Positions 1 through 64,000 of a stretch of 64,000 bases of DNA are shown here, in pieces. The position numbers were made by a program, and so were the translations under genes. Source of the DNA: a bacterium (GTDB taxonomy: Bacteria; Patescibacteriota; Saccharimonadia; Saccharimonadales; JAUPVS01); assembly GCA_029780855.1 (NCBI GenBank), contig JAKOXV010000018.1, positions 54,104-118,103 of the forward strand, given 5' to 3'. The notes under the pieces are model-generated. The model searched no databases. It had not been told where the DNA came from and was given only the letters and a program-made list of their open reading frames with translations. Every line of letters begins with the position of its first letter. Positions within the stretch are counted from its first letter, which is position 1.

Positions 1-466
1 CTATGAGCGAAACCCTAATATCATAGTTCTTTACGTGACCGAGTTCGTGCGCAATTACTCCTTCTAGCTCAGTGTCGCTCAACATTTCTAGTAAACCACT
101 TGTCACCGCAACTATAGAGTGGTTTGGATCCCGTCCAGTAGCAAAGGCGTTGGGAGATGGATCGTCAATTATGTATACCTTGGGCATAGGTAACCCATCG
201 GTAATCGCCAGGTTTTCAACGATTCGCCATAACCGTACGTTATCGCGTTTTTGGATTTCGTGCGCACCATTCAGTGCGAGAGCCATCTTGCTAGAAATAA
301 AATACGTTATCAGTACATACACTAAACTACCTGCAATAACGAATGGCGTTATGCTTGGTTGACCGGTGTACTCGGCAAAAATCCAGCCCATACAACCAAC
401 AAACAGCAGAAAGAAAAATATCAAGAAAACCGTTTTTCTTTTGTTGGCCGCTATCTGACTATACAC
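1..466 (-). CDS. htpX: HtpX-type M48 zinc metalloprotease, N-terminal about 155 codons (gene continues past the left window edge)
   Basis: Own minus-strand translation from GTG 466-464 (AGGAAAG just upstream) gives VYSQIAANKRKTVFLIFFFLLFVGCMGW...DPSPNAFATGRDPNHSIVAVTSGLLEMLSDTELEGVIAHELGHVKNYDIR. It has two N-terminal TM helices and a HEXXH motif (HELGH). It is absent from the ORF track because it is truncated by the edge. Confidence 0.85.
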   Translation of the reverse strand, partial: MYSQIAANKRKTVFLIFFFLLFVGCMGWIFAEYTGQPSITPFVIAGSLVYVLITYFISSKMALALNGAHEIQKRDNVRLWRIVENLAITDGLPMPKVYIIDDPSPNAFATGRDPNHSIVAVTSGLLEMLSDTELEGVIAHELGHVKNYDIRVSLI

Positions 467-504
467 GTGACTTTCCTTACCTGTTTATCTTAGGAACTAC
501 TTGC

Positions 505-1065
505 CTAAAACTTAACGTCGACTGGATTTTGAATATTGGCAGCTTCGCCTTCATCAACTTCAAAGAAGTCACGCTTTTTAAAACCAAGCATATTAGCAAA
601 TAAATTGGTAGGAAATGTCTGGATTTTGATGTTCAGGTCACGCACAGAACCATTATAAAAGCGGCGTGATGCCTGGATTTTATCTTCCGTATCAACTAAC
701 TCTGCTTGCAGTTCTTTAAAGTTCTCATTCGCCTTAAGGTCTGGGTACGCTTCTGCAACAGCAAAGAGGCTCTTTAGTGTTTGCTGGAACTGGTTCTCTG
801 CTTTGGCAGTTTCAGCAACTCCCTGTGCGCCCATAGCCTGAGTACGAGCTTCTGTGACCTTTTCAAACACTTCTTTTTCATGGGTTGCATAACCCTTTAC
901 CGTGTTCACAAGATTTGGAATCAGGTCATATCGGCGCTTTAGCTGCACCGTAATATCGCTCCACGCTTCACTAGTACGTGTATTTAGTCGAACGAGGCTG
1001 TTATACATAAAGATCAGCCCCAGGACGATCAATCCTACTACTACAAGAATTATAATAAGTGTCAT
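505..1065 (-). CDS. lemA: LemA family membrane protein
   Basis: 186 aa with an N-terminal TM helix, then YNSLVRLNTRTSEAWSDITVQLKRRYDLIPNLV...RRFYNGSVRDLN, typical of LemA. It lies directly upstream of htpX, a common pairing. Confidence 0.9.
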   Translation of the reverse strand: MTLIIILVVVGLIVLGLIFMYNSLVRLNTRTSEAWSDITVQLKRRYDLIPNLVNTVKGYATHEKEVFEKVTEARTQAMGAQGVAETAKAENQFQQTLKSLFAVAEAYPDLKANENFKELQAELVDTEDKIQASRRFYNGSVRDLNIKIQTFPTNLFANMLGFKKRDFFEVDEGEAANIQNPVDVKF

Positions 1066-1162
1066 GTCTTCCCTGCTCCCACGTTATTTATACGTATATT
1101 GTAGCACTTCCCACCATAGTAATCACTAGGTATCAGCACCTTTCTAAGCCTGTTCTCAACAA

Positions 1163-1186
1163 AGAAAAAACCCAGGCAACCTGGGC
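1163..1186 (-). terminator. Intrinsic terminator following tRNA-Leu(GAG)
   Basis: Hairpin CCCAGG-CAA-CCTGGG (1171-1185), with an A-run on the plus strand that reads as a T-run on the minus strand. Confidence 0.6.
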
Positions 1187-1194
1187 TGTTTCTT

Positions 1195-1281
1195 TGGTGC
1201 GCGAGAGAGGACTTGAACCTCCACGTCCTTGCGAACACCACGACCTCAACGTGGCCTGTCTACCAATTCCAGCACTCGCGC
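1195..1281 (-). tRNA. tRNA-Leu (anticodon GAG), CCA encoded
   Basis: The reverse complement folds as a class II tRNA. Acceptor is GCGCGAG/CTCGCGC. Anticodon arm is CCACG-TTGAGGT-CGTGG. It has a long variable arm and the T-loop GGTTCAAGTCC. Confidence 0.9.
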
Positions 1282-1378
1282 ATAAATTAGACCAACCAAA
1301 TATACTACATTTTACCCACAATTTAAAGTGTTAGGCACTTGCTTTTTTAGACATAAACAGGTATTATTTTGCGGTCTT

Positions 1379-1398
1379 GGGTGATTAGCTCAGCTGGC
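1379..1398 (+). repeat. Exact 20-nt copy of the 5' end of tRNA-Val (stub)
   Basis: GGGTGATTAGCTCAGCTGGC is identical to 1500-1519. The sequence diverges afterwards. Confidence 0.9.
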
Positions 1399-1499
1399 GC
1401 AGCTTGCTGCAAGAATAGAAAACCGCACACGGTGCTCTAGCCAAAAGTAAACTGAACTAGCACTACATAACCGGTACCCGTACATTACAAGACCAATTT

Positions 1500-1576
1500 G
1501 GGTGATTAGCTCAGCTGGCTAGAGCACCTCGTTTACACCGAGGGGGTCGGGGGTTCGAGTCCCTCATCACCCACCA
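1500..1576 (+). tRNA. tRNA-Val (anticodon TAC), CCA encoded
   Basis: 77 nt. Acceptor is GGGTGAT/ATCACCC. Anticodon arm is CCTCG-TTTACAC-CGAGG. T-loop is GGTTCGAGTCC. Confidence 0.95.
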
Positions 1577-1582
1577 CGCAAA

Positions 1583-1608
1583 GGGACCCCGAATATGGGG
1601 TCTTTTTG
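1583..1608 (+). terminator. Intrinsic terminator after tRNA-Val
   Basis: GGACCCC-GAATAT-GGGGTC followed by TTTTT. An outer stem extends back to the CCA end (CCACGCAAA / TTTGTGTGG). Confidence 0.75.
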
Positions 1609-1734
1609 TGTGGCTTTGTGCTCAAGTGGACTCGAACGGGATTGCCAGTGACAATCCCCGAACCCTGCTCGTCATATGCCAGTGGCATATGAAAGAGTTG
1701 TCTTGGCAAAACTAATTTTGTTTTGCCGGCAAGG

Positions 1735-1755
1735 CGAGTCCCTCATCACCCACCA
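1735..1755 (+). repeat. Exact 21-nt copy of the 3' end of tRNA-Val (stub)
   Basis: CGAGTCCCTCATCACCCACCA is identical to 1556-1576. Confidence 0.9.
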
Positions 1756-1763
1756 TACAAAGG

Positions 1764-1788
1764 CACTCACGTTATGTGAGTGTTTTTT
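1764..1788 (+). terminator. Second intrinsic terminator, after the tRNA-Val 3' stub
   Basis: CACTCAC-GTTAT-GTGAGTG followed by TTTTTT. Confidence 0.7.
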
Positions 1789-1867
1789 CGTGCAGAATAG
1801 AGGGCCAAAAGTTTATCTGTAAGAATCCTCACAGCGTCAAAAAGCTTCGGATAGTACCATTCACACT

Positions 1868-2227
1868 ATGCCAGGTGAACAATATTTGAAGGTAGCAGCA
1901 GCAAACATTAGACGTGCCGCTCTTGAAATAGAGCGACACATAGCTAGCCTTCGTACGGAAATAAATCGCAAACGCAGTGAAATGGATCAGCAGATCAGAG
2001 ATCTGGAAACCGAAAAGAATCAGGAAAATAGCGAATCCGGCAAGGGTGACATAGATAATAACGAACGTATGGACCATATCAAAAAAGCCCAAGCATTACG
2101 GGACGAAATCCAAAGGAAACATCAAGAATTCAATAAAATCCACGCCGAACTGGACCAGCAGATAAGAGAGCAAGAGAGTCGCGCAAAGGAACTGCAGTCT
2201 CAAGCATCTGGCTTTGAAAGCACCTAA
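1868..2227 (+). CDS. Hypothetical coiled-coil protein (119 aa)
   Basis: Charged, heptad-like sequence rich in E/K/R/Q. No recognisable motif. The opposite-strand ORF 1829-2092 looks like a shadow. Confidence 0.5.
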   Translation: MPGEQYLKVAAANIRRAALEIERHIASLRTEINRKRSEMDQQIRDLETEKNQENSESGKGDIDNNERMDHIKKAQALRDEIQRKHQEFNKIHAELDQQIREQESRAKELQSQASGFEST

Positions 2228-2266
2228 TCCAATCCCTCGCCTTAACCGTATGCATGGAGACTTGTG

Positions 2267-2599
2267 CTATTTGTGTTTTTTTCGAATGCGTCGCACAAAG
2301 AGACTGCCCACCACTATCGCACCTACGGACACAGCCGCAGCAGCTTCGCCCTTTCGGTGACGTATCACAAACTCTTTTGCTTCAGTAATCCTTGATCTTG
2401 GCACCTCAACCGGTTGTGTGATGCGTTCGCCTGTCTCTGGATTAATACTTAGCAGATTGTGCGCTACGTATTCAGGGTCTTCACTCTCACCAGCTGGATA
2501 AGACTGATGTCTCCAACCATCCTCCGTAACAAACAATAGTGCTTCGTCGTCATCAGGAGTTACGTATGATCTTTTTTCTGGTTCTTCACGCCTAATCAT
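2267..2599 (-). CDS. Hypothetical protein with C-terminal TM anchor (110 aa)
   Basis: Acidic N-terminal part, then a hydrophobic AAAAVSVGAIVVGSLFV segment followed by RRIRKKHK. Confidence 0.5.
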   Translation of the reverse strand: MIRREEPEKRSYVTPDDDEALLFVTEDGWRHQSYPAGESEDPEYVAHNLLSINPETGERITQPVEVPRSRITEAKEFVIRHRKGEAAAAVSVGAIVVGSLFVRRIRKKHK

Positions 2600-2673
2600 C
2601 GGAGCTTAAATATAGCACGCTTTCTTACCTATGAAAATCACACCCAATTGTGCCATAGCTATAACCGTTGCAG

Positions 2674-3030
2674 TTACTTGCGAAGTATCTTATCTATCGC
2701 CTTTCCTTTTGCTAGCTCGTCAACTAATTTATCCAGGTAACGGATCTCTTGCACGATCGGATCTTCTATCTCTTCTACTCGTACTCCGCACACAACGCCC
2801 GTTATTAGCCTTCGTGATGGGTTCATATAGGGGGCTTTTGTAAAGAATGTTTTAAAATCAGTCTCTTTCTTCACTTCTTGCTGGATTTGTTCATTGGTAT
2901 AACCCGTAAGCCAAGTAATAATTGCATCGACCTCTGCTTTAGTGCGTTGTTTTCTCTCTGCTTTAGCAATATATAGCGGGTAAACGCTCCCAAAACTCAT
3001 CGTGTATAGTCGGGTTGTTTGCTTGTCCAT
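2674..3030 (-). CDS. DUF2200 family protein
   Basis: [34 protein letters not shown] matches the characteristic N-terminal block of DUF2200 as I recall it. Confidence 0.7.
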
Positions 3031-3117
3031 AAATAAGTATTATACGCTGGAAAAAATATCCTCAGGATAAAAAACAGCACCGCCAAAAGAGACGGTGCTG
3101 TTTGGTAGCAAGAGCGC

Positions 3118-3306
3118 TTAACTCCAGCCAAATGCCTGGCTCAAAATCCATACGCTCAACGCAATGGAAATAAAGAACAGGCCTAAGCCAACGGGGCTTC
3201 CCCAGCTAAACCATGAACCCCAGGAACGCCAATGTTTCAGGCTGTTCTCATAGCTCCAGCCGGTTTCGGCCTCGGTGTCTTTCAGGTTTTTACTGTGCTT
3301 TTGCAT
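3118..3306 (-). CDS. Small Trp-rich membrane protein (62 aa)
   Basis: Single C-terminal TM (GLGLFFISIALSVWILSQAF). The WSW-rich segment has no known motif. Confidence 0.4.
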   Translation of the reverse strand: MQKHSKNLKDTEAETGWSYENSLKHWRSWGSWFSWGSPVGLGLFFISIALSVWILSQAFGWS

Positions 3307-3509
3307 AGCTTTACCTTTTGTTAATTAATGAGAGTCTGTCAGTGCAGGGTTCGACGATGTCCCATGCAGTGCATACTTACCCATTCCTTCATGATCCAAT
3401 GTGTCTTCCCATGTTGTTCGCCGAATGAGCAGCGCATGGTTGGTTGCGACGACCACGTTAACGATATTTAACCATAAATCTACTGCCCAACAAATAAGTT
3501 TCTCGGTTG

Positions 3510-4067
3510 CTAATCCATTAGCTTTAGCAGCTTAGTTACCGTATTCCATGTACGTATGGTCATGGATTTATACTGTCGGGTTCCCATAATCTTGTTGAGT
3601 CTGTTCTTGGTCCTTTCGGCACTCAAGCGCTGTGAATACACAACCCCTTCGCCTGGCCACACCGCATCAACACCCGACCGTGGATTAAATACAGGAAGCA
3701 CCTCCCCAATGTCCATATCCATCAGGAAAATCACATCACTATGGTAGATCTCTGGCTGCTCTCCAAATCCTTGCGGTTTGGCATCTACAACCTTTTTAAG
3801 CTGCTCACGTGTTAATACCAGGATTTTGATCAACTCGCTATCAAGTGCGAAACACTTTGGAAGAGTCGCTTCAATCTGATCTTTAACCTCCCGGGGACTT
3901 TTAGCGGATTCTAGAATTACATTGCCACTAGCTATGTAGGTCAGCACATGCAAAAAACCGGCTTCTTCAAGGCATTTTTTTAGCTCCGACATGGGAAGTT
4001 TATTCTTGCCGCCTACGTTTATTCCGCGCAGCAACACCACGTACTTAGTCAAAGTGTCTTTTTGCAT
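3510..4067 (-). CDS. DUF1697 family protein
   Basis: The N-terminus YVVLLRGINVGGKNKLPMSELKKCLEEAGF is the DUF1697 signature. Confidence 0.8.
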   Translation of the reverse strand: MQKDTLTKYVVLLRGINVGGKNKLPMSELKKCLEEAGFLHVLTYIASGNVILESAKSPREVKDQIEATLPKCFALDSELIKILVLTREQLKKVVDAKPQGFGEQPEIYHSDVIFLMDMDIGEVLPVFNPRSGVDAVWPGEGVVYSQRLSAERTKNRLNKIMGTRQYKSMTIRTWNTVTKLLKLMD

Positions 4068-4099
4068 CTTCCTATTGTAGCAACTAGCTCTACACCTAC

Positions 4100-4609
4100 T
4101 TACAGGTGGTTTACTATTTCTTCAAGCTTATCAAGTGTTTGGTCAAAACCTTGTTCCATACCCATTTCGAGCACTGTTCTTAGAGCTTCTTCACTATCGT
4201 AGTAAGTTACTGCATGGAGTAGTGTCGAATCGCCCTTAACAATTAAATCAATGTTGTTTTTTGAGGCCGGCAAGTCCGTATTTATGTTACCTTGGTCATC
4301 GGTAAAGTAATCGGTGTAGCTCAGCGAGGTTGTAGGATTTATTTTGGTAAATACCATTTTCCCAGCACTCGTTTGACCGTACCACTCCCCCTGTGATTTA
4401 TCTACACATTTCATGACGTAGATGTTTTCGCCATTTTCGGTGAAATCAAACTTTTTTGATGTTACCTCCCAACCTTGCGGAGCAAACCACTGCTCAAATA
4501 CTTCCTTATCGCTATATGCCCGCCAGAGCTTTTCTTGGGGAGCGTTAAAGCTGCGCTCCATGGTTAATGTCTTTTTATCATCGCTCACTGTAAATGTTGT
4601 TTTACCCAT
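4100..4609 (-). CDS. SRPBCC/AHSA1 (Aha1-like) domain protein
   Basis: TLTMERSFNAPQEKLWRAYSDKEVFEQWFAPQGWEV is typical of the AHSA1/SRPBCC fold. I chose the start at the ATG (MGKTTF) that abuts the ArsR stop codon. Confidence 0.7.
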   Translation of the reverse strand: MGKTTFTVSDDKKTLTMERSFNAPQEKLWRAYSDKEVFEQWFAPQGWEVTSKKFDFTENGENIYVMKCVDKSQGEWYGQTSAGKMVFTKINPTTSLSYTDYFTDDQGNINTDLPASKNNIDLIVKGDSTLLHAVTYYDSEEALRTVLEMGMEQGFDQTLDKLEEIVNHL

Positions 4610-4611
4610 AC

Positions 4612-4935
4612 TTAATCCTCCTTCAAAATTGCTTCTAATGTATCGAACCGCCCTGACCACATAGCTGCATACTGCTCAATGTGTTTTTGGGCAACCTTAA
4701 TAGTGCTCGGCACAATAACTACAATCTGCTCCTTTCCTCGCCGACGCTTAGTTATCAGGTTGGCTTTCTCCAGTACTTTTATGTGTTTAGAGATGGCTGC
4801 AAACGTCAATTTATAGTGCATGGCAATTTCGCCAATACTCATTTCTACTTCCGCAACCTGCGCCAAAATACTGCGCCGTGTTGCATCGGAAAGAGCCGTA
4901 AATAGTAAATCTAGTTGTACATTTGATTCAACCAT
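4612..4935 (-). CDS. ArsR/SmtB family transcriptional regulator
   Basis: Winged HTH LFTALSDATRRSILAQVAEVEMSIGEIAMHYKLTFAAISKHIKVLEKANLI. ArsR plus an AHSA1-domain gene is a frequent pair. Confidence 0.85.
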   Translation of the reverse strand: MVESNVQLDLLFTALSDATRRSILAQVAEVEMSIGEIAMHYKLTFAAISKHIKVLEKANLITKRRRGKEQIVVIVPSTIKVAQKHIEQYAAMWSGRFDTLEAILKED

Positions 4936-5010
4936 GTAGTTGAATGATAGTCTTGATCTACTTCCTTGTCAACAACAATTTCACTTAATAGCCAGAACTG
5001 TTTGACCATA

Positions 5011-5037
5011 TAAAAAGCCCTAGCTTTTGCTAAGGCA
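5011..5037 (-). terminator. Intrinsic terminator after the tRNA-Phe 3' stub
   Basis: Plus strand reads AAAAA-GCCCTAGC-TTTT-GCTAAGGC. On the minus strand this is a hairpin followed by a T-run. Confidence 0.6.
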
Positions 5038-5044
5038 TTTTATT

Positions 5045-5063
5045 TGGTGGCTCCTCCCCAGAC
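5045..5063 (-). repeat. Copy of the 3' end of tRNA-Phe (stub, one extra C)
   Basis: TGGTGGCTCCTCCCCAGAC compared with 5181-5198 TGGTGGCTCCTCCCAGAC. Confidence 0.85.
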
Positions 5064-5145
5064 CTCAGCCTCCGGCTTCGCGCAACTCAGTTGGCGTCGA
5101 ACTGCTTTTGCTTTGCAAAAGCTCCAGTTCGTTCGGGAGAGCTTC

Positions 5146-5172
5146 ACGAAAAAACCCCACACAAGGTGGGGT
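5146..5172 (-). terminator. Intrinsic terminator after tRNA-Phe
   Basis: Plus strand reads AAAAAA-CCCCAC-ACAA-GGTGGGG. The minus strand shows a hairpin plus T-run immediately 3' of the CCA. Confidence 0.75.
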
Positions 5173-5180
5173 ATCTTTCG

Positions 5181-5256
5181 TGGTGGCTCCTCCCAGACTC
5201 GAACTGGGGACACAAGGCTCTTCAGGCCTCTGCTCTACCAACTGAGCTAAAGAGCC
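5181..5256 (-). tRNA. tRNA-Phe (anticodon GAA), CCA encoded
   Basis: Reverse complement is GGCTCTTTAGCTCAGTTGGTAGAGCAGAGGCCTGAAGAGCCTTGTGTCCCCAGTTCGAGTCTGGGAGGAGCCACCA, with anticodon loop CTGAAGA. Confidence 0.95.
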
Positions 5257-5374
5257 AAATTGGACTACTAATCATGCTTTTAATTTATGTGGCCGGCCTT
5301 CATCGCGCTCTAACGCTCGGCGGTTTGTAATTATACCGCCTTCGCTACTGACATCAAATTTAACAATTTGCTGT

Positions 5375-5412
5375 CATCAGGCCTCTGCGTTTGCGAACTG
5401 AGCTAAAGAGCC
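5375..5412 (-). pseudogene. Degenerate copy of the 5' half of tRNA-Phe (acceptor to anticodon loop)
   Basis: In sense orientation: GGCTCTTTAGCTCAGTTcgcaaacGCAGAGGCCTGAtGA versus the intact gene GGCTCTTTAGCTCAGTTggtagaGCAGAGGCCTGAaGA. Similarity stops in the anticodon loop. Confidence 0.8.
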
Positions 5413-5484
5413 ACAATAACTACCGTATTTTAAGGGAATATCCTCTATTCTACAAGGGGTAGGCTATCGTATACTGAAAGCTAC

Positions 5485-6321
5485 ATGAAAATAACAAAAA
5501 CTACCCGTGACCAATTAGTAGCCCTTCCGCTCACGGCCGTGGTCTGCGTGGCCCTTATTTTGCTGCTGTGGCTGGAGATAATTTTAATCAACCGCTTCAC
5601 CAGCGAAGCTATAAAAGTACACATTCGCCTCAGCGATGTACTAGTTGGGTTAACCATTTACCTCAAAACGTCCATAGACTTTGCTATGTTCATTGGCCGC
5701 TTAATGGATAAGAATCCCGGGCTCAAAGGACGTATAGGAATAGAGATTGGTACCGCGCTCGGAAACGCTGCTGGTACGTTTGGCATTCTGCTGGTCTGGG
5801 CGTTCTTTAAAGAAGTTAGCTGGCTCCTGGCTATTATGATCTTTATTGCTGCATTGGTGTTAATCCGGCTAGCTCAGGATGGTCTTGAGCACGTAGACAT
5901 ACAAAACAGCCGCTATCCAAAAGCCTTTCGAGCTTTTGTGCGCGGCTTTGACACCACACTAAAAGTAGTAAACAAATATCTTGACCCTCTGCTGTCCAAA
6001 ATCCTTCCGGGCCGCAGCTTATCGGTAGAAACCAAAACAAGCTTGTGGGCACTTTTGGCTATGTCCTTTACCGTACCATTTATTTTAGGTCTGGATGATT
6101 TTGCTGGGTACGTTCCGCTATTCAACATAGTAAATGTGTTTGGGTTCGCGACCGGCGTATTTGTGGGTCACATGCTACTGAATATATTTTTGTACCTATC
6201 ACCTAAACGCACCATTAAGGCAGTTAAAAACCCGATCATCGCAGTACTTGGTAGTATCGCATTTATCATTTTGGCCGGCTGGGGACTATTCGAAGCCTAC
6301 AAACTCCTCTTTATTCATTAA
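5485..6321 (+). CDS. Polytopic integral membrane protein, family not recognised (278 aa)
   Basis: Seven to eight hydrophobic helices, for example LPLTAVVCVALILLLWLEIILI and WLLAIMIFIAALVLI. No diagnostic motif identified. Confidence 0.6.
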   Translation: MKITKTTRDQLVALPLTAVVCVALILLLWLEIILINRFTSEAIKVHIRLSDVLVGLTIYLKTSIDFAMFIGRLMDKNPGLKGRIGIEIGTALGNAAGTFGILLVWAFFKEVSWLLAIMIFIAALVLIRLAQDGLEHVDIQNSRYPKAFRAFVRGFDTTLKVVNKYLDPLLSKILPGRSLSVETKTSLWALLAMSFTVPFILGLDDFAGYVPLFNIVNVFGFATGVFVGHMLLNIFLYLSPKRTIKAVKNPIIAVLGSIAFIILAGWGLFEAYKLLFIH

Positions 6322-6323
6322 TG

Positions 6324-8021
6324 CTAACCCTTGCCCCAAACGCTATTTAACGCTATAATCTCCCCTGTTCTAACCCAAAAAGGGAAAAGAGCAGCCCAAG
6401 CAAAAAACGCATTTTTTGCCCGGCGCGATGAGAAAAACCGTAGGTTTGTCTCATTACTATGCGAGACTAGCTCAGTTGATAGAGCGCTTCCTTGCCAAGG
6501 AAGAGGCCACGGGTTTGAGTCCCGTGTCTCGCACCAAATGTTTGAATTATGAGCCGCAAGGCTCTTTTTCTTTGTCTCAACGACTGTTCTAAAGGGGTCG
6601 TTGAGTATATAAGACAACTTCTTATCCTTTAGTTCAATGTTTGAAAGTACGTATTCTAGCAACTTCTGTCTAAGCCCCTCATCGCTCTCATTGAACAGCT
6701 GTTCAGCCCGTTGAGCCAAGTCTAACAGATAGGATGCAGTAACTTGAAAGTCTTTATTGTCGCTTGTTAGCAACTTTAGGCGGTCATTTAGCTCCTGCTG
6801 TTTCTTTTCTAGCTCAGTTGCAATTTCATCGTGGAATGTCTGTGTAATACGACCCTCAAGCAAGTCATAGTAAACCTTTCGCATTTTTTCCTTGAGTTTG
6901 TCGTACTCAGCACGGGTCTGCTCAATGTTTTGCGTGAAGTATAGCTGCTGGTCGTTATGACGGTTACGCAGCTCGGTAATGACTTTATCTAACCACTTCT
7001 CAGGCACGTCTATAAATCCTATATCTTCCGTAACCTTATCAATTACGAGGCTAACGGCTGTATTCGGATTATCGCACTTTGAGTTGGCACACCGCAAATA
7101 CACGGTGTTACGAGCCTTGAACGGCGATACTGCACGTCCGCATTTACCGCACTTCACTATCTTTTTCAGGGTAAAGTCTTTGCTGTCGTACTTAGTCATC
7201 TCGTGCTTACGCTCATCACGGACACGCTGTACCTGATTGTATAAGCCACGACTGATTAGCGGCGGGTACTTGTGCGGGTAGCGTCTGCCAGCGTGAACCA
7301 TAAAGCCGCAGTAAAACTCGTTGCTTAGTATTCGCTCAAGAAATTGTTTGCTTGGTGCTTTACTACCAGCAATGTTGCTACGAAAGCCCATCTCACGCAG
7401 TTCCTTAGCGATAACGGCGTATGAAATGCCTCTTGCTCGCATCTCGTAGGCTTTTACAATGTAGTGAGCCTTAGTGTCATCAACCTCAATGTCTTTGATA
7501 GGTTTCTGTGGCGTACCGCCTTTCAGGACGTTTTTGTAGCCAACAGGTGCTCTATGTACCCATATACCCTCACTGAGCATTTGTTCAAAGCGGCGTTTGA
7601 CGTTATCACGGATACTGTCTGAGTAGTATTTAGCCAGTGCCATACCAATACCAAGCCTGAACCAATCAGCTGCTGACGAGTTTTGGTCAATGTACAAACT
7701 GTCGTGTGGGAAGTGCAGCTCAATTTTTCCGAGCTTTACCAGCTGCTGCAATGCTTTTACTTCTTCTTGGCTACTATCACGGGTAAAGCGGTCTATCTTA
7801 TCAAAGACCACGTAACACAAGCCAGTTTGTTTGTGGATGTGTTCAACTAACTTTCCGAACTTCTGCCGCTCGTCTTTATGAGCACTTTCGTCAAACTCGT
7901 GATACTCGTATGGTAGTTTCTTCTGTTCGGCATATCTTTCAAGCCGTAACTTCTGAGCTGGCAACGCTTTTCGTTGCTCTATATCTGATACTCGTGCGAT
8001 TAGGATTATCTTTGCGTCCAT
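6324..8021 (-). CDS. Large serine recombinase (integrase)
   Basis: N-terminal resolvase domain with catalytic Ser context IILIARVSDIEQR. It also has a recombinase domain, a zinc ribbon CGKCGRAV...LRCANSKCDNPN, and a C-terminal coiled coil. The ORF has no stop until 6324, so the last roughly 70 codons run antisense through the tRNA-Gly gene. Confidence 0.85.
   Translation of the reverse strand: MDAKIILIARVSDIEQRKALPAQKLRLERYAEQKKLPYEYHEFDESAHKDERQKFGKLVEHIHKQTGLCYVVFDKIDRFTRDSSQEEVKALQQLVKLGKIELHFPHDSLYIDQNSSAADWFRLGIGMALAKYYSDSIRDNVKRRFEQMLSEGIWVHRAPVGYKNVLKGGTPQKPIKDIEVDDTKAHYIVKAYEMRARGISYAVIAKELREMGFRSNIAGSKAPSKQFLERILSNEFYCGFMVHAGRRYPHKYPPLISRGLYNQVQRVRDERKHEMTKYDSKDFTLKKIVKCGKCGRAVSPFKARNTVYLRCANSKCDNPNTAVSLVIDKVTEDIGFIDVPEKWLDKVITELRNRHNDQQLYFTQNIEQTRAEYDKLKEKMRKVYYDLLEGRITQTFHDEIATELEKKQQELNDRLKLLTSDNKDFQVTASYLLDLAQRAEQLFNESDEGLRQKLLEYVLSNIELKDKKLSYILNDPFRTVVETKKKSLAAHNSNIWCETRDSNPWPLPWQGSALSTELVSHSNETNLRFFSSRRAKNAFFAWAALFPFWVRTGEIIALNSVWGKG
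6461..6536 (+). tRNA. tRNA-Gly (anticodon GCC), CCA encoded; integration target (attL side)
   Basis: Acceptor GCGAGAC/GTCTCGC. Anticodon arm CTTCC-TTGCCAA-GGAAG. T-loop GGTTTGAGTCC. Confidence 0.95.
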
Positions 8022-8044
8022 AATGTTTACTCCTTACTAACTTA

Positions 8045-9235
8045 CTATAACTTACCAGTATTTTCAATGTTTGATAGAAACTCTGACATTTTCGTAGGTG
8101 TAAACCGCTGCAATGCCTCGTCTATATGCACAAACGCTGTATAGCGATGTGCTTGCGGTGCATTTAGCAGTGGCTTTATGCGATACCACGCTTGCTTGCC
8201 AAAGCGAGCCTCAAGCGTGTTTCGTAAGCCGACAACACCTGCCTGACTAGCAATGAGCATCCCTGCCACTGCTGCTAGTGCAGCTTGTGGGGTAACGTCA
8301 TCGTTTGCCTCAAGGTAGTTTTGTAAAAGCTCGTACGGCTGTTTTACGTCCAGTGCCAACATATCTACATTGGCTGTCAGCTTTTTCCAGTGCTTGAGTA
8401 GTATGTTTTGGCACAACTTCATATTGAATAGGCTTTCAAATGTCCATTGTTCTAAGTCTGGGTAGGCTCGCTTGATAGAGGCTCTACCGACAAAGCGTAC
8501 TTCATATCTGAATACTTCCATTGGTCGGTATTCGGATAGACCCTCAAGCAAATTGAGCTGCACCGAGCTGTCTTTTTCAAAAGCTCGTTTGTTGCTTTTC
8601 TTTGCTTTTAGCAAGTCAGCCATTTTGTCGTAAAAGGCTATATCAAGTGAGTTAGCGTGAATGTGTACGACGTGTCCATCACGAAAATCGGTCTTCTGAA
8701 AATCGTACGTCTTGCTTACATCCAGCTTGCCCATTGTATTGAGGATTGTTTGGCACGATGTGTAGTCAAGAAACACAATGTTCTTAGACGGATGCCAAGC
8801 TGAAATATCAGCGTGAGCAAGCTGTGGTTTGAAGAACCGATGACCGAGCAATTCGTGCAAAGCTGTCTGCAATGCGGTAAGCAGAGCGTCAAAGTCTTTT
8901 TCTTCTAGCTCATCAAAGTTGTTGCCAAACAACATCTTTGGTGCTGAAAACTCAACTGCCAATTCGTATGTTACTGCACCGAACTTTCGCACTCGCTTGT
9001 ACATTGTCAGTCGTGGCATATACTTGCCCATCTTGGCGTATGTAGGCGAGGGGTTGAGGAATGTCTTGCCATAGCCTCTGCTGTTTACGAGCTGCTCAAG
9101 TGTGATTGGCGTAAACCTGCTGCCATCAAAGACCAGCGGATTATGTACGGGTATGAGTAGTTTTACTGTGTCTACCATAGCGTTCATCACTTCTTTCAAA
9201 TAACTCAACGCACTTAGCAATAACTGCTTGCTCAA
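8045..9235 (-). CDS. Putative replication initiation protein (resembles phage/plasmid gene II/X-CRI type); otherwise hypothetical
   Basis: The segment MPRLTMYKRVRKFGAVTYELAVEFSAPKMLFGNNFDELEEKDF recalls the conserved block of phage CRI / gene II replication proteins. Recognition is from memory only. The start is uncertain (overlaps the upstream ORF; alternative ATGs at 9187 and 9178). Confidence 0.4.
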   Translation of the reverse strand: MSKQLLLSALSYLKEVMNAMVDTVKLLIPVHNPLVFDGSRFTPITLEQLVNSRGYGKTFLNPSPTYAKMGKYMPRLTMYKRVRKFGAVTYELAVEFSAPKMLFGNNFDELEEKDFDALLTALQTALHELLGHRFFKPQLAHADISAWHPSKNIVFLDYTSCQTILNTMGKLDVSKTYDFQKTDFRDGHVVHIHANSLDIAFYDKMADLLKAKKSNKRAFEKDSSVQLNLLEGLSEYRPMEVFRYEVRFVGRASIKRAYPDLEQWTFESLFNMKLCQNILLKHWKKLTANVDMLALDVKQPYELLQNYLEANDDVTPQAALAAVAGMLIASQAGVVGLRNTLEARFGKQAWYRIKPLLNAPQAHRYTAFVHIDEALQRFTPTKMSEFLSNIENTGKL

Positions 9236-9452
9236 TAACTCTGCCAGCCTCTTTGGTTACTGGGTAAAAGTAGTTGAGCTGGCGTGAGCCAACTTTCTTA
9301 GTTGGGTAGGTTATGCGATAGCCTGTGCCGTCTAGCCGCTGGTGTACGCCAAGCGAGCCAATGAACAACTGCCCATCAATCAGGCAGCTGGCAAAAGCTA
9401 CAAGTCCGTCAGTCGGTTTGACTGGCGTTATACTCACTTCGCTAACGGTCAT
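9141..9452 (-). CDS. SpoVG-like nucleic-acid-binding protein
   Basis: VSITPVKPTDGLVAFASCLIDGQLFIGSLGVHQRLDGTGYRITYPTKKVGSRQLNYFYPVTKEAGRVIEQAVIAK follows the SpoVG pattern: a beta-hairpin with 'G.l.A.asi.ld..f.v..i.v', then 'fv.mPs.k...g...d..hPi....r..i..avl'. Confidence 0.6.
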   Translation of the reverse strand: MTVSEVSITPVKPTDGLVAFASCLIDGQLFIGSLGVHQRLDGTGYRITYPTKKVGSRQLNYFYPVTKEAGRVIEQAVIAKCVELFERSDERYGRHSKTTHTRT

Positions 9453-9514
9453 TTTTCTTTCGCTCCATCGCTATTTCCTTATTGCTTGCCCAAGACCAAG
9501 CCGAAAGAAGTATG

Positions 9515-9733
9515 CTAATCAGTTTGTTGAGTGTTATTCGTAGTACCTTGTAGAAAATCATCACTTTCGTTCCTTTGTTCATTAGGTTGCCTTGAGGCAA
9601 AATCCATTTGTATAAGCACGTCAAAGAAACCAGTAAGGTTGTGGATTGCCTTATCGCTCAACTCAGCAGCCACGCCATCGTTTGCGGCGTTATCTTGTGG
9701 TTCTGCTGGTAGTGGTTTATTCTTCGTTGCCAT
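9515..9733 (-). CDS. Small acidic hypothetical protein (72 aa)
   Basis: ORF only. It is in the same orientation as the flanking element genes. Confidence 0.35.
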   Translation of the reverse strand: MATKNKPLPAEPQDNAANDGVAAELSDKAIHNLTGFFDVLIQMDFASRQPNEQRNESDDFLQGTTNNTQQTD

Positions 9734-9820
9734 ATAAAAAGTAGCCTCACTAACGAGACTACTTGCACGGCATACGAGCCAACCTAGACGCTCACTGGCT
9801 CACATTTCGCTCACATTTTA

Positions 9821-11716
9821 CTACTGATATTTTGTCTGTATTCGTACTTTTCCAGCTTTGAACTTTAACAGTTTCTCTATACCCAAGTCGTTCTTAACTC
9901 TTTTGTTTACCCTCAAGTGAGCGTCATAAACCGCACGTTGGCTGTCTTGGCTTTTTGGCGAGTATTCCAAAATGTCATCCTCTTTCGCAGCCACTCTACG
10001 GTTTCTAAAGACGAGCTTGCACATATAATGTTCTATCGTTTCGTCAGGTATCTCGCACGTCTTACCCGTGAATGTCAGCTTACTGGCTTTTGCGTCAAAC
10101 CTTACTTTATCCTGACCCGTTGGTTCTGGCTTTGGCTCAGACTTAGCATTTGGCTGCTCTTTGGCAGGTTCTTTACTTTGGGTCTCAGTTTTTGGCTCTT
10201 GGTTGTATTTTGCTGCTGTCTTTTCTAAACGCTTTTCAAAGTTGGCGTTCAGACGAGCCTTTTCTTTACGATGCTCCGCAATGGCTTTATCCGTGTCATC
10301 TAATACCCGTTGCTCATCTTCTTCTAACTTGAATGCTCCAACTCCATCAGCCTTTTCAACCCAAAGTCGTTCTAGCTTGCCATAAAAGCCCCATAGCTCA
10401 GGTCGCATAAACTCGTATCCAATATCCAAGTCTTCCATATTGCCCATAAAGGTATCGTATATAGACGGCTTTTCTTCACGTAATTTAGCAAACTCATCTT
10501 GGGCGAGTATTTTGTCTATTCTAATTGTGAGTAGCAGATAACTACGATTGAGTAAGCCGTCTTCAAAACCTACATAACCGAATGACATTGCATCGTATAC
10601 TTCGCATATCTTGCCCCAAAAAATCATTAGCATCTGCATATCACGCAAATGACCCAAGTTGTTCTTTAGCTCATCAAAAGCGGTTTTTTGATGCTCAGTA
10701 AGCTCAAGTTCATAAGACTGCTTATCAGCAGTTGTCTTCGGACGACCTTTGACGACAAATGTTTTACTACCTGAATACTGGTCAATAAACTCGTTTACCT
10801 GCTTGAAGCTCAGCGGCTTGAATGACGATAAAGGTACACGAATTGGTTTCTGGTCGTTGTCGCCAAACGCTTTACCGACTACTGCCATAAAGAGTATCAG
10901 GCGTTCTTGTTCAGATGTTGCTGCAATGGTTTCGCTATTATCTTCTAGTTTTGGCTTATTGTCTGTTTTTTCCTCTGCAACATTATCATCAAAATGAGCG
11001 GGAGCATCATCGGGATAGTTAGGTTGCGGTTTCGGTTCTTTGTCTATGACTAGCTTTTTCGTCAATGCAGCAGTTTTACTGTTTGGCGAGTTGGTAATTA
11101 GCTCCAAGAATACCGCATCAAACCTACGACGACTTGCCGTTACTTTGTACAGCTGAGTTGTGCTGTTCGGCGATGGCTTGTACAGCTCGTAAGAGTTGAT
11201 AGCACCAACCTCTTTGAGAAACCTTAGTGCCTTAGAGTGTATCTGCTTGATGTGGTATAGCGATAGGCTCTTTTCGTGTACGCCTTTCCAAAGGGTCGCA
11301 GTGCTTTTGTCTGCCTCAAATGTTGCAATACCATCAGTGCGGATGTTTAGTTCTTGGTTTATCAGTTCGGCTACTGCATAAATCCGATAGTAGTTGTCGT
11401 GCGTTAGGTTTTTAACGCCAAAACGGTTAGACGCATAAATCGTGTCGTAATACTCATCAAAACTTGGCAGTACCTCAATTTTATAATTTGAGTAGTTCGG
11501 TCTATCGGCTCTAATTACATTGCCAGTTGGCTTTTCAAGTAACCTGACAATTCCATCGGCTGCTAACTTCTCAAGAATTGTTTTTAGCTCAAGTCTTGTT
11601 ACTTTTTCCTTGTCTATTGCATCGGGGTCTAAAAAACAAGGCTGGCTGTCAGCACTAAGTTGGTTTGCGGTATCAATTTGACCGAGCAGGTATAGTATTT
11701 TTTCTGTGGCGTTCAT
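9821..11716 (-). CDS. Large hypothetical protein of the element (about 631 aa), with a K/E/P-rich region in the C-terminal quarter
   Basis: Long uninterrupted ORF. Start taken at the ATG (MNATEK) preceded by AGAGAAG. No motif recognised. Confidence 0.6.
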   Translation of the reverse strand: MNATEKILYLLGQIDTANQLSADSQPCFLDPDAIDKEKVTRLELKTILEKLAADGIVRLLEKPTGNVIRADRPNYSNYKIEVLPSFDEYYDTIYASNRFGVKNLTHDNYYRIYAVAELINQELNIRTDGIATFEADKSTATLWKGVHEKSLSLYHIKQIHSKALRFLKEVGAINSYELYKPSPNSTTQLYKVTASRRRFDAVFLELITNSPNSKTAALTKKLVIDKEPKPQPNYPDDAPAHFDDNVAEEKTDNKPKLEDNSETIAATSEQERLILFMAVVGKAFGDNDQKPIRVPLSSFKPLSFKQVNEFIDQYSGSKTFVVKGRPKTTADKQSYELELTEHQKTAFDELKNNLGHLRDMQMLMIFWGKICEVYDAMSFGYVGFEDGLLNRSYLLLTIRIDKILAQDEFAKLREEKPSIYDTFMGNMEDLDIGYEFMRPELWGFYGKLERLWVEKADGVGAFKLEEDEQRVLDDTDKAIAEHRKEKARLNANFEKRLEKTAAKYNQEPKTETQSKEPAKEQPNAKSEPKPEPTGQDKVRFDAKASKLTFTGKTCEIPDETIEHYMCKLVFRNRRVAAKEDDILEYSPKSQDSQRAVYDAHLRVNKRVKNDLGIEKLLKFKAGKVRIQTKYQ

Positions 11717-11762
11717 CACTTCTCTCAAAACACGTTTCTGGTAAGTCGTGTATAGTTATAGT

Positions 11763-11966
11763 ATGACACAATCAGGAAAAAAAGAGCCGAAGCTACTCAC
11801 GCTCAAACAGGCGTGTGAACTGCTGAATTGTCATCCAAACACGCTACGTGCGTGGGATGAAAAAGGTTACTTAGTTGCTGTGCGTTTTGGAACACGTCGT
11901 GATAGGCGATATAAACGGGAAGATGTGATGAAGTTATTGGAAAAAAATGACACAAGAAAAAACTGA
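11763..11966 (+). CDS. Excisionase/MerR-type helix-turn-helix DNA-binding protein
   Basis: LLTLKQACELLNCHPNTLRAWDEKGYLVAVRFGTRRDRRYKREDV is the excisionase-family HTH_17/MerR pattern. It is divergent from the replication genes. Confidence 0.75.
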   Translation: MTQSGKKEPKLLTLKQACELLNCHPNTLRAWDEKGYLVAVRFGTRRDRRYKREDVMKLLEKNDTRKN

Positions 11967-12816
11967 CACAACAAGTGAAAGCATAGAAACCGAACACGTA
12001 ACGCCACAATCAAAAAGTGGTCTTAGTAAACATATCAAGATAACTTTAGGGATTGTCGGGGCTTTATTGCTCATTCCTCTTTCTTACGCTGGTTATGTCT
12101 ATGCCGCCTCGCCAGCCGTCATACGCAACCCGAAGCTAGAACACTATCATTTCCGTATGCAAATACTGGTAAACGGCAAAGCCGAAGACTTTAGTAGCAA
12201 GGCTTACCAGACTGGCTATGCTAAAGACCAGTGCAATGCTAACTTGCCTGAACAACCAATCCACTTTCACGACAATAAAGACCAGTTTACTCATATCCAC
12301 TGGGAAGGTATGACGGGTGGTATGGTTATGAAGTATTACGGCTGGAACTATATCGGTGGTATGAGCAACGCACTTGGCTACAAGCTGGATAATCTCAAAG
12401 ACCCGCAAAAGGTAACAACTCACGGCAATTACCTACCAGCCGTACCAAAAGACGCTACTTTCTATGTCTACACGGGCGATGAGAACAGCTACAAAGAACG
12501 TACTTTCAACGACTGGAAAAGCCAAGACTTAGAAACCTTTTTCGGCACTACCAGTAATTTCCCAGCTCACGACATAAACAAAGGCAAGAAGACGAGCTTA
12601 CTAGATACGTTGTTCCCGAAAGCCTACGCACACGGCACAGAAAATGACGGAGATGGCAACGATGGTAGTGAAACCGATCAAGAAAAGCGAACACGCATCA
12701 ACAACCTCGTTGGCAGTGTCGTTGTATTCGTGCAAAAAGACAAGCCAACCGACCAGCAAGTCAAAGACCGATTTAATAAACTACTGCCCCTAGATGACAG
12801 TACGTGTGGGGGTTAA
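11947..12816 (+). CDS. Membrane-anchored exported protein, His/Trp-rich, unknown function (289 aa)
   Basis: N-terminal TM ITLGIVGALLLIPLSYAGYVYA. Contains HYHFRMQ..., IHFHDNKDQFTHIHWEGMTGG, and a C-terminal DDSTCGG. Its stop lies 2 nt before the CDF start. Confidence 0.55.
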   Translation: MTQEKTDTTSESIETEHVTPQSKSGLSKHIKITLGIVGALLLIPLSYAGYVYAASPAVIRNPKLEHYHFRMQILVNGKAEDFSSKAYQTGYAKDQCNANLPEQPIHFHDNKDQFTHIHWEGMTGGMVMKYYGWNYIGGMSNALGYKLDNLKDPQKVTTHGNYLPAVPKDATFYVYTGDENSYKERTFNDWKSQDLETFFGTTSNFPAHDINKGKKTSLLDTLFPKAYAHGTENDGDGNDGSETDQEKRTRINNLVGSVVVFVQKDKPTDQQVKDRFNKLLPLDDSTCGG

Positions 12817-12818
12817 AA

Positions 12819-13709
12819 ATGAGCCATAATCACGACCAAAACAATAACGATGGAAGTATCAAGTTCGGGCTAGTTCTGAACACTGGCTTTACCATTGTTG
12901 AGTTTATCTTCGGCATACTGACAGGCAGCCTTGCTCTTATAGCAGACGCTGCTCATAACCTGACAGATACCTTTACACTCTCAGTATCATTTATCGCAAA
13001 CCGTCTTGCACGGCGTGAAGCAAATGACAGTAAAACCTTTGGCTATGGACGTGCAACGATACTCGCTGCCTTGCTCAATGCTACTGTAATGCTGGCTGTT
13101 GCAGCCTTTATCGTCATTGAGGCTGTTCAACGGCTTGGCAATCCGCACCCCGTAGAGGGCGGTGTCGTGGCTGCTGTGGCGTTTGTCGGCATACTGGTAA
13201 ATGGCTCAATCGCTATTGTTCTGTCCAAAAACCGCAAAGACTTGAATATGCGGAGTGCCTTTGTAGATATGGCGTTTGACGCACTATCTTCACTCGGAGC
13301 TGTTATAGCTGGTCTGATTATCTGGCTCACAGGCATAACTTGGGTAGATAGTGCCGTAGGTTTAGTGATTGCTGCCTTATTGGTCTACAACACGCTCAAA
13401 ATACTACGTGAAGCGGTGCAAATACTACTTGAGGGTACGCCAAAAGACTTGGATACTGCAGCAATAACCCAAGCCATTACTGATACTGACAAAGTATTAT
13501 CCGTAGACGATATGCACGTCTGGGCTATCCGCTCAGGTTATAACGCTCTAAGCTGCCATATTGCGATTGATGAAACTGACCTAAAAGACAGCCGAAACAT
13601 TGTAGAGGTTGTAAAAGCCAAGCTACGCAAAGACTACGATATTCAACACGCTACGATTGAAGTTGAGCTAGAAGACTGTACCAAGCACGACGAACACGAG
13701 CGACATTAG
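12819..13709 (+). CDS. Cation diffusion facilitator (CDF) family divalent-metal efflux transporter
   Basis: His-rich N-terminus MSHNHDQ, TM2 motif LALIADAAHNLTDT, TM5 VDMAFDALSSLG, and a C-terminal cytoplasmic domain ending HDEHERH. Confidence 0.9.
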   Translation: MSHNHDQNNNDGSIKFGLVLNTGFTIVEFIFGILTGSLALIADAAHNLTDTFTLSVSFIANRLARREANDSKTFGYGRATILAALLNATVMLAVAAFIVIEAVQRLGNPHPVEGGVVAAVAFVGILVNGSIAIVLSKNRKDLNMRSAFVDMAFDALSSLGAVIAGLIIWLTGITWVDSAVGLVIAALLVYNTLKILREAVQILLEGTPKDLDTAAITQAITDTDKVLSVDDMHVWAIRSGYNALSCHIAIDETDLKDSRNIVEVVKAKLRKDYDIQHATIEVELEDCTKHDEHERH

Positions 13710-13720
13710 GGCAATGAAGT

Positions 13721-14671
13721 ATGAAGCTGAGAAAGTATCTTACTATCAGTCGCAGCCAGTTCGTTGAAGCCTCGCTGATAACGGCTCTACAAAGCTGTTC
13801 TGATAAATCGCCAGTTAAACTGATTGAACACTGCAATTCGCTCAACAATAGCTATAAACGACGTAACTACACAACTGTTGCCATTGTCATACGAGGGGTG
13901 CTTGATTACATACCGACCATTTTTGGTTTTGCAAATACTACTCAGGTTTACTCAGAATTACAGGGTAGGCGAACATTCAAGGACGCATTGAAGCAGCTTG
14001 ACCAAGCCAGTCGCAACCTTGCTGATGATGGTTTGCACAGTCCAGCTCGTAAAGATGAAACACTCAAAGTTAGTAAGCTGACTGTTGATAATCTACAAGG
14101 AAACCTTGCTATTGTGCTGAGTGAAACAGCCACACAACTACGAACAAAGGATTTGCGTGACGACGGAAATGCCAAGTTAGACGAGCAAAGAGCCGTAAAA
14201 CCCAAGCGACAAAAGTCGCAGCTGGAAACCTTTGAGGATTACATTGTAAATAAGCAATGGACTGAGCAGGAACTAGATGGCGATACGGTTTGGATTTGCG
14301 AAACGGATAACCTCTACCAAATACACAGCCGAGGCGATTATGACGAGTTTAGTGAGCTGTGGACACAGGTTTATCCTGATAAAAACGGTTCAGGTAAGCA
14401 TAGCGTTGACCTTGTATATGCTGGCACAATCATCAAGCGGTTTACGTTCATCTACTGTGACGGCGGTCGTATAAGTGTAGTTATGCCTGAGCTTTATATA
14501 GCACCAGAGCATCGTATTCCAAATAAAGACTGGAACGACAAAACAGATTACCGTGAGTATTTCTGGAAAAAGGACAGTATCAAGTTCAAGTTGATGAAGC
14601 TCATCGGTAGTTTTTACATCTACAACACGCCAGAGGGTGTGGCTAAACACTCAAACATACAGATAAAATAG
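13721..14671 (+). CDS. Hypothetical protein (316 aa)
   Basis: ORF between the CDF and csoR modules. No motif recognised. Confidence 0.5.
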   Translation: MKLRKYLTISRSQFVEASLITALQSCSDKSPVKLIEHCNSLNNSYKRRNYTTVAIVIRGVLDYIPTIFGFANTTQVYSELQGRRTFKDALKQLDQASRNLADDGLHSPARKDETLKVSKLTVDNLQGNLAIVLSETATQLRTKDLRDDGNAKLDEQRAVKPKRQKSQLETFEDYIVNKQWTEQELDGDTVWICETDNLYQIHSRGDYDEFSELWTQVYPDKNGSGKHSVDLVYAGTIIKRFTFIYCDGGRISVVMPELYIAPEHRIPNKDWNDKTDYREYFWKKDSIKFKLMKLIGSFYIYNTPEGVAKHSNIQIK

Positions 14672-14777
14672 CCGTCCAGAAAACGCTTGGCAAAGTTGCC
14701 CCCAAAAATTGGGTACTTATACGGCGGAGTACCTACAACAGATATAAGGGGAGACTACCCCCCTACTAACACGCCGT

Positions 14778-14806
14778 TTGCATAGTACCCCTAGGGGGTA
14801 TATAGT
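14778..14806 (+). promoter_or_regulatory. Sigma70-type promoter with an embedded CsoR-type operator
   Basis: TTGCAT (14778-83), a 17-nt spacer, then TATAGT (14801-06). The spacer is the GC-rich inverted repeat TACCCCTAGGGGGTA (14786-14800), closely resembling known CsoR boxes (TACCC..GGGGGTA type). A second G/C-tract pseudo-palindrome lies at 14747-14765. Confidence 0.65.
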
Positions 14807-14813
14807 AAGAGGT

Positions 14814-15098
14814 ATGATAGGCGATATAAAACAGCGTGCTTTGCACCGAGCCAAGATACTTGAGGGTCAAATGCGTGGTGTTCAGAAGATGATTGAAAAC
14901 GAAGACTACTGTATGGACATACTCACGCAGAGCCTGGCTATTCAAAAGTCTATTGGCTCACTCAATAAGCTGATACTTGAAAACCACGTGCGAACGCACA
15001 TTAAAGAGAACCTTAGTTCAAGCTCCGAAGACGAACAAGAAAAAGCAGTAGCCGAATTGTTAGAACTGTACGAGCTAACAAACGTAAGGGGTAAATAG
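14814..15098 (+). CDS. csoR: CsoR/RcnR family metal-sensing transcriptional repressor
   Basis: KQRALHRAKILEGQMRGVQKMIENEDYCMDILTQSLAIQKSIGSLNKLILENHVRTHI is the DUF156 pattern, including the conserved Cys in YC.D.L.Q and a His in the last helix. Confidence 0.9.
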   Translation: MIGDIKQRALHRAKILEGQMRGVQKMIENEDYCMDILTQSLAIQKSIGSLNKLILENHVRTHIKENLSSSSEDEQEKAVAELLELYELTNVRGK

Positions 15099-15100
15099 CC

Positions 15101-15469
15101 GTGAAGCTATTAACAGCTATTAAAAACACCCTTGTTCTATTGGCTGTTGTGTTACTAAACTCGCTTACCTTTGTTGGTCATTCAGCGGCAATGAGCACAA
15201 TGTCGCACGAAATGGGCGGTATGAAACATACTTCAAGCGATGCAACTTCGTGTGCAACTCTTTGCCGCACAGCAGTTGTTAACAAAGAAGAAAACGCCAT
15301 TCGGAGCGATGAGAACGAAGATGATGACGAGCCAGCCTTGCCGTTCTATGCTCAAAACCAACAGTTGTACTTAGATAGTAAATCTATATCTCAGCGGCTA
15401 TACGCAGCCGAAATAAAACCGCCGCCAAAGATACCGATTTACATACTCTATGGTGTATTCAGAGCGTGA
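15101..15469 (+). CDS. Secreted Met/His-rich small protein (putative Cu-binding)
   Basis: GTG start and a signal-like LVLLAVVLLNSLTFVGHSAA. Then MSTMSHEMGGMKHTSSDATSCATLC. Its position is between csoR and DUF305. Confidence 0.55.
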   Translation: MKLLTAIKNTLVLLAVVLLNSLTFVGHSAAMSTMSHEMGGMKHTSSDATSCATLCRTAVVNKEENAIRSDENEDDDEPALPFYAQNQQLYLDSKSISQRLYAAEIKPPPKIPIYILYGVFRA

Positions 15470-15519
15470 GATTTTGTTTGTACTAACAAGCAATTCCTAA
15501 ACGTAACTTTGGAGAACCT

Positions 15520-16185
15520 ATGAAGAAGAACAATATAATCATCGTCGCTATCGTGGCAGTCGTTGCTATTGCTGGCGTAAGTATTTACGCAATAAGCAAG
15601 AATAACGACAAAAATATGATGGACGATAATATGATGGGCAACAACTCATCGCAACAATCAGCAAGCGGAACAGTAGATAAAAACTCATCCGAATACAAGA
15701 TGTACAGCGAGCTAAAGGGCGAAGACTATGACCGAATGTTTCTTGCCAATATGATTGCCCACCATCAGGGTGCAGTTGATATGGCAAACCTCGCACTGAC
15801 CAGTGCCAAACACCAGGAAATTAAAGATATGGCAAACAACATCATATCGGCTCAAACCAAAGAAATTGGTGATATGCAAAGCTGGCAATCGTCTTGGGGT
15901 TATCCTGCCAGCAGCGGCTCTATGATGGAAGACCACTCGTCAATGGGAATGATGAACGATATGGCTGGTATGACCGATAAACTCAAGGGTTTGTCTGGGG
16001 ATGCGTTTGATAAAGCGTTTCTATCTTCAATGATTGAGCACCATCAATCGGCTATCAATATGGCATATCCTGGACAAACAAATGCTCAACACGAGGAAGT
16101 AAAAATACTAACAAAAGCTATCGTTGATGCACAGAGCAAGGAGATTGCCCAAATGCAGCAGTGGCAAAAAGACTGGGGCTACTAA
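15520..16185 (+). CDS. DUF305 domain protein (duplicated four-helix metal-related domain)
   Basis: Two repeats of D..FL..MI.HHQGA..MA (YDRMFLANMIAHHQGAVDMA and FDKAFLSSMIEHHQSAINMA), plus an N-terminal TM/signal. Confidence 0.85.
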   Translation: MKKNNIIIVAIVAVVAIAGVSIYAISKNNDKNMMDDNMMGNNSSQQSASGTVDKNSSEYKMYSELKGEDYDRMFLANMIAHHQGAVDMANLALTSAKHQEIKDMANNIISAQTKEIGDMQSWQSSWGYPASSGSMMEDHSSMGMMNDMAGMTDKLKGLSGDAFDKAFLSSMIEHHQSAINMAYPGQTNAQHEEVKILTKAIVDAQSKEIAQMQQWQKDWGY

Positions 16186-16194
16186 GGAATAAAT

Positions 16195-16704
16195 ATGAAA
16201 GACAAAGTATTTTACGGGTTTCTAGCACTCGTGGTCGTTGGTTTTTTGGGGTTTGCAGTTGCCAATAAAGCACCTGAAAAGCCTAGACCAGGAACAGAAC
16301 ACCAAGATAATGGTCGTAAGCACGTGCAATCAAAGAAGTATGGTGGCGATGAGCCGCCTACTTCTGGCGACCACGCAGAGCCTTTAGCTTGGCAAGTCTA
16401 CGACCAAGAAGTACCTGATGCGAATGTGATACACAATATGGAACACGGCGGTGTCTATATTTCATATCGTCCTGACCTGCCAAAAGACCAAATAGACAAA
16501 ATCAAGGCATTGTTTTCAAAACCTTACTCAAATGCAAAGTTCAGCCCGACAAAGGCAATTGTTGCACCTCGTGCTGAGGATAAAGCACCAATTGTAATGT
16601 CATCGTGGACACGCAGTGAGAGTTTTCAGAGTTTTGATGAGGCTAAGATGATTGAATACTACTTGGCAAATATAGGTAAAAGTCCAGAACCAGGAGCAAG
16701 CTAA
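16195..16704 (+). CDS. DUF3105 domain protein
   Basis: N-terminal TM, then PPTSGDHAEPL...NMEHGGVYISYRPDLP...APIVMSSW, which matches the DUF3105 pattern as I recall it. Confidence 0.7.
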   Translation: MKDKVFYGFLALVVVGFLGFAVANKAPEKPRPGTEHQDNGRKHVQSKKYGGDEPPTSGDHAEPLAWQVYDQEVPDANVIHNMEHGGVYISYRPDLPKDQIDKIKALFSKPYSNAKFSPTKAIVAPRAEDKAPIVMSSWTRSESFQSFDEAKMIEYYLANIGKSPEPGAS

Positions 16705-18737
16705 TGGAACACTCGCACCACGCACACCAACACAGTGAACACCAAGAACACGACAAACACGCTGGTCATTCAGTTGCTATGTTCAAGGATAAGTTCTGGC
16801 TATCGTTTATTTTGACCATACCCGTACTAGCATATAGCGAGATGATACAGCACTGGTTGAACTTTACGCCGCCAGCATTTCCTGGCTCGCAGTATGTGCC
16901 GTTTGTCCTAAGTACCATCATATTCTTTTACGGCGGTACGGTGTTCATCAAGGGTGCGTGGAACGAGTTAAAAGCCAAATTGCCAGGTATGATGACGCTT
17001 ATCAGCCTGGCAATTATCACAGCTTACGTGTATAGCGTTGCAACGCAGTTTTGGCTATCAGGCGAGGGTTTCTTTTGGGAGCTAGCAACTTTGGTAACCA
17101 TTATGCTGCTAGGGCATTGGCTTGAAATGGCATCGGTAGCAAAAGCCGAGGGTGCTTTAGATGCCATATCTAAACTACTGCCTGATAAAGCTGAAAAGTT
17201 AGTCAACGGAAAGCCAAAGCAAGTCTTGGTTAGCGAGCTGAAAGTTGGCGACTTAGTATTGATACGTCCTGGCTCTCGCATTCCTGTTGATGGCGTAATC
17301 ACAGATGGTAAATCGTCAATTGATGAAGCTGCTATCACTGGCGAAAGTAAACCAGTAAGCAAATCTGTAAATGATGAGGTTGTCGCTGGTACGGGCAACC
17401 AAGACGGCTCGCTGACCGTAAAGGTTACGAAAATCGGTCAAGATACAGCACTCGCAGGAATTATGCGGCTTGTTGCCGAAGCTCAAAGCTCAAAATCAAA
17501 TGTGCAGGTACTGGCAGATAAGGCAGCATTTGCCCTTACTATCATTGCTATTGCAACAGCTATCATTACTTTTATTTACTGGGTGTTTGCTAAAGATACG
17601 GCTTTCGCACTTGAACGTTCGGTAACAGTTTTGATTATCGCCTGTCCTCACGCACTTGGCTTAGCAATCCCACTGGTTGTTTCAATTTCAACTGCTATAT
17701 CTGCACGAAGCGGCTTGCTTGTCCGCAAGCGTCTGGCACTGGAAGCGGCTCGCAACCTAGACTGGGTACTTTTTGATAAGACGGGTACGCTTACTAAAGG
17801 CGAACACGGCGTAACGGATATTTGGGCTACAAAAGGTTATACCGAGGAAGATATTTTGCACCTAACCGCTAGTCTTGAGCAGAACAGTGAACATATCGTA
17901 GGTAAAGGCATAGTCGGCGAGGCAACTAAAAGGCACGTTCATTTAGATAAAGTTGAAGACTTTGCCGCTCTGCCTGGTTTGGGTGTTAAGGGCAAATTGC
18001 ACGGTAAAGATAACTTCGTAGCGGCAAGTTATCGTTATATCAAAGAAAATAAACTCAAAGTTCCTGATGATATTGAGCGGTATTCAAAGCAAGCCGCTAA
18101 GGACGGTAAAACTGAGGTTTATTTGATTAAAGATAACCAGTTAGTTGTGGGGGCAATTGCTCTGGCTGATGTTATCCGTGAGCAGTCAAAGCAAGCCATT
18201 GCTGCACTTAAAGCCGAGGGCGTAAAGACTGCAATGGTAACTGGCGACAGCCAAGATGTAGCGGCTTATGTTGCAAAGCAGCTTGGCTTAGACCAGTATT
18301 TTGCTGAGGTGCGACCAGAGGATAAGGCGACAAAGGTTAAAGAATTACAGCGAACTGGCAGCAAAGTGGCATTTGTTGGCGATGGAATAAACGATGCACC
18401 TGCACTAACAACCGCTGATATTGGTATGGCTATCGGTGCTGGCACGGATGTAGCAATCAAATCAGCTGACATTATATTGGTTAAAAGCGACCCAAGAGAT
18501 GTGATAAGGGTAATCCACTTGTCCAAAGCGACTTATCGTAAGATGGTTCAGAACCTGGCGTGGGCTACTGGCTATAATGTGGTAGCTATTCCGCTTGCGG
18601 CAGGTGTGCTTTACGGTTCAGGTATTGTCTTATCGCCAGCGGTTGGAGCTGTTCTAATGTCGCTATCAACTGTGATTGTGGCTATCAATGCTCAGCTGCT
18701 AAGGCGTGTTCACTACCATCCAGGTCATAGCCACTAA
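16704..18737 (+). CDS. copB: Heavy-metal P1B-type ATPase, CopB-like (P1B-3 signature)
   Basis: His-rich N-terminus [24 protein letters not shown] motif CPH ([11 protein letters not shown]). [21 protein letters not shown](x4)P (GYNVVAIP) and MSLST in the last helices, the subgroup 1B-3 hallmarks. Confidence 0.9.
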
Positions 18738-18883
18738 GCATTTACTTCAATTTGGCATAAAAAATAGGCATTGCTGCCTAGTTGTTTGAAAGTCTGAGCG
18801 TGTTTTATATCAAGTTATCCGCTAATCTAAATTGTTCAGCCAGATGTTTTAGCTTATAATCCTCTTGAGCAAGCGTAGCTGCC

Positions 18884-18912
18884 GTTTGAAATGCGTCAAC
18901 TATGCTGCACCA
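18884..18912 (+). repeat. 29-nt direct repeat, copy 1 (ends in tRNA-3'-end-like ...CTGCACCA)
   Basis: GTTTGAAATGCGTCAACTATgCTGCACCA, 28/29 identical to 19821-19849. Confidence 0.9.
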
Positions 18913-18955
18913 TTACAACCCAAACGTTTTTTGCCCAGAGAGCTTTCAAACATTT

Positions 18956-18977
18956 AGACCCTTCCGGGTCTTTTTTG
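18956..18977 (+). terminator. Intrinsic terminator upstream of the NTase gene
   Basis: AGACCC-TTCC-GGGTCT followed by TTTTTT. Confidence 0.65.
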
Positions 18978-18990
18978 TTAAGATTGATTT

Positions 18991-19767
18991 ATGAACAACT
19001 TGTTGCCAATTGATTTTAAAGACGAACGTGGGCGAAAAGTTTTTGAAGAAGTAATTGAAAATCTTCCAGAAGACGTTGAAGTTTACCTTATTGCAGGCAG
19101 TCTACGAAACGCAATTGATAGACATTTTCATAGCGGCAGCAAATTAGAGCAGCGAGATTATGACCAAATTGTTATTAAAGGTAGCGATAAGTACCTTGCC
19201 TACCTAAAAAATCTTGGCTTTTATGACGGACGCATTCAGCGACCAACGCAAAAAGTGCAAATCAAATCATTTGTAGGCAATGAAGACCCAGAAGATTTTG
19301 CAAACAACCTTGTTTTTGACATTCATCTAATGGACGGCACGGATGTTCTAGACAACCTCAAAAATCACGTCGGATTAAAAGTAAACGGCAACGCAATCTC
19401 TATTAGGGACATATTTTCTGATGACTGGCAGAATAAACTCGTTTCATTACCAGGTGCATTGCAGTCTATTGAAAAGAAGCAGCTGAAACTAAACCCCGAA
19501 GGCTACAAACACCAAGCGGCAAATTTGTTTTCAGTGATAAGGTTCGTGCATAATGGCTATGAGCCGCCTAGAAAAGAAGACATAATGCTGCTGGTTCAAG
19601 AGCTGCCACGAGTTGAAGATGACCGGTACGAAAAGAATGTACAAAAGGTTTATAAATACGTTGGCGGTGAAGAAAACGCTCGCAAGATTTGCCAAGAGAT
19701 AGGCATAGATTTTAATGTATTTGATAAACAGGCGGTAATCAAGAGATTAAGTCAGGAGACAAATTAA
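18991..19767 (+). CDS. Nucleotidyltransferase-fold protein resembling the head domain of CCA-adding/poly(A) polymerase enzymes (258 aa)
   Basis: VYLIAGSLRNAIDRHF...RDYDQIVIKG parallels the vYLVGGaVRD...kDiDi motif of PolyA_pol/CCA enzymes. A further acidic DIHLMDGTD follows. Assignment is from motif memory only. Confidence 0.45.
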   Translation: MNNLLPIDFKDERGRKVFEEVIENLPEDVEVYLIAGSLRNAIDRHFHSGSKLEQRDYDQIVIKGSDKYLAYLKNLGFYDGRIQRPTQKVQIKSFVGNEDPEDFANNLVFDIHLMDGTDVLDNLKNHVGLKVNGNAISIRDIFSDDWQNKLVSLPGALQSIEKKQLKLNPEGYKHQAANLFSVIRFVHNGYEPPRKEDIMLLVQELPRVEDDRYEKNVQKVYKYVGGEENARKICQEIGIDFNVFDKQAVIKRLSQETN

Positions 19768-19770
19768 AGA

Positions 19771-19797
19771 TAGCCGCAAGATGGGCTAGTTTTTTGT
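19771..19797 (+). terminator. Intrinsic terminator after the NTase gene
   Basis: TAGCC-GCAAGATG-GGCTA followed by GTTTTTTG. Confidence 0.55.
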
Positions 19798-19820
19798 TGT
19801 TGTATTCTTCTATTGCAGAT

Positions 19821-19849
19821 GTTTGAAATGCGTCAACTATCCTGCACCA
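19821..19849 (+). repeat. 29-nt direct repeat, copy 2
   Basis: GTTTGAAATGCGTCAACTATcCTGCACCA. Confidence 0.9.
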
Positions 19850-19887
19850 ATAAGAATGCCCCACCTTGCGTGGGGTTTTCTTATTGG
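19846..19887 (+). terminator. Two-tier terminator hairpin starting at the CCA of repeat copy 2 (same design as genuine tRNA terminators here)
   Basis: CCAATAAGAA-tg-CCCCAC-CTTGC-GTGGGG-t-TTCTTATTGG. Confidence 0.6.
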
Positions 19888-19999
19888 TCTGTGGACGCAC
19901 GGACGCAAAACCGTGAAATTGCGAAGCAATTTGGGTTTGATAATTTGTTTGCTCTCGCAGGAGTTTGCTCCGAGAAAGCAGGCAAATTTCCGGTTATTA

Positions 20000-20014
20000 C
20001 CGTGTTTCGCACCA
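20000..20014 (+). repeat. Putative attR core: 15-nt copy of the tRNA-Gly 3' end
   Basis: CCGTGTTTCGCACCA compared with 6522-6536 CCGTGTCTCGCACCA (14/15). A weaker copy, GGGTTTGA...TCTCGCA, lies at 19933-19960. Confidence 0.6.
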
Positions 20015-20058
20015 TGCTAAAATCATAAACATTAAACTGTAAAAATTAGGAGTAAAAA

Positions 20059-20439
20059 ATGGCTAAATACGTGGACGGTTATGTGCTAGTAGTACCCAAC
20101 GGCAAAGAAGCTGAGTATGAAAAAATGGCCGAAGAAGGCCGTGATCTATGGATGAAGCACGGCGCATTACAATATTTTGAATGCAAGGGTGACGACCTGA
20201 AACAGCAGGATAATGGAGAAGAAAAATCACGTGCCTACAGTGAGATGACTGCTGCTGATGCAGATGAAAATGTGTGGTTTTCTTTTATTATTTTTGAATC
20301 AAAAGAAGCCCGAGACAACGCAAACAAAAAAGTCATGGAAGAGATGGGCGAACTATACAAAGACATGACTAACTTTGAAATGCCAATGGACATAAAGAAA
20401 ATGGCCTACGGTGGTTTTGAAGTCGCCGTAGAAGGATAA
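20059..20439 (+). CDS. DUF1428 family protein
   Basis: MAKYVDGYVLVVPNGKEAEYEKMAEEGRDLWMKHGALQYFECKGDDL is typical of DUF1428. A good RBS (AGGAG) lies 8 nt upstream. Confidence 0.8.
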   Translation: MAKYVDGYVLVVPNGKEAEYEKMAEEGRDLWMKHGALQYFECKGDDLKQQDNGEEKSRAYSEMTAADADENVWFSFIIFESKEARDNANKKVMEEMGELYKDMTNFEMPMDIKKMAYGGFEVAVEG

Positions 20440-20571
20440 CTAGCGTATTTAACACAACAGTTTGTTTACTCCCGTAACGATAAGCTTTTCCACAGCATTA
20501 TTTGTTTGTCTTCCCAATTCAACAAAATGATGATGTTAGACTGAAAATACTAATAAGTGGAGGATCTACTC

Positions 20572-21906
20572 GTGAGAAAACGCCTTATAGCAACTTTAAT
20601 GGCGGCAACAGGAGGGATGCTCCTGGCTATTGCGGGACTATTTCCACTAGCTGCTTCTGCCGCAACACCAACCGTTGAAACGGTGGTAGTAACACCGGGA
20701 GATATGGCCACCAGCGTAGCTGACGTTACAGCACGGCCTAATTCTTGGTTCTTCTATAACGATGAAAACGACACTATTGATAACAGTCTTGGTTCGTTCG
20801 TAAACGGCCCGGCAACGCCGCCCGCTGGTTCTGGCAGCGTTGAAATCAATGTGTCTGGAACACAGCGCCGTAATTTGGCGACATACCAGTTTAGTGGCAC
20901 TAAACTGGCCGACATAACAGAGCTAAAGTTCAGTACCTACAACGCGTCAGCAACAAATGGCGGTAGCGCGAATCGGTCAGGCTACCTGAACTTTAATGTG
21001 GATTTTAACGGTACTGACACCTGGCAAAAACGCCTGGTGTACCTACCTACCGATAACGGTGCTGTGCAGCAGGATACCTGGCAGGAATGGGATGCCGTAA
21101 ACGGCGGAAATGCCCTGTACCGCTACTCTGGCGCTACATGGCCAGGAACCGCTACACCTGGAACAACTCCCCGAACACTGAGCGATGTAATCAGCTCATA
21201 TTCCGGAATACGGATCAGAGTTACAGATTCGTGGTTAGGAATCCGTGTGGGTGAGCCATACGCCGACGGCTACACCGAAAACATCGACAAAGTGGTGTTT
21301 GGCACCGCTAGCAAAGTCACTACCTTTGACTTTGAAGCGGTACGTGCTGCATCGGGAGCGATCGTAAAACCAGTAGAAAACAAGCACTACACCAAAACCC
21401 TCAAACTAAAGGCTACCTACGACGACGGGGATAGCGTTAACGATGATGCGGTGCAATGGGCTGTTCGACAGGGAACATGTGCCGCTGGCACTAACACGGT
21501 ATTCGGCAACGTGGATGGACACAATGATGCCTACCAGTGGGATGGTGCGACCTTTACGGCCAATTTAGACATCCGCTCTACGGCCGCTGGGCAGTACTGC
21601 TTCATCTTTAACCCAACCGATGATCCAGGACAACAGAACGTACGTGAAACACGCACCTTCTACATCGATGCCTACGTACCGCAGGATAAAGACGACTGTA
21701 AGAATAATGGATGGCAAATTTACACGAACCCTAGTTTCAAAAACCAAGGTCAGTGCGTGAAGTATGTCAATCATCACGACGACCACGGCCATGATGGCGA
21801 CCACGATGATCACCACCATAAGCCAACCAAAAAGGAGATCAAAAAAGCCGTTAAGCACTGGTACAAGTACTGGCACAACTGGCACTGGTCATTCTCTAGG
21901 TGGTAA
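20572..21906 (+). CDS. Secreted protein with His/Asp-rich and Trp/Lys-rich C-terminal tail (about 444 aa)
   Basis: GTG start 7 nt after GGAGGA. Signal peptide LMAATGGMLLAIAGLFPLAASA. The tail reads HHDDHGHDGDHDDHHHKPTKKEIKKAVKHWYKYWHNWHWSFSRW. Confidence 0.65.
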   Translation: MRKRLIATLMAATGGMLLAIAGLFPLAASAATPTVETVVVTPGDMATSVADVTARPNSWFFYNDENDTIDNSLGSFVNGPATPPAGSGSVEINVSGTQRRNLATYQFSGTKLADITELKFSTYNASATNGGSANRSGYLNFNVDFNGTDTWQKRLVYLPTDNGAVQQDTWQEWDAVNGGNALYRYSGATWPGTATPGTTPRTLSDVISSYSGIRIRVTDSWLGIRVGEPYADGYTENIDKVVFGTASKVTTFDFEAVRAASGAIVKPVENKHYTKTLKLKATYDDGDSVNDDAVQWAVRQGTCAAGTNTVFGNVDGHNDAYQWDGATFTANLDIRSTAAGQYCFIFNPTDDPGQQNVRETRTFYIDAYVPQDKDDCKNNGWQIYTNPSFKNQGQCVKYVNHHDDHGHDGDHDDHHHKPTKKEIKKAVKHWYKYWHNWHWSFSRW

Positions 21907-21930
21907 TTCACTACCCTAAGTAACCAGCTC

Positions 21931-21965
21931 ATAACCGCTCTGCATCAACCAGAGCGGTTATTTAA
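21931..21965 (+). terminator. Hairpin terminator after the 444-aa gene
   Basis: ATAACCGCTCTG-CATCAAC-CAGAGCGGTTAT followed by TTAAT (weak T-tract). Confidence 0.5.
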
Positions 21966-22040
21966 TGGAAGCATATTACGGGATGAAGCCAAGCTTTTTA
22001 TAGGATTACCGCTGTAATTCTGATAAAATACCACCGTTAT

Positions 22041-22114
22041 GGCGCCGTGGCGGAGTGGTTACGCAGAGGTCTGCAAAACCTTGTACACGAGTTCGAATCT
22101 CGTCGGTGCCTCCA
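22041..22114 (+). tRNA. tRNA-Cys (anticodon GCA), CCA encoded
   Basis: Acceptor GGCGCCG/CGGTGCC. Anticodon arm AGAGGT-CTGCAAA-ACCT.. T arm ACGAG-TTCGAAT-CTCGT. Confidence 0.9.
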
Positions 22115-22202
22115 GGGCGAGTGGCGGAATTGGTATACGCGACGGACTTAAAATCCGTTGGCTGAATAAGCCTTGAGGGTTCGAGTCCCTCCTCGCCCAC
22201 CA
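22115..22202 (+). tRNA. tRNA-Leu (anticodon TAA), CCA encoded; starts at the nucleotide after the tRNA-Cys CCA
   Basis: Acceptor GGGCGAG/CTCGCCC. Anticodon arm CGGA-CTTAAAA-TCCG. Long variable arm. T-loop GGTTCGAGTCC. Confidence 0.9.
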
Positions 22203-22240
22203 AGAACTGAACCCCGTATTTTGCGGGGTTTTGTTCTTGG
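22203..22240 (+). terminator. Two-tier intrinsic terminator after tRNA-Leu(TAA)
   Basis: (CCA)AGAAC-tg-AACCCCG-TATTTT-GCGGGGTT-tt-GTTCTTGG. Confidence 0.7.
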
Positions 22241-22377
22241 CTGAAAGAGGAAGAAACTGAACTGCTTCAGTTTCGTGGGACTCGAACAGGCGGAGCGTTG
22301 TCTGAGTTTGAGCGAAAGTAAAAGGCGAAGACCGCGAGCCGGGCCCGCGAGATTTTTCCGTCAGGAAAAATACTTGT

Positions 22378-22403
22378 GGGTCGAAGTCCCTCCTCGCCCA
22401 CCA
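22378..22403 (+). repeat. Degenerate copy of the 3' end (T-arm to CCA) of tRNA-Leu(TAA)
   Basis: GGGTCGAAGTCCCTCCTCGCCCACCA compared with 22177-22202 GGGTTCGAGTCCCTCCTCGCCCACCA. Confidence 0.85.
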
Positions 22404-22410
22404 CTAAAAA

Positions 22411-22433
22411 GGCTCCCAGGTGGGAGCCTTTTT
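22411..22433. terminator. Bidirectional hairpin terminator (after the tRNA-Leu stub on plus; after the FAD oxidase gene on minus)
   Basis: AAAAA-GGCTCCCA-GGTGGGAGCC-TTTTT. Confidence 0.7.
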
Positions 22434-22450
22434 ATTTGGTTTGCAGATTC

Positions 22451-24088
22451 CTAAGATCGGGGCAAATGATTAGCCAAAGAACTCAATGAATATTCGTTAC
22501 GGAGCAGCGGACGCACAGACTCAGAAGTAACGCCAACTTTTACGCCAGGATTTAGGGTGCCGTACGGGTCAAAAATTGCTTTTACCTTTTCAAACACACC
22601 GTAGATGTCCTGACCGTATAGTTCAGGAAGATATGGTGCTCGCAAACGGCCGTCATTATCTTCCCCACTGGTACTACCACCCAAGGAAATTACCATCTTG
22701 TAGTATTCATCCATGACCCTAAACGCTCGCTGACGGTCACCAACTTGGCTTAGATCAAGTAGCGGCTGTAAGCGCAGGCTTCCGCTACCGGCATGCCCCC
22801 AAACCGCTACATTCAGGTGGTTGCGCGTAAAAATCTCGTACACTGACTTGAGGTACTCTTCAAACCGCTCTACTGGCACGATCCCGTCTTCTATGACCGG
22901 AATCGCTTTGGTATTTCCCTCCACGTGTGCAAACAGTAATGAAGCACTATGCCTAATTTTCCATAGTTCTGCCTGACGCTTGATATCCCGCTCTACATCA
23001 CATGAAACCTCATACTTTTGCAGTATTTTTTGGGTTTTCTTGACCATGCGCTTTTGCTGCCGATCATTAAGCTCATCGAACTCGATCAAAAGTACTAGCT
23101 TGGGGAACGGTTTGTGTAATAGATCCTCGAGAAGATTAGGGTTCTGGGATTCTACAAAATTGAGCAAGTTTTCATCCACCATTTCAACGGCACTTGGTGA
23201 ATCAGGAAGCTTATTGAGATCATGTACGATCTCCCCAGCTGTTTTTAGATCATCACAGTAAGCTACCACAAGCGTTGTCTGAGGGTTGTAAGGTTCGGTA
23301 GAAAGCTCGGCTTGCGTGATGATACCGAGCGTTCCCTGGGAACCGATAAATAAGGGCGTTAGATCCATGGAGCCGTCTTTTTTGCGCACATCCCAAATAT
23401 TAAACCCAGCGGTATTGCGAGGAACTTTGATGGGATTTTCTTGAATGATATCGCGATGTTCCTCAAACAGCTTGTCTAGTGAACGGTATATTTCGCCCTC
23501 AAACGTGGCTAGACCTAGCTTTTTGTTGACCTCACGCTTGCTTATACGTCCGGTGCGGATAACCTCGCCGTTAGCGAGTACTACCTTAAGGCTATGAACA
23601 TACTGCCCCATTGAGCCGTACTTAATACTCTTTTCTCCTGCGGCATTGTTGGCGATTGCTCCACCCACCGTGCTGTACTCTAACGATGCTGGATATGGCG
23701 GCACGTACCTGCCATGGGTATGTAGCGCTTCTTGGAGTTTCCCAAAGTTAATACCCGGCTCAACAGAAACTGCTCCGCTTTTACTATCCAGTTCTAAGAT
23801 TCGGTTAAGATGTGCCGGGAACACCATTACGATTCCGCTACCAATAGCCGCACCGCCAAAATCAGTCCCGGAGCCCCGTGAAGTTATGGGTATGACCCTG
23901 CCCCGCTCTGCTAGCTGCCAGCAAAATCTTGCCGTTTTGCGAATGTCATTTTCATTCCGCGGATATAAAACAACCGATGGCATCACGCTAAAAACGCTTG
24001 CATCGGTAGAAAAATAACGCCTAATTTCAGGATTGGCCATTACCTCACCTAGGACATGTTCCTGGAGGTACAGTGCGACCTTATTCAT
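22451..24088 (-). CDS. FAD-linked oxidase / GlcD-like dehydrogenase
   Basis: FAD_binding_4 pattern PSVVLYPRNENDIRKTARFC...ITSRGSGTDFGGAAIG, plus the C-terminal FAD-oxidase_C motif GSTSGEDNDGRLRAPYL...FDPYGTLNPG. Start chosen at the ATG at 24088; an alternative TTG is at 24115. Confidence 0.85.
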   Translation of the reverse strand: MNKVALYLQEHVLGEVMANPEIRRYFSTDASVFSVMPSVVLYPRNENDIRKTARFCWQLAERGRVIPITSRGSGTDFGGAAIGSGIVMVFPAHLNRILELDSKSGAVSVEPGINFGKLQEALHTHGRYVPPYPASLEYSTVGGAIANNAAGEKSIKYGSMGQYVHSLKVVLANGEVIRTGRISKREVNKKLGLATFEGEIYRSLDKLFEEHRDIIQENPIKVPRNTAGFNIWDVRKKDGSMDLTPLFIGSQGTLGIITQAELSTEPYNPQTTLVVAYCDDLKTAGEIVHDLNKLPDSPSAVEMVDENLLNFVESQNPNLLEDLLHKPFPKLVLLIEFDELNDRQQKRMVKKTQKILQKYEVSCDVERDIKRQAELWKIRHSASLLFAHVEGNTKAIPVIEDGIVPVERFEEYLKSVYEIFTRNHLNVAVWGHAGSGSLRLQPLLDLSQVGDRQRAFRVMDEYYKMVISLGGSTSGEDNDGRLRAPYLPELYGQDIYGVFEKVKAIFDPYGTLNPGVKVGVTSESVRPLLRNEYSLSSLANHLPRS

Positions 24089-24163
24089 ACCTAAAGTTAC
24101 CCCTATATTCAACAATTAGTAATAGTTTTTTTACTCATTTATCATAGCACACCGGGAGCAACC

Positions 24164-24250
24164 TGGTGCGGATGAGAGGACTTGAACCTCCACGGGATTA
24201 CTCCCACTACGTCCTGAACGTAGCGCGTCTACCAATTCCGCCACATCCGC
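24164..24250 (-). tRNA. tRNA-Leu (anticodon CAG), CCA encoded
   Basis: Reverse complement: acceptor GCGGATG/CATCCGC, anticodon arm CTACG-TTCAGGA-CGTAG, long variable arm, T-loop GGTTCAAGTCC. Confidence 0.9.
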
Positions 24251-24380
24251 ATACTTTTTAACCATAGGTTCAAGAAATTATTATAGAGGACTTGGTCACC
24301 TCCGGCGACCCCGAAACTTCACTGTTGCCAACAAGTTGTCACCGGAAGGTTTCCTTGCAACATGCCACTGGCATGTTTCA

Positions 24381-24446
24381 CCTCCACGGGATTACTCCCG
24401 TCTTGCGTCCTGAACGTAGCGCCATCGCCTATTCCGCCACATCCGC
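24381..24446 (-). pseudogene. Decayed upstream copy of tRNA-Leu(CAG), 5' end to T-stem
   Basis: In sense orientation: GCGGATGTGGCGGAATaGGcgAtgGCGCTACGTTCAGGACGcAagacGGGAGTAATCCCGTGGAGG. The anticodon stem is broken. An insertion of about 85 nt precedes a T-arm-like GGAGGTgaCCAAGTCCTCT (24279-24297). No acceptor 3' strand remains. Confidence 0.8.
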
Positions 24447-24511
24447 ATACTTTTTTACCTATGGTCGCGTCTATGGTACGGTTTTTAGGCTAAAAACTCA
24501 AGAGGTAGCGG

Positions 24512-26299
24512 CTAGTTTATGTCCACGTAAGCCTGGTGTATCATCCAGTTTTCGACGTTAGCATATCGGTCGGTGCCGGTATTTATGGGATGCTCGTGTA
24601 GCCCCGCTACTGACTCCGCCGTTACGTACAAGAACCGTGGCTGGTATAGCGCCACAGCCGGCGCATCGTTTCGCCAAGCTTCCAAAAACGGTCGGTATTT
24701 GATTGCCCGCAGCGCCGGTTCTGTACGCGTGCGCCCAGCTTCCAGGGCCTTGTCTGCCACAGAAGACTTATATTCAGAAAAGTTTAGCCGGTTAGCGGAA
24801 CGGATGTCAGCTTGGCTACTGTGCCAGTAGGCAAAGACATCTGGGTCTACGCCAATAGAAATGCCGTACAGTAGCGCATCGTAGTTATGAAAGGCAAGCG
24901 TCGTTTGGATATCACTCGTTTCTTGGCGGGTAAAGTTTGCATCCGCCCCCACAGCCTTCCACTGTTTTCGCAGCTGATTTGCAACGTACGTGTACTCTGG
25001 CGTGTTTTCAGTCACTACCTGGAAACTCAGTGGCTTGCCGGCCTTTGCCCTAATACCGTTAGCCTGTTTCACCCAGCCTGCTTGATCCAGTAACAAATTG
25101 GCAGCATCAACATTGTAGGGCAACTGCGCTAGTGCAGCGTCATGGCCTACTTGGGTTCGCAGAAACGGTTCGTTTGCAGCCTGAACCGCGTATCCCAGCC
25201 CTTTTCTGATTTGGGCAGTATCGGTAGCCTGAACGAGCGCCTTTCGTACCGCAGCATCTGACAGAACGTCACTACTTGTTTTAAAGAACACCATGGCTTC
25301 GCTCGTTAGCGGAAAACCGTTCTCATGTGCCAGTGTGTGCTGCTTTTTCCACTTCTCTGGCATTTCATCCAACCCTACCAAACCGTCTAGCTCACGTTTT
25401 TCAAAACTATTCATGAGATTACTCTTGCTATGGAAAGCCCGAATGACAAAACCGTTCAGTTTAGGGGCACCGCCTATGTAATTATCGAATTTGGCCAAGC
25501 CCACCCGTTCTTCGCGTGTCTCTGGCGTTCCTCCGCTAACCTCTACTGTCTTCCATTTAAACGGTCCGGCGCCAACTGGTGCTGTGGTATTAAAGGCGAT
25601 TGAACGTAACTGTGTGGGTGGTATCCCAGAAAGCAGGTGCTTTGGCACGATACCGTTTGTCATAGCATACGGGAATGAGCTGAGTGCCTGCGGGAGGGTA
25701 AAGGTTACCGTTTTTGCATCCACAGCAGCCACCTGTACCCCTTGCCAGCTAGACGCCAGCGGAGATTTGGCATCGGGGTTTTGGATCGTTGCATAGGTAA
25801 ATACTACGTCTTCTGCGGTGAGCGGTTCACCATCGTGCCAGGTTATGCCTGTTTTGAGATGCACAGTATACACATTACCGCGATCGTTTATCTCATAATC
25901 GTTTGCTAGATCACCTGCTAGAACGTTTTGGTTGTTGTATTTAAACAAACCTGCAAAAACTAACTTTGAAACCGAGCTATCTACTGGACCTGTTGCGTAC
26001 AGAGGGTTTGCGTTGGTAAATGTGCCGAGGATTCCTTCTGTATAGGTTCCGCCAGGCACCGGTTGTAGCGACTGATAGTACTGGCTCAGACTGCGGGTTT
26101 GCACCACCAGCATCCCGATAAGTAACCCAAGCAATAGAACCCATGTGAGCAAGAATCGTCGTACAAACCATAATCGACTTAGCCTCCGAACCACATGCTG
26201 CTCTAGCTGCTCTTCAGCCTGTTCGCTCATGTTTTCTACTTGGCGTCGACTGTGCCGAAACCTTCTTCTCCAACGGAGTTTAGTTGTACGATCAATCAT
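24512..26299 (-). CDS. Solute-binding protein family 5 (peptide/nickel ABC-type substrate-binding protein) with N-terminal TM anchor
   Basis: YTVHLKTGITWHDGEPLTAEDVVFTYATIQNPDAKSP and the overall 595-aa size are typical of SBP_bac_5. The N-terminal TM is FLLTWVLLLGLLIGMLVV. No permease or ATPase genes are adjacent. Confidence 0.8.
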   Translation of the reverse strand: MIDRTTKLRWRRRFRHSRRQVENMSEQAEEQLEQHVVRRLSRLWFVRRFLLTWVLLLGLLIGMLVVQTRSLSQYYQSLQPVPGGTYTEGILGTFTNANPLYATGPVDSSVSKLVFAGLFKYNNQNVLAGDLANDYEINDRGNVYTVHLKTGITWHDGEPLTAEDVVFTYATIQNPDAKSPLASSWQGVQVAAVDAKTVTFTLPQALSSFPYAMTNGIVPKHLLSGIPPTQLRSIAFNTTAPVGAGPFKWKTVEVSGGTPETREERVGLAKFDNYIGGAPKLNGFVIRAFHSKSNLMNSFEKRELDGLVGLDEMPEKWKKQHTLAHENGFPLTSEAMVFFKTSSDVLSDAAVRKALVQATDTAQIRKGLGYAVQAANEPFLRTQVGHDAALAQLPYNVDAANLLLDQAGWVKQANGIRAKAGKPLSFQVVTENTPEYTYVANQLRKQWKAVGADANFTRQETSDIQTTLAFHNYDALLYGISIGVDPDVFAYWHSSQADIRSANRLNFSEYKSSVADKALEAGRTRTEPALRAIKYRPFLEAWRNDAPAVALYQPRFLYVTAESVAGLHEHPINTGTDRYANVENWMIHQAYVDIN

Positions 26300-26326
26300 A
26301 AAACCACCGGGGATTACGGTTAATAT

Positions 26327-26539
26327 CTACACCAATACACTTAACAGTATGGAGAGCGAAAAAATAATCGCAAACACAATAGTAATTTGATGAAGTGTCT
26401 TATCAGTACCTCTACGTACCGTGTTTACTTCACCGCCACTACCGAGGCCTGCGCCCAAGCTAGCACCACGCGTCTGGACCAGGATCAGAATTGTCAGTAT
26501 CACCATGGACACGAGTGTTATGTAGTTAAAAATGTTCAT
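26327..26539 (-). CDS. secG: Preprotein translocase subunit SecG
   Basis: 70 aa with two TM helices and the central loop LVQTRGASLGAGLGSGG, characteristic of SecG. Confidence 0.8.
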   Translation of the reverse strand: MNIFNYITLVSMVILTILILVQTRGASLGAGLGSGGEVNTVRRGTDKTLHQITIVFAIIFSLSILLSVLV

Positions 26540-26901
26540 CGTTCCTCCAAAATAGTTGTCACTAGATAGTTTACCAACCCAATGACCATACCGGCAAGCA
26601 TGGCGACCCAGAAGTTCTTAACCTGAAGCTGCGTGTAGAGGTGACTAGCCAGGAGCACCATAAGACCATTTATAACAATCATAAACAGACCCAGACTAAA
26701 TAAAATAGCCGGTAAAGACAACACGATAACGATTGGCTTAATGATTGAATTGATTATTGCCAGCACTAATCCGGAAACCACAATAACGCCCAGTTTACTG
26801 CCGTAGTTAATACTCTCGCTCCCGAGTAGGCTAGCGGCGATCCATAAACCCAAACCGCTCACAAACCAACGAATAATAAATCTTCCGATTGCGCTGTTCA
26901 T
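26536..26901 (-). CDS. Four-TM membrane protein of the YvlD / holin superfamily IV type
   Basis: RWFVSGLGLWIAASLL...IINSIIKPIVIVLSLPAILFSLGLFMIVINGLML matches the Phage_holin_4_2-like pattern. Confidence 0.65.
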   Translation of the reverse strand: MNSAIGRFIIRWFVSGLGLWIAASLLGSESINYGSKLGVIVVSGLVLAIINSIIKPIVIVLSLPAILFSLGLFMIVINGLMVLLASHLYTQLQVKNFWVAMLAGMVIGLVNYLVTTILEER

Positions 26902-26929
26902 AATTAATAAGCTTTAGAGCTATTGTAGG

Positions 26930-28153
26930 TTAGGAAAGCTCCCGTGGCAACTTTTTACTCATAATCTCGTACCCATTCGCCGTAATTAAGACGTCATCTT
27001 CAATCCGAACGCCAATTCCCTCCTGGGGGATATAAATACCTGGCTCTACGGTAATCACCACATTTTCTTCTAACGGCCTATCATACTCACCCACATCATG
27101 AGTGTCTAGGCCAAGATAGTGAGATGTAGCGTGTGGGTAGTATTTTCTGACCGTATCATGATTAATAGTTTTAATCAGTCCGATTTCCCGTAGTTTTTCG
27201 TCCATGTACTGCTCAATTAGCTGCTCATTTTCACGTAACAATGCACCTGGCTTAAGCAAACTGAGAGCATAGTTTTGCACATCAAGAACTGCCGCGTAAA
27301 CATCTCTCTGGCGTTTTGTTGGCTTTCCAAAGTGCAAGGTACGAGTAATATCAGCTGAGTAGTTGTCTACTTCCGCACCGATATCAATAACTACAAACTG
27401 GTTGCTGCGGATTTCTCCGTTATTATCCGTATCGTGAAGCACACAAGCACGTTCACCAGCAGACACGATAGGTGCAAAGGCGTGGGCTTGGGCGCCATGC
27501 TTTCTAAAATGGGCGGTTATATCTGCTTCTATCTCATATTCATACTCGTAACGGGCTTTTTTTGCGATTCTCTTGATTACCTGGCTGGTTATGTCAATCG
27601 CTTCCCCCATGGCGGCTAGCTCTTCCGGCTGCTTGACCATACGCATGCGTGCGAGGTGGCGGGAAATATCGAGCAGTTCAATAGCTGCGTTACCCTCTTT
27701 CAGACGTTCCACCATCTTCGCGCGGGCAGGGTTAGTATACATACCGTAATGATTAGAGTATGCCGGCGGAACTGGAAGCGTAGCAACGTGCTTTACTTTG
27801 CCTAACCGTTTATGTAGCTTTTTCCAACCCTCTTTTTCATCCAAAACCATATCAACGCCAGAAACTTCCCTGAGCACATCCCCATTCTGCGCACCATCAA
27901 AGAGCTCTTTTACTTCACCATAGTTGGGCAAAATCAGAAAGTCCTGGGATTTATCCATTACCAGAACAACATCTGGATCAGGAACACCGGTTAAGTACCA
28001 AAAGCTACTATCTTGCCTAAAACTAAAAGCAGAATCGCCGTTTCGCTGCAGCAACCCATTCGCCGTTAAAACAATGGGGGCTGTGCCACTAAAAAGTTCC
28101 CGCAAGCGCCTGCGGTTATTTGAAAAAAAATCCGAGTCAAAATGTCTATACAT
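26930..28153 (-). CDS. pepP: Xaa-Pro aminopeptidase (M24B family)
   Basis: Creatinase-like N-domain plus M24 metal ligands: VVIDIGAEVDNYSADITRT, HATSHYLGLDTHD, TVEPGIY, IRIEDDV. Confidence 0.85.
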   Translation of the reverse strand: MYRHFDSDFFSNNRRRLRELFSGTAPIVLTANGLLQRNGDSAFSFRQDSSFWYLTGVPDPDVVLVMDKSQDFLILPNYGEVKELFDGAQNGDVLREVSGVDMVLDEKEGWKKLHKRLGKVKHVATLPVPPAYSNHYGMYTNPARAKMVERLKEGNAAIELLDISRHLARMRMVKQPEELAAMGEAIDITSQVIKRIAKKARYEYEYEIEADITAHFRKHGAQAHAFAPIVSAGERACVLHDTDNNGEIRSNQFVVIDIGAEVDNYSADITRTLHFGKPTKRQRDVYAAVLDVQNYALSLLKPGALLRENEQLIEQYMDEKLREIGLIKTINHDTVRKYYPHATSHYLGLDTHDVGEYDRPLEENVVITVEPGIYIPQEGIGVRIEDDVLITANGYEIMSKKLPRELS

Positions 28154-28187
28154 AACGATGCTCAGCTAGTATACCAAAAAGACCAGC

Positions 28188-29690
28188 CTATGGTTTGCTT
28201 GTCCGAAGATATTGCGACACAATCGCAGCTTTTTGTTTGCCGATTACCCGGCTCAGATCCCACTCACTAGCGTGACTAACACTCCTCATTGAACCAAACG
28301 AACGGAGCAGCTTTTTGCGCGTAGCCGGGCCAATTCCGGGAATATCATCTAGCAAGCTTGCTGTTTGGCGCTTAGTTTTTAGCACCGAATGGTAGCTTAC
28401 AGCAAAGCGGTGTGATTCATCGCGGATTCGCTGCAAGAGCTTCACAATATGTGAACTTTTGGGAAGCAGAACCCGTATGTAGCTATCATCCTGAGTCAAT
28501 ATCGCATTGTTTTTAGCAGCATAGTCCCTGTTGAGCATGACGCTGGAAGCGTCCCGGGAAATCACAATTTCCTCCTCTCGCTTAGCTAGACCAATCATAG
28601 GGAGCTTGGAAAACCCAGCAGCGTCACGGGCTTCTATGGCACTACTTAGTTGCCCCTTTCCTCCGTCAATCAGAAACAGGTTGGGCAGACCCCAATCTTT
28701 CCGGTTTTTTTCACCAAGACGGCGAGTAATCGTTTCATTCATGTGAGCGAAGTCATTATTGCCCGGAAGGCGCATTTTAAATTTTCGGTACGCAGCTTTG
28801 TCCGGTATACCATTGGTAAAAACCACCATACTGGCAACGTTATCCGTTCCGCTCATGTGGCTGATATCGTATCCCTCTACCCTGCGAGGTGTCTCGGAAA
28901 GTCCTAGGAGTTCCGCTAAACCTTGCAGTCCAAGGTCCTTACTGATGTCCATAAATTCTTTGTCAGAAAAAACTACCTGTTTGCTCAGCCCCTTGATCGC
29001 AAACAGCTGGTTCCGTAGATGCACCGCATTCTCAAAGTCTTGGGATTTTGAAGCTTTAATCATGTCTTTTTCAACTTCACGTATCAGTTTGCTTCTTTCT
29101 CCCCGGAGGTATTGCATGAGCTTACGGAGGTTTTTGCGATATTCTTGCAATTCGGTTTTGTTTTCCTCTAGTCCAGGGCAGAGCCCAAGATGATACTGCA
29201 AACAGGCACGCTTGGGAATATTGCGGACGTGCGTAGAGTAAGGAAATGCCCGGCGCAAATAGTGCAACGCTCGTCTAACTGCACCAGCAGCAAAGTATGG
29301 TCCAAAATATTCTGCTCCATCATCCAGCGGACGGCGAGTTACCGTTACCGTGGGATGATTACTTTTATAATCTATTCGCACGTAGGCCGTACTCTTGTCA
29401 TCGCGCAGCAGGATATTGTACCGCGGCAAATAGCGACGCACTTGTTCGGCTTCTAAAAATAGTGCGTCTATTTCACTATCGACCGTTATCCACTCAATGT
29501 CTGCAATCTCCTGTACGAGCGCATCGGTTTTTGGGTCTCTATACCGGCTTGCCTGAAAATACTGTCGAACACGATTACGCAAATTAGCAGCTTTGCCAAT
29601 GTAAATAATCTGCCCCTTTTTGTCTTTATGAAAATAGACGCCGGGATCTTTGGGAAGTTCGCTCAACTTTTTTTCTAACTGCATATTCAT
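28188..29690 (-). CDS. uvrC: Excinuclease ABC subunit C (short, 500 aa)
   Basis: GIY-YIG N-terminus GVYFHKDKKGQIIYIGKAANLRNRVRQYF, an RNase H-like endonuclease region (EGYDISH), and a C-terminal HhH IPGIGPATRKKLLRSFGS. Confidence 0.9.
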   Translation of the reverse strand: MNMQLEKKLSELPKDPGVYFHKDKKGQIIYIGKAANLRNRVRQYFQASRYRDPKTDALVQEIADIEWITVDSEIDALFLEAEQVRRYLPRYNILLRDDKSTAYVRIDYKSNHPTVTVTRRPLDDGAEYFGPYFAAGAVRRALHYLRRAFPYSTHVRNIPKRACLQYHLGLCPGLEENKTELQEYRKNLRKLMQYLRGERSKLIREVEKDMIKASKSQDFENAVHLRNQLFAIKGLSKQVVFSDKEFMDISKDLGLQGLAELLGLSETPRRVEGYDISHMSGTDNVASMVVFTNGIPDKAAYRKFKMRLPGNNDFAHMNETITRRLGEKNRKDWGLPNLFLIDGGKGQLSSAIEARDAAGFSKLPMIGLAKREEEIVISRDASSVMLNRDYAAKNNAILTQDDSYIRVLLPKSSHIVKLLQRIRDESHRFAVSYHSVLKTKRQTASLLDDIPGIGPATRKKLLRSFGSMRSVSHASEWDLSRVIGKQKAAIVSQYLRTSKP

Positions 29691-29750
29691 GCACTCTACA
29701 GTATAGCTCTCTACCCCTGTTATTGAAAGTTACGAACATTTCGGAATTAT

Positions 29751-30199
29751 GAGGACGCGTGCGAAGAAGAGCTGGGGGTGGGGGTTGTTACTAGGGTGCA
29801 CTCATTTCCGAGTACCACTTTTCACGAACCCCCACCGGCTCACAGCTTGTTCGACTTGCGCAACTCGTGGTGGACGTAGCCCGCCGAAACCACAAGAAGG
29901 ACGATGATCAGCGCCGAAGCACCGACGATGCCTGCCGCTTTAACTCCTTCGAGTCGCTCGGGGTTCTCATTGATGAACTCCAAGCGGCTGTTGAAGTAGT
30001 AGACGCACACTCCCACGGGGATTGCGACGCCGAGGAACAGCAGGATGTAGGTGATGGTCTTTGCCTTGTTGCTCATTTGCACAGCTCCTTGGTCTTTTGC
30101 CTACGATTGATTGCCGGCAATGGTTCGGGAATGAAGTCGGTTCCGCCCGCTTCTTATGAGACCCCTTAACCAACCAAGGTGGAAAACGCACGCGTCCTC
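29751..30199. other. High-GC (about 55-63%) 449-bp insert bounded by perfect 13-bp inverted repeats
   Basis: GAGGACGCGTGCG at 29751-29763 and its reverse complement CGCACGCGTCCTC at 30187-30199. Outside these, ATTTCG(G) (29738-29744) faces CGAAAT (30200-30205). Hand counts of 60-nt lines give 55-63% GC inside, against about 37-43% in the flanks. Confidence 0.6.
29840..30082 (-). CDS. Small two-TM membrane protein encoded in the high-GC insert (80 aa)
   Basis: TITYILLFLGVAIPVGVCVYYF and GIVGASALIIVLLVVSAGYV are the two TM helices. G/C-ending codons are strongly preferred, unlike the surrounding genes. Confidence 0.6.
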   Translation of the reverse strand: MQMSNKAKTITYILLFLGVAIPVGVCVYYFNSRLEFINENPERLEGVKAAGIVGASALIIVLLVVSAGYVHHELRKSNKL

Positions 30200-30278
30200 C
30201 GAAATATACATAACTATCTCAGTGCTTTACGTGAGGGTTACCCCTTGACGTAACAGCATTATTATAGCATAAGCTTAA

Positions 30279-31163
30279 CTATTTTGCAATAGCTTGAGTT
30301 GTTACGCAATCGGTGCACAGGTCTTTATTGGCACAGTTTTCGCAGACGAGAACAAGCCGATTACATGCGACATTGGCGCAATTTTCATAGTTGCTGGTTT
30401 TTCCATTGCAGTGGACGCATTCACCAATGTCTTTGGATTTTTCTGAAAATCGCTGGTTCATACGGCCATCAAAAATATACAGAGAACCTTCCCATAACCC
30501 TTCATCGCCGTACTTTTCACCATACTTTACAATTCCACCGTCCATCTGGTAGACCTCTGTAAAACCTTTCTCCTTCATAATAGGAGTTAAGATTTCACAG
30601 CGCACGCCACCCGTGCAATAGGTGACTACCGGTTTATCCTTAAGTTCATCGTACTTACCGCTATCAATTTCTTTTACAAAATCATGTGTAGTACGAGTAT
30701 CTGGAACAACTGCATTTTTGAACTTGCCTACCGCAGCTTCGTACGCGTTCCGGCCATCAAAGAACACCACATCTTCACCGCGTTCTTCCATGAGTTTATG
30801 TAGTTGTTCGGGCTTGATATGTTTGCCGCCGTTTTTTACTCCATGCTCGTCTACTTGTATGGCGTCAGGAGCACCGAACGCCACCAGCTCCGGCCGTACT
30901 TTTACTGAAAGTTTCGGGAACTCATTACCCGTTCCATCACTCCACTTATACATAATCCCTTTGAATATAACTGAGCGATTCATCTCACGTTTATATTCAC
31001 GAAGATTCTCAATATTCCCGCCAAGCGTGCCGTTGATGCCGTGTTTGCTCACAATAATTCGACCTTTGAGATGTAAGCGCACACATAGCTCTCGCTGCCA
31101 GCGCATAGTCATCTCTGGATCGGCCACCGGAACAAATTTGTAGTAAAGGATTACCTTATTCAT
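30279..31163 (-). CDS. trhO: Rhodanese-domain tRNA uridine(34) hydroxylase TrhO (UPF0176/YceA family)
   Basis: MNKVILYYKFVPVADPE...KGRIIVSKHGINGTLGG, the rhodanese active-site loop YCTGGVRCE, and a C-terminal Cys cluster CVHCNGKTSNYENCANVACN. Confidence 0.85.
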   Translation of the reverse strand: MNKVILYYKFVPVADPEMTMRWQRELCVRLHLKGRIIVSKHGINGTLGGNIENLREYKREMNRSVIFKGIMYKWSDGTGNEFPKLSVKVRPELVAFGAPDAIQVDEHGVKNGGKHIKPEQLHKLMEERGEDVVFFDGRNAYEAAVGKFKNAVVPDTRTTHDFVKEIDSGKYDELKDKPVVTYCTGGVRCEILTPIMKEKGFTEVYQMDGGIVKYGEKYGDEGLWEGSLYIFDGRMNQRFSEKSKDIGECVHCNGKTSNYENCANVACNRLVLVCENCANKDLCTDCVTTQAIAK

Positions 31164-31219
31164 ATTCAGGAGCAAAGTATAGCACCACACCCCTGTTTTG
31201 TCACGCTCTTTAGACCGTG

Positions 31220-31897
31220 CTAGGCTTCAGATTTTTCCGCTTCTTCAGTGCCTTCTTCGGATGGCGCAGTTGCTTCTTCGGCGGTTTCACCGGCATCTTG
31301 CTCGGCCATTTCAGCAGCTGCAGCGTTAGCTTCAGCCACCTGGTCACGTGGCATTTCAACCGTGGCAATGGTAGTTTCCGGATCTGTTAGTAGTGTTAGT
31401 TGCGACGGAATGGTGATATCTGCGACTGTCAGCTTGTCGCCCACTTCGGCAAGTTTGGTAGCATCCACGACTACTTCATCAACTAGATCCTTTGGCAGGC
31501 CCTCTACTTCAATAGTTTCTAGATGAGTCAAAACCATAAGACTGGCTCGTTCAGCTGGAATGTCGCCTTCAAGGCGTACAGGTACTTCTGTTTCTACCTT
31601 TTGGTCTTGCTTGATAGCGTTAAAGACCACGTGCCTTAGGTTGTTTTTGCGGGGCTCAAAAGTCGCATCCTTGATTAGGGCGAGGTATTTTTTATTACCC
31701 ACACTCAGGTTTACTGGATGGTGTTTTCCAGCCTGCTTATAGACTTTGTACATTTCCATGTACGGAGCCATGACGATAATCGAATCCTTGCCATGATCAT
31801 GGATTACGGCTGGTACTTTACCATCGTTACGTAATTGCTTAACTTGCTTCCCTAAAACATCTCGGGATTCTAATGATAATGAAATCTGGTCGGACAC
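31220..31897 (-). CDS. rplY: 50S ribosomal protein L25 / general stress protein Ctc
   Basis: LSLESRDVLGKQVKQLRNDGKVPAVIH...HPVNLSVGNKKYLALIKD...LRHVVFNAI, with an acidic C-terminal tail. Confidence 0.9.
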   Translation of the reverse strand: MSDQISLSLESRDVLGKQVKQLRNDGKVPAVIHDHGKDSIIVMAPYMEMYKVYKQAGKHHPVNLSVGNKKYLALIKDATFEPRKNNLRHVVFNAIKQDQKVETEVPVRLEGDIPAERASLMVLTHLETIEVEGLPKDLVDEVVVDATKLAEVGDKLTVADITIPSQLTLLTDPETTIATVEMPRDQVAEANAAAAEMAEQDAGETAEEATAPSEEGTEEAEKSEA

Positions 31898-31979
31898 TGT
31901 CCCTCCTTTGTTTGTACATACTATTATAGCAAAGTTTCAAGATGGACGGCGGACGACTTTCCGGGTATTGTATAGCTAC

Positions 31980-32627
31980 ATGATTGGACTCGATGTAGAA
32001 AAAATCGTTCAGAGCGGAGGTATTCTGCTTGTTGGAGCGATAATATTCGCAGAATCCGGACTGCTCATAGGGTTTTTCTTACCAGGAGACACGTTACTCT
32101 TTACCGCTGGTTTCTTTGCTGCCCAAGGTAAACTTCCCTTAGGCTGGTTAATAGTAACTGTTATCGTTGCTGCTATTGCTGGCGACAGTGTTGGGTACAG
32201 CATAGGTAGACGCACCGGACCCCGCATTTTCCGTAAAAAAGATGGTATATTTTTCCGCAAAGAGTATATTGAACGTGCCGAAAAGTTTTATGAAGATCAC
32301 GGCGGTAAAACGATCATCCTGGCCCGTTTTGTGCCAGTCATAAGAACCTTTGCTCCGCTGGTTGCCGGTGTTGGGCAAATGCACTACCGTCGTTTTATCT
32401 CCTTCAATATCATTGGTGGCGTAATCTGGGGAGCCGGCGTAACCCTGCTTGGCCACTGGCTTGGTAGCAAAATTCCAAACATCGACAAGTACCTGCTTCC
32501 TGCTGTGTTACTAGCCACCTTCTTCACCTTCAGCCCAATGATCCTGCATATCTTACGCGACAAAAGAATGCGCCAGGGCGTTTGGAATAAGTTAAAGTTC
32601 TGGCAGAAAAACGAGATCACTGACTAG
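31980..32627 (+). CDS. DedA family membrane protein
   Basis: FAESGLLIGFFLPGDTLLFTAGFFAAQG...GKTIILARFVPVIRTFAPLVAGV is the DedA/SNARE-associated signature. Confidence 0.85.
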   Translation: MIGLDVEKIVQSGGILLVGAIIFAESGLLIGFFLPGDTLLFTAGFFAAQGKLPLGWLIVTVIVAAIAGDSVGYSIGRRTGPRIFRKKDGIFFRKEYIERAEKFYEDHGGKTIILARFVPVIRTFAPLVAGVGQMHYRRFISFNIIGGVIWGAGVTLLGHWLGSKIPNIDKYLLPAVLLATFFTFSPMILHILRDKRMRQGVWNKLKFWQKNEITD

Positions 32628-32903
32628 GTGGCCTTCGGCATTCGCTAGTTCTAGCCAGCCCTCATAGTTGTAGTTGTGTAACAAAAGGTATAGCTGCTTA
32701 CCGCGTTCAACGTACTCTTCAATGCTTTCTTGCCGATTTGTCACAACCCGAACGAGGCTATCCAGGCAGAAATCTAAATCCGCGCGCAATCCTCTTTTGT
32801 GAGGCGCCCGAGCGGTGAGCATTTCTAACGTATCAATGGCCCCGGTCAATGCCGTTACTTCAATGTCCCGAATTTCTCGATTCGTTTCCGACTGCGAGTT
32901 CAT
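32592..32903 (-). CDS. Hypothetical protein (103 aa), start overlapping the uvrA stop by 4 nt
   Basis: ORF only. Predicted helical, with no motif recognised. Confidence 0.45.
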
Positions 32904-35710
32904 AGTACGTGCTTAAGATACTGTCCCGTGTAAGAGTCTTTTACCTTGGCGACCTGCTCGGGAGTGCCCTCGGCAACCACCCTACCACCGCCATCACCGC
33001 CCTCAGGACCCATATCAATAATATAATCCGCTGATTTTATGACGTCGAGATTGTGCTCAATAATTACCATGCTATTTCCGGCGTCAACCAGGGCATGTAA
33101 TACGCCGAGAAGTTTGTGGACATCGTCCATATGCAGGCCGGTTGTTGGTTCGTCAAGGATATATAACGTCCTGCCGGTTGGTCTACGAGAAAGCTCTGTT
33201 GCGAGCTTGATTCGCTGCGCTTCACCACCAGAAAGCGTGGTTGCCGGCTGTCCTAATGCGATGTAGCCAAGACCAACATCAACCAGTGTCTGCAGCTTGC
33301 GGGCGATTGCCGGAATGTTTTCAAAAAACTCTAGGGCCGTTTCACAGGTCATTTCTAGAACGTCACTGATAGTCTTACCTTTGTAGTGGATTTCTAACGC
33401 TTCCCGGTTATAGCGCTTGCCGTGGCACACTTCACAGGGAACATACACATCAGGCAAAAAGTGCATTTCTATTTTTATGATTCCGTCTCCGGCACAGTTT
33501 TCACAGCGGCCGCCCTTAACATTAAAACTGAATCTACCTGCCTTATAGCCACGGAGTCGAGCTTCAGGAGTGTTAGCAAAAAGCTCTCGTATTGGCGTAA
33601 ACAAGCCGGTATAGGTAGCGGGGTTTGAGCGTGGCGTACGTCCGATTGGTGATTGATCTATCACGATTGCTTTGTCGAGCTGCTTGATGCCTTCGATATC
33701 TTCGTGGTGTCCGGGTACGGTGTTGGCACGATGTAGCCTTGCCTGTAGTTCTTTGGCCAGAATATCGTTGATCAGGCTTGACTTGCCAGAACCTGAAACA
33801 CCGGTTACAACCACCATCTGCCCCAAAGGCACATCGACACTAACGTTCTTGAGGTTGTTTTCTGTTGCACCCTTAATGGTCAGTTTTTTACCGTTGCCGG
33901 AACGACGCTTTTTAGGTACGGCTATTTTTTTATCGCCACGGAGATACTGTGCGGTAATACTCTCTTTTACTTTAGCTACCGTTTCGGGATCGCCCTGTGC
34001 CACCACATTGCCTCCATGCACCCCAGCACCGGGACCGATATCTAGCAGATAGTCAGCCGTTCTAATAGTGTCCTCATCATGTTCTACCACGATCACGGTA
34101 TTACCAAGATCTCGAAGGTGTTTAAGTGTTTCTATGAGCCGACCATTATCCCGCTGATGAAGCCCAATAGAAGGTTCGTCCAGCACGTAGAGTACGCCCA
34201 TTAGACCAGAGCCTATTTGTGTTGCCAATCGAATACGCTGCGCTTCACCGCCTGATAACGTTACGGCACTGCGCAGCAAGGTGAGGTAGTTCAATCCCAC
34301 GTCCTGAAGAAACTTCAGACGTGCGCAGATTTCCTTTAATACTTGTTCGGCAATTTTGGCGTCTTTTTGGTTTAATTTGAGACTAGCAAAGTAGCTGTTT
34401 GCATCATCAATAGACAGCTGACATACATCCATGATCGAATGATTATCGATGGTAATCGCCAGAACTTCCGGCTTTAAGCGCAGACCGTTACAGGCATGAC
34501 ATGGGCGCTCTTGCATAAAACGTTCAATATCACGACGCATGAAATCGCTGTCGGTTTCTTTGTGCCGGCGCTCTAAGTTTGGAATCACCCCTTCGTAGGT
34601 CGTTTCAAAATTACGACCCAAACCGAGCGATACCTTATATTTCTCGCTTCCTGTACCGTATAAAATCTTATCAAGCTGATCTTTTGTCAGTTCGCTGGTG
34701 GGTACCTGCAGGCTAAATCCATAGCGGTCGGCAACTGCTTGTAGTTTTTTCATGTACCATGCATCACTATTCACGCGGTTGTAGGGACGGATAGCTCCCT
34801 CGGCGAGCGTTAACCTACCGTTAGGAATAACCAATTCTGGGTCAACTTCCAAACGTGACCCCAGACCGGTACAAACCGGACAAGCCCCATGGGGACTATT
34901 AAAACTGAACGTTCGGGGTTCAAGTTCGGGAATAGCTACATCAGGATGGTCCACGCAACCGTACTTTAAGCTGTAAAAAGACTCCTCGTTGGTTTCTGCA
35001 TTTAGCACCTTTAGTTTTCCATCAGCCACCTCGATAGCCTGCTCTACTGATTGTGCCAAGCGGGTCTGACTGTCTGTATTGTTTACCAGGCGGTCTATAA
35101 CAATATCGATACTGTGCTTATAGTTTTTGTCGAGTTCCGGAAACTCATCTAACGCATAGACGACCCCATCTACTCGAGCGCGCGCAAAACCAGCGCGCGT
35201 ATATTGTTCGGGGATATGTTCAAAAGCACCTTTTTTATCTACCACTACCGGTGCCAAAATCATAAGTTTAGCGTCCGCAGGCATGCTAGAGATCTTGTCA
35301 ACAATCGCAGTACTGGTTTGACGAGCAACCGGTTTTCCACAAACTGGACAGTGCGGAACGCCTATACGGGCAAATAGTAGCCTTAGGTAATCATAAATCT
35401 CTGTCACGGTGGCTACGGTTGAGCGGGGGTTACGGCTCGTCGATTTTTGGTCGATCGATATGGCCGGGCTTAACCCGTCGATCTGATCAACGTCAGGTTT
35501 TTCCATCAGCCCTAAGAATTGGCGAGCATACGAACTTAGGCTCTCAACATAGCGACGCTGGCCCTCTGCGTAAATAGTGTCAAAAGCCAAAGATGACTTT
35601 CCAGATCCTGAAAGCCCCGTAATCACCACTAGCTTGCCGCGAGGGATGGTGACATCAACGTTTTTTAGGTTGTGCTCTCGAGCACCCTTAACAACAATCT
35701 TCTCACTCAT
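32900..35710 (-). CDS. uvrA: Excinuclease ABC subunit A
   Basis: Two ABC ATPase modules ([14 protein letters not shown]; [13 protein letters not shown]; LSGGEAQR twice) and zinc-finger Cys pairs. 936 aa. Confidence 0.97.
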
Positions 35711-35746
35711 AAACTGAGCTATTGTACCAGTTTATGAAGCGATTTT

Positions 35747-36514
35747 CTACCCCTGTTCTGCTAGTATGCCCGTTGAGTCTTGGGGTAATCGAACATTTAT
35801 CGGATATTCCTGCCGATCAGACCGCGTTGGACGTAGATAAATAACGGGGTCGTCCAGGTAGATTTCGTCGCCTATCGCCTCTTCTAGCTCATTGCGAACT
35901 GCTCGCAGTTCGTGGTTTCTAATACCTCCCGGTTTGTGAGCGATGGTAATATGCGGCGTGGTTGAAAGACCATACGTTACAAACCGAGGATTATCGGACA
36001 TGGCATTCGCAATTGATCCCACGCAAAAACTATTTTCTGCGACCAGCGTTCCGATTGGCATAGCTTCACCATACGTGTCTTTCATTGCATAGTGTCTGCG
36101 AAGCCCCTTCCAACCACTCAGTTCAACGCCCAGCTTATCGTTGTTAGCCCCAAAACGAGCTATTCTACCCAAGGGAACAGCAAGCTTATGGGGAGTACCA
36201 TCAAGTAACTTCTCTAAACCATCCCGTGTTTGATAGGCGATATTTTCGATTTCTTCAGGAGTGGGTCGAGCCCAGGCTTCGCGTAAACGATCCACAAATC
36301 GGTTTCTTTCAATAATCGTCATCCCTAGCTGAGAGGGCTGATACGTATGGTAGTGCGAGCCCAAGATAGACTGCACATCGCGCTGCATCTCTACGGGTCT
36401 ATCAGTATCGAGTGATACTCCGCGCCTGACAGAAAAGGCCGGAACAAAATACGTCGGCGCCTCTCTATGCATTAAATTACTGCGAGGCCTACGAGCGTGA
36501 TTTGCTCCTCCCAT
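35747..36514 (-). CDS. Hypothetical protein; possible 2H-phosphoesterase-like fold (255 aa)
   Basis: Two H-x-T-like motifs (SHYHTYQ and TPHITIAH) about 135 residues apart. This is a weak assignment. Confidence 0.35.
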   Translation of the reverse strand: MGGANHARRPRSNLMHREAPTYFVPAFSVRRGVSLDTDRPVEMQRDVQSILGSHYHTYQPSQLGMTIIERNRFVDRLREAWARPTPEEIENIAYQTRDGLEKLLDGTPHKLAVPLGRIARFGANNDKLGVELSGWKGLRRHYAMKDTYGEAMPIGTLVAENSFCVGSIANAMSDNPRFVTYGLSTTPHITIAHKPGGIRNHELRAVRNELEEAIGDEIYLDDPVIYLRPTRSDRQEYPINVRLPQDSTGILAEQG

Positions 36515-36638
36515 TTCGTCTCCTTTTCTTTGGATTTCAGAATAGCATCTGTAAGAAATCTAACATTAGCACTATCGTAAGTAAACATTTTTTGCAAAAA
36601 TTGCAACAATTTTTAGCATTAGCACTAATACAATAGTA

Positions 36639-36666
36639 TTGACATTATATCAATTTTATTTAAAAT
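36639..36666 (+). promoter_or_regulatory. Sigma70-type promoter for the 65-aa ORF
   Basis: TTGACA (36639-44), a 16-nt spacer, then TAAAAT (36661-66), 27 nt before the ATG at 36693. Confidence 0.5.
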
Positions 36667-36692
36667 ACAAATAAAGTAATAAGGGTGCGTGT

Positions 36693-36890
36693 ATGCTAGA
36701 CCTAATCGTACTGGGCCAGATCCCAGGAACAAATATCCAAATAACCTTTTCTTTGTTTGGTTTGGTCATGATCGTGCTGCTGAGCGTGGCGTTCATTCAT
36801 ATACGTCACAAAAATCTACGAGATCTTAAAGACACCATGAAGCGTCGATTTGAAATCATTACGCTTAGTAATCTTGATCAACAGGCATAA
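36693..36890 (+). CDS. Small membrane protein (65 aa)
   Basis: One TM (ITFSLFGLVMIVLLSVAFIHI). AAGGGTG lies upstream and the promoter is nearby. The 3' end overlaps the convergent sbcB. Confidence 0.45.
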   Translation: MLDLIVLGQIPGTNIQITFSLFGLVMIVLLSVAFIHIRHKNLRDLKDTMKRRFEIITLSNLDQQA

Positions 36891-38307
36891 TGGCCTCGGC
36901 GTACAGCTGAAGTTCTTCCAATAAGTACTGCTTTTCAAGCGAAAGACCTTTGCTCTGCGATAACTCCTGCAAACGGTTCATGTACTTTTGTAACCGGCTC
37001 GAAGCACCGCCCTGCAGCAGTCTATTAGTCCTAAACAATTCCCACGCTGCCCTTTCTTCACTACTTAAGGACTCGGGATAATTACGCGCTTTATACAGAG
37101 GCAATAGTGCTTTTAGCCGACTATCTTTGAGCTTAGATTCAAAAGCAGAGATATCTGATGCATCACTCGCCCGGATGGCCCGACAAACCGTCTTATCCGC
37201 ATCAGGAATAAAGCCATCATACAATTGGCTGTCGACCTCTTGTTCACTCGCCAATAGCTGCGTCTGTTGTTCCTTATTCATAATCTCAAGTGCCTCAAGA
37301 ACGTGCTTAACAAACTTTGGATGTTCCTGTATCAAGCGAAGGTTTTTGGATGTATCTGTAAGCGTAATCCCAATTCTCTCTTTACTCGCATCATCCAGTA
37401 CTCCTAGTGGTGCAATCGCTGGACAGCGATTATATTGCAACGTTTTAATTGGTAGTGGGATGTCTTGGCGATCTTTTTTATACTTCCACAGCTCAACCAA
37501 TTCTGTGGGGCTTTTGTCCAGGAACTCCGCAGGATCATACCGAAGGTCATAGACCAGTGCCGCTTTACGCTCCGGATGGTTCGCGATTTTTGCGACAACT
37601 GTTGTTTTTTGATATTCAGACGCATACTTACCAGAGGTGTACACAAAGGGCTGACCTGCATCTACGAGCTCGGCTATTTTTTCTTTTTTGCGCATAGTTA
37701 ATAGGTAGTCGAAGAGTTTTTGGTGCTTATTTCTAATCAATCGGGCAACAGCGATTGTCGCCTTGACATCACTTAGCGCATCATGAGCGTCGGCATGATC
37801 AAGCCCGTTCACGTCCGTCAACAGTTCAAGCCGGTTAGTTGCGTTTCCTTTTGCATCAACCGGCCATTCTATACCGTCGGGACGCAATGCCCGAGTCATT
37901 CGGACGACGTCTAACATATCCCAACGACTTCTCCCATCTTGCCACTGCCATTCGTACGGATCATAAAAGTTCCGGTAGTGCAGAAAACGCATGAATTCGT
38001 CGTCAAATCTAACCGTATTAAAACCCACAAAAATCGTGCCAGGGGTAGCAACTTGCTCAGAAAATATCTTTAAAAATTCCGCTTCCGTAATACCCTCTGC
38101 TCTGGTGAGCTGGGGCGTAATGCCGGTTACTAGTATGGCATCGGGCTCAGGCAGGATGTCATCGGTCATTCTAATGAGTGCATTTATCGGTTCACAAAGG
38201 GGCTTTAAAGAAAGATCGGTGCGCTGACCAGCAAACTGCATTATTCGGGATTCTCGAGGGTTAATACCGCTCGTTTCAAGATCGTAAAAGAAAAAACTTT
38301 CTTGCAC
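36865..38307 (-). CDS. sbcB: Exodeoxyribonuclease I
   Basis: DEDDh exonuclease motifs FFFYDLETSGINP, VGFNTVRFDDEF and HDALSDV, plus the SH3-like and C-terminal helical domains. 480 aa. Confidence 0.9.
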   Translation of the reverse strand: MQESFFFYDLETSGINPRESRIMQFAGQRTDLSLKPLCEPINALIRMTDDILPEPDAILVTGITPQLTRAEGITEAEFLKIFSEQVATPGTIFVGFNTVRFDDEFMRFLHYRNFYDPYEWQWQDGRSRWDMLDVVRMTRALRPDGIEWPVDAKGNATNRLELLTDVNGLDHADAHDALSDVKATIAVARLIRNKHQKLFDYLLTMRKKEKIAELVDAGQPFVYTSGKYASEYQKTTVVAKIANHPERKAALVYDLRYDPAEFLDKSPTELVELWKYKKDRQDIPLPIKTLQYNRCPAIAPLGVLDDASKERIGITLTDTSKNLRLIQEHPKFVKHVLEALEIMNKEQQTQLLASEQEVDSQLYDGFIPDADKTVCRAIRASDASDISAFESKLKDSRLKALLPLYKARNYPESLSSEERAAWELFRTNRLLQGGASSRLQKYMNRLQELSQSKGLSLEKQYLLEELQLYAEAIMPVDQDY

Positions 38308-38335
38308 TCCTCTAGTGTACCATCGCTACATACGT

Positions 38336-39601
38336 TTAGTATTCGATTGGATCAAAACCTTCTACGATGATTTTGTCGCCCGCTTCTATGCCCTGACGTT
38401 TTAGTTCACGCATTATACCCATCTTTTTCATGATATCTCGCAAGCGCTGTACTCCGTGAAAGTTAGAGAAATCGGTGCGCGCTGCAAATTTTGCAATTTT
38501 GCGCCCATGAATTACGAAACCTTCTTTAGTTTTTACTACTTTCCACGTTTCGTCTTCATCACCAAGTCGTATAACTGGCAGCTCCTGCGGAGCGTTCTGC
38601 TGCTTTATTTTTTCCTTCTGTACGAGCTTGTTAGTGGCGTACAGTAGATCTTTAACTCCCTGGCCACTTTGAGCAGAGATGGCAAACAGCTTAGTCTTTT
38701 TGGGTATGACTTTTTGTAGTTCGGCCAACTTTTCGCTAACCATCTCTTCATCAAATCCATCTACCTTATTAAGCGCAACGAGCTCTGGTAACTTAGAAAG
38801 GTCTGTACTGTAGGATTTTAACTCGTTCTGAATCGTTTTGTATGCACTTACGATATCTTCCTGGTAGATGTCGATGAGATGAATCAGTACGCAGGTACGT
38901 TCTATGTGCCGTAAGAATTCATCACCTAAGCCCTTCCCCTGGCTTGCTCCCCCAATAAGTCCTGGAATATCTGCCAGAAGTAGGCTTGAAGAATCGTCTA
39001 TATCCACTACCCCCAGGTTTGGTTTTAAGGTCGTAAAAGGATAGTTAGCTATTTCAGGCTTGGCATTACTGGTGACACTCAACAAAGTTGATTTGCCGGC
39101 GTTCGGGAGACCAACAAGACCAACATCCGCAATCATTTTAAGCTCTAGCAAACCTTCAAACTCTTCTCCCGCCTCACCTTTTTCAGCTAGGCGAGGGGTC
39201 TGCCGAGTAGAGGATATGAAGTGTGCATTCCCAAAACCACCCCTACCGCCTTTTGCAATAACCGCTTCTTGACCATCATGCACGAGGTCAGCAAGGACTT
39301 CGCCTTCGTGAGAAGCAACCACCGTCCCCACAGGTACATCTACTACGAGGTCTTCCCCACTCCGTCCATGTTTTTTACGCTTCCCGCCGGATTGCCCAGG
39401 CGCTGCCTTTAGAAGTTTTTGATACCGGAACGATGCAAGCGTGTTTTGGTTACGACTAGCCCGCAATACTACACTTCCGCCGTTTCCGCCATCGCCGCCG
39501 TCCGGACCACCCTTATCGATAAATTTTTCATGCCTGAAGCTAACGATGCCGTTTCCGCCATCGCCCGCTTGAACCAAAACTTTCACTTTATCAACAAACA
39601 T
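38336..39601 (-). CDS. obg: GTPase Obg/CgtA
   Basis: The Gly-rich Obg fold (MFVDKVKVLVQAGDGGNG...GGPDGGDGGNGGSV), G motifs GLPNAGKST, DIPGLI, NKVD, and a C-terminal OCT domain. Confidence 0.97.
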   Translation of the reverse strand: MFVDKVKVLVQAGDGGNGIVSFRHEKFIDKGGPDGGDGGNGGSVVLRASRNQNTLASFRYQKLLKAAPGQSGGKRKKHGRSGEDLVVDVPVGTVVASHEGEVLADLVHDGQEAVIAKGGRGGFGNAHFISSTRQTPRLAEKGEAGEEFEGLLELKMIADVGLVGLPNAGKSTLLSVTSNAKPEIANYPFTTLKPNLGVVDIDDSSSLLLADIPGLIGGASQGKGLGDEFLRHIERTCVLIHLIDIYQEDIVSAYKTIQNELKSYSTDLSKLPELVALNKVDGFDEEMVSEKLAELQKVIPKKTKLFAISAQSGQGVKDLLYATNKLVQKEKIKQQNAPQELPVIRLGDEDETWKVVKTKEGFVIHGRKIAKFAARTDFSNFHGVQRLRDIMKKMGIMRELKRQGIEAGDKIIVEGFDPIEY

Positions 39602-39645
39602 ACAACTCTAGGATACCTTACTGAGTACTCAATAAACCAGCAGTA

Positions 39646-40716
39646 TTAATAAATATACGAATATGCGGCAGCCTGGCTAGCAGAAAGAGTCTTGTAGCTT
39701 ACCTTACCCCAGCCCACAGTGTTCATCTCTGAGATAAGCACACTTCCGTCATCGTTAACTTTTTCAACGAACCCTACATGGCCGTAGTAATCGCGTGGCG
39801 GCACCCACCACACCGCACCAGCTTGAGGTACATTACCTACCGGTAAACCAGCTCGCTGCGCAAGAACCTTCCAGGTACTCGCATTACCCAAGTTACTTGG
39901 AATTGGTTTGCCGATTTGGGAACGACGTACCGCTACCCACCAGGTACAGTAACCGTAATCATAGCCGTTTCCGCCATATACCGGGGAATACCCACCCCAG
40001 GCAAAGCCAGCGTACGACGCAGCTGTCCGCGCATAACCTGTGGCCTGAGTTGGAGGAGAACCGTCAGGAATTATGATGTACTCGCCAATCGGCAAGCCAC
40101 TAATCTCAGCATCATTAATAGCAACGAGCAGATCTTTATTAGCGTGGTACTTTTGAGCCAGACTATCAGCTGTATCACCGGAAGTTGTCTTATAGACAAT
40201 TCCGTTAACCGGTGAAATCAGCAATTGTTTTCCGGCGGCCACAGTATCGCCCGTTAGACTATTGGACCAACGTACGGTATCTGACGTAATCCCAAACTTA
40301 GCAGCAATACTTGAAACGGTATCGCCTGCCTGTACTACGTATGTTTGAATGTCTTTACGAGACTTTAATCCGGCAGATATAACCTGTGGTTTTGCAATCA
40401 CTTCTTGATCATTAGAGCTAACCGCCAGCTGGGCATTTACCGTGTCTGCCTTGTTGGTGACGGCCGATGCTTCATCTAGTCCGGACACTCGGGCAATATG
40501 TACAGCGATATCAGCAGAAGACAACTGGTCAAGTGGATTAACCGTCTGAGTATTGTCACTTGGTGCGATTGCGGCATTTTGTACGGGGGCCTCACTGTTG
40601 GTGTGACGAGCCTGTACTACGAAAGTTACCACTATGAGCAACAGCGCAAGGTTGGCAGCGACCAAACCATAGCGAATAACCCGCCGTTTTGATTTCTTCG
40701 GCAGGCGTTTATACAT
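39646..40716 (-). CDS. Secreted/anchored peptidoglycan hydrolase with LysM repeats and a C-terminal CHAP domain
   Basis: N-terminal TM. Two LysM repeats (YVVQAGDTVSSIAAKFGIT; YKTTSGDTADSLAQKYHAN). CHAP Cys/His context YGYCTWWVA...GHVGFVEKV. Start taken at ATG 40716; a TTG at 40797 is possible. Confidence 0.85.
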   Translation of the reverse strand: MYKRLPKKSKRRVIRYGLVAANLALLLIVVTFVVQARHTNSEAPVQNAAIAPSDNTQTVNPLDQLSSADIAVHIARVSGLDEASAVTNKADTVNAQLAVSSNDQEVIAKPQVISAGLKSRKDIQTYVVQAGDTVSSIAAKFGITSDTVRWSNSLTGDTVAAGKQLLISPVNGIVYKTTSGDTADSLAQKYHANKDLLVAINDAEISGLPIGEYIIIPDGSPPTQATGYARTAASYAGFAWGGYSPVYGGNGYDYGYCTWWVAVRRSQIGKPIPSNLGNASTWKVLAQRAGLPVGNVPQAGAVWWVPPRDYYGHVGFVEKVNDDGSVLISEMNTVGWGKVSYKTLSASQAAAYSYIY

Positions 40717-40992
40717 TCTGGAATACCTTTTACCAGACGCAATATCCCCTAATTGGGCTGCTCGCTTCTGACTAAGGTCTAAGATACGAATATGCAATCT
40801 CCGGCATTACTGCCAAATTACAGGAATTGTACGTAACAGAGGTCGACCGAAGTGCTTCTGTTAGGCTATCAATCCTGGCAACCTTCTACCTCTGTTATTT
40901 TGCAATACAAACAGTAGTGGGCTGCGCCTAAAAGTATACCAAAACGAGGCTAAAAAGCAACTCCTGAAGCACTTTTGCCACCCCTGTAAACT

Positions 40993-42051
40993 CTACTGAT
41001 TACAGAGCTTTTTACAGTATTGTTTTGTGAGCGCTTCATGCTCCTCTATGGTGTGGGAGAAATAAGTTTTCCCATCATCACCAGAAACAAAGTACAACCA
41101 ATCAGTGGCTGCCGGATGGGCAACCGCTTGGAGAGAAGATTCACTAACATTGCTTATTGGCCCTGGTGGTAGGCCAGCATACAGGTGGGTGTTATAGGAT
41201 GAATCATATGTTAAAGAAGGTGCCTTGCCCGCTACGAACGATCCGTAGAACGCAGTAACATCGGAGCCGAGCGGCATGTTTTGGCTCAGACGTTTAAGAA
41301 ACACTTGGGCAGCCTGGGCTCTATCACTATTGTTAGAGACTTCTTGTTCAACAATAGAGGCTAGTGTGACGCCCTGGTGAACGGTAAGCCCCTGACTGAC
41401 AAACGCCGCCCTTAGTTCTGGGGTTAGGTGTTTTTGCATTTCGTCCAATGACTGCCGAATGATAGTTTGGGGCGTTGTTTCTGCAGTTTTCTGAAACGAT
41501 TCTGGGTACAAATACCCTTCCAAACTTGCCCCTTCCGGTTTATCTACTAGCGCCGGATGGCCAACGTATTGGGCCGGGTCAAATGCTTTTTCCACTTCCT
41601 TGGCGTCAAATCCCGCATTGATCATGGCGCTCTTAATTTGGTCTAGGCGCTGTGCCGGCAGGATGGTGAAGAGATTTTTTAAAATATGACCCTTGGTGAG
41701 GATATCTACAATTTCTCCTACGCTCTGACTCGGTCGGAGCGAGTACGTGCCCGCCTGGAGTTTGTCTTGAAGATTCTTGTTTCTAACATACTGCTCAAAA
41801 ACGCGATTGTTTCTAATCAATCCGTTTTCTTTTAGGTTTACCGCAATATCGTGAACGGTAGACCCTTCTTCTACCGTAATAATCGTTGCGGTTTGACTAT
41901 TGCTAACCGGTTTTAGGTTTTGTTCGTAGTAGCGCCTACCCATGTACGCCAGTCCGGCCGTTACCAATAACACCACCACAATCAGACTCACCACAATCTT
42001 GAGGCCTTTTCGCTGATTAAACTGGTTGTTAGTGCTGAGAAAGTTCTTCAT
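40993..42051 (-). CDS. mltG: Endolytic murein transglycosylase MltG (YceG-like)
   Basis: N-terminal TM, a LysM-like domain, and the catalytic region LEGYLYPESF...TLASIVEQE...YNTHLYAGLPPGPISN. Confidence 0.9.
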   Translation of the reverse strand: MKNFLSTNNQFNQRKGLKIVVSLIVVVLLVTAGLAYMGRRYYEQNLKPVSNSQTATIITVEEGSTVHDIAVNLKENGLIRNNRVFEQYVRNKNLQDKLQAGTYSLRPSQSVGEIVDILTKGHILKNLFTILPAQRLDQIKSAMINAGFDAKEVEKAFDPAQYVGHPALVDKPEGASLEGYLYPESFQKTAETTPQTIIRQSLDEMQKHLTPELRAAFVSQGLTVHQGVTLASIVEQEVSNNSDRAQAAQVFLKRLSQNMPLGSDVTAFYGSFVAGKAPSLTYDSSYNTHLYAGLPPGPISNVSESSLQAVAHPAATDWLYFVSGDDGKTYFSHTIEEHEALTKQYCKKLCNQ

Positions 42052-42068
42052 GCATTATGCTCCGTACA

Positions 42069-42485
42069 TTATGGGTGAGTACTTAGATAATCTTCTAGTA
42101 TATAGGTTGCCGCCAAGGCATCAACATCACCCTTAGCATAGGAACCTTTTTTCGCTAGTTCTGTCTCTGATTTTACGGAAGTAAGTGTTTCGTCCTGAAA
42201 GCTTATCGGGACAGTAATGCGCTTTGCCAGTTGGTCAGCAAATAGTTTTATGGCTTCTGTCTGCTGCGTCTCTTGCCCCTGCATGCCTCTGGGTAAGCCA
42301 ATGACCAGCTGGCAGGCAGTTTCTCTGGCTAGAATCTTTTTAATATCTTCAATGACCGATTCACTAACCGCTAGTGTCTCCATCGGGGTTGCCAAGCGAG
42401 CTACAACATTGGCGCTAGCCATGCCGATTCGTTTTGCGCCTACATCCAAACTAACGATACGGGCATTAGGGTTTTTTGTTGTCAT
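42069..42485 (-). CDS. ruvX: Putative pre-16S rRNA nuclease / Holliday junction resolvase-like RuvX (YqgF)
   Basis: IVSLDVGAKRIGMA...VIGLPRGMQGQETQQTE...FQDETLTS is the YqgF pattern. Confidence 0.85.
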   Translation of the reverse strand: MTTKNPNARIVSLDVGAKRIGMASANVVARLATPMETLAVSESVIEDIKKILARETACQLVIGLPRGMQGQETQQTEAIKLFADQLAKRITVPISFQDETLTSVKSETELAKKGSYAKGDVDALAATYILEDYLSTHP

Positions 42486-44169
42486 TTGGCGTATCAAACA
42501 CAATCGTTATCTTGCTTGTCTTCTTGGGGGTCTTACCTACCCAGAACGGGCTGTAGTCCACGGTTACATCTTTGATTCCGGGACGTGCTTCAATGATGCT
42601 TTTAGTTTCACCCTTCTTCTTGCCCGCTATTTCTTTTTTAATCCCTTCGGCATCCAGCTGAGGACCGGCCTTGACTATGGATTGCACGGTAATCTTAACT
42701 TGGGCTGCATTTTTATCGCCCTGGATAACGTAGCTGGCATCAGCTAGTCCATCATCAAGTATTGATTGCTTTGACGTATCAATCTGGGTTTTTGCATTCT
42801 CGGTGACCAGTTTCTTTAGGTCATCTTTATTTACTCCGAGCATAGAATACTTAGTGGTGGAAGTTACGGTGACTTCAGAAGCTTCGTCACCAACGTTAGG
42901 CGTGGTTGTTACCTCTGGATCGCCAACATTAAAGGTGTCTTTAAGCGCGATCATAGTATCTTTTTCAAGGTTTTTCGCCAATTCATCTTCTGCGGTTTGA
43001 GAGTTACTTTCGGCAAGCTTTTGCTTTGCACTATCGACATCCGCCTGGCTGACGACCTTAACAATGGCGTCAGTCCCCCCTGAAGCAGAACCAGTAGCAC
43101 TTACGTCACTACGTCCGGCAACGGTAAAAGTTGAGGAGCCCGTATTATATGCCGCCCCCGGGTTTTGGGCGGTAATACTGACATCATTTGAAGAAAAGTT
43201 TACACAACCACCAGAAATCGAGCCTGGCGAAAAGCTTGCAGTCTCTTGGGTGATATACGTATGACCATTTGCACTAACGCCAGTTCCTGACGGTACTGAA
43301 GATGGTGTCGTAAAGCTACCGCACACCTGTGTGCTCATTTTTACTGTACCGGTTGCCTTAGCGCCATTATTCTTTTGTCCTGTAGCTGCCACTTTTTGGG
43401 TATTGGTCTTTTTGGTCTCCTTGCGCTCTGCAGGAACAATTTTCTTATCTGCATCAAGCGTAGTCGCCGTAGTACTTGCGGTAAACGGAATATTCGCGTT
43501 TACGGTGGTTGAGTCGGTCTTGATGGTGATTTTAGCCTTTGGCATTGCAAACAGGGCGAGATATATACCGACAGCCAACAAGATGATTGCTGCTCCGCCC
43601 AGCATTAACCAAAGCCGAAACTTATCAAAATTAGGTATTTTTATCTTTTTATCGCCTTTTTTTGCTGCCTTTTTGGTACCTGATGTTCCTGCTGCAGCGG
43701 CTGGTTCGGGATCATCCAATTCTATAGGTTCATCATCTTCGTCACTACTGACCGCCGCACCAACTGCGGCAGCACCGGACAGCTCACCGACAGTTTTACT
43801 CTTATCAACCGGCTCTGAAGGGGCCGCTTCTTCTAGTTCATCTTCGCTTATTTGCGGCTCAGGAGCCTGGGTTGCAGTCGGGGCTGTAGGGATTGCCGGT
43901 TTAGACTGCAAATTCTTTGCAACATGTAAACCAACCGCACCAGCTAGGGGTAGTAACCCAGCTTCCGAAGTTATTAATACTACTTTTTTTGCTTCATTAT
44001 CGGCAGTTCTTTTAAGTAGCTTCATATTGACGATGCTCTGCAGGACAGCGGCTCGCTTAGGAAGAACGAGGGCGATTATTTTTTTATCACTCCCCCTTAC
44101 CTTGTCGATGATATTCGTTATTTCATCGTCAACATCGATATAGATTGTTTCTTTGGCAACCGCAGTCAT
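42466..44169 (-). CDS. Bitopic membrane protein of unknown function (567 aa), translationally coupled to the FtsA-like gene
   Basis: About 95-aa N-terminal cytoplasmic domain (TIYIDVDDEITNIIDKVRGSDKKIIALVLPKRAAVLQ...). Then an acidic/Pro-rich linker, a TM (LWLMLGGAAIILLAVGIYLALFAM), and an extracytoplasmic T/S-rich domain of about 350 aa. Confidence 0.7.
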   Translation of the reverse strand: MTAVAKETIYIDVDDEITNIIDKVRGSDKKIIALVLPKRAAVLQSIVNMKLLKRTADNEAKKVVLITSEAGLLPLAGAVGLHVAKNLQSKPAIPTAPTATQAPEPQISEDELEEAAPSEPVDKSKTVGELSGAAAVGAAVSSDEDDEPIELDDPEPAAAAGTSGTKKAAKKGDKKIKIPNFDKFRLWLMLGGAAIILLAVGIYLALFAMPKAKITIKTDSTTVNANIPFTASTTATTLDADKKIVPAERKETKKTNTQKVAATGQKNNGAKATGTVKMSTQVCGSFTTPSSVPSGTGVSANGHTYITQETASFSPGSISGGCVNFSSNDVSITAQNPGAAYNTGSSTFTVAGRSDVSATGSASGGTDAIVKVVSQADVDSAKQKLAESNSQTAEDELAKNLEKDTMIALKDTFNVGDPEVTTTPNVGDEASEVTVTSTTKYSMLGVNKDDLKKLVTENAKTQIDTSKQSILDDGLADASYVIQGDKNAAQVKITVQSIVKAGPQLDAEGIKKEIAGKKKGETKSIIEARPGIKDVTVDYSPFWVGKTPKKTSKITIVFDTPNDNKKP

Positions 44170-45446
44170 ACTCGTAACATCCTATCCAATCTTTGTTTTA
44201 TGGATTGCTTAGCGCTTATTGTATCATCTTGCTGCTGGAGCGTATCAAGCCCCACTCTGAGCAAGCCCATAGCAGTTATGAAGGTGTGGTCGGATATTTT
44301 TCCTGTACGGTCGGTTATTCCGACGACCTGCTCGGGTTGGATGTGTTGAACAATCGGTTTACGGGTAAACGGCAGCTCAGAAAACCATGATTTTTCATTC
44401 AGCGTATCTACCAAAATATCCAGTGAAGAGCCGCCGCCACATAATAGTAAGCGGTGTGGCAGATGATCAAGCATGTCAAACTCTGCGAGTGCTAATTCAA
44501 CACCGCTGATCCAGACATCAGCAGTACGCCCCAACGCCGCCTCAATAGCTGGAACCTTTGGTTGTGGAACTTTGTTGGTGTTTAGACCGAGCTTAAGTTC
44601 TTCAGCCTGGGCAAACGATACACCGATTTCTTTTTCAATTGAACGAGTGTAGGCCCGACCACCGATGCCAAACATCTTCGTGCCCTGAACGCCGCCGTCA
44701 TTTATTACCGCTATATCAGTGGTGCCGCCACCGACATCCATCAAAATAGCGCTCATGCTAGCATTTGGATCATCGCCGATTACCGATCGCGAAACGGCAA
44801 ATGGCTCTGCTGCCACCGCAAGCAGATCCAAATCAAGTTCCTGGGCGGTTTTTTCCAAGGCACCGATATGTATCATGGGTGCAAAAGCAGTATATAGTTG
44901 TACTACCACTTCCTTTCCCTGAAATCCGATAGGGTTCGTTACCTTATATCCATCTATTTCAATACCAACTAAGGCACTGTTTACGAGCCGAACCTCTACT
45001 TCTTTACCGCCCAACTCCCAGGCAAGTTGCTTTTTAGCTCTTGCCTCTGCTCGGTCCTGAACTAACGAAATAATACGTTCTACTTCTTCTACATCAAGTG
45101 CTTTGGAAGCGTTCTTTCGGGTACAGCGAACTGTTGTGGTGGTGCCTTTTACGAGCTCACCGGCAATGCCGATAACTGCGGTGCGCACACTTACACCAGC
45201 CTGCTGCTCAGCTTGGTTTAGCGCATCGTTACAGTTTTTTACGACACTGGTAATATCGGCGATTGCTCCGGCCTGCATGTCGTTGAGTTCCTGATGTGCC
45301 CGCCCAACGCCAATAATTTCTATCTTAGAACCAGTAACTTTTCCGATGAGCGCTTTTACAAACTCGGTTCCGATATCTAATCCGACGAGGTATTGGCTGG
45401 AAGCGTCTTGTTTTAGGGGACGCAAACTCTTAATTTTATCAAGCAT
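44166..45446 (-). CDS. ftsA: Actin-fold ATPase of the FtsA/PilM type
   Basis: YLVGLDIGTEFVKALIG (phosphate 1), ILMDVGGGTTDIAV (phosphate 2), LLCGGGS (adenosine). 426 aa. The FtsA versus PilM choice is not resolved by the sequence alone. Confidence 0.6.
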   Translation of the reverse strand: MLDKIKSLRPLKQDASSQYLVGLDIGTEFVKALIGKVTGSKIEIIGVGRAHQELNDMQAGAIADITSVVKNCNDALNQAEQQAGVSVRTAVIGIAGELVKGTTTTVRCTRKNASKALDVEEVERIISLVQDRAEARAKKQLAWELGGKEVEVRLVNSALVGIEIDGYKVTNPIGFQGKEVVVQLYTAFAPMIHIGALEKTAQELDLDLLAVAAEPFAVSRSVIGDDPNASMSAILMDVGGGTTDIAVINDGGVQGTKMFGIGGRAYTRSIEKEIGVSFAQAEELKLGLNTNKVPQPKVPAIEAALGRTADVWISGVELALAEFDMLDHLPHRLLLCGGGSSLDILVDTLNEKSWFSELPFTRKPIVQHIQPEQVVGITDRTGKISDHTFITAMGLLRVGLDTLQQQDDTISAKQSIKQRLDRMLRV

Positions 45447-45484
45447 AATCTCTTTGATTATAGCATGGGAATATGAGAGGAAGC

Positions 45485-45730
45485 CTAGAGTTTTTCGGAA
45501 TTATGCTGAGTATCTACTGCAGCTGTATTCTGGCTCATTTGCACATCATAGGCGGCGAGCACTTCGTTAGGTATCGGCCCCTCCACCACTATCGCTACGT
45601 GTCCGAGCAGCGGCTCGACGTTACGGCTACCAGGAAAACATTCCATGAGGGCATCAATTGGATCGCCTTCACCATCCTTTACGATTTCTAAACGCGTTCC
45701 GTTACGACCACTGCCCGAGTAGACACGCAT
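45485..45730 (-). CDS. Orphan ORF (81 aa) in a locally GC-rich intergenic patch
   Basis: ORF only. Hand-counted GC is about 53-62% against about 43% background. No motif recognised. Confidence 0.3.
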   Translation of the reverse strand: MRVYSGSGRNGTRLEIVKDGEGDPIDALMECFPGSRNVEPLLGHVAIVVEGPIPNEVLAAYDVQMSQNTAAVDTQHNSEKL

Positions 45731-45818
45731 AGCATTCCTTTCAAGAGTATTTATGTGATTTTCCTCGAGAGATTATACAACCCTTGCCAGTAGACACAAG
45801 CGGCAGATTTACAACGTT

Positions 45819-47777
45819 TTACTGCAGCACCGCTTTAATGCGCCGAACCCCTGATGAAGAAGCTTCTTCTTTAAGGATCTTAAAGCGTTTGCCGTCTTCG
45901 AATAACTGCATGGTATGGTCGACATGAGGACCACCACAAATCTCAAAGCTAAATGGTCGCTCATTTGGATCCGCATTAGGGTCTTTCATGGAATAGACTT
46001 TTACCATCTCGCCGTAACGATCACCGAACTGACCGAGCGCTCCGAGCTTTCCTGTTGCCTCCTCGGTTGGGTATTCCGCCCAAGAAACTTGTAAATCTTT
46101 AGCAATCTGCTCGTTTACAATGTCCTCTACGGCTTTTATTTGTTCGGGAGTCACCTTTTCGGGATGACTAAAATCAAACCGTAAACGCTCTTCAGTAATG
46201 TTTGAGCCGCGCTGAACCACGTGATCACCAAGGACATCGCGGAGTGCCTGGTACATTAAGTGCGTAGCAGTATGATACTTCTTGTGCTGCAGCGTGTGAC
46301 CACCCAGTCCGCCCTTAAACGTGCCCTTGGCGGCAGTTTGCGAACGCTTTCGCTGTTCTTCCATTTTGGCGTCAAATTCTGCGCGCCAGTTATCAGAAAG
46401 TGGGATTCCTCGTTTAAAAGCTTCCTCTGTACTAAGCTCTACGGGAAAACCATAGGTATCGTACAAAGTAAACACTCTTTCCCCGGTGAGAGTTTCCGGT
46501 ACAGAACCCCCGATTGTATCTGGACCACCGATAGTTGAAACACCGATCGTGAATGGGCGAGTACCCTTTTCAAATTCCTTGAGGCCTTTGCGCAAGGTTT
46601 GACGAAAGGCTTTTTCTTCACGCACCAGCACCTCCACAATGAGGTCTTTCTGCTTGGCAACTTCCGGGAAATCGTTATGGTACAGCTCAGCGATTACCGG
46701 TACTAAGTCCTGCAAAAAGTTCTGTTCTATTCCCAGTTCAAACGCAAAGCGAATAGCTCTACGCAATAAACGCCGCATAACATACCCTTGTTCTTTATTG
46801 CTGGGCTTTACGCCGTCAACCGCCAAAAACGTTGCTGCTCGCAGGTGATCCGCAATAACGCGCATACTGTTGGTGTGCGATTCGTATGGCTTGCCACTGA
46901 TCTTTTCTAGTTCTGCAATGATCGGCCAGATTACACTGACCTTAAATGCATCAGGATTGTCGATTGCCGCCATGGCAATTCGCTCTAAACCACCACCGAA
47001 GTCTACGTTAGCTTTTGGCAACTTTTTAAAGCCTTCGGCTGTTTTTACATACTCCATGAATACCGAGTTGCCTATTTCTACAAAACGACCACAGTCACAG
47101 TTGGGATGACAGAACTCACCGTGCACAGGATTGTGCTCAACAAAATCAAACTCATAAAATACTTCGCTATCCGGGCCGCCTGGTTCTCCGGCTGGCATAT
47201 CATCTATCTTGCCGCTCCGGCACCACCAGTTTTTACTCGCGTCATAAAAGAAGATTCGTTCACCCGGCTTGGTTCCCCGCTTGGAACCATCAACTTCTGA
47301 ACCAATTTCTGCCTCTTTGGCTTCCACTCCCGCCTTTTTAAACAACTCTGCCCAGATTTTGGCACTTTCTGTATCTTTTGGGATGTCGTTTTTGCTATCG
47401 CCAATAAAGCAGGTAACGTACAGCTTGCTTGGGTCAACACCCACAACGTCAGTTAAAAATTCAAAAAACCAGGGAAGCTGGTCTTGCTTAAAATAGTCAC
47501 CAAGACTCCAGTTGCCAAGCATTTCAAAAAATGTTGTGTGTCGATTATCACCGACCTCTTCAATATCTTGTGCGCGCAAGCAGGTTTGACTGTCCGTTAA
47601 GCGGTTACCCAGAGGGTGCGATTCGCCAAGTAAGTACGGTATGAGCGGTTGCATACCAGAGCCGGTAAATAGGGTGGTTGGGTCGTTATCGGGCACCAGT
47701 GGAGCACGCGGAATTACCTTGTGGCCACGTTTTTCAAAAAACTCCAAATAGGATTTACGTATTTCTTGGGCATTCAT
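45819..47777 (-). CDS. alaS: Alanine--tRNA ligase, short form lacking the C-terminal C-Ala domain (652 aa)
   Basis: MNAQEIRKSYLEFFEKRGHKVIPRAPLVP...FTGSGMQP is the class II core. The editing-domain motifs HTATHLMYQALR and CGGPHV are present. The protein ends soon after the editing domain. Confidence 0.95.
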   Translation of the reverse strand: MNAQEIRKSYLEFFEKRGHKVIPRAPLVPDNDPTTLFTGSGMQPLIPYLLGESHPLGNRLTDSQTCLRAQDIEEVGDNRHTTFFEMLGNWSLGDYFKQDQLPWFFEFLTDVVGVDPSKLYVTCFIGDSKNDIPKDTESAKIWAELFKKAGVEAKEAEIGSEVDGSKRGTKPGERIFFYDASKNWWCRSGKIDDMPAGEPGGPDSEVFYEFDFVEHNPVHGEFCHPNCDCGRFVEIGNSVFMEYVKTAEGFKKLPKANVDFGGGLERIAMAAIDNPDAFKVSVIWPIIAELEKISGKPYESHTNSMRVIADHLRAATFLAVDGVKPSNKEQGYVMRRLLRRAIRFAFELGIEQNFLQDLVPVIAELYHNDFPEVAKQKDLIVEVLVREEKAFRQTLRKGLKEFEKGTRPFTIGVSTIGGPDTIGGSVPETLTGERVFTLYDTYGFPVELSTEEAFKRGIPLSDNWRAEFDAKMEEQRKRSQTAAKGTFKGGLGGHTLQHKKYHTATHLMYQALRDVLGDHVVQRGSNITEERLRFDFSHPEKVTPEQIKAVEDIVNEQIAKDLQVSWAEYPTEEATGKLGALGQFGDRYGEMVKVYSMKDPNADPNERPFSFEICGGPHVDHTMQLFEDGKRFKILKEEASSSGVRRIKAVLQ

Positions 47778-47868
47778 ATCTGTTACATTCTACCAGAACC
47801 AGTGAGAAGTCTGAACATTGAAATCTTCGGTATATTTGACAACAGGAGTATTCTAGTACATAAGACAT

Positions 47869-49536
47869 ATGGAGAAATCGATTTTTGACGCAACCCAAGA
47901 AAGCAATCCACTCACAGACCTAGGTTCTGAACACCCCGAAATGTCACGGTGGCGTCATATCAGGAAACCGGCTGCATTTGTGGCTGGATGTGCCGCACTG
48001 GGAGCGGCCTACGGCGCATATCGAGGCGCAACAGAACCCACCAGTATTCAACTTGGCCCCAACCGAGCAAGCGTTCATGTTACTGCCGATGAAACCCTGA
48101 CCGTAAACTTTGCAAAGGATCAGTATCTCACCTGGCCGTTGGATACCGTTGGTTTTGGTGCTGATGTCACCGTGGGTGATTTGTCTGTGCAAGAGAACAG
48201 TCAGGGTAATCCCAACCTCGATCAAGTGGTATCTGAATACGTTCAGTTGTTTTCGGCTAATTCAGAGTATCTGGCAACGGATGTACGAAACAAGGTAATT
48301 GACAACATTGAAGGAACTGCACTGCTTTGGGGTTTGTTGGGTTCACTCGGCGCGTTAAGTTGCCTGGCGATGCACTATCGGACACCTACGCATACTCGAG
48401 ATGCGGCATTTGAGTATTTTCACGCACTCCGCAAGCCAGCCGCCAAAATAGCCTTGGGAACCACCCTTGTCGCTGCACCAGTGGTAATTATTGGTAGCGA
48501 CACCTTTACTCCCCCCGAAAAGCAAGCTGCAGCACTTTCAAACGGCGCGCCTACCAGCCCGGTATTTAACGGTACTTTCTTAGAAAATGCCACTATTCAT
48601 GGTGAATATCTAAAAATGGCCATCAATACAATCGCCGGTCCGGCTCTAGAAAAAATTCAATCGGTTAACACATACTACGAAAACTCTGCCCGAAAGTTTT
48701 CCGAACAATTTACCGAACGCTATGGTGACAGCTTTGATCGAGGAGATGCAACGTGGGCATTTGTTGCTGCCGATGAACATTGCAATATTGGCGCAAACAA
48801 GTTTTGGGGATCGGTTATAGCTCACTATATGCCCGACGTAGCCTTTTTAGCCGGCGATCAGACTAATGATGGCACTGAAGCAGAAGGTGTTTGCGTGGCG
48901 AGTGAAGCATCAGCACTCAAAGGCATTCCGGCGGTAGTTTCTGGAGGCAACCATGATTCACTACAAACAGCCGAGCAAGACCGAGCCAACAATATACGGG
49001 CAGACTTTGGGAGTACTACCGAAGTAGCAGGTTTCCGGGTATTTACTGAAACGGATCCACGTCTCGATTCGTTTGGTGACGAAACGCGCAAAACAGACGA
49101 AACAGATGTTGAATATGCACTTCGGATTAGACGCGCGGTTTGTAAAGATAAACCTGACATCTTACTGGTGCATGATCCTGGTTTAATTTATGCAACCGTA
49201 AAACAGGGCTGTGCTAAACTAGCGATTTCTGGTCACCTGCACCAACAGAATGGCCCTTTCTACGTGCAGACTCTTGAGGGCGAGCGGTCTTACCAGTTTG
49301 TGCAAGGTACGAGTGGTGGCATTAAACCAGCGACTCTCGCGCTATTTTATTTCAAAAACGAGGAACCAGCTCTTAGCAGCTTGCTAAAGTTTGATCCCGA
49401 AACCAAAGAGCTATTAGGGCGAATAGACATCACCCTCAATCCCGATGGAACACCAGAAATTAGTGACTTCATCCCCGTATCCAGGGCACAAGCACTGCCA
49501 AAAACTCCTCAAGAATACCAAGGCCAAATCGACTGA
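47869..49536 (+). CDS. Membrane-associated calcineurin-like metallophosphoesterase (555 aa)
   Basis: Motifs FVAADEHCN, LAGDQTNDG, SGGNHDS, LLVHDP and ISGHLHQQ in canonical order, with N-terminal TM segments. Confidence 0.75.
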   Translation: MEKSIFDATQESNPLTDLGSEHPEMSRWRHIRKPAAFVAGCAALGAAYGAYRGATEPTSIQLGPNRASVHVTADETLTVNFAKDQYLTWPLDTVGFGADVTVGDLSVQENSQGNPNLDQVVSEYVQLFSANSEYLATDVRNKVIDNIEGTALLWGLLGSLGALSCLAMHYRTPTHTRDAAFEYFHALRKPAAKIALGTTLVAAPVVIIGSDTFTPPEKQAAALSNGAPTSPVFNGTFLENATIHGEYLKMAINTIAGPALEKIQSVNTYYENSARKFSEQFTERYGDSFDRGDATWAFVAADEHCNIGANKFWGSVIAHYMPDVAFLAGDQTNDGTEAEGVCVASEASALKGIPAVVSGGNHDSLQTAEQDRANNIRADFGSTTEVAGFRVFTETDPRLDSFGDETRKTDETDVEYALRIRRAVCKDKPDILLVHDPGLIYATVKQGCAKLAISGHLHQQNGPFYVQTLEGERSYQFVQGTSGGIKPATLALFYFKNEEPALSSLLKFDPETKELLGRIDITLNPDGTPEISDFIPVSRAQALPKTPQEYQGQID

Positions 49537-49574
49537 TATGTTGCGCTCATACTGTATTGGTTATATACTCTTTC

Positions 49575-49602
49575 TTGAACTTTAAAATGTAAACAATATA
49601 AA
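49575..49602 (+). promoter_or_regulatory. Sigma70-type promoter of the candidate leader RNA
   Basis: TTGAAC (49575-80), a 16-nt spacer, then TATAAA (49597-602). Confidence 0.5.
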
Positions 49603-49608
49603 GAGTGC

Positions 49609-49737
49609 AGCGAGAGTCCTAGCTTGTCGACCTGCCAGCAACCTGTCACTAGATAAGGTGCTCCATCTAGCCCATACGTGGGGAAGATATTGCTACACAA
49701 TAATCCTTTCCTATGTATGCACGGAAAGGATTTTTTT
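49609..49737 (+). promoter_or_regulatory. Candidate cis-regulatory leader (riboswitch/attenuator-like, about 130 nt) ending in a terminator that contains the downstream gene's SD
   Basis: The terminator AATCCTTTCC-TATGTATGCAC-GGAAAGGATT plus T7 (49702-49737) ends 1 nt before the ATG at 49739. Its 3' arm GGAAAGGA is the only SD-like sequence. Upstream hairpins include CTAGAT-AAGGTGCTCC-ATCTAG. Class not recognised. Confidence 0.4.
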
Positions 49738-49738
49738 A

Positions 49739-50257
49739 ATGGCCGAATCGGCAGCTTCACAGTTAGAACAAACTGCTCATAGCCCGTATATATTTCAGCA
49801 GTTTATTGCTATGGTTGTGCAGCAGTGCTTAGATGAAACGTTACTTACTAGACAGTATAGCCTTACCTTTTATGGCCACAATGAACATGCACCCATAAAG
49901 GAAGATGTATCGGTTACACTCGGGGTACTACTCCGTGAGGACGGGACAAAACAAATGACCCGAATTGGCAATGTGGAGCGGATCTTATCCGGCACCACGA
50001 TCGGCCTGGGATCCCAAATAGGCGATGGTTCCATAATTAAAAGAGCGCAGATTGAAGCGGGAGCAACTATCGAGCCATACAGTCTTCTGGAATTTGGAAC
50101 GTACGTTGGCGAAGATGCAATAATTTCACAGGGTGGAAAGCTCTGTACTCAATCGCAACTTGGAGCTCGAGCAATTATGGGCGAGGGAGCCGAACTCAAT
50201 TACGACACCCTGTTAGATACCGACCAAAAAGTAGAGCCGTTTACGGTCCACTACTAG
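49739..50257 (+). CDS. Left-handed beta-helix (hexapeptide-repeat) protein, function unknown (172 aa)
   Basis: The C-terminal half has hexapeptide-like periodicity: GTTIGLGSQIGDGSIIKRAQIEAGATIEPYSLLEFGTYVGEDAIISQGGKL. Confidence 0.55.
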   Translation: MAESAASQLEQTAHSPYIFQQFIAMVVQQCLDETLLTRQYSLTFYGHNEHAPIKEDVSVTLGVLLREDGTKQMTRIGNVERILSGTTIGLGSQIGDGSIIKRAQIEAGATIEPYSLLEFGTYVGEDAIISQGGKLCTQSQLGARAIMGEGAELNYDTLLDTDQKVEPFTVHY

Positions 50258-50261
50258 TTAT

Positions 50262-51305
50262 CTATACGATTATTCCGCCGCCTAGGACCTGTCCACCATC
50301 ATAAATAACTGCCGATTGACCGGGCGTTATAGCACGAACTTCGTCATCAAGCTGCACCTCTAAGCCGGTATTAGTCGGCCGTATTGATGCGCCGACCAAC
50401 GGAGCCCGATACCGAGTCCGTACTTGAAATGTGCTGGTCAACTCTGGCTCACCGTTAATCCAATGTACGCTTGTTAGCTTCAGATTTTTGTGCCAAAGAC
50501 GTTGGTCATCAAGATTCGTCGTAACATACACCTCATTCTTGGCCATATCTTTACCTACTACGTAATAGGGCAAACCTCCGCCAACATGTAAACCATGTCT
50601 TTGACCAATAGTATAAAAAATCGCTCCATCGTGCTCCCCGACCACTACTCCATCCTGCTGAATGATTTTTCCTGGCGTTGTTGTAACGTATTGCTCCAGA
50701 AACTCTCTGATTCCCACTTTTCCCACAAAACAGATTCCCTGGCTATCCTTTTTTTCGGCCGTTACAAGTCCAAGACGTTTAGCTTCTGCTCGGACCTCCG
50801 CTTTTGTTTTGAATTCTCCAATGGGCATGAGGCTCTTTTGCAATGCCGCTTCAGAAACTCTATACAGAAAGTATGTCTGATCCTTGTCTAGATTATTGGC
50901 TGTCAGGAGCTTACCGTTATGTATACGTGCATAGTGCCCAGTGGCAATCATGTCTGCTCCATCGTCTAGCGCAGTATCTAGAAAGAGTTTAAACTTTACC
51001 TCTTGATTGCACATGATATCGGGGTTAGGGGTTCGTCCTGCCTTATATTCGTCTATCATGTAATCCACGACTTTTTGCCGGTACTCTTTTTCGAAATCGT
51101 ACATTTTGAACGGTATTTTTAACTGTACGGCCACACGCTTGGCGTCTTGGTAATCATCCTTCCAGGGGCAAGGAAAACCGGGAAGATCCTGACTCCAGTT
51201 CTTCATGTATACACCCGTAACGTCGTAGCCCTGCTGTACGAGCAGTGCTGCGGTAACCGATGAATCTACACCTCCGCTGAGGCCAACGTATACTTTTTTT
51301 GACAT
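50262..51305 (-). CDS. mnmA: tRNA 2-thiouridine(34) synthase MnmA
   Basis: PP-loop VGLSGGVDSSV, catalytic Cys contexts NPDIMCNQE and DSQGICF. 347 aa. Confidence 0.95.
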   Translation of the reverse strand: MSKKVYVGLSGGVDSSVTAALLVQQGYDVTGVYMKNWSQDLPGFPCPWKDDYQDAKRVAVQLKIPFKMYDFEKEYRQKVVDYMIDEYKAGRTPNPDIMCNQEVKFKLFLDTALDDGADMIATGHYARIHNGKLLTANNLDKDQTYFLYRVSEAALQKSLMPIGEFKTKAEVRAEAKRLGLVTAEKKDSQGICFVGKVGIREFLEQYVTTTPGKIIQQDGVVVGEHDGAIFYTIGQRHGLHVGGGLPYYVVGKDMAKNEVYVTTNLDDQRLWHKNLKLTSVHWINGEPELTSTFQVRTRYRAPLVGASIRPTNTGLEVQLDDEVRAITPGQSAVIYDGGQVLGGGIIV

Positions 51306-51327
51306 AACTAAAGCATTTTATCAAATA

Positions 51328-52227
51328 TTATTTAGAATCCGAACCATCTCGCTCGAGTCGACGCCGTAGATTCAGAATTGCACTGCGGTTTCCCAGCCAG
51401 AACGACAAAAGTGCCACGATGACAATTATTAACAGCCACAACCACCATGGATAGGTCTGACAAATCTGAATAATCTTTGACCCCGTTCCATCTGAGCTTT
51501 TCTGGGCGACTGCTCCGTTAGCAATACCCACCACCTGCAAGAACGCTGAGTCCCCGTTTTTATCGGTAGCTATGATAATTATGTTATACACACCTGAGCT
51601 AGTATAGACGTGGGCTAAATCCATGTTGCCGGGGAATTCCTGACTCTTTAGATCTATCGTGCCATCGCCCCAGTCCACGCTTACCGCGTAAGGACCGGCA
51701 CCCCCCGATATGCTGATTGGCCAAGTGAGCGTGTCATTGGGATTAGCACCACGCTTCGCATAGTTACTAGTAAGCGATATACGCTTACCAACACCGCCAT
51801 ATTTTGCATCGTTAAAGGTCACGCTTACCGTATTTGAATCTGGCCCTGCTTGGTCTAGAGCATCGTATACCCGGGCAACCAAGTCGTTTTTACCGCTAAA
51901 AAGATCAATTTGCAATGAATAACTACCGTTCTGACACTGAATGGACCCGGCAAAGACCTGGTTTTTAAAGATCTTTACCAGCACATCTGCGGGACAAAGC
52001 CCCGACACTCTAACGGGGATGCTCGTAAAGGTCTGCCCATTAGTTGGCGTTGTGATAGTAGCACCAGTAGCAGGTGGTGGTGCAGCAACTTCACCCTGTA
52101 AACCAACTGAACCACTCTTCTGGGTGGCCGCAGCGACTGAGTTAATTGGCACGGCAGCAAAAAGGAGTACCGCAAAAAACCCTATTGCAAAGAAATATGA
52201 ATGAATTTTGAGGAATCTTTTCATCAC
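51328..52227 (-). CDS. Secreted Ig-like/PKD-domain protein with C-terminal TM anchor (299 aa)
   Basis: Signal peptide (FFAIGFFAVLLFAAVPINSVAA). PKD-like motif YAVSVDWGDGT...HVYTSSGVYNIIIIATDKNGDSA. C-terminal TM WWLWLLIIVIVALLSFWL. Confidence 0.7.
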   Translation of the reverse strand: MMKRFLKIHSYFFAIGFFAVLLFAAVPINSVAAATQKSGSVGLQGEVAAPPPATGATITTPTNGQTFTSIPVRVSGLCPADVLVKIFKNQVFAGSIQCQNGSYSLQIDLFSGKNDLVARVYDALDQAGPDSNTVSVTFNDAKYGGVGKRISLTSNYAKRGANPNDTLTWPISISGGAGPYAVSVDWGDGTIDLKSQEFPGNMDLAHVYTSSGVYNIIIIATDKNGDSAFLQVVGIANGAVAQKSSDGTGSKIIQICQTYPWWLWLLIIVIVALLSFWLGNRSAILNLRRRLERDGSDSK

Positions 52228-52265
52228 GCTTACCCTTTATACTAGCAGATACGTGCGCAGATTAC

Positions 52266-53252
52266 TTACCGGCGTTTGCGTGAGGGTCGCGAAACACCGC
52301 GGTAGCGTCGGTAAGCAATCCAGATACCGGCCACCAACAGCGCCAAAATAAGCAGAATGATGATTAACATCCAGAACGGAATGTACCAGACAGCTTTTTT
52401 GTACACTAATACATCAGAACCATTACCGTAAGAAATGCTCGCAAGAATCGTATACCTACCAGGACTTTTTACGTTTTTTATCTCGTCTTTAAAAATACGG
52501 GTACTGTTTGGAAGAATATTCGCTCGAGGGGTTATGTTATTTACCTCATACGAGTACACTTCTTTTCCGCTCATGTTTTTAACTACTACACGACCAAATG
52601 GTTTTGCAAAGCCGTTTCCAAAATTTTTGAGTTCTACCCCTACGTGGTCTGGGGGACTCGTAAAGAATACGCCTGAACTATCGCCACGATATGCGAGCAC
52701 GTTAGTGAGCTGCACTTGCTGCTTGATATTGCCGGGAACCTCAATCAAAACCAGCGTACTTACACTAGCCGATAGTGCTACTTCCCCATTTTGTGGAGCG
52801 TTAGATCCACCAGGTATTGCAAGATAGCGAATAATTCCAAAGTAGCCACCAGGAGGAATGCTGGCTGGCATCTGTACGAATACGGTGACATGCTTTGTTT
52901 CACCGGCCTTCAGGGGAACATCATCAAGACCTGCGACGTAATCACGAATACTAGTGGAACTTTTTTTGCTAGTATCAACGATAATCCTAGGATTACCGGT
53001 GGCATTATCGGATTCAAAATCATTTACATAGGGACGGGCTGTTATGTCACCTTCCGTAACATTCTTCAGTGTAATGTCGATTTTATCGGCTTCACCGGGT
53101 TTCAACGAAAGCTCTACACGCGTTGGCGAAATACTCAAACCACTGGAGTTTTTTTGCTGCGCTGCTACTGGTGTGGCTACAGCAAGCAAAAGAGTGGCGA
53201 CCGCAGCCAGCACAACTCTTTGTATAGATAGTTTTAATTTCCCTCGCTTCAT
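52266..53252 (-). CDS. Membrane-anchored two-domain Ig-like protein resembling PapD-like chaperones / DUF916-DUF3324 proteins of WxL loci (328 aa)
   Basis: Signal peptide. GLSISPTRVELSLKPGEADKIDITLKNVTEGDITARPYVNDF has chaperone-like first strands. A second beta domain follows (VGVELKNFGNGFAKPFGRVVVKN...PGRYTILASISYG). C-terminal TM FWMLIIILLILALLVAGIWIAY followed by RRYRG. Confidence 0.55.
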   Translation of the reverse strand: MKRGKLKLSIQRVVLAAVATLLLAVATPVAAQQKNSSGLSISPTRVELSLKPGEADKIDITLKNVTEGDITARPYVNDFESDNATGNPRIIVDTSKKSSTSIRDYVAGLDDVPLKAGETKHVTVFVQMPASIPPGGYFGIIRYLAIPGGSNAPQNGEVALSASVSTLVLIEVPGNIKQQVQLTNVLAYRGDSSGVFFTSPPDHVGVELKNFGNGFAKPFGRVVVKNMSGKEVYSYEVNNITPRANILPNSTRIFKDEIKNVKSPGRYTILASISYGNGSDVLVYKKAVWYIPFWMLIIILLILALLVAGIWIAYRRYRGVSRPSRKRR

Positions 53253-53311
53253 AGTGTATTTACGTTAATTGTAACAAAACGCTCCTGTCTTACAAAAAAT
53301 ACTCACCTTAA

Positions 53312-54601
53312 TCAGTACGTCGCAACCACAATAAAGTCTGCTTGCGCAGTGTAGGCACCGGTTGGTGTCGTGATACTGGGTGTGGCAGCAAACTTAAGCA
53401 CCAGGGCCTCGTCATCAACAACAGTTGATGAACTAGCTATTTGAGTGGCGGTACCACCCTCTACCCACGCGTAACCGGCCGAGTTACCAAACGTAGTCGC
53501 CGTTGCGCCGATATAGTTTGTGCTAGCCTTGAGATTGTTTGTGCCACTGGTTAATGCGCAGGAATAGGCGCTCGTAGAACCGCAGTTAGTGCCCGCAACG
53601 GTCATCCCAAACTTTTCTGTTCCAGCGGTAAACGTACCTTGCGTGCCACCTTGGGCATCGATACACTGGTCGGTGTTGACGCTACCGGCATTACAGGTTG
53701 AGCCAGAGACCCTTAGCGTACCGAGATGGTTCGTACCCGACTGCTGCACCGCCTTGTAACTAACCGTGGCACCGTTTACGGCGTTTGTCCGTAGCATAGC
53801 TACCGCATTCGTGTTACTACCTCCCGTGGTGGTAGATACCGGGGTTACTGATATGGTCGAAGAGTCAAGCGTTCCGAGGTTGACCGAAGATCCGCTCACG
53901 CCACTACAATCAGCAGCAACTGAAGTAGTAGCGTCATCAACCGCACTAGAACCAACACAGAATGATAATACTTCTTGGATTGCGGCGTTAATGGTAAGTG
54001 TTTGGGTTGTTGATGATGCTACGGTTCCCTGATCTAAGATACTGCCTACGGTGTAGGTATTGAGGTTGTAGGTGGTTATCCGCACAAAGAACGTACCGAT
54101 GGCCGTGGGGTTTTGGATACTGTTCAGCGTAAGGGTGTGGGCTGTTGTGCTAGTTTCTGCGGTGGTTGCACCGGTTCGTTTCATACACAAGACACTCGCG
54201 CTTGCCGTACAATCGTTTGCTCCAGTTGCATCCTTAGCAAAGCTTGTAGCATTATCGCCCCAGTTAGCCTGCGAGCTAAAGGTTGCGCTCGACCACGAGA
54301 ATCCTGTCGGAGCCGTACAAGTACCGAGTGCGGTAGTACAGACATTAAACTGTAGGCCGTTTACCGCTGTTCCTGCTCCCGTAGAAGCCGGTTTGAAGCT
54401 AAAGATATACTGCGTGGTTGCGCTCGAACCGGCACTAGACGCCGTACTTATAGACAATGAGCGGCTCGATAACTGTCCTGCCGCATAAGCTGGTGCTGAA
54501 CCAAAGGCCATAAATAGTCCGCTCGCCGCGATAACCATCGCTTGGACGACTACTACCAATATTTGTATTTTATTTTGCACCCGTTTGAATACTTTTTGCA
54601 T
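53312..54601 (-). CDS. Secreted T/S/G/A-rich beta protein, fibre-subunit candidate, paralog A (429 aa)
   Basis: Signal peptide ending APAYA|AGQL. Ten Cys in five conserved pairs. C-terminus PTGAYTAQADFIVVATY. Confidence 0.7.
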   Translation of the reverse strand: MQKVFKRVQNKIQILVVVVQAMVIAASGLFMAFGSAPAYAAGQLSSRSLSISTASSAGSSATTQYIFSFKPASTGAGTAVNGLQFNVCTTALGTCTAPTGFSWSSATFSSQANWGDNATSFAKDATGANDCTASASVLCMKRTGATTAETSTTAHTLTLNSIQNPTAIGTFFVRITTYNLNTYTVGSILDQGTVASSTTQTLTINAAIQEVLSFCVGSSAVDDATTSVAADCSGVSGSSVNLGTLDSSTISVTPVSTTTGGSNTNAVAMLRTNAVNGATVSYKAVQQSGTNHLGTLRVSGSTCNAGSVNTDQCIDAQGGTQGTFTAGTEKFGMTVAGTNCGSTSAYSCALTSGTNNLKASTNYIGATATTFGNSAGYAWVEGGTATQIASSSTVVDDEALVLKFAATPSITTPTGAYTAQADFIVVATY

Positions 54602-54678
54602 TCAGTCTCTCTCTGTTTTCTTAAATCTTTAAGAACATTATAACCATAATAGTAATAAAGCGCAAAATGCTTTTTTGG

Positions 54679-55731
54679 TTAAAATTGTGCAACCGCAATA
54701 TACGTTAGCGTCGTGGTGTACTGCCCGGGTTTCTGATCCCTTGGTATATTGACGATGTAGCTTACGGTCATCCGGGTATGATCGGTTGATGATGTAGCGC
54801 TTGCGACAGCATCACCCGTATTAAAGGCGAACTGATTTTGATTAGCATAGCTCCCTATTGGCGTTGCACTGCCAGAGCCGTCAGGCTCTGAGCCAACGCT
54901 AGGTACAGTATTTTGACGCAGATTCAGACCAAACTGCGGCTGGCCGGGGAGACTTGGGGTGGGGCTTGTAAGGGCCGTAATTGTATTATTACCGGATGTC
55001 ATTGTTGTACCACTCACGTACGCAACGTAGCCACCGGGGTCATTGGTAGCGATAGAAAACTGCGAGGTAGCGGTACGAACGGTAGTGTTACTCAGTGTTC
55101 CGAGGTTAATTGAGTCTCCATTTGCGCTTGAGCAGTCGATCGCTAGAGTCACCGCCACGCACAGCTTAATAAACGGCGGCACATAGGCACCAACAGAAAA
55201 AAAATTTTGGGTAGCATACGCAACCGCTCCTTGATCGGTCGATGAACCACTGCCATCCGTAGATGCAAATGTCCTAATTCGTACAAAAACCGTTTGGTTG
55301 GCAGTCGAAGGGTTGGTTATACCACTAAATTGGTAAGTGCTGGCAATGGGTGTCGCACCAGCTACGGGCCTAGTTAGTAGCAATGAAGTAGCGGTAGTAT
55401 TTCCGGCGTCTATACTAAACCCTACATTTCCTGATTGTTGACTCAGCGTAGCCCCACTGACGTCAAGGCCCGTCGGCGCAACACAGGGGTCCTCAAAAAG
55501 TGCGGAGTTACTACAGTACAAGAACTGTACCGACCCGACGTTTGAGGTAGAGGTGAACGTAAAACTGTACGTATATACCGCAGTTGCACTCGGTACCGCA
55601 GTCGATACGGCAACGCTTCTTTGTGACAGAATTAACGCCGAAACAACACTTGGGTTCAGAGCAGAAATAAGCAGCAAGGCCACACCAGCGGCTAAGGCAA
55701 AGAGCCGAATCTTGTGTTGTATAAAAGCCAT
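54679..55731 (-). CDS. Secreted beta-rich protein, fibre-subunit candidate, paralog B (350 aa)
   Basis: Signal peptide LLLISALNPSVVSA. Shares the blocks INLGTL..., GGY.A.V, FGLNL. C-terminus KPGQYTTTLTYIAVAQF. Confidence 0.7.
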   Translation of the reverse strand: MAFIQHKIRLFALAAGVALLLISALNPSVVSALILSQRSVAVSTAVPSATAVYTYSFTFTSTSNVGSVQFLYCSNSALFEDPCVAPTGLDVSGATLSQQSGNVGFSIDAGNTTATSLLLTRPVAGATPIASTYQFSGITNPSTANQTVFVRIRTFASTDGSGSSTDQGAVAYATQNFFSVGAYVPPFIKLCVAVTLAIDCSSANGDSINLGTLSNTTVRTATSQFSIATNDPGGYVAYVSGTTMTSGNNTITALTSPTPSLPGQPQFGLNLRQNTVPSVGSEPDGSGSATPIGSYANQNQFAFNTGDAVASATSSTDHTRMTVSYIVNIPRDQKPGQYTTTLTYIAVAQF

Positions 55732-55744
55732 GGAAAACCTTCCG

Positions 55745-57013
55745 TTAGTAGGTTGCTACCGCAATAAAGTCACTTTGAGCAGTATAAGAGCCGGTGGGTG
55801 TTGTAATACTTGGCGTAGCAGCAAACTTAAGTATCAGCGCTTCATTGTCCACGACCGTTGACGAGCTAGCAATCTGCTGTGCGGTGCCGCTTTCATCCCA
55901 GGCGAAGCCAGAAGAATTTCCAAAGGTTATTGCACTTGCGCCAATGTAGTTAGTGCTAGCCTTGAGATTATTTGTACCACTAGCGAGCGCACAGGAGTAT
56001 GACGTCACTGCGCCACAGTTTGTGCCAGCTACCGTCATGCCAAATTTTTCTGTCCCAGCAGTAAACGTCGCCTGAGTAGCACCTTGGGCATCGATACACT
56101 GATCGGTATTAATATTACCGACGTTACAGCTAGCTCCGGAAACCCGCAGTGTTCCTTGATGGTTTGTACCCGTCTGCTGAACCGCCCGGTAACTTACCGT
56201 AGCACCATTGACTGCATTAGTGCGCATCATTGCCACTCCATTAGTATTGCTACCACCACTGGAAACTGCCACTGGGGTTACCGAAACAATACTTGAATCC
56301 AGCGTGCCGAGGTCTACAGCCGTACCGCTAATAGCACTACAGTCAGCGCCCGGTGAAGTCGTTGCGTCGTTAACAGCTGTTGCACCGATACAAAAAACTA
56401 ACACTTCTTGGATGGCGGCATTAACGGTCAGTGTTTGGGACGTAGACGCTGCGACAGTGCCCTGATCCACGATACTGCCCGCCGTGTAGGTATTCGTAGA
56501 GTAGGTTGTGAGCCGTAAAAACCAGGTGGTATTGGCGGCCGCAACGTTTGTGGCACTATTAATGACAATTGTTTTTGCTGTTCCGCCGGCCGTTTCTGAA
56601 GTCGTGTCGGTTCGGTTCAAACAGAGCGTAGCGGTACCCGCTGTACAGTCATTTGCTCCTGTTGCATCTTTTGCAAAGTTAGTGGCCCCCGTCCAGTTTG
56701 ACTGGGATCCATAGGTGGCGCTAGCAAATACAGCCCCGGGGGAGTTACAGGTACCCAACGCTGTATCACATGCAGCAATCTTGATTCCTTGGACTTGTCC
56801 AGCAGTTCCCAGCTGGAAGCTTAATGTCCAGGTACTAGAGGCGCTCGGTACCGCGGTGGTGATTGCTACGGACCTCTGTGTAAGCTGACCAGCGGCATAC
56901 ACATTACCAAACAACAGCAGGGGAGCGACTAGTGCTATCGCAAGAACCGCGGCAGGAAGCGCAAGATATACAGAACGCAGCTGCTGCTTCAGAGGGGGGA
57001 TGCTCATTCGCAT
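55745..57013 (-). CDS. Secreted T/S/G/A-rich beta protein, paralog A' (422 aa), close relative of 53312-54601
   Basis: Long near-identical blocks with paralog A (for example GSNTN.VAM.RTNAVNGATVSY.AVQQ.GTNH.GTLRVSG). C-terminus PTGSYTAQSDFIAVATY. Confidence 0.7.
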   Translation of the reverse strand: MRMSIPPLKQQLRSVYLALPAAVLAIALVAPLLLFGNVYAAGQLTQRSVAITTAVPSASSTWTLSFQLGTAGQVQGIKIAACDTALGTCNSPGAVFASATYGSQSNWTGATNFAKDATGANDCTAGTATLCLNRTDTTSETAGGTAKTIVINSATNVAAANTTWFLRLTTYSTNTYTAGSIVDQGTVAASTSQTLTVNAAIQEVLVFCIGATAVNDATTSPGADCSAISGTAVDLGTLDSSIVSVTPVAVSSGGSNTNGVAMMRTNAVNGATVSYRAVQQTGTNHQGTLRVSGASCNVGNINTDQCIDAQGATQATFTAGTEKFGMTVAGTNCGAVTSYSCALASGTNNLKASTNYIGASAITFGNSSGFAWDESGTAQQIASSSTVVDNEALILKFAATPSITTPTGSYTAQSDFIAVATY

Positions 57014-57136
57014 TACTTCTCCTTATAATTGGTGTACTTTTGATTTTTGTTTATGTGGTATATGGTCCTGATTATAGTAAAGCGTTTTTGCTTTGTACAC
57101 CCTGTTAGAAAAAGTTATCCACAACTTACCATTCAA

Positions 57137-57928
57137 CTAGTAGGTCGCAACCACCACCAGATCCTGGTTCATAACGTAGTGGCCTGCCTTGCTTATGGGG
57201 CTCATGTTGGCGATGTACGAAATAGTATACGAAGTTTTCCCCCAGCCTTTGGCGCCCGATTGCGCCACAATATCACCCTTTACATACTTGAACAGACCAG
57301 GTGTGTTGTATCCGGCGGCTGCTTGACCAGCCGCAAAGGTACTATCTGGCGCCTGAGCCGGATTATTCCCCAAGTCACAACCAGCGCCACAGAAATTGGT
57401 GTTTTTAACCAGGTTCATACCGAACTGTTCAGTTCCCGGACTCGGCGCGGTGGCAGATGTGAGATTTGCAAGGGTCGCCCCTCCCTCACTGGTTGGCGGA
57501 TTCCCCATCGTTTGAACGGTGTACCCGCTATTGACATACGCTCGAACACTAAAGGTTGCACTGCCTGAGGCGGTGGAGCTTGCGCTCAACGTTCCAAAGT
57601 CAACTTGCGTAGTGTCTACGATGAACTCCAAAAACGGTTCGTTTGGCGTTAAGAATCCAGCTTCCGCCCCATAGTTACTACTCGCAACCGTCCCAACCCC
57701 TAATGATCCGGCAGATGCCTGACCGGAATAACTAGGTGAACTCAAATTATTATCAGCGCCGGTTCCCAGCTGGGCTTCTTCTATGCGATAGTTGGGCGAA
57801 CTATACTGGGCATGCACAGCACCCGGTAACGCAAATATTCCTCCAATTAGCGCAATTACAACAACTAACCTCGAGAGGTAGTGTTTTGTTACGTGTTTGT
57901 TTTCACCCCTAAACCACAAGCGCTTCAT
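57137..57928 (-). CDS. Secreted beta-rich protein, smaller paralog C (263 aa)
   Basis: Signal peptide ending GAVHA|QYS. Blocks VDFGTL, GYTVQ, EQFGMNL. C-terminus KAGHYVMNQDLVVVATY. Confidence 0.7.
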   Translation of the reverse strand: MKRLWFRGENKHVTKHYLSRLVVVIALIGGIFALPGAVHAQYSSPNYRIEEAQLGTGADNNLSSPSYSGQASAGSLGVGTVASSNYGAEAGFLTPNEPFLEFIVDTTQVDFGTLSASSTASGSATFSVRAYVNSGYTVQTMGNPPTSEGGATLANLTSATAPSPGTEQFGMNLVKNTNFCGAGCDLGNNPAQAPDSTFAAGQAAAGYNTPGLFKYVKGDIVAQSGAKGWGKTSYTISYIANMSPISKAGHYVMNQDLVVVATY

Positions 57929-57946
57929 AGTACTGTCATTGTAGCA

Positions 57947-58630
57947 TTAAATCGCCTGGAACGACTTGACGATGCGGGTGATCGTTCGGTCATCAGGCGT
58001 ATAGCGTAAATCTCGGTAATTGATTATGTACTGTGCCATTTCACCACTGGTGCGCCGAAGTGGTAGTTCGTAACTTCCACCGCTCTGAGTTACGAGAACT
58101 GAATACTGAGGTGTGTCAGGTACGCAAGGAAAACTGGTGCCATTCATAGTGACCATATGCGGCTTCATAAGTTCGTTTGCACCATACATCGTTCTACAGT
58201 GATCGGTCATACTGCTCGGCTGAAGCGAATTGTTGTGCACGATCGTACTTGGTAAAGCCCGGGATACATACAGATTTGCTGGGTTTTCATTTACGTAAAT
58301 AATAAGCTCGTGCTCTACCAGTCCGTCTTTGTGTTTATAGTAGACAAATTTGTTAGTAGTAGTGCTTTTATCAGCTTCCCAAGATCCTCCGGAATCTTCA
58401 AATTCAAAATAGGCAGTCTTGTAAACCTGTAATGCCGCAACACTACTCGCTTCTGAAAGCGCCGAACTTACCGCATCTTGCTGTTGCAAATCACGCCATA
58501 TTTTATAGGATCCAAACAAAACTGCTCCCACGATCAGTAGAATAAAAAACCCAAGCACAAACTTGCGACGCCGGTAGCGGCGAAGCTGTTTTCTTTGTAG
58601 AGAAGTGTCTGGATCGTACTGTATGCGCAT
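57947..58630 (-). CDS. N-terminally anchored extracytoplasmic protein, unknown function (227 aa)
   Basis: Basic N-terminus RRYRRRKF followed by the TM VLGFFILLIVGAVLFGSY. First gene of the minus-strand surface cluster. Confidence 0.6.
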   Translation of the reverse strand: MRIQYDPDTSLQRKQLRRYRRRKFVLGFFILLIVGAVLFGSYKIWRDLQQQDAVSSALSEASSVAALQVYKTAYFEFEDSGGSWEADKSTTTNKFVYYKHKDGLVEHELIIYVNENPANLYVSRALPSTIVHNNSLQPSSMTDHCRTMYGANELMKPHMVTMNGTSFPCVPDTPQYSVLVTQSGGSYELPLRRTSGEMAQYIINYRDLRYTPDDRTITRIVKSFQAI

Positions 58631-58725
58631 GTTTGTTTCTGATGTTAGCGCACAGGCCGTGCAATACGCTAACGCTTACTTTATACTGTAGGCATAGTAT
58701 ACCTTTTGAGTGGACGAAAATAAAC

Positions 58726-59744
58726 GTGCAAGACGATCAACAGAACAACTTACAGCAAGGCTCACTTGAGGCACAGGCACCCGTACACGAGGCGCCCTTA
58801 AGCCCCCAGGATGTATCGCTTGACGCCCCAACAGAACCCGGGGGTGCCGCTTTTAGCGAAGCGCCAAACCAACCCCAGGAAGTAATGCAGCCAAAAAAGA
58901 AACAACGATTATCGCTCAGAATAAAATCGTGGTTTAAGCGTTTCAATATATACGCTTTGGTGTTTTTTGCCCTACTCGCTTTTTGTATAATCGGGGTGTT
59001 CATCACCAATGAAATCCGCAGCCGCAACAATACTGACACCACCACCAAAACACTGAGCAACGATGCACTTGATCAGCTCAATAACAGCGATGTAAAAATT
59101 GGTGACCCTAAACAGGTGCTCGGCATAGAATCAAACACAATCTTTGCAGGAAAGGTACTTGTACGCGACAGCCTGGAGGTAGCTGGCTCATTAAAGCTCG
59201 GTGGTGAGCTATCTCTGCCCGGTCTAACGGTTGCTGGCACTAGCAACTTTGACCAAATAAAAGGTAATGATATTGCTATATCCAATAATGCTGCCATTCA
59301 GGGGCAGGTAACCATACAGAAGAGCCTCAATGTTAATGGCGGAGGTTCTTTTGCTGGAACGCTTTCAGCACCTCAGATTACCGTAGATACACTGCAGCTC
59401 AACAAGGATTTGCGACTTTCCCACCACATCGATCCTACTGGGGCAACCCCCAGAACTACTAATGGCACAGCGCTCGGTAGCGGCGGCACTGCATCGGTAA
59501 GTGGTACGGATACTGCCGGAACAGTGAGCATTAATACCGGTTCAAGCCCTCCTGCGGGCTGTTTCGCTACTATTTCATTTACCCAGAGTTTTACCGCAAC
59601 ACCGCACATCGCCTTAACACCCGCCAATTCCGCAGCCGCTTCACTCAACTACTACGTGAGCCGAAATGCCGCGAGTTTTTCAGTCTGTTCAGCAAGCACT
59701 CCGAGTGCCGGACAGAATTACATTTTTGACTTTATAGCAATCGA

Positions 59745-59748
<4 letters not shown>
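58726..59748 (+). CDS. Membrane-anchored protein with a beta-helix-like repeat region (bactofilin-like periodicity)
   Basis: TM IYALVFFALLAFCIIGVFI, then VLVRDSLEVAGSLKLGGELSLPGLTVAGTSNFDQIKGNDIAISNNAAIQGQVTIQKSLNVNGGGSFAGTLSAPQITVDTLQL. The start is uncertain: GTG 58726 was chosen, and the track ORF starts at 58633. Confidence 0.55.
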
Positions 59749-62228
<2,480 letters not shown>

Positions 62229-62232
<4 letters not shown>

Positions 62233-63668
62233 CGTTTTTGCTCCAGTAGACTACGCTTTTTCAATGCTTCTTTAGCTGCATCATAGGCTGATTCATCTTT
62301 TATACCAGCTGCAACCTCATTAGCGGCTTGGCGCATGGCTGACATATCCAACACTTCATTATCACCAAGATTGAGAACTATATCCATCATGAGCTGTTGG
62401 GCGAGCACCGAAAACGTTTCATTTGGCCCCTGGGTAACCAGCTCTTTTAATCGCTTACCCGTCATCAAATCGTGTTTGGCGGCAAGTGCAAGTTCTGAGC
62501 CGAAGCGGGAAAATTCTTCGGCACGTCTAAACGCCGAAAGAACCCGAAACGCTAGCGCAGCCAGCTCTTTCTGTCGTTTACTATGACCACGACCTCCCAC
62601 ACGAGTAACGCTCAGTCCGGTATTTAGCGCCGGTCGGACACCATCGCGAAAAATATCCATATCCAATATCCACTGGCCATCGGTAATGGACATAATGTTC
62701 GTTGGTAGGTAGCCTGTTACGTCCCCACTTGGTGTCAACACAATGGGTAGTGCCGTGAGCGTCTTATGGTTTGCCGATAATCTTCCGGCGCGTTCAAGCA
62801 AACTAGAGTGCGCATAGAACATATCACCAGGATATGAATCGCGCCCAGGGCTAATTCCTGAAAGCAAGGATATTTCTCGGTACGCATGTGCGTGGCTTGT
62901 CAGATCATCATAGACAACTACCACATCGCGATCCTGTTTCTGCCATAAATATTCACCCATCGCGCAGGCCACATACGGTGCCAGGTAACTCATAATAAGT
63001 GACTCAAACGACGTTGACACCACCACGATGGCATTTTTGAGCGCATCGTTCTCTTCGAGTTTAGACAGTAAGCTATCGACATCACTCCGCCGTTTAGCAA
63101 TCAACACATAGATTACCACGACATCGGTTCCTCGCTGATTAATCGTTAGTTGCGAAGCGAGGGAACTCTTTCCCGTTTTACTATCACCAAGTATGGCAAG
63201 GCGCTGGCCTTTTACTATTGGAAACAAGGCATCAACCGCTGTTACTCCGCTTTCTAGCAGATCGTTCAGTGCCTCACGGGTATATAGCGGCGGAGCGGCG
63301 TTGAATACCGGCCACACGCCGTCTGCTGCAATCGGTCCCTTCCCGTCAAGTGGCTCTCCGGTGACCGATACGACCCTCCCGATAAAATCGTTTCCAACCT
63401 TTGACACAAGCTCATCATGTTGCACTACTGCCAGGGTGCCGGGGCTGAGCGTTTTAGTACCTAGATGCAAAACGACTACATACTCTTCAAACACATGGTG
63501 CACAAAACCCTTACTTCCGTCATCAAACATAACCAGTGAATGTACACTCACCGGCTGCAAGCCTTTTACGCGAACCAAAAATTGGTCTACCCCGACTACT
63601 TCACCTACCGGCTTCCCAGATTTCACCATTTGTTCAAAATGTCGTGCAGCGGTTTGTGGAGCGCTCAT
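62229..63668 (-). CDS. atpA: F0F1 ATP synthase subunit alpha (479 aa)
   Basis: P-loop [43 protein letters not shown]. Confidence 0.95.
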
Positions 63669-64000
63669 TTCCCACCCTCCATAAGCTCAATGAGCTGCTG
63701 TTTGCTACCAGTAAGATACTGGCGCAAACTAAAATCAAAGTATTTGTTTGTAGTGCGTACGATACACCCAGCCGCAATGCTTGGCTGTAAACCGACCTGC
63801 AGTAGCGTTAGGGGATGGACCTCTTTCCTGAACCAGCTCACGAGCTTTTGTAAGAAGGCACTGGTAGGCTCAGCAGCAAAACTTAGATGAATAACCGGCG
63901 CCTGTACTTTGAGCGTTTTTAAAATATCTTCCAGCTTTTGGAGCTGGTCAACGTGCAGCAAGTTTACGGCGTTCTCTTCAGCTATCTCTTCAAGCATTCG
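63665..64000 (-). CDS. atpH: F0F1 ATP synthase subunit delta, C-terminal part (frame open to the right window edge)
   Basis: Position directly upstream of atpA with a 4-nt overlap. The frame stays open through base 64000. Confidence 0.7.

Follow-up and report, generated by a model that had tools for sequence, protein, structure and literature searches.

The window, the whole 64-kb stretch of DNA analysed here, carries on its forward strand a leader region followed by a gene for a 172-aa left-handed beta-helix (LbH) protein. The neighbours of this gene are alaS, a gene for a 555-aa metallophosphoesterase-like protein, and mnmA, which runs convergently and whose stop codon lies 4 nt from that of the LbH gene. 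The best relatives of mnmA, sought among 185,579 species genomes, were all from Saccharibacteria (TM7, Patescibacteria), with up to 78% identity. The two genes that delimit the 3' side of the locus are:

49739..50257, forward strand: LbH gene, 172 aa, left-handed beta-helix (hexapeptide-repeat) protein with an N-terminal two-helix cap (Pfam Hexapep, AlphaFold2)
50262..51305, reverse strand: mnmA, tRNA 2-thiouridylase, convergent to the LbH gene (Pfam)

An earlier note on this DNA had read the leader as an OFF-type riboswitch whose hairpin both terminates transcription and masks the Shine-Dalgarno (SD) sequence of a hexapeptide-repeat gene, and had found no recognisable riboswitch class in it. 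The Rfam cmscan that it proposed was run. In a permissive scan of 49500-49800, RF00162 (SAM-I / S-box) was matched over model positions 1-108 of 108 at 49593-49693, with 42.8 bits (E 9.8e-9 on 301 nt). When the whole window was scanned against all 4,227 families the E-value was 2.1e-6, and RF00162 was the sole riboswitch match in the 64 kb under permissive settings. Weak cmscan matches to PyrR, snoRNAs and ncr1575 (E 0.2-8) were rejected as noise. A default scan at Rfam gathering scores returned only tRNAs from the window and no match from 14 nearby Saccharibacteria loci. It missed the window aptamer because the RF00162 gathering score, an operational threshold and not a structural feature, is 44.4 bits, 1.6 bits above the score of this copy. 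Among ten related leaders, six exceeded the gathering score (48.1-56.5 bits) and four fell just short of it (42.5-43.9 bits), the nine loci other than the window scoring 56.5, 55.9, 53.2, 52.6, 48.9, 48.1, 43.9, 43.7 and 42.5 bits. With a full-length match in the window and six of ten relatives above the gathering score, the claim that no class could be recognised does not hold. The aptamer comprises the following elements:

49593..49693, forward strand: SAM-I (S-box) aptamer (RF00162 match, R1 score, covariation)
49594-99/49687-92, forward strand: P1 (SAM-I fold)
49605-16/49623-36, forward strand: P2, with GA/GA kink-turn bases and loop CUAG at 49619-22
49637-47/49652-62, forward strand: P3 (SAM-I fold)
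49666 with 49685, forward strand: closing pair U49666-A49685 (SAM-I fold)
49667-70, forward strand: J3/4 pseudoknot strand CUAG (SAM-I fold)
49671-74/49679-82, forward strand: P4, with loop UACG

The strings of the consensus core (UAU-AAGAG, GCAACC, GGUGC and GAUAU) are all present in the window copy. The upper-case consensus positions of P1, J1/2 AGAG and P3 GCAACC/GGUGC were all matched by cmscan and are invariant in ten copies. The P1 U-A/A-U pairs, J1/2 AGAG and P3 GCAACC/GGUGC are what we take, from crystal structures, to be the nucleotides of the SAM pocket, and the leader aptamer probably binds SAM. We also built our own covariance model, R1, from five LbH-linked aptamers. It scored the window copy at 112 bits; a weak R1 match at window 5994-6090 (E 0.4) was dismissed as noise. 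Judged by its sequence, the leader RNA is an ordinary SAM-I (S-box) riboswitch and no new class.

The SAM-I fold is backed by covariation. In the ten LbH-linked aptamers, 90.2% of cells were paired vs 35-44% when the partners were slid, and eight pairs had changed on both sides, including pairs in P2 (G-C/A-U) and P4 and the closing pair (U-A to C-G). In 101 aptamers aligned to R1, 90.4% of cells held standard pairs vs 35-45% with partners slid, 18/29 pairs were compensatory and 0/500 shuffles reached the observed values; both alignments (10 and 101 copies) were model-fitted and hence biased toward the SAM-I fold. The comparison of homologues' upstream regions that the earlier note had suggested thus yielded a covarying structure. 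P1 is unusually short: it has only 6 pairs in the window, the inner four A-U pairs alone are invariant across the group, and the outer pairs are mostly unpaired in the ten LbH-linked copies. In the window, both P2 strands have the kink-turn GA where it is expected (CGAGAG ... GUCGAC), and UGA occupies the P2 kink-turn position in most of the other nine copies, both being sequence-level checks. The two CUAG strands at 49619-22 and 49667-70 show perfect 4-nt complementarity and are invariant in every copy, hence no covariation can be read from them. The MFE z-score of the full leader was only -1.55, which is expected of a bistable RNA and is not supportive by itself. A CTAGAT/ATCTAG hairpin noticed earlier does exist in the window (49649-54/49665-70) but is absent from the other nine sequences. 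It was rejected as an aptamer hairpin; in the SAM-I fold its bases belong partly to P3 (loop and 3' strand) and partly to the J3/4 pseudoknot strand.

The association of this aptamer with LbH genes was examined in relatives. DNA was obtained for eleven LbH family members besides the window, one (L022) from a scan of mnmA loci and the others by exact-protein look-up (L081/L082, L083, L084, L205/L206, L207, L208, L209, L210 and L211); the same kind of contig look-up with the window LbH protein itself gave no match. A full-length SAM-I aptamer lay directly upstream of the LbH gene in 10/10 loci with enough upstream sequence, the window included. In L210 the contig ends 124 nt ahead of the LbH gene, and a 5'-truncated aptamer match at the contig edge is consistent with the association. 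An HMM of the LbH family found the gene in only 1/80 species-level mnmA loci, and an R1 search of the window and ~1 Mb of DNA around mnmA in Saccharibacteria found no copy beyond the LbH-linked ones. In the DNA covered by these searches the aptamer is present exactly where the LbH gene occurs, and the LbH gene is rare.

LbH-linked aptamers have in common a palindromic pseudoknot pair, the P2 loop and J3/4 each reading CUAG. A DNA pattern for this pair recovered only the known copies among the local loci, and matched at least 120 metagenome contigs. Among the metagenome matches listed, no CUAG-variant aptamer was followed by an LbH ORF. Their 90 distinct downstream ORFs included metK (SAM synthetase) in 64 cases, six Cys/Met PLP enzymes, one homocysteine methyltransferase and one PAPS reductase. 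The position of the variant before metK and Cys/Met genes fits a SAM sensor. The CUAG aptamer variant is thus a widespread conventional SAM sensor, and it is the controlled LbH gene that is the unusual item. The 64-kb window contains no metK or Cys/Met PLP gene, and by Pfam and NCBIfam the LbH gene is not one of Met/Cys/SAM metabolism or transport, a context that is typical but not defining of S-box RNAs.

These data bear on whether the leader might represent a new, unclassified riboswitch class, an idea to which we give next to no credence. A default scan gave no match at the Rfam gathering score, and the downstream LbH gene is not among known riboswitch targets, as might be expected of a new class. 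The idea is nevertheless refuted in practice by an RF00162 alignment that spans the full model and retains every highly conserved core string, by the six of ten related leaders that pass the gathering score, by covariation that fits the SAM-I helices and by the occurrence of the same variant before metK.

A promoter for the leader was sought by comparing related sequences, giving the following features upstream of P1:

49541..49546, forward strand: -35 hexamer TTGCGC of the putative leader promoter (comparison of related leaders only)
49564..49569, forward strand: -10 hexamer TATACT (aligned -10-like hexamers in alignment A2)
49581..49590, forward strand: conserved leader segment TTTAAAATGT (invariant columns T23 T24 A25 A26 A28 T31 of alignment A2)

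A TTGnnn-17/18-TAnnnT arrangement ends 18-26 nt ahead of the P1 motif in 9/10 related leaders, and the -10-like hexamers upstream of the aptamer stand in register in alignment A2 (TATACT/TATGCT/TATAAT/TACAAT/CGCAAT). A promoter formed by TTGCGC and TATACT would place the transcription start near 49576. The conserved segment TTTAAAATGT, whose counterpart in relatives is TTAACAAYT, lies between this predicted start and P1. The earlier note had instead proposed TTGAAC-16-TATAAA as promoter. Both strings are present (49576-81 and 49598-603), yet the relatives do not keep them as a promoter. TATAAA belongs to aptamer P1/J1-2, where it is the invariant AUAUAAAGAG, and the proposed -35 lies where the alignment is gapped and not conserved. 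The transcript start near 49609 that went with it is untenable because such a transcript would lack the P1 5' strand (49594-99). The element likewise begins upstream of 49575, where its start had been set, the conserved promoter lying at 49541-69. A consensus promoter scan passed neither TTGCGC/TATACT nor TTGAAC/TATAAA.

Downstream of the aptamer lies the expression platform, with these features:

49702..49737, forward strand: intrinsic terminator and SD sequestrator (sequence, fold, conserved in 10/10 leaders)
49723..49730, forward strand: Shine-Dalgarno GGAAAGGA, in the terminator 3' arm, 8 nt ahead of the ATG
49673..49719, forward strand: antiterminator of 14 bp, 49673-86 with 49706-19 (MFE fold of a transcript that ends ahead of the terminator 3' arm)

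The terminator has a 5' arm AATCCTTTCC at 49702-11, a loop of 11 nt at 49712-22 and a 3' arm GGAAAGGATT at 49723-32. The 10-bp stem and seven T reported earlier are both there (U-run at 49731-37), but the first two T form the last two pairs of the stem, leaving five free T beyond it. As the earlier note had stated, the only SD-like string before the LbH gene, GGAAAGGA, lies in the terminator 3' arm and the T run ends 1 nt ahead of the start codon; the single intervening A puts the ATG at 49739 (not 49740). A UCCUUUC...GAAAGGA stem followed by a U-run of 5-7 is present in 10/10 leaders, with the start codon 6-8 nt past the stem in 8/10. This layout of terminator, SD in the 3' arm, U-run and start codon is beyond chance because it is kept in 10/10 leaders whose proteins are only 25-50% identical. 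A consensus terminator scan made no call at 49702-32 because it allows loops of 3-8 nt only.

In the antiterminator, the P4 loop, P4 3' strand and J4/1 (49673-86) pair with the terminator 5' arm and loop (49706-19), and an inner hairpin (49688-92/49698-702) sequesters the P1 3' strand. The use of loop bases by the antiterminator explains the long terminator loop. For the window, the antiterminator gave -20.2 kcal/mol as a sub-sequence fold and -19.8 kcal/mol as a duplex, vs -9.6 kcal/mol for the terminator. Shuffled arms gave -9.5 +/- 2.4 kcal/mol, and 0/300 and 0/500 matched the window antiterminator. In the relatives, the outer ends of the equivalent helices covary (CAUAC/GUAUG, GGUUUUU/AAAAAUC, UAC/GUA, CUG/CAG). 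The shuffle fraction was <=0.054 in 7/10 leaders; L209 was no better than shuffled sequence and three others were marginal. The terminator and antiterminator are a mutually exclusive expression platform, conserved with covarying ends.

Conservation on this scale makes it highly improbable that the leader is a decaying, non-functional SAM-I relic, as its sub-threshold Rfam score, short P1 and atypical downstream gene might suggest. All 10 family members have kept the aptamer although their proteins have diverged deeply, its core nucleotides are invariant, and P2, P4, the closing pair and the antiterminator all show compensatory changes.

Taken together, the class and layout support the OFF-type reading of the earlier note, and we consider it very probable that the leader is a SAM-I OFF switch: with SAM, the terminator forms and the SD is buried, and when SAM is scarce the antiterminator forms and the 172-aa beta-helix protein is made. 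In this scheme the sigma-70-type promoter at 49541-69 would start a transcript near 49576, the first ~120 nt of which would fold as the SAM-I aptamer (49593-49693). Abundant SAM would occupy the P1/P3 pocket and lock P1, P4 and the CUAG-CUAG pseudoknot, making 49673-92 unavailable so that the hairpin at 49702-32 forms and, with its U-run, stops transcription one base ahead of the ATG. In any escaped transcripts the same hairpin would still mask GGAAAGGA. At low SAM, the terminator 5' arm and loop would instead be paired with J4/1, the 3' half of P4 and the 3' strand of P1 (49673-49719). RNA polymerase would then read through, and the single-stranded SD would permit translation of the protein. 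Because the terminator stems are weak (-7 to -12 kcal/mol), termination may be inefficient, and either termination or SD masking may dominate.

A mainly translational OFF switch, in which the hairpin hides the SD, the U-run is an A/U-rich spacer and little or no termination occurs, is unlikely. The terminator stems are indeed weak across the ten leaders (-6.6 to -12.3 kcal/mol), all copies have the SD in the 3' arm, the U-run also gives an SD-AUG spacer of optimal length (6-8 nt) and the way Saccharibacteria use terminators is uncharacterised. Against this, 10/10 leaders have an uninterrupted run of 5-7 U immediately behind the stem, which a terminator requires and which exceeds what a spacer needs, and the antiterminator is built like those of transcriptional S-box leaders.

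The product of the regulated gene was then compared with known protein families. It matched Pfam Hexapep (PF00132) with 28.1 bits (cut-off 27), and its AlphaFold2 model (pLDDT 93) has two N-terminal helices capping a regular left-handed beta-helix. An exhaustive HMMER search of 1.84 billion representatives found ~25 full-length homologues of 165-200 aa, all in singleton or near-singleton clusters. The LbH family is a tiny orphan family confined to Saccharibacteria. A word-indexed search of 5.8 billion proteins with the window protein retrieved only itself, and in a similar search with the family profile LpxD-type proteins swamped the LbH matches. The best NCBIfam score was 28.6 bits vs a cut-off of 207, far under every enzyme cut-off, and CysE / SATase models did not match. 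In a 22-sequence alignment (A1) no His, Asp or Glu was invariant, conservation being confined to Cys30, Leu35, Arg38, Thr74 and a few structural positions. Assignments as LpxD, LpxA, GlmU, DapD/DapH, NeuD/PglD, gamma-carbonic anhydrase, Vat or CysE were rejected on their sub-cut-off scores and the lack of invariant catalytic or metal residues. Searches of the PDB by structure (Foldseek) and by sequence profile found generic beta-helix proteins only, PADLOC gave no match, and PHROGs gave only repeat-level matches to uncharacterised families. With fold and profile matches generic or absent, no function can be assigned to the LbH protein. The ORF keeps its length, motifs and confidently predicted fold at 25-50% identity and, on this comparative evidence, is clearly under protein-level selection. 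Our best guess is that the LbH protein is a factor induced by SAM/methionine starvation, acting either as an acyltransferase-like enzyme or, without catalysis, as a beta-helix adaptor.

The position of the LbH cassette relative to mnmA is also conserved. The two converge in 10/10 loci, with stop codons 0-11 nt apart or overlapping in 7/10 and ~100 nt apart in L209. In L022 and L208 a gene co-directional with the LbH gene intervenes before mnmA; its products (369 and 392 aa) are homologous to each other, Pro/Gln-rich and carry a hydrophobic membrane-anchor-like segment, belong to no Pfam family and have only weak, far sub-threshold NCBIfam matches. Most Saccharibacteria have mnmA and alaS side by side and in the same direction. 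This mnmA->alaS pair is ancestral, and the LbH cassette is inserted between the two on the opposite strand. A consensus scan (loops 3-8 nt) found no terminator-like site on either strand between 49000 and 51450, so read-through transcripts probably overlap mnmA in antisense.

This arrangement raises the question of whether antisense control is the main output, with low-SAM read-through colliding or forming duplexes with mnmA(-alaS) and lowering mnmA expression, and the LbH ORF secondary. The nearly abutting or overlapping stops, convergence in every locus, the missing terminators and the insertion of the cassette opposite to an ancestral pair all speak for it, and S-box-driven antisense control has precedent (PMC2566862; survey PMC9943018). 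Antisense-acting riboswitches have been defined as lying 3' of, convergent to and <=500 nt from their target, with an antisense transcript made (PMC9943018); here the aptamer lies ~570 nt from the mnmA stop codon, with the LbH ORF in between. We nevertheless regard antisense as the main output as quite improbable. Tail-to-tail packing is common in compact genomes, a 370-390-aa gene separates the LbH gene from mnmA in L022 and L208, and no obvious logic ties low SAM to less tRNA 2-thiolation. Above all, the LbH ORF is clearly conserved as a protein, and antisense is therefore kept only as a minor rival or an addition to the SAM-I OFF switch that controls the LbH gene.

The riboswitch class and mechanism are known, and what is new is the LbH family as a regulon member; the RNA itself, a SAM-I with the standard OFF mechanism, adds little. 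In the literature searched, no paper was found that reports a native SAM riboswitch, or any native riboswitch, from Saccharibacteria, or an S-box ahead of a hexapeptide-repeat gene, which is not proof of novelty. It is possible, if rather doubtful, that the LbH family is an unrecognised Saccharibacteria-specific part of SAM/methionine homeostasis, induced only at low SAM, and that its cassette may be a SAM-gated antisense brake on mnmA-alaS. If that reading holds, the organisms with an LbH gene cannot make methionine and depend on host supply, and the protein could for example be an acyltransferase for a scavenged precursor of sulfur amino acids, or an adaptor of beta-helix type modulating a SAM-consuming process.

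The exclusive riboswitch control of the family (10/10) provides a ligand-anchored handle on its role, and the cassette points to a SAM-starvation response in episymbionts of minimal metabolism, where regulation is poorly understood. Routine annotation misses some of these leaders, as four of ten copies score 42.5-43.9 bits. Riboswitches have been proposed only as future tools for genetics in Patescibacteria, where such expression tools are needed (review, PMC11665869). Being native to a Saccharibacterium, compact (~160 nt) and ligand-responsive, the promoter-leader could be used as a part for controlling expression.

Compared with known SAM-I systems (RF00162, clan CL00012; the B. subtilis yitJ/metI leaders and the Thermoanaerobacter tengcongensis metF aptamer), the window leader has the same P1-P4 four-way junction, with GA/GA kink-turn bases in P2 and a putative P2-loop/J3/4 pseudoknot. 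It also has the AUAUxAAGAG / GCAACC / GGUGC / GAUAU core and a terminator/antiterminator platform that is OFF with ligand. It differs in its perfectly palindromic CUAG/CUAG pair at the pseudoknot position, a property of its group, where the SAM-I consensus is cuGG/CCug. Its P1 is very short and AU-only, its P3 and P4 are of minimal size with a UACG tetraloop, and in the expression platform the SD is formed by the terminator 3' arm and spaced from the AUG by the U-run. It further differs in scoring just under the gathering cut-off and in controlling a gene that is not of the Met/Cys/SAM type. The CUAG-variant metK leaders (L085-L204, many with a short MetK of ~320-335 aa) have the same variant with an identical pattern. 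R1 scored all full-length copies of the CUAG-variant metagenome leaders at 55-97 bits. They precede metK (64/90) or Cys/Met enzymes and, among the matches listed, never an LbH gene.

The Clostridium acetobutylicum ubiG-mccBA S-box (PMC2566862) is alike in that SAM-I read-through runs convergently into a gene with no intervening terminator. The present locus differs from it in having a conserved ORF between riboswitch and mnmA, in that mnmA is not a sulfur-amino-acid operon and in that the antisense RNA is only predicted. The LbH protein itself has in common with the sugar N-acetyltransferases PglD/PerB, the gamma-carbonic-anhydrase-like YrdA/PaaY and the LbH domains of GlmU, LpxD and eIF2B-epsilon a hexapeptide-repeat beta-helix of ~6 coils. 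It has no family-level match to the small LbH proteins (PglD/PerB, YrdA/PaaY and others), with NCBIfam scores of 10-30 bits against cut-offs of 160-725, and its Foldseek matches to PDB beta-helices have E 1e-4 to 1e-3 and TM 0.2-0.5. Relative to other small LbH proteins, the N-terminal two-helix cap with Cys30, Leu35 and Arg38 is unique to this family.

The mnmA and alaS genes are co-directional neighbours in most Saccharibacteria, mnmA preceding alaS (window 45819-51305; L001-L080, Saccharibacteria mnmA loci), and the content of the slot between them varies. It holds an EVE-domain gene, a gene for a metallophosphoesterase-like protein of 555 aa, or the cassette of SAM-I riboswitch and left-handed beta-helix (LbH) gene. 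The metallophosphoesterase-like gene of the window lies in this slot:

Window 47869-49536: metallophosphoesterase-like gene, 555 aa.

Only 4 nt separate the stop codons of LbH and mnmA (window 50257-50262), and no terminator-like hairpin was found on either strand across both genes (window 49000-51450). The convergent LbH and mnmA transcripts are thus likely to overlap.

At two loci of LbH relatives, L022 and L208, a further gene lies between LbH and mnmA on the LbH strand:

L022 7041-8147, minus strand: Pro/Gln-rich protein, 369 aa.
L208 3614-4789, plus strand: Pro/Gln-rich protein, 392 aa.

The two proteins are homologous (30% identity, E 2e-25) and each carries a hydrophobic, membrane-anchor-like segment. 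Neither matched Pfam, and NCBIfam gave weak sub-threshold matches only. Both genes may be co-transcribed with LbH under riboswitch control.

One segment of the leader is kept across the LbH-linked leaders:

Window 49581-49590: conserved leader segment between the predicted transcription start and the aptamer basal helix P1, TTTAAAATGT in the window and TTAACAAY in relatives.

In the L083 homologue (3898-4100), no in-frame AUG, GUG or UUG was found downstream of the terminator and the annotated ATG falls within the 3' strand of P1. Thus, either the start of this LbH gene is misannotated or AUU serves as a non-canonical start codon.

Four of the ten LbH-linked aptamers scored 42.5-43.9 bits (window 49593-49693; L205, L209, L211), just under the Rfam gathering cut-off of 44.4, so routine annotation would systematically overlook this group. 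The permissive Rfam scan, and not the default-filter scan, also returned a tRNA (window 1198-1281, minus strand; 48.8 bits against a gathering score of 29).

The SAM-I variant with the CUAG/CUAG pseudoknot is common in metagenome contigs. Among the matches listed (L085-L204), around 20 of the ORFs that follow the aptamer, 100-160 aa in length, matched no Pfam family, and one contig, L090, carries two SAM-I aptamers about 1.7 kb apart (6230-6354 and 4424-4550, both minus strand). In most of these listed matches, the gene 3' of the variant is metK, often unusually short at approximately 320-335 aa.
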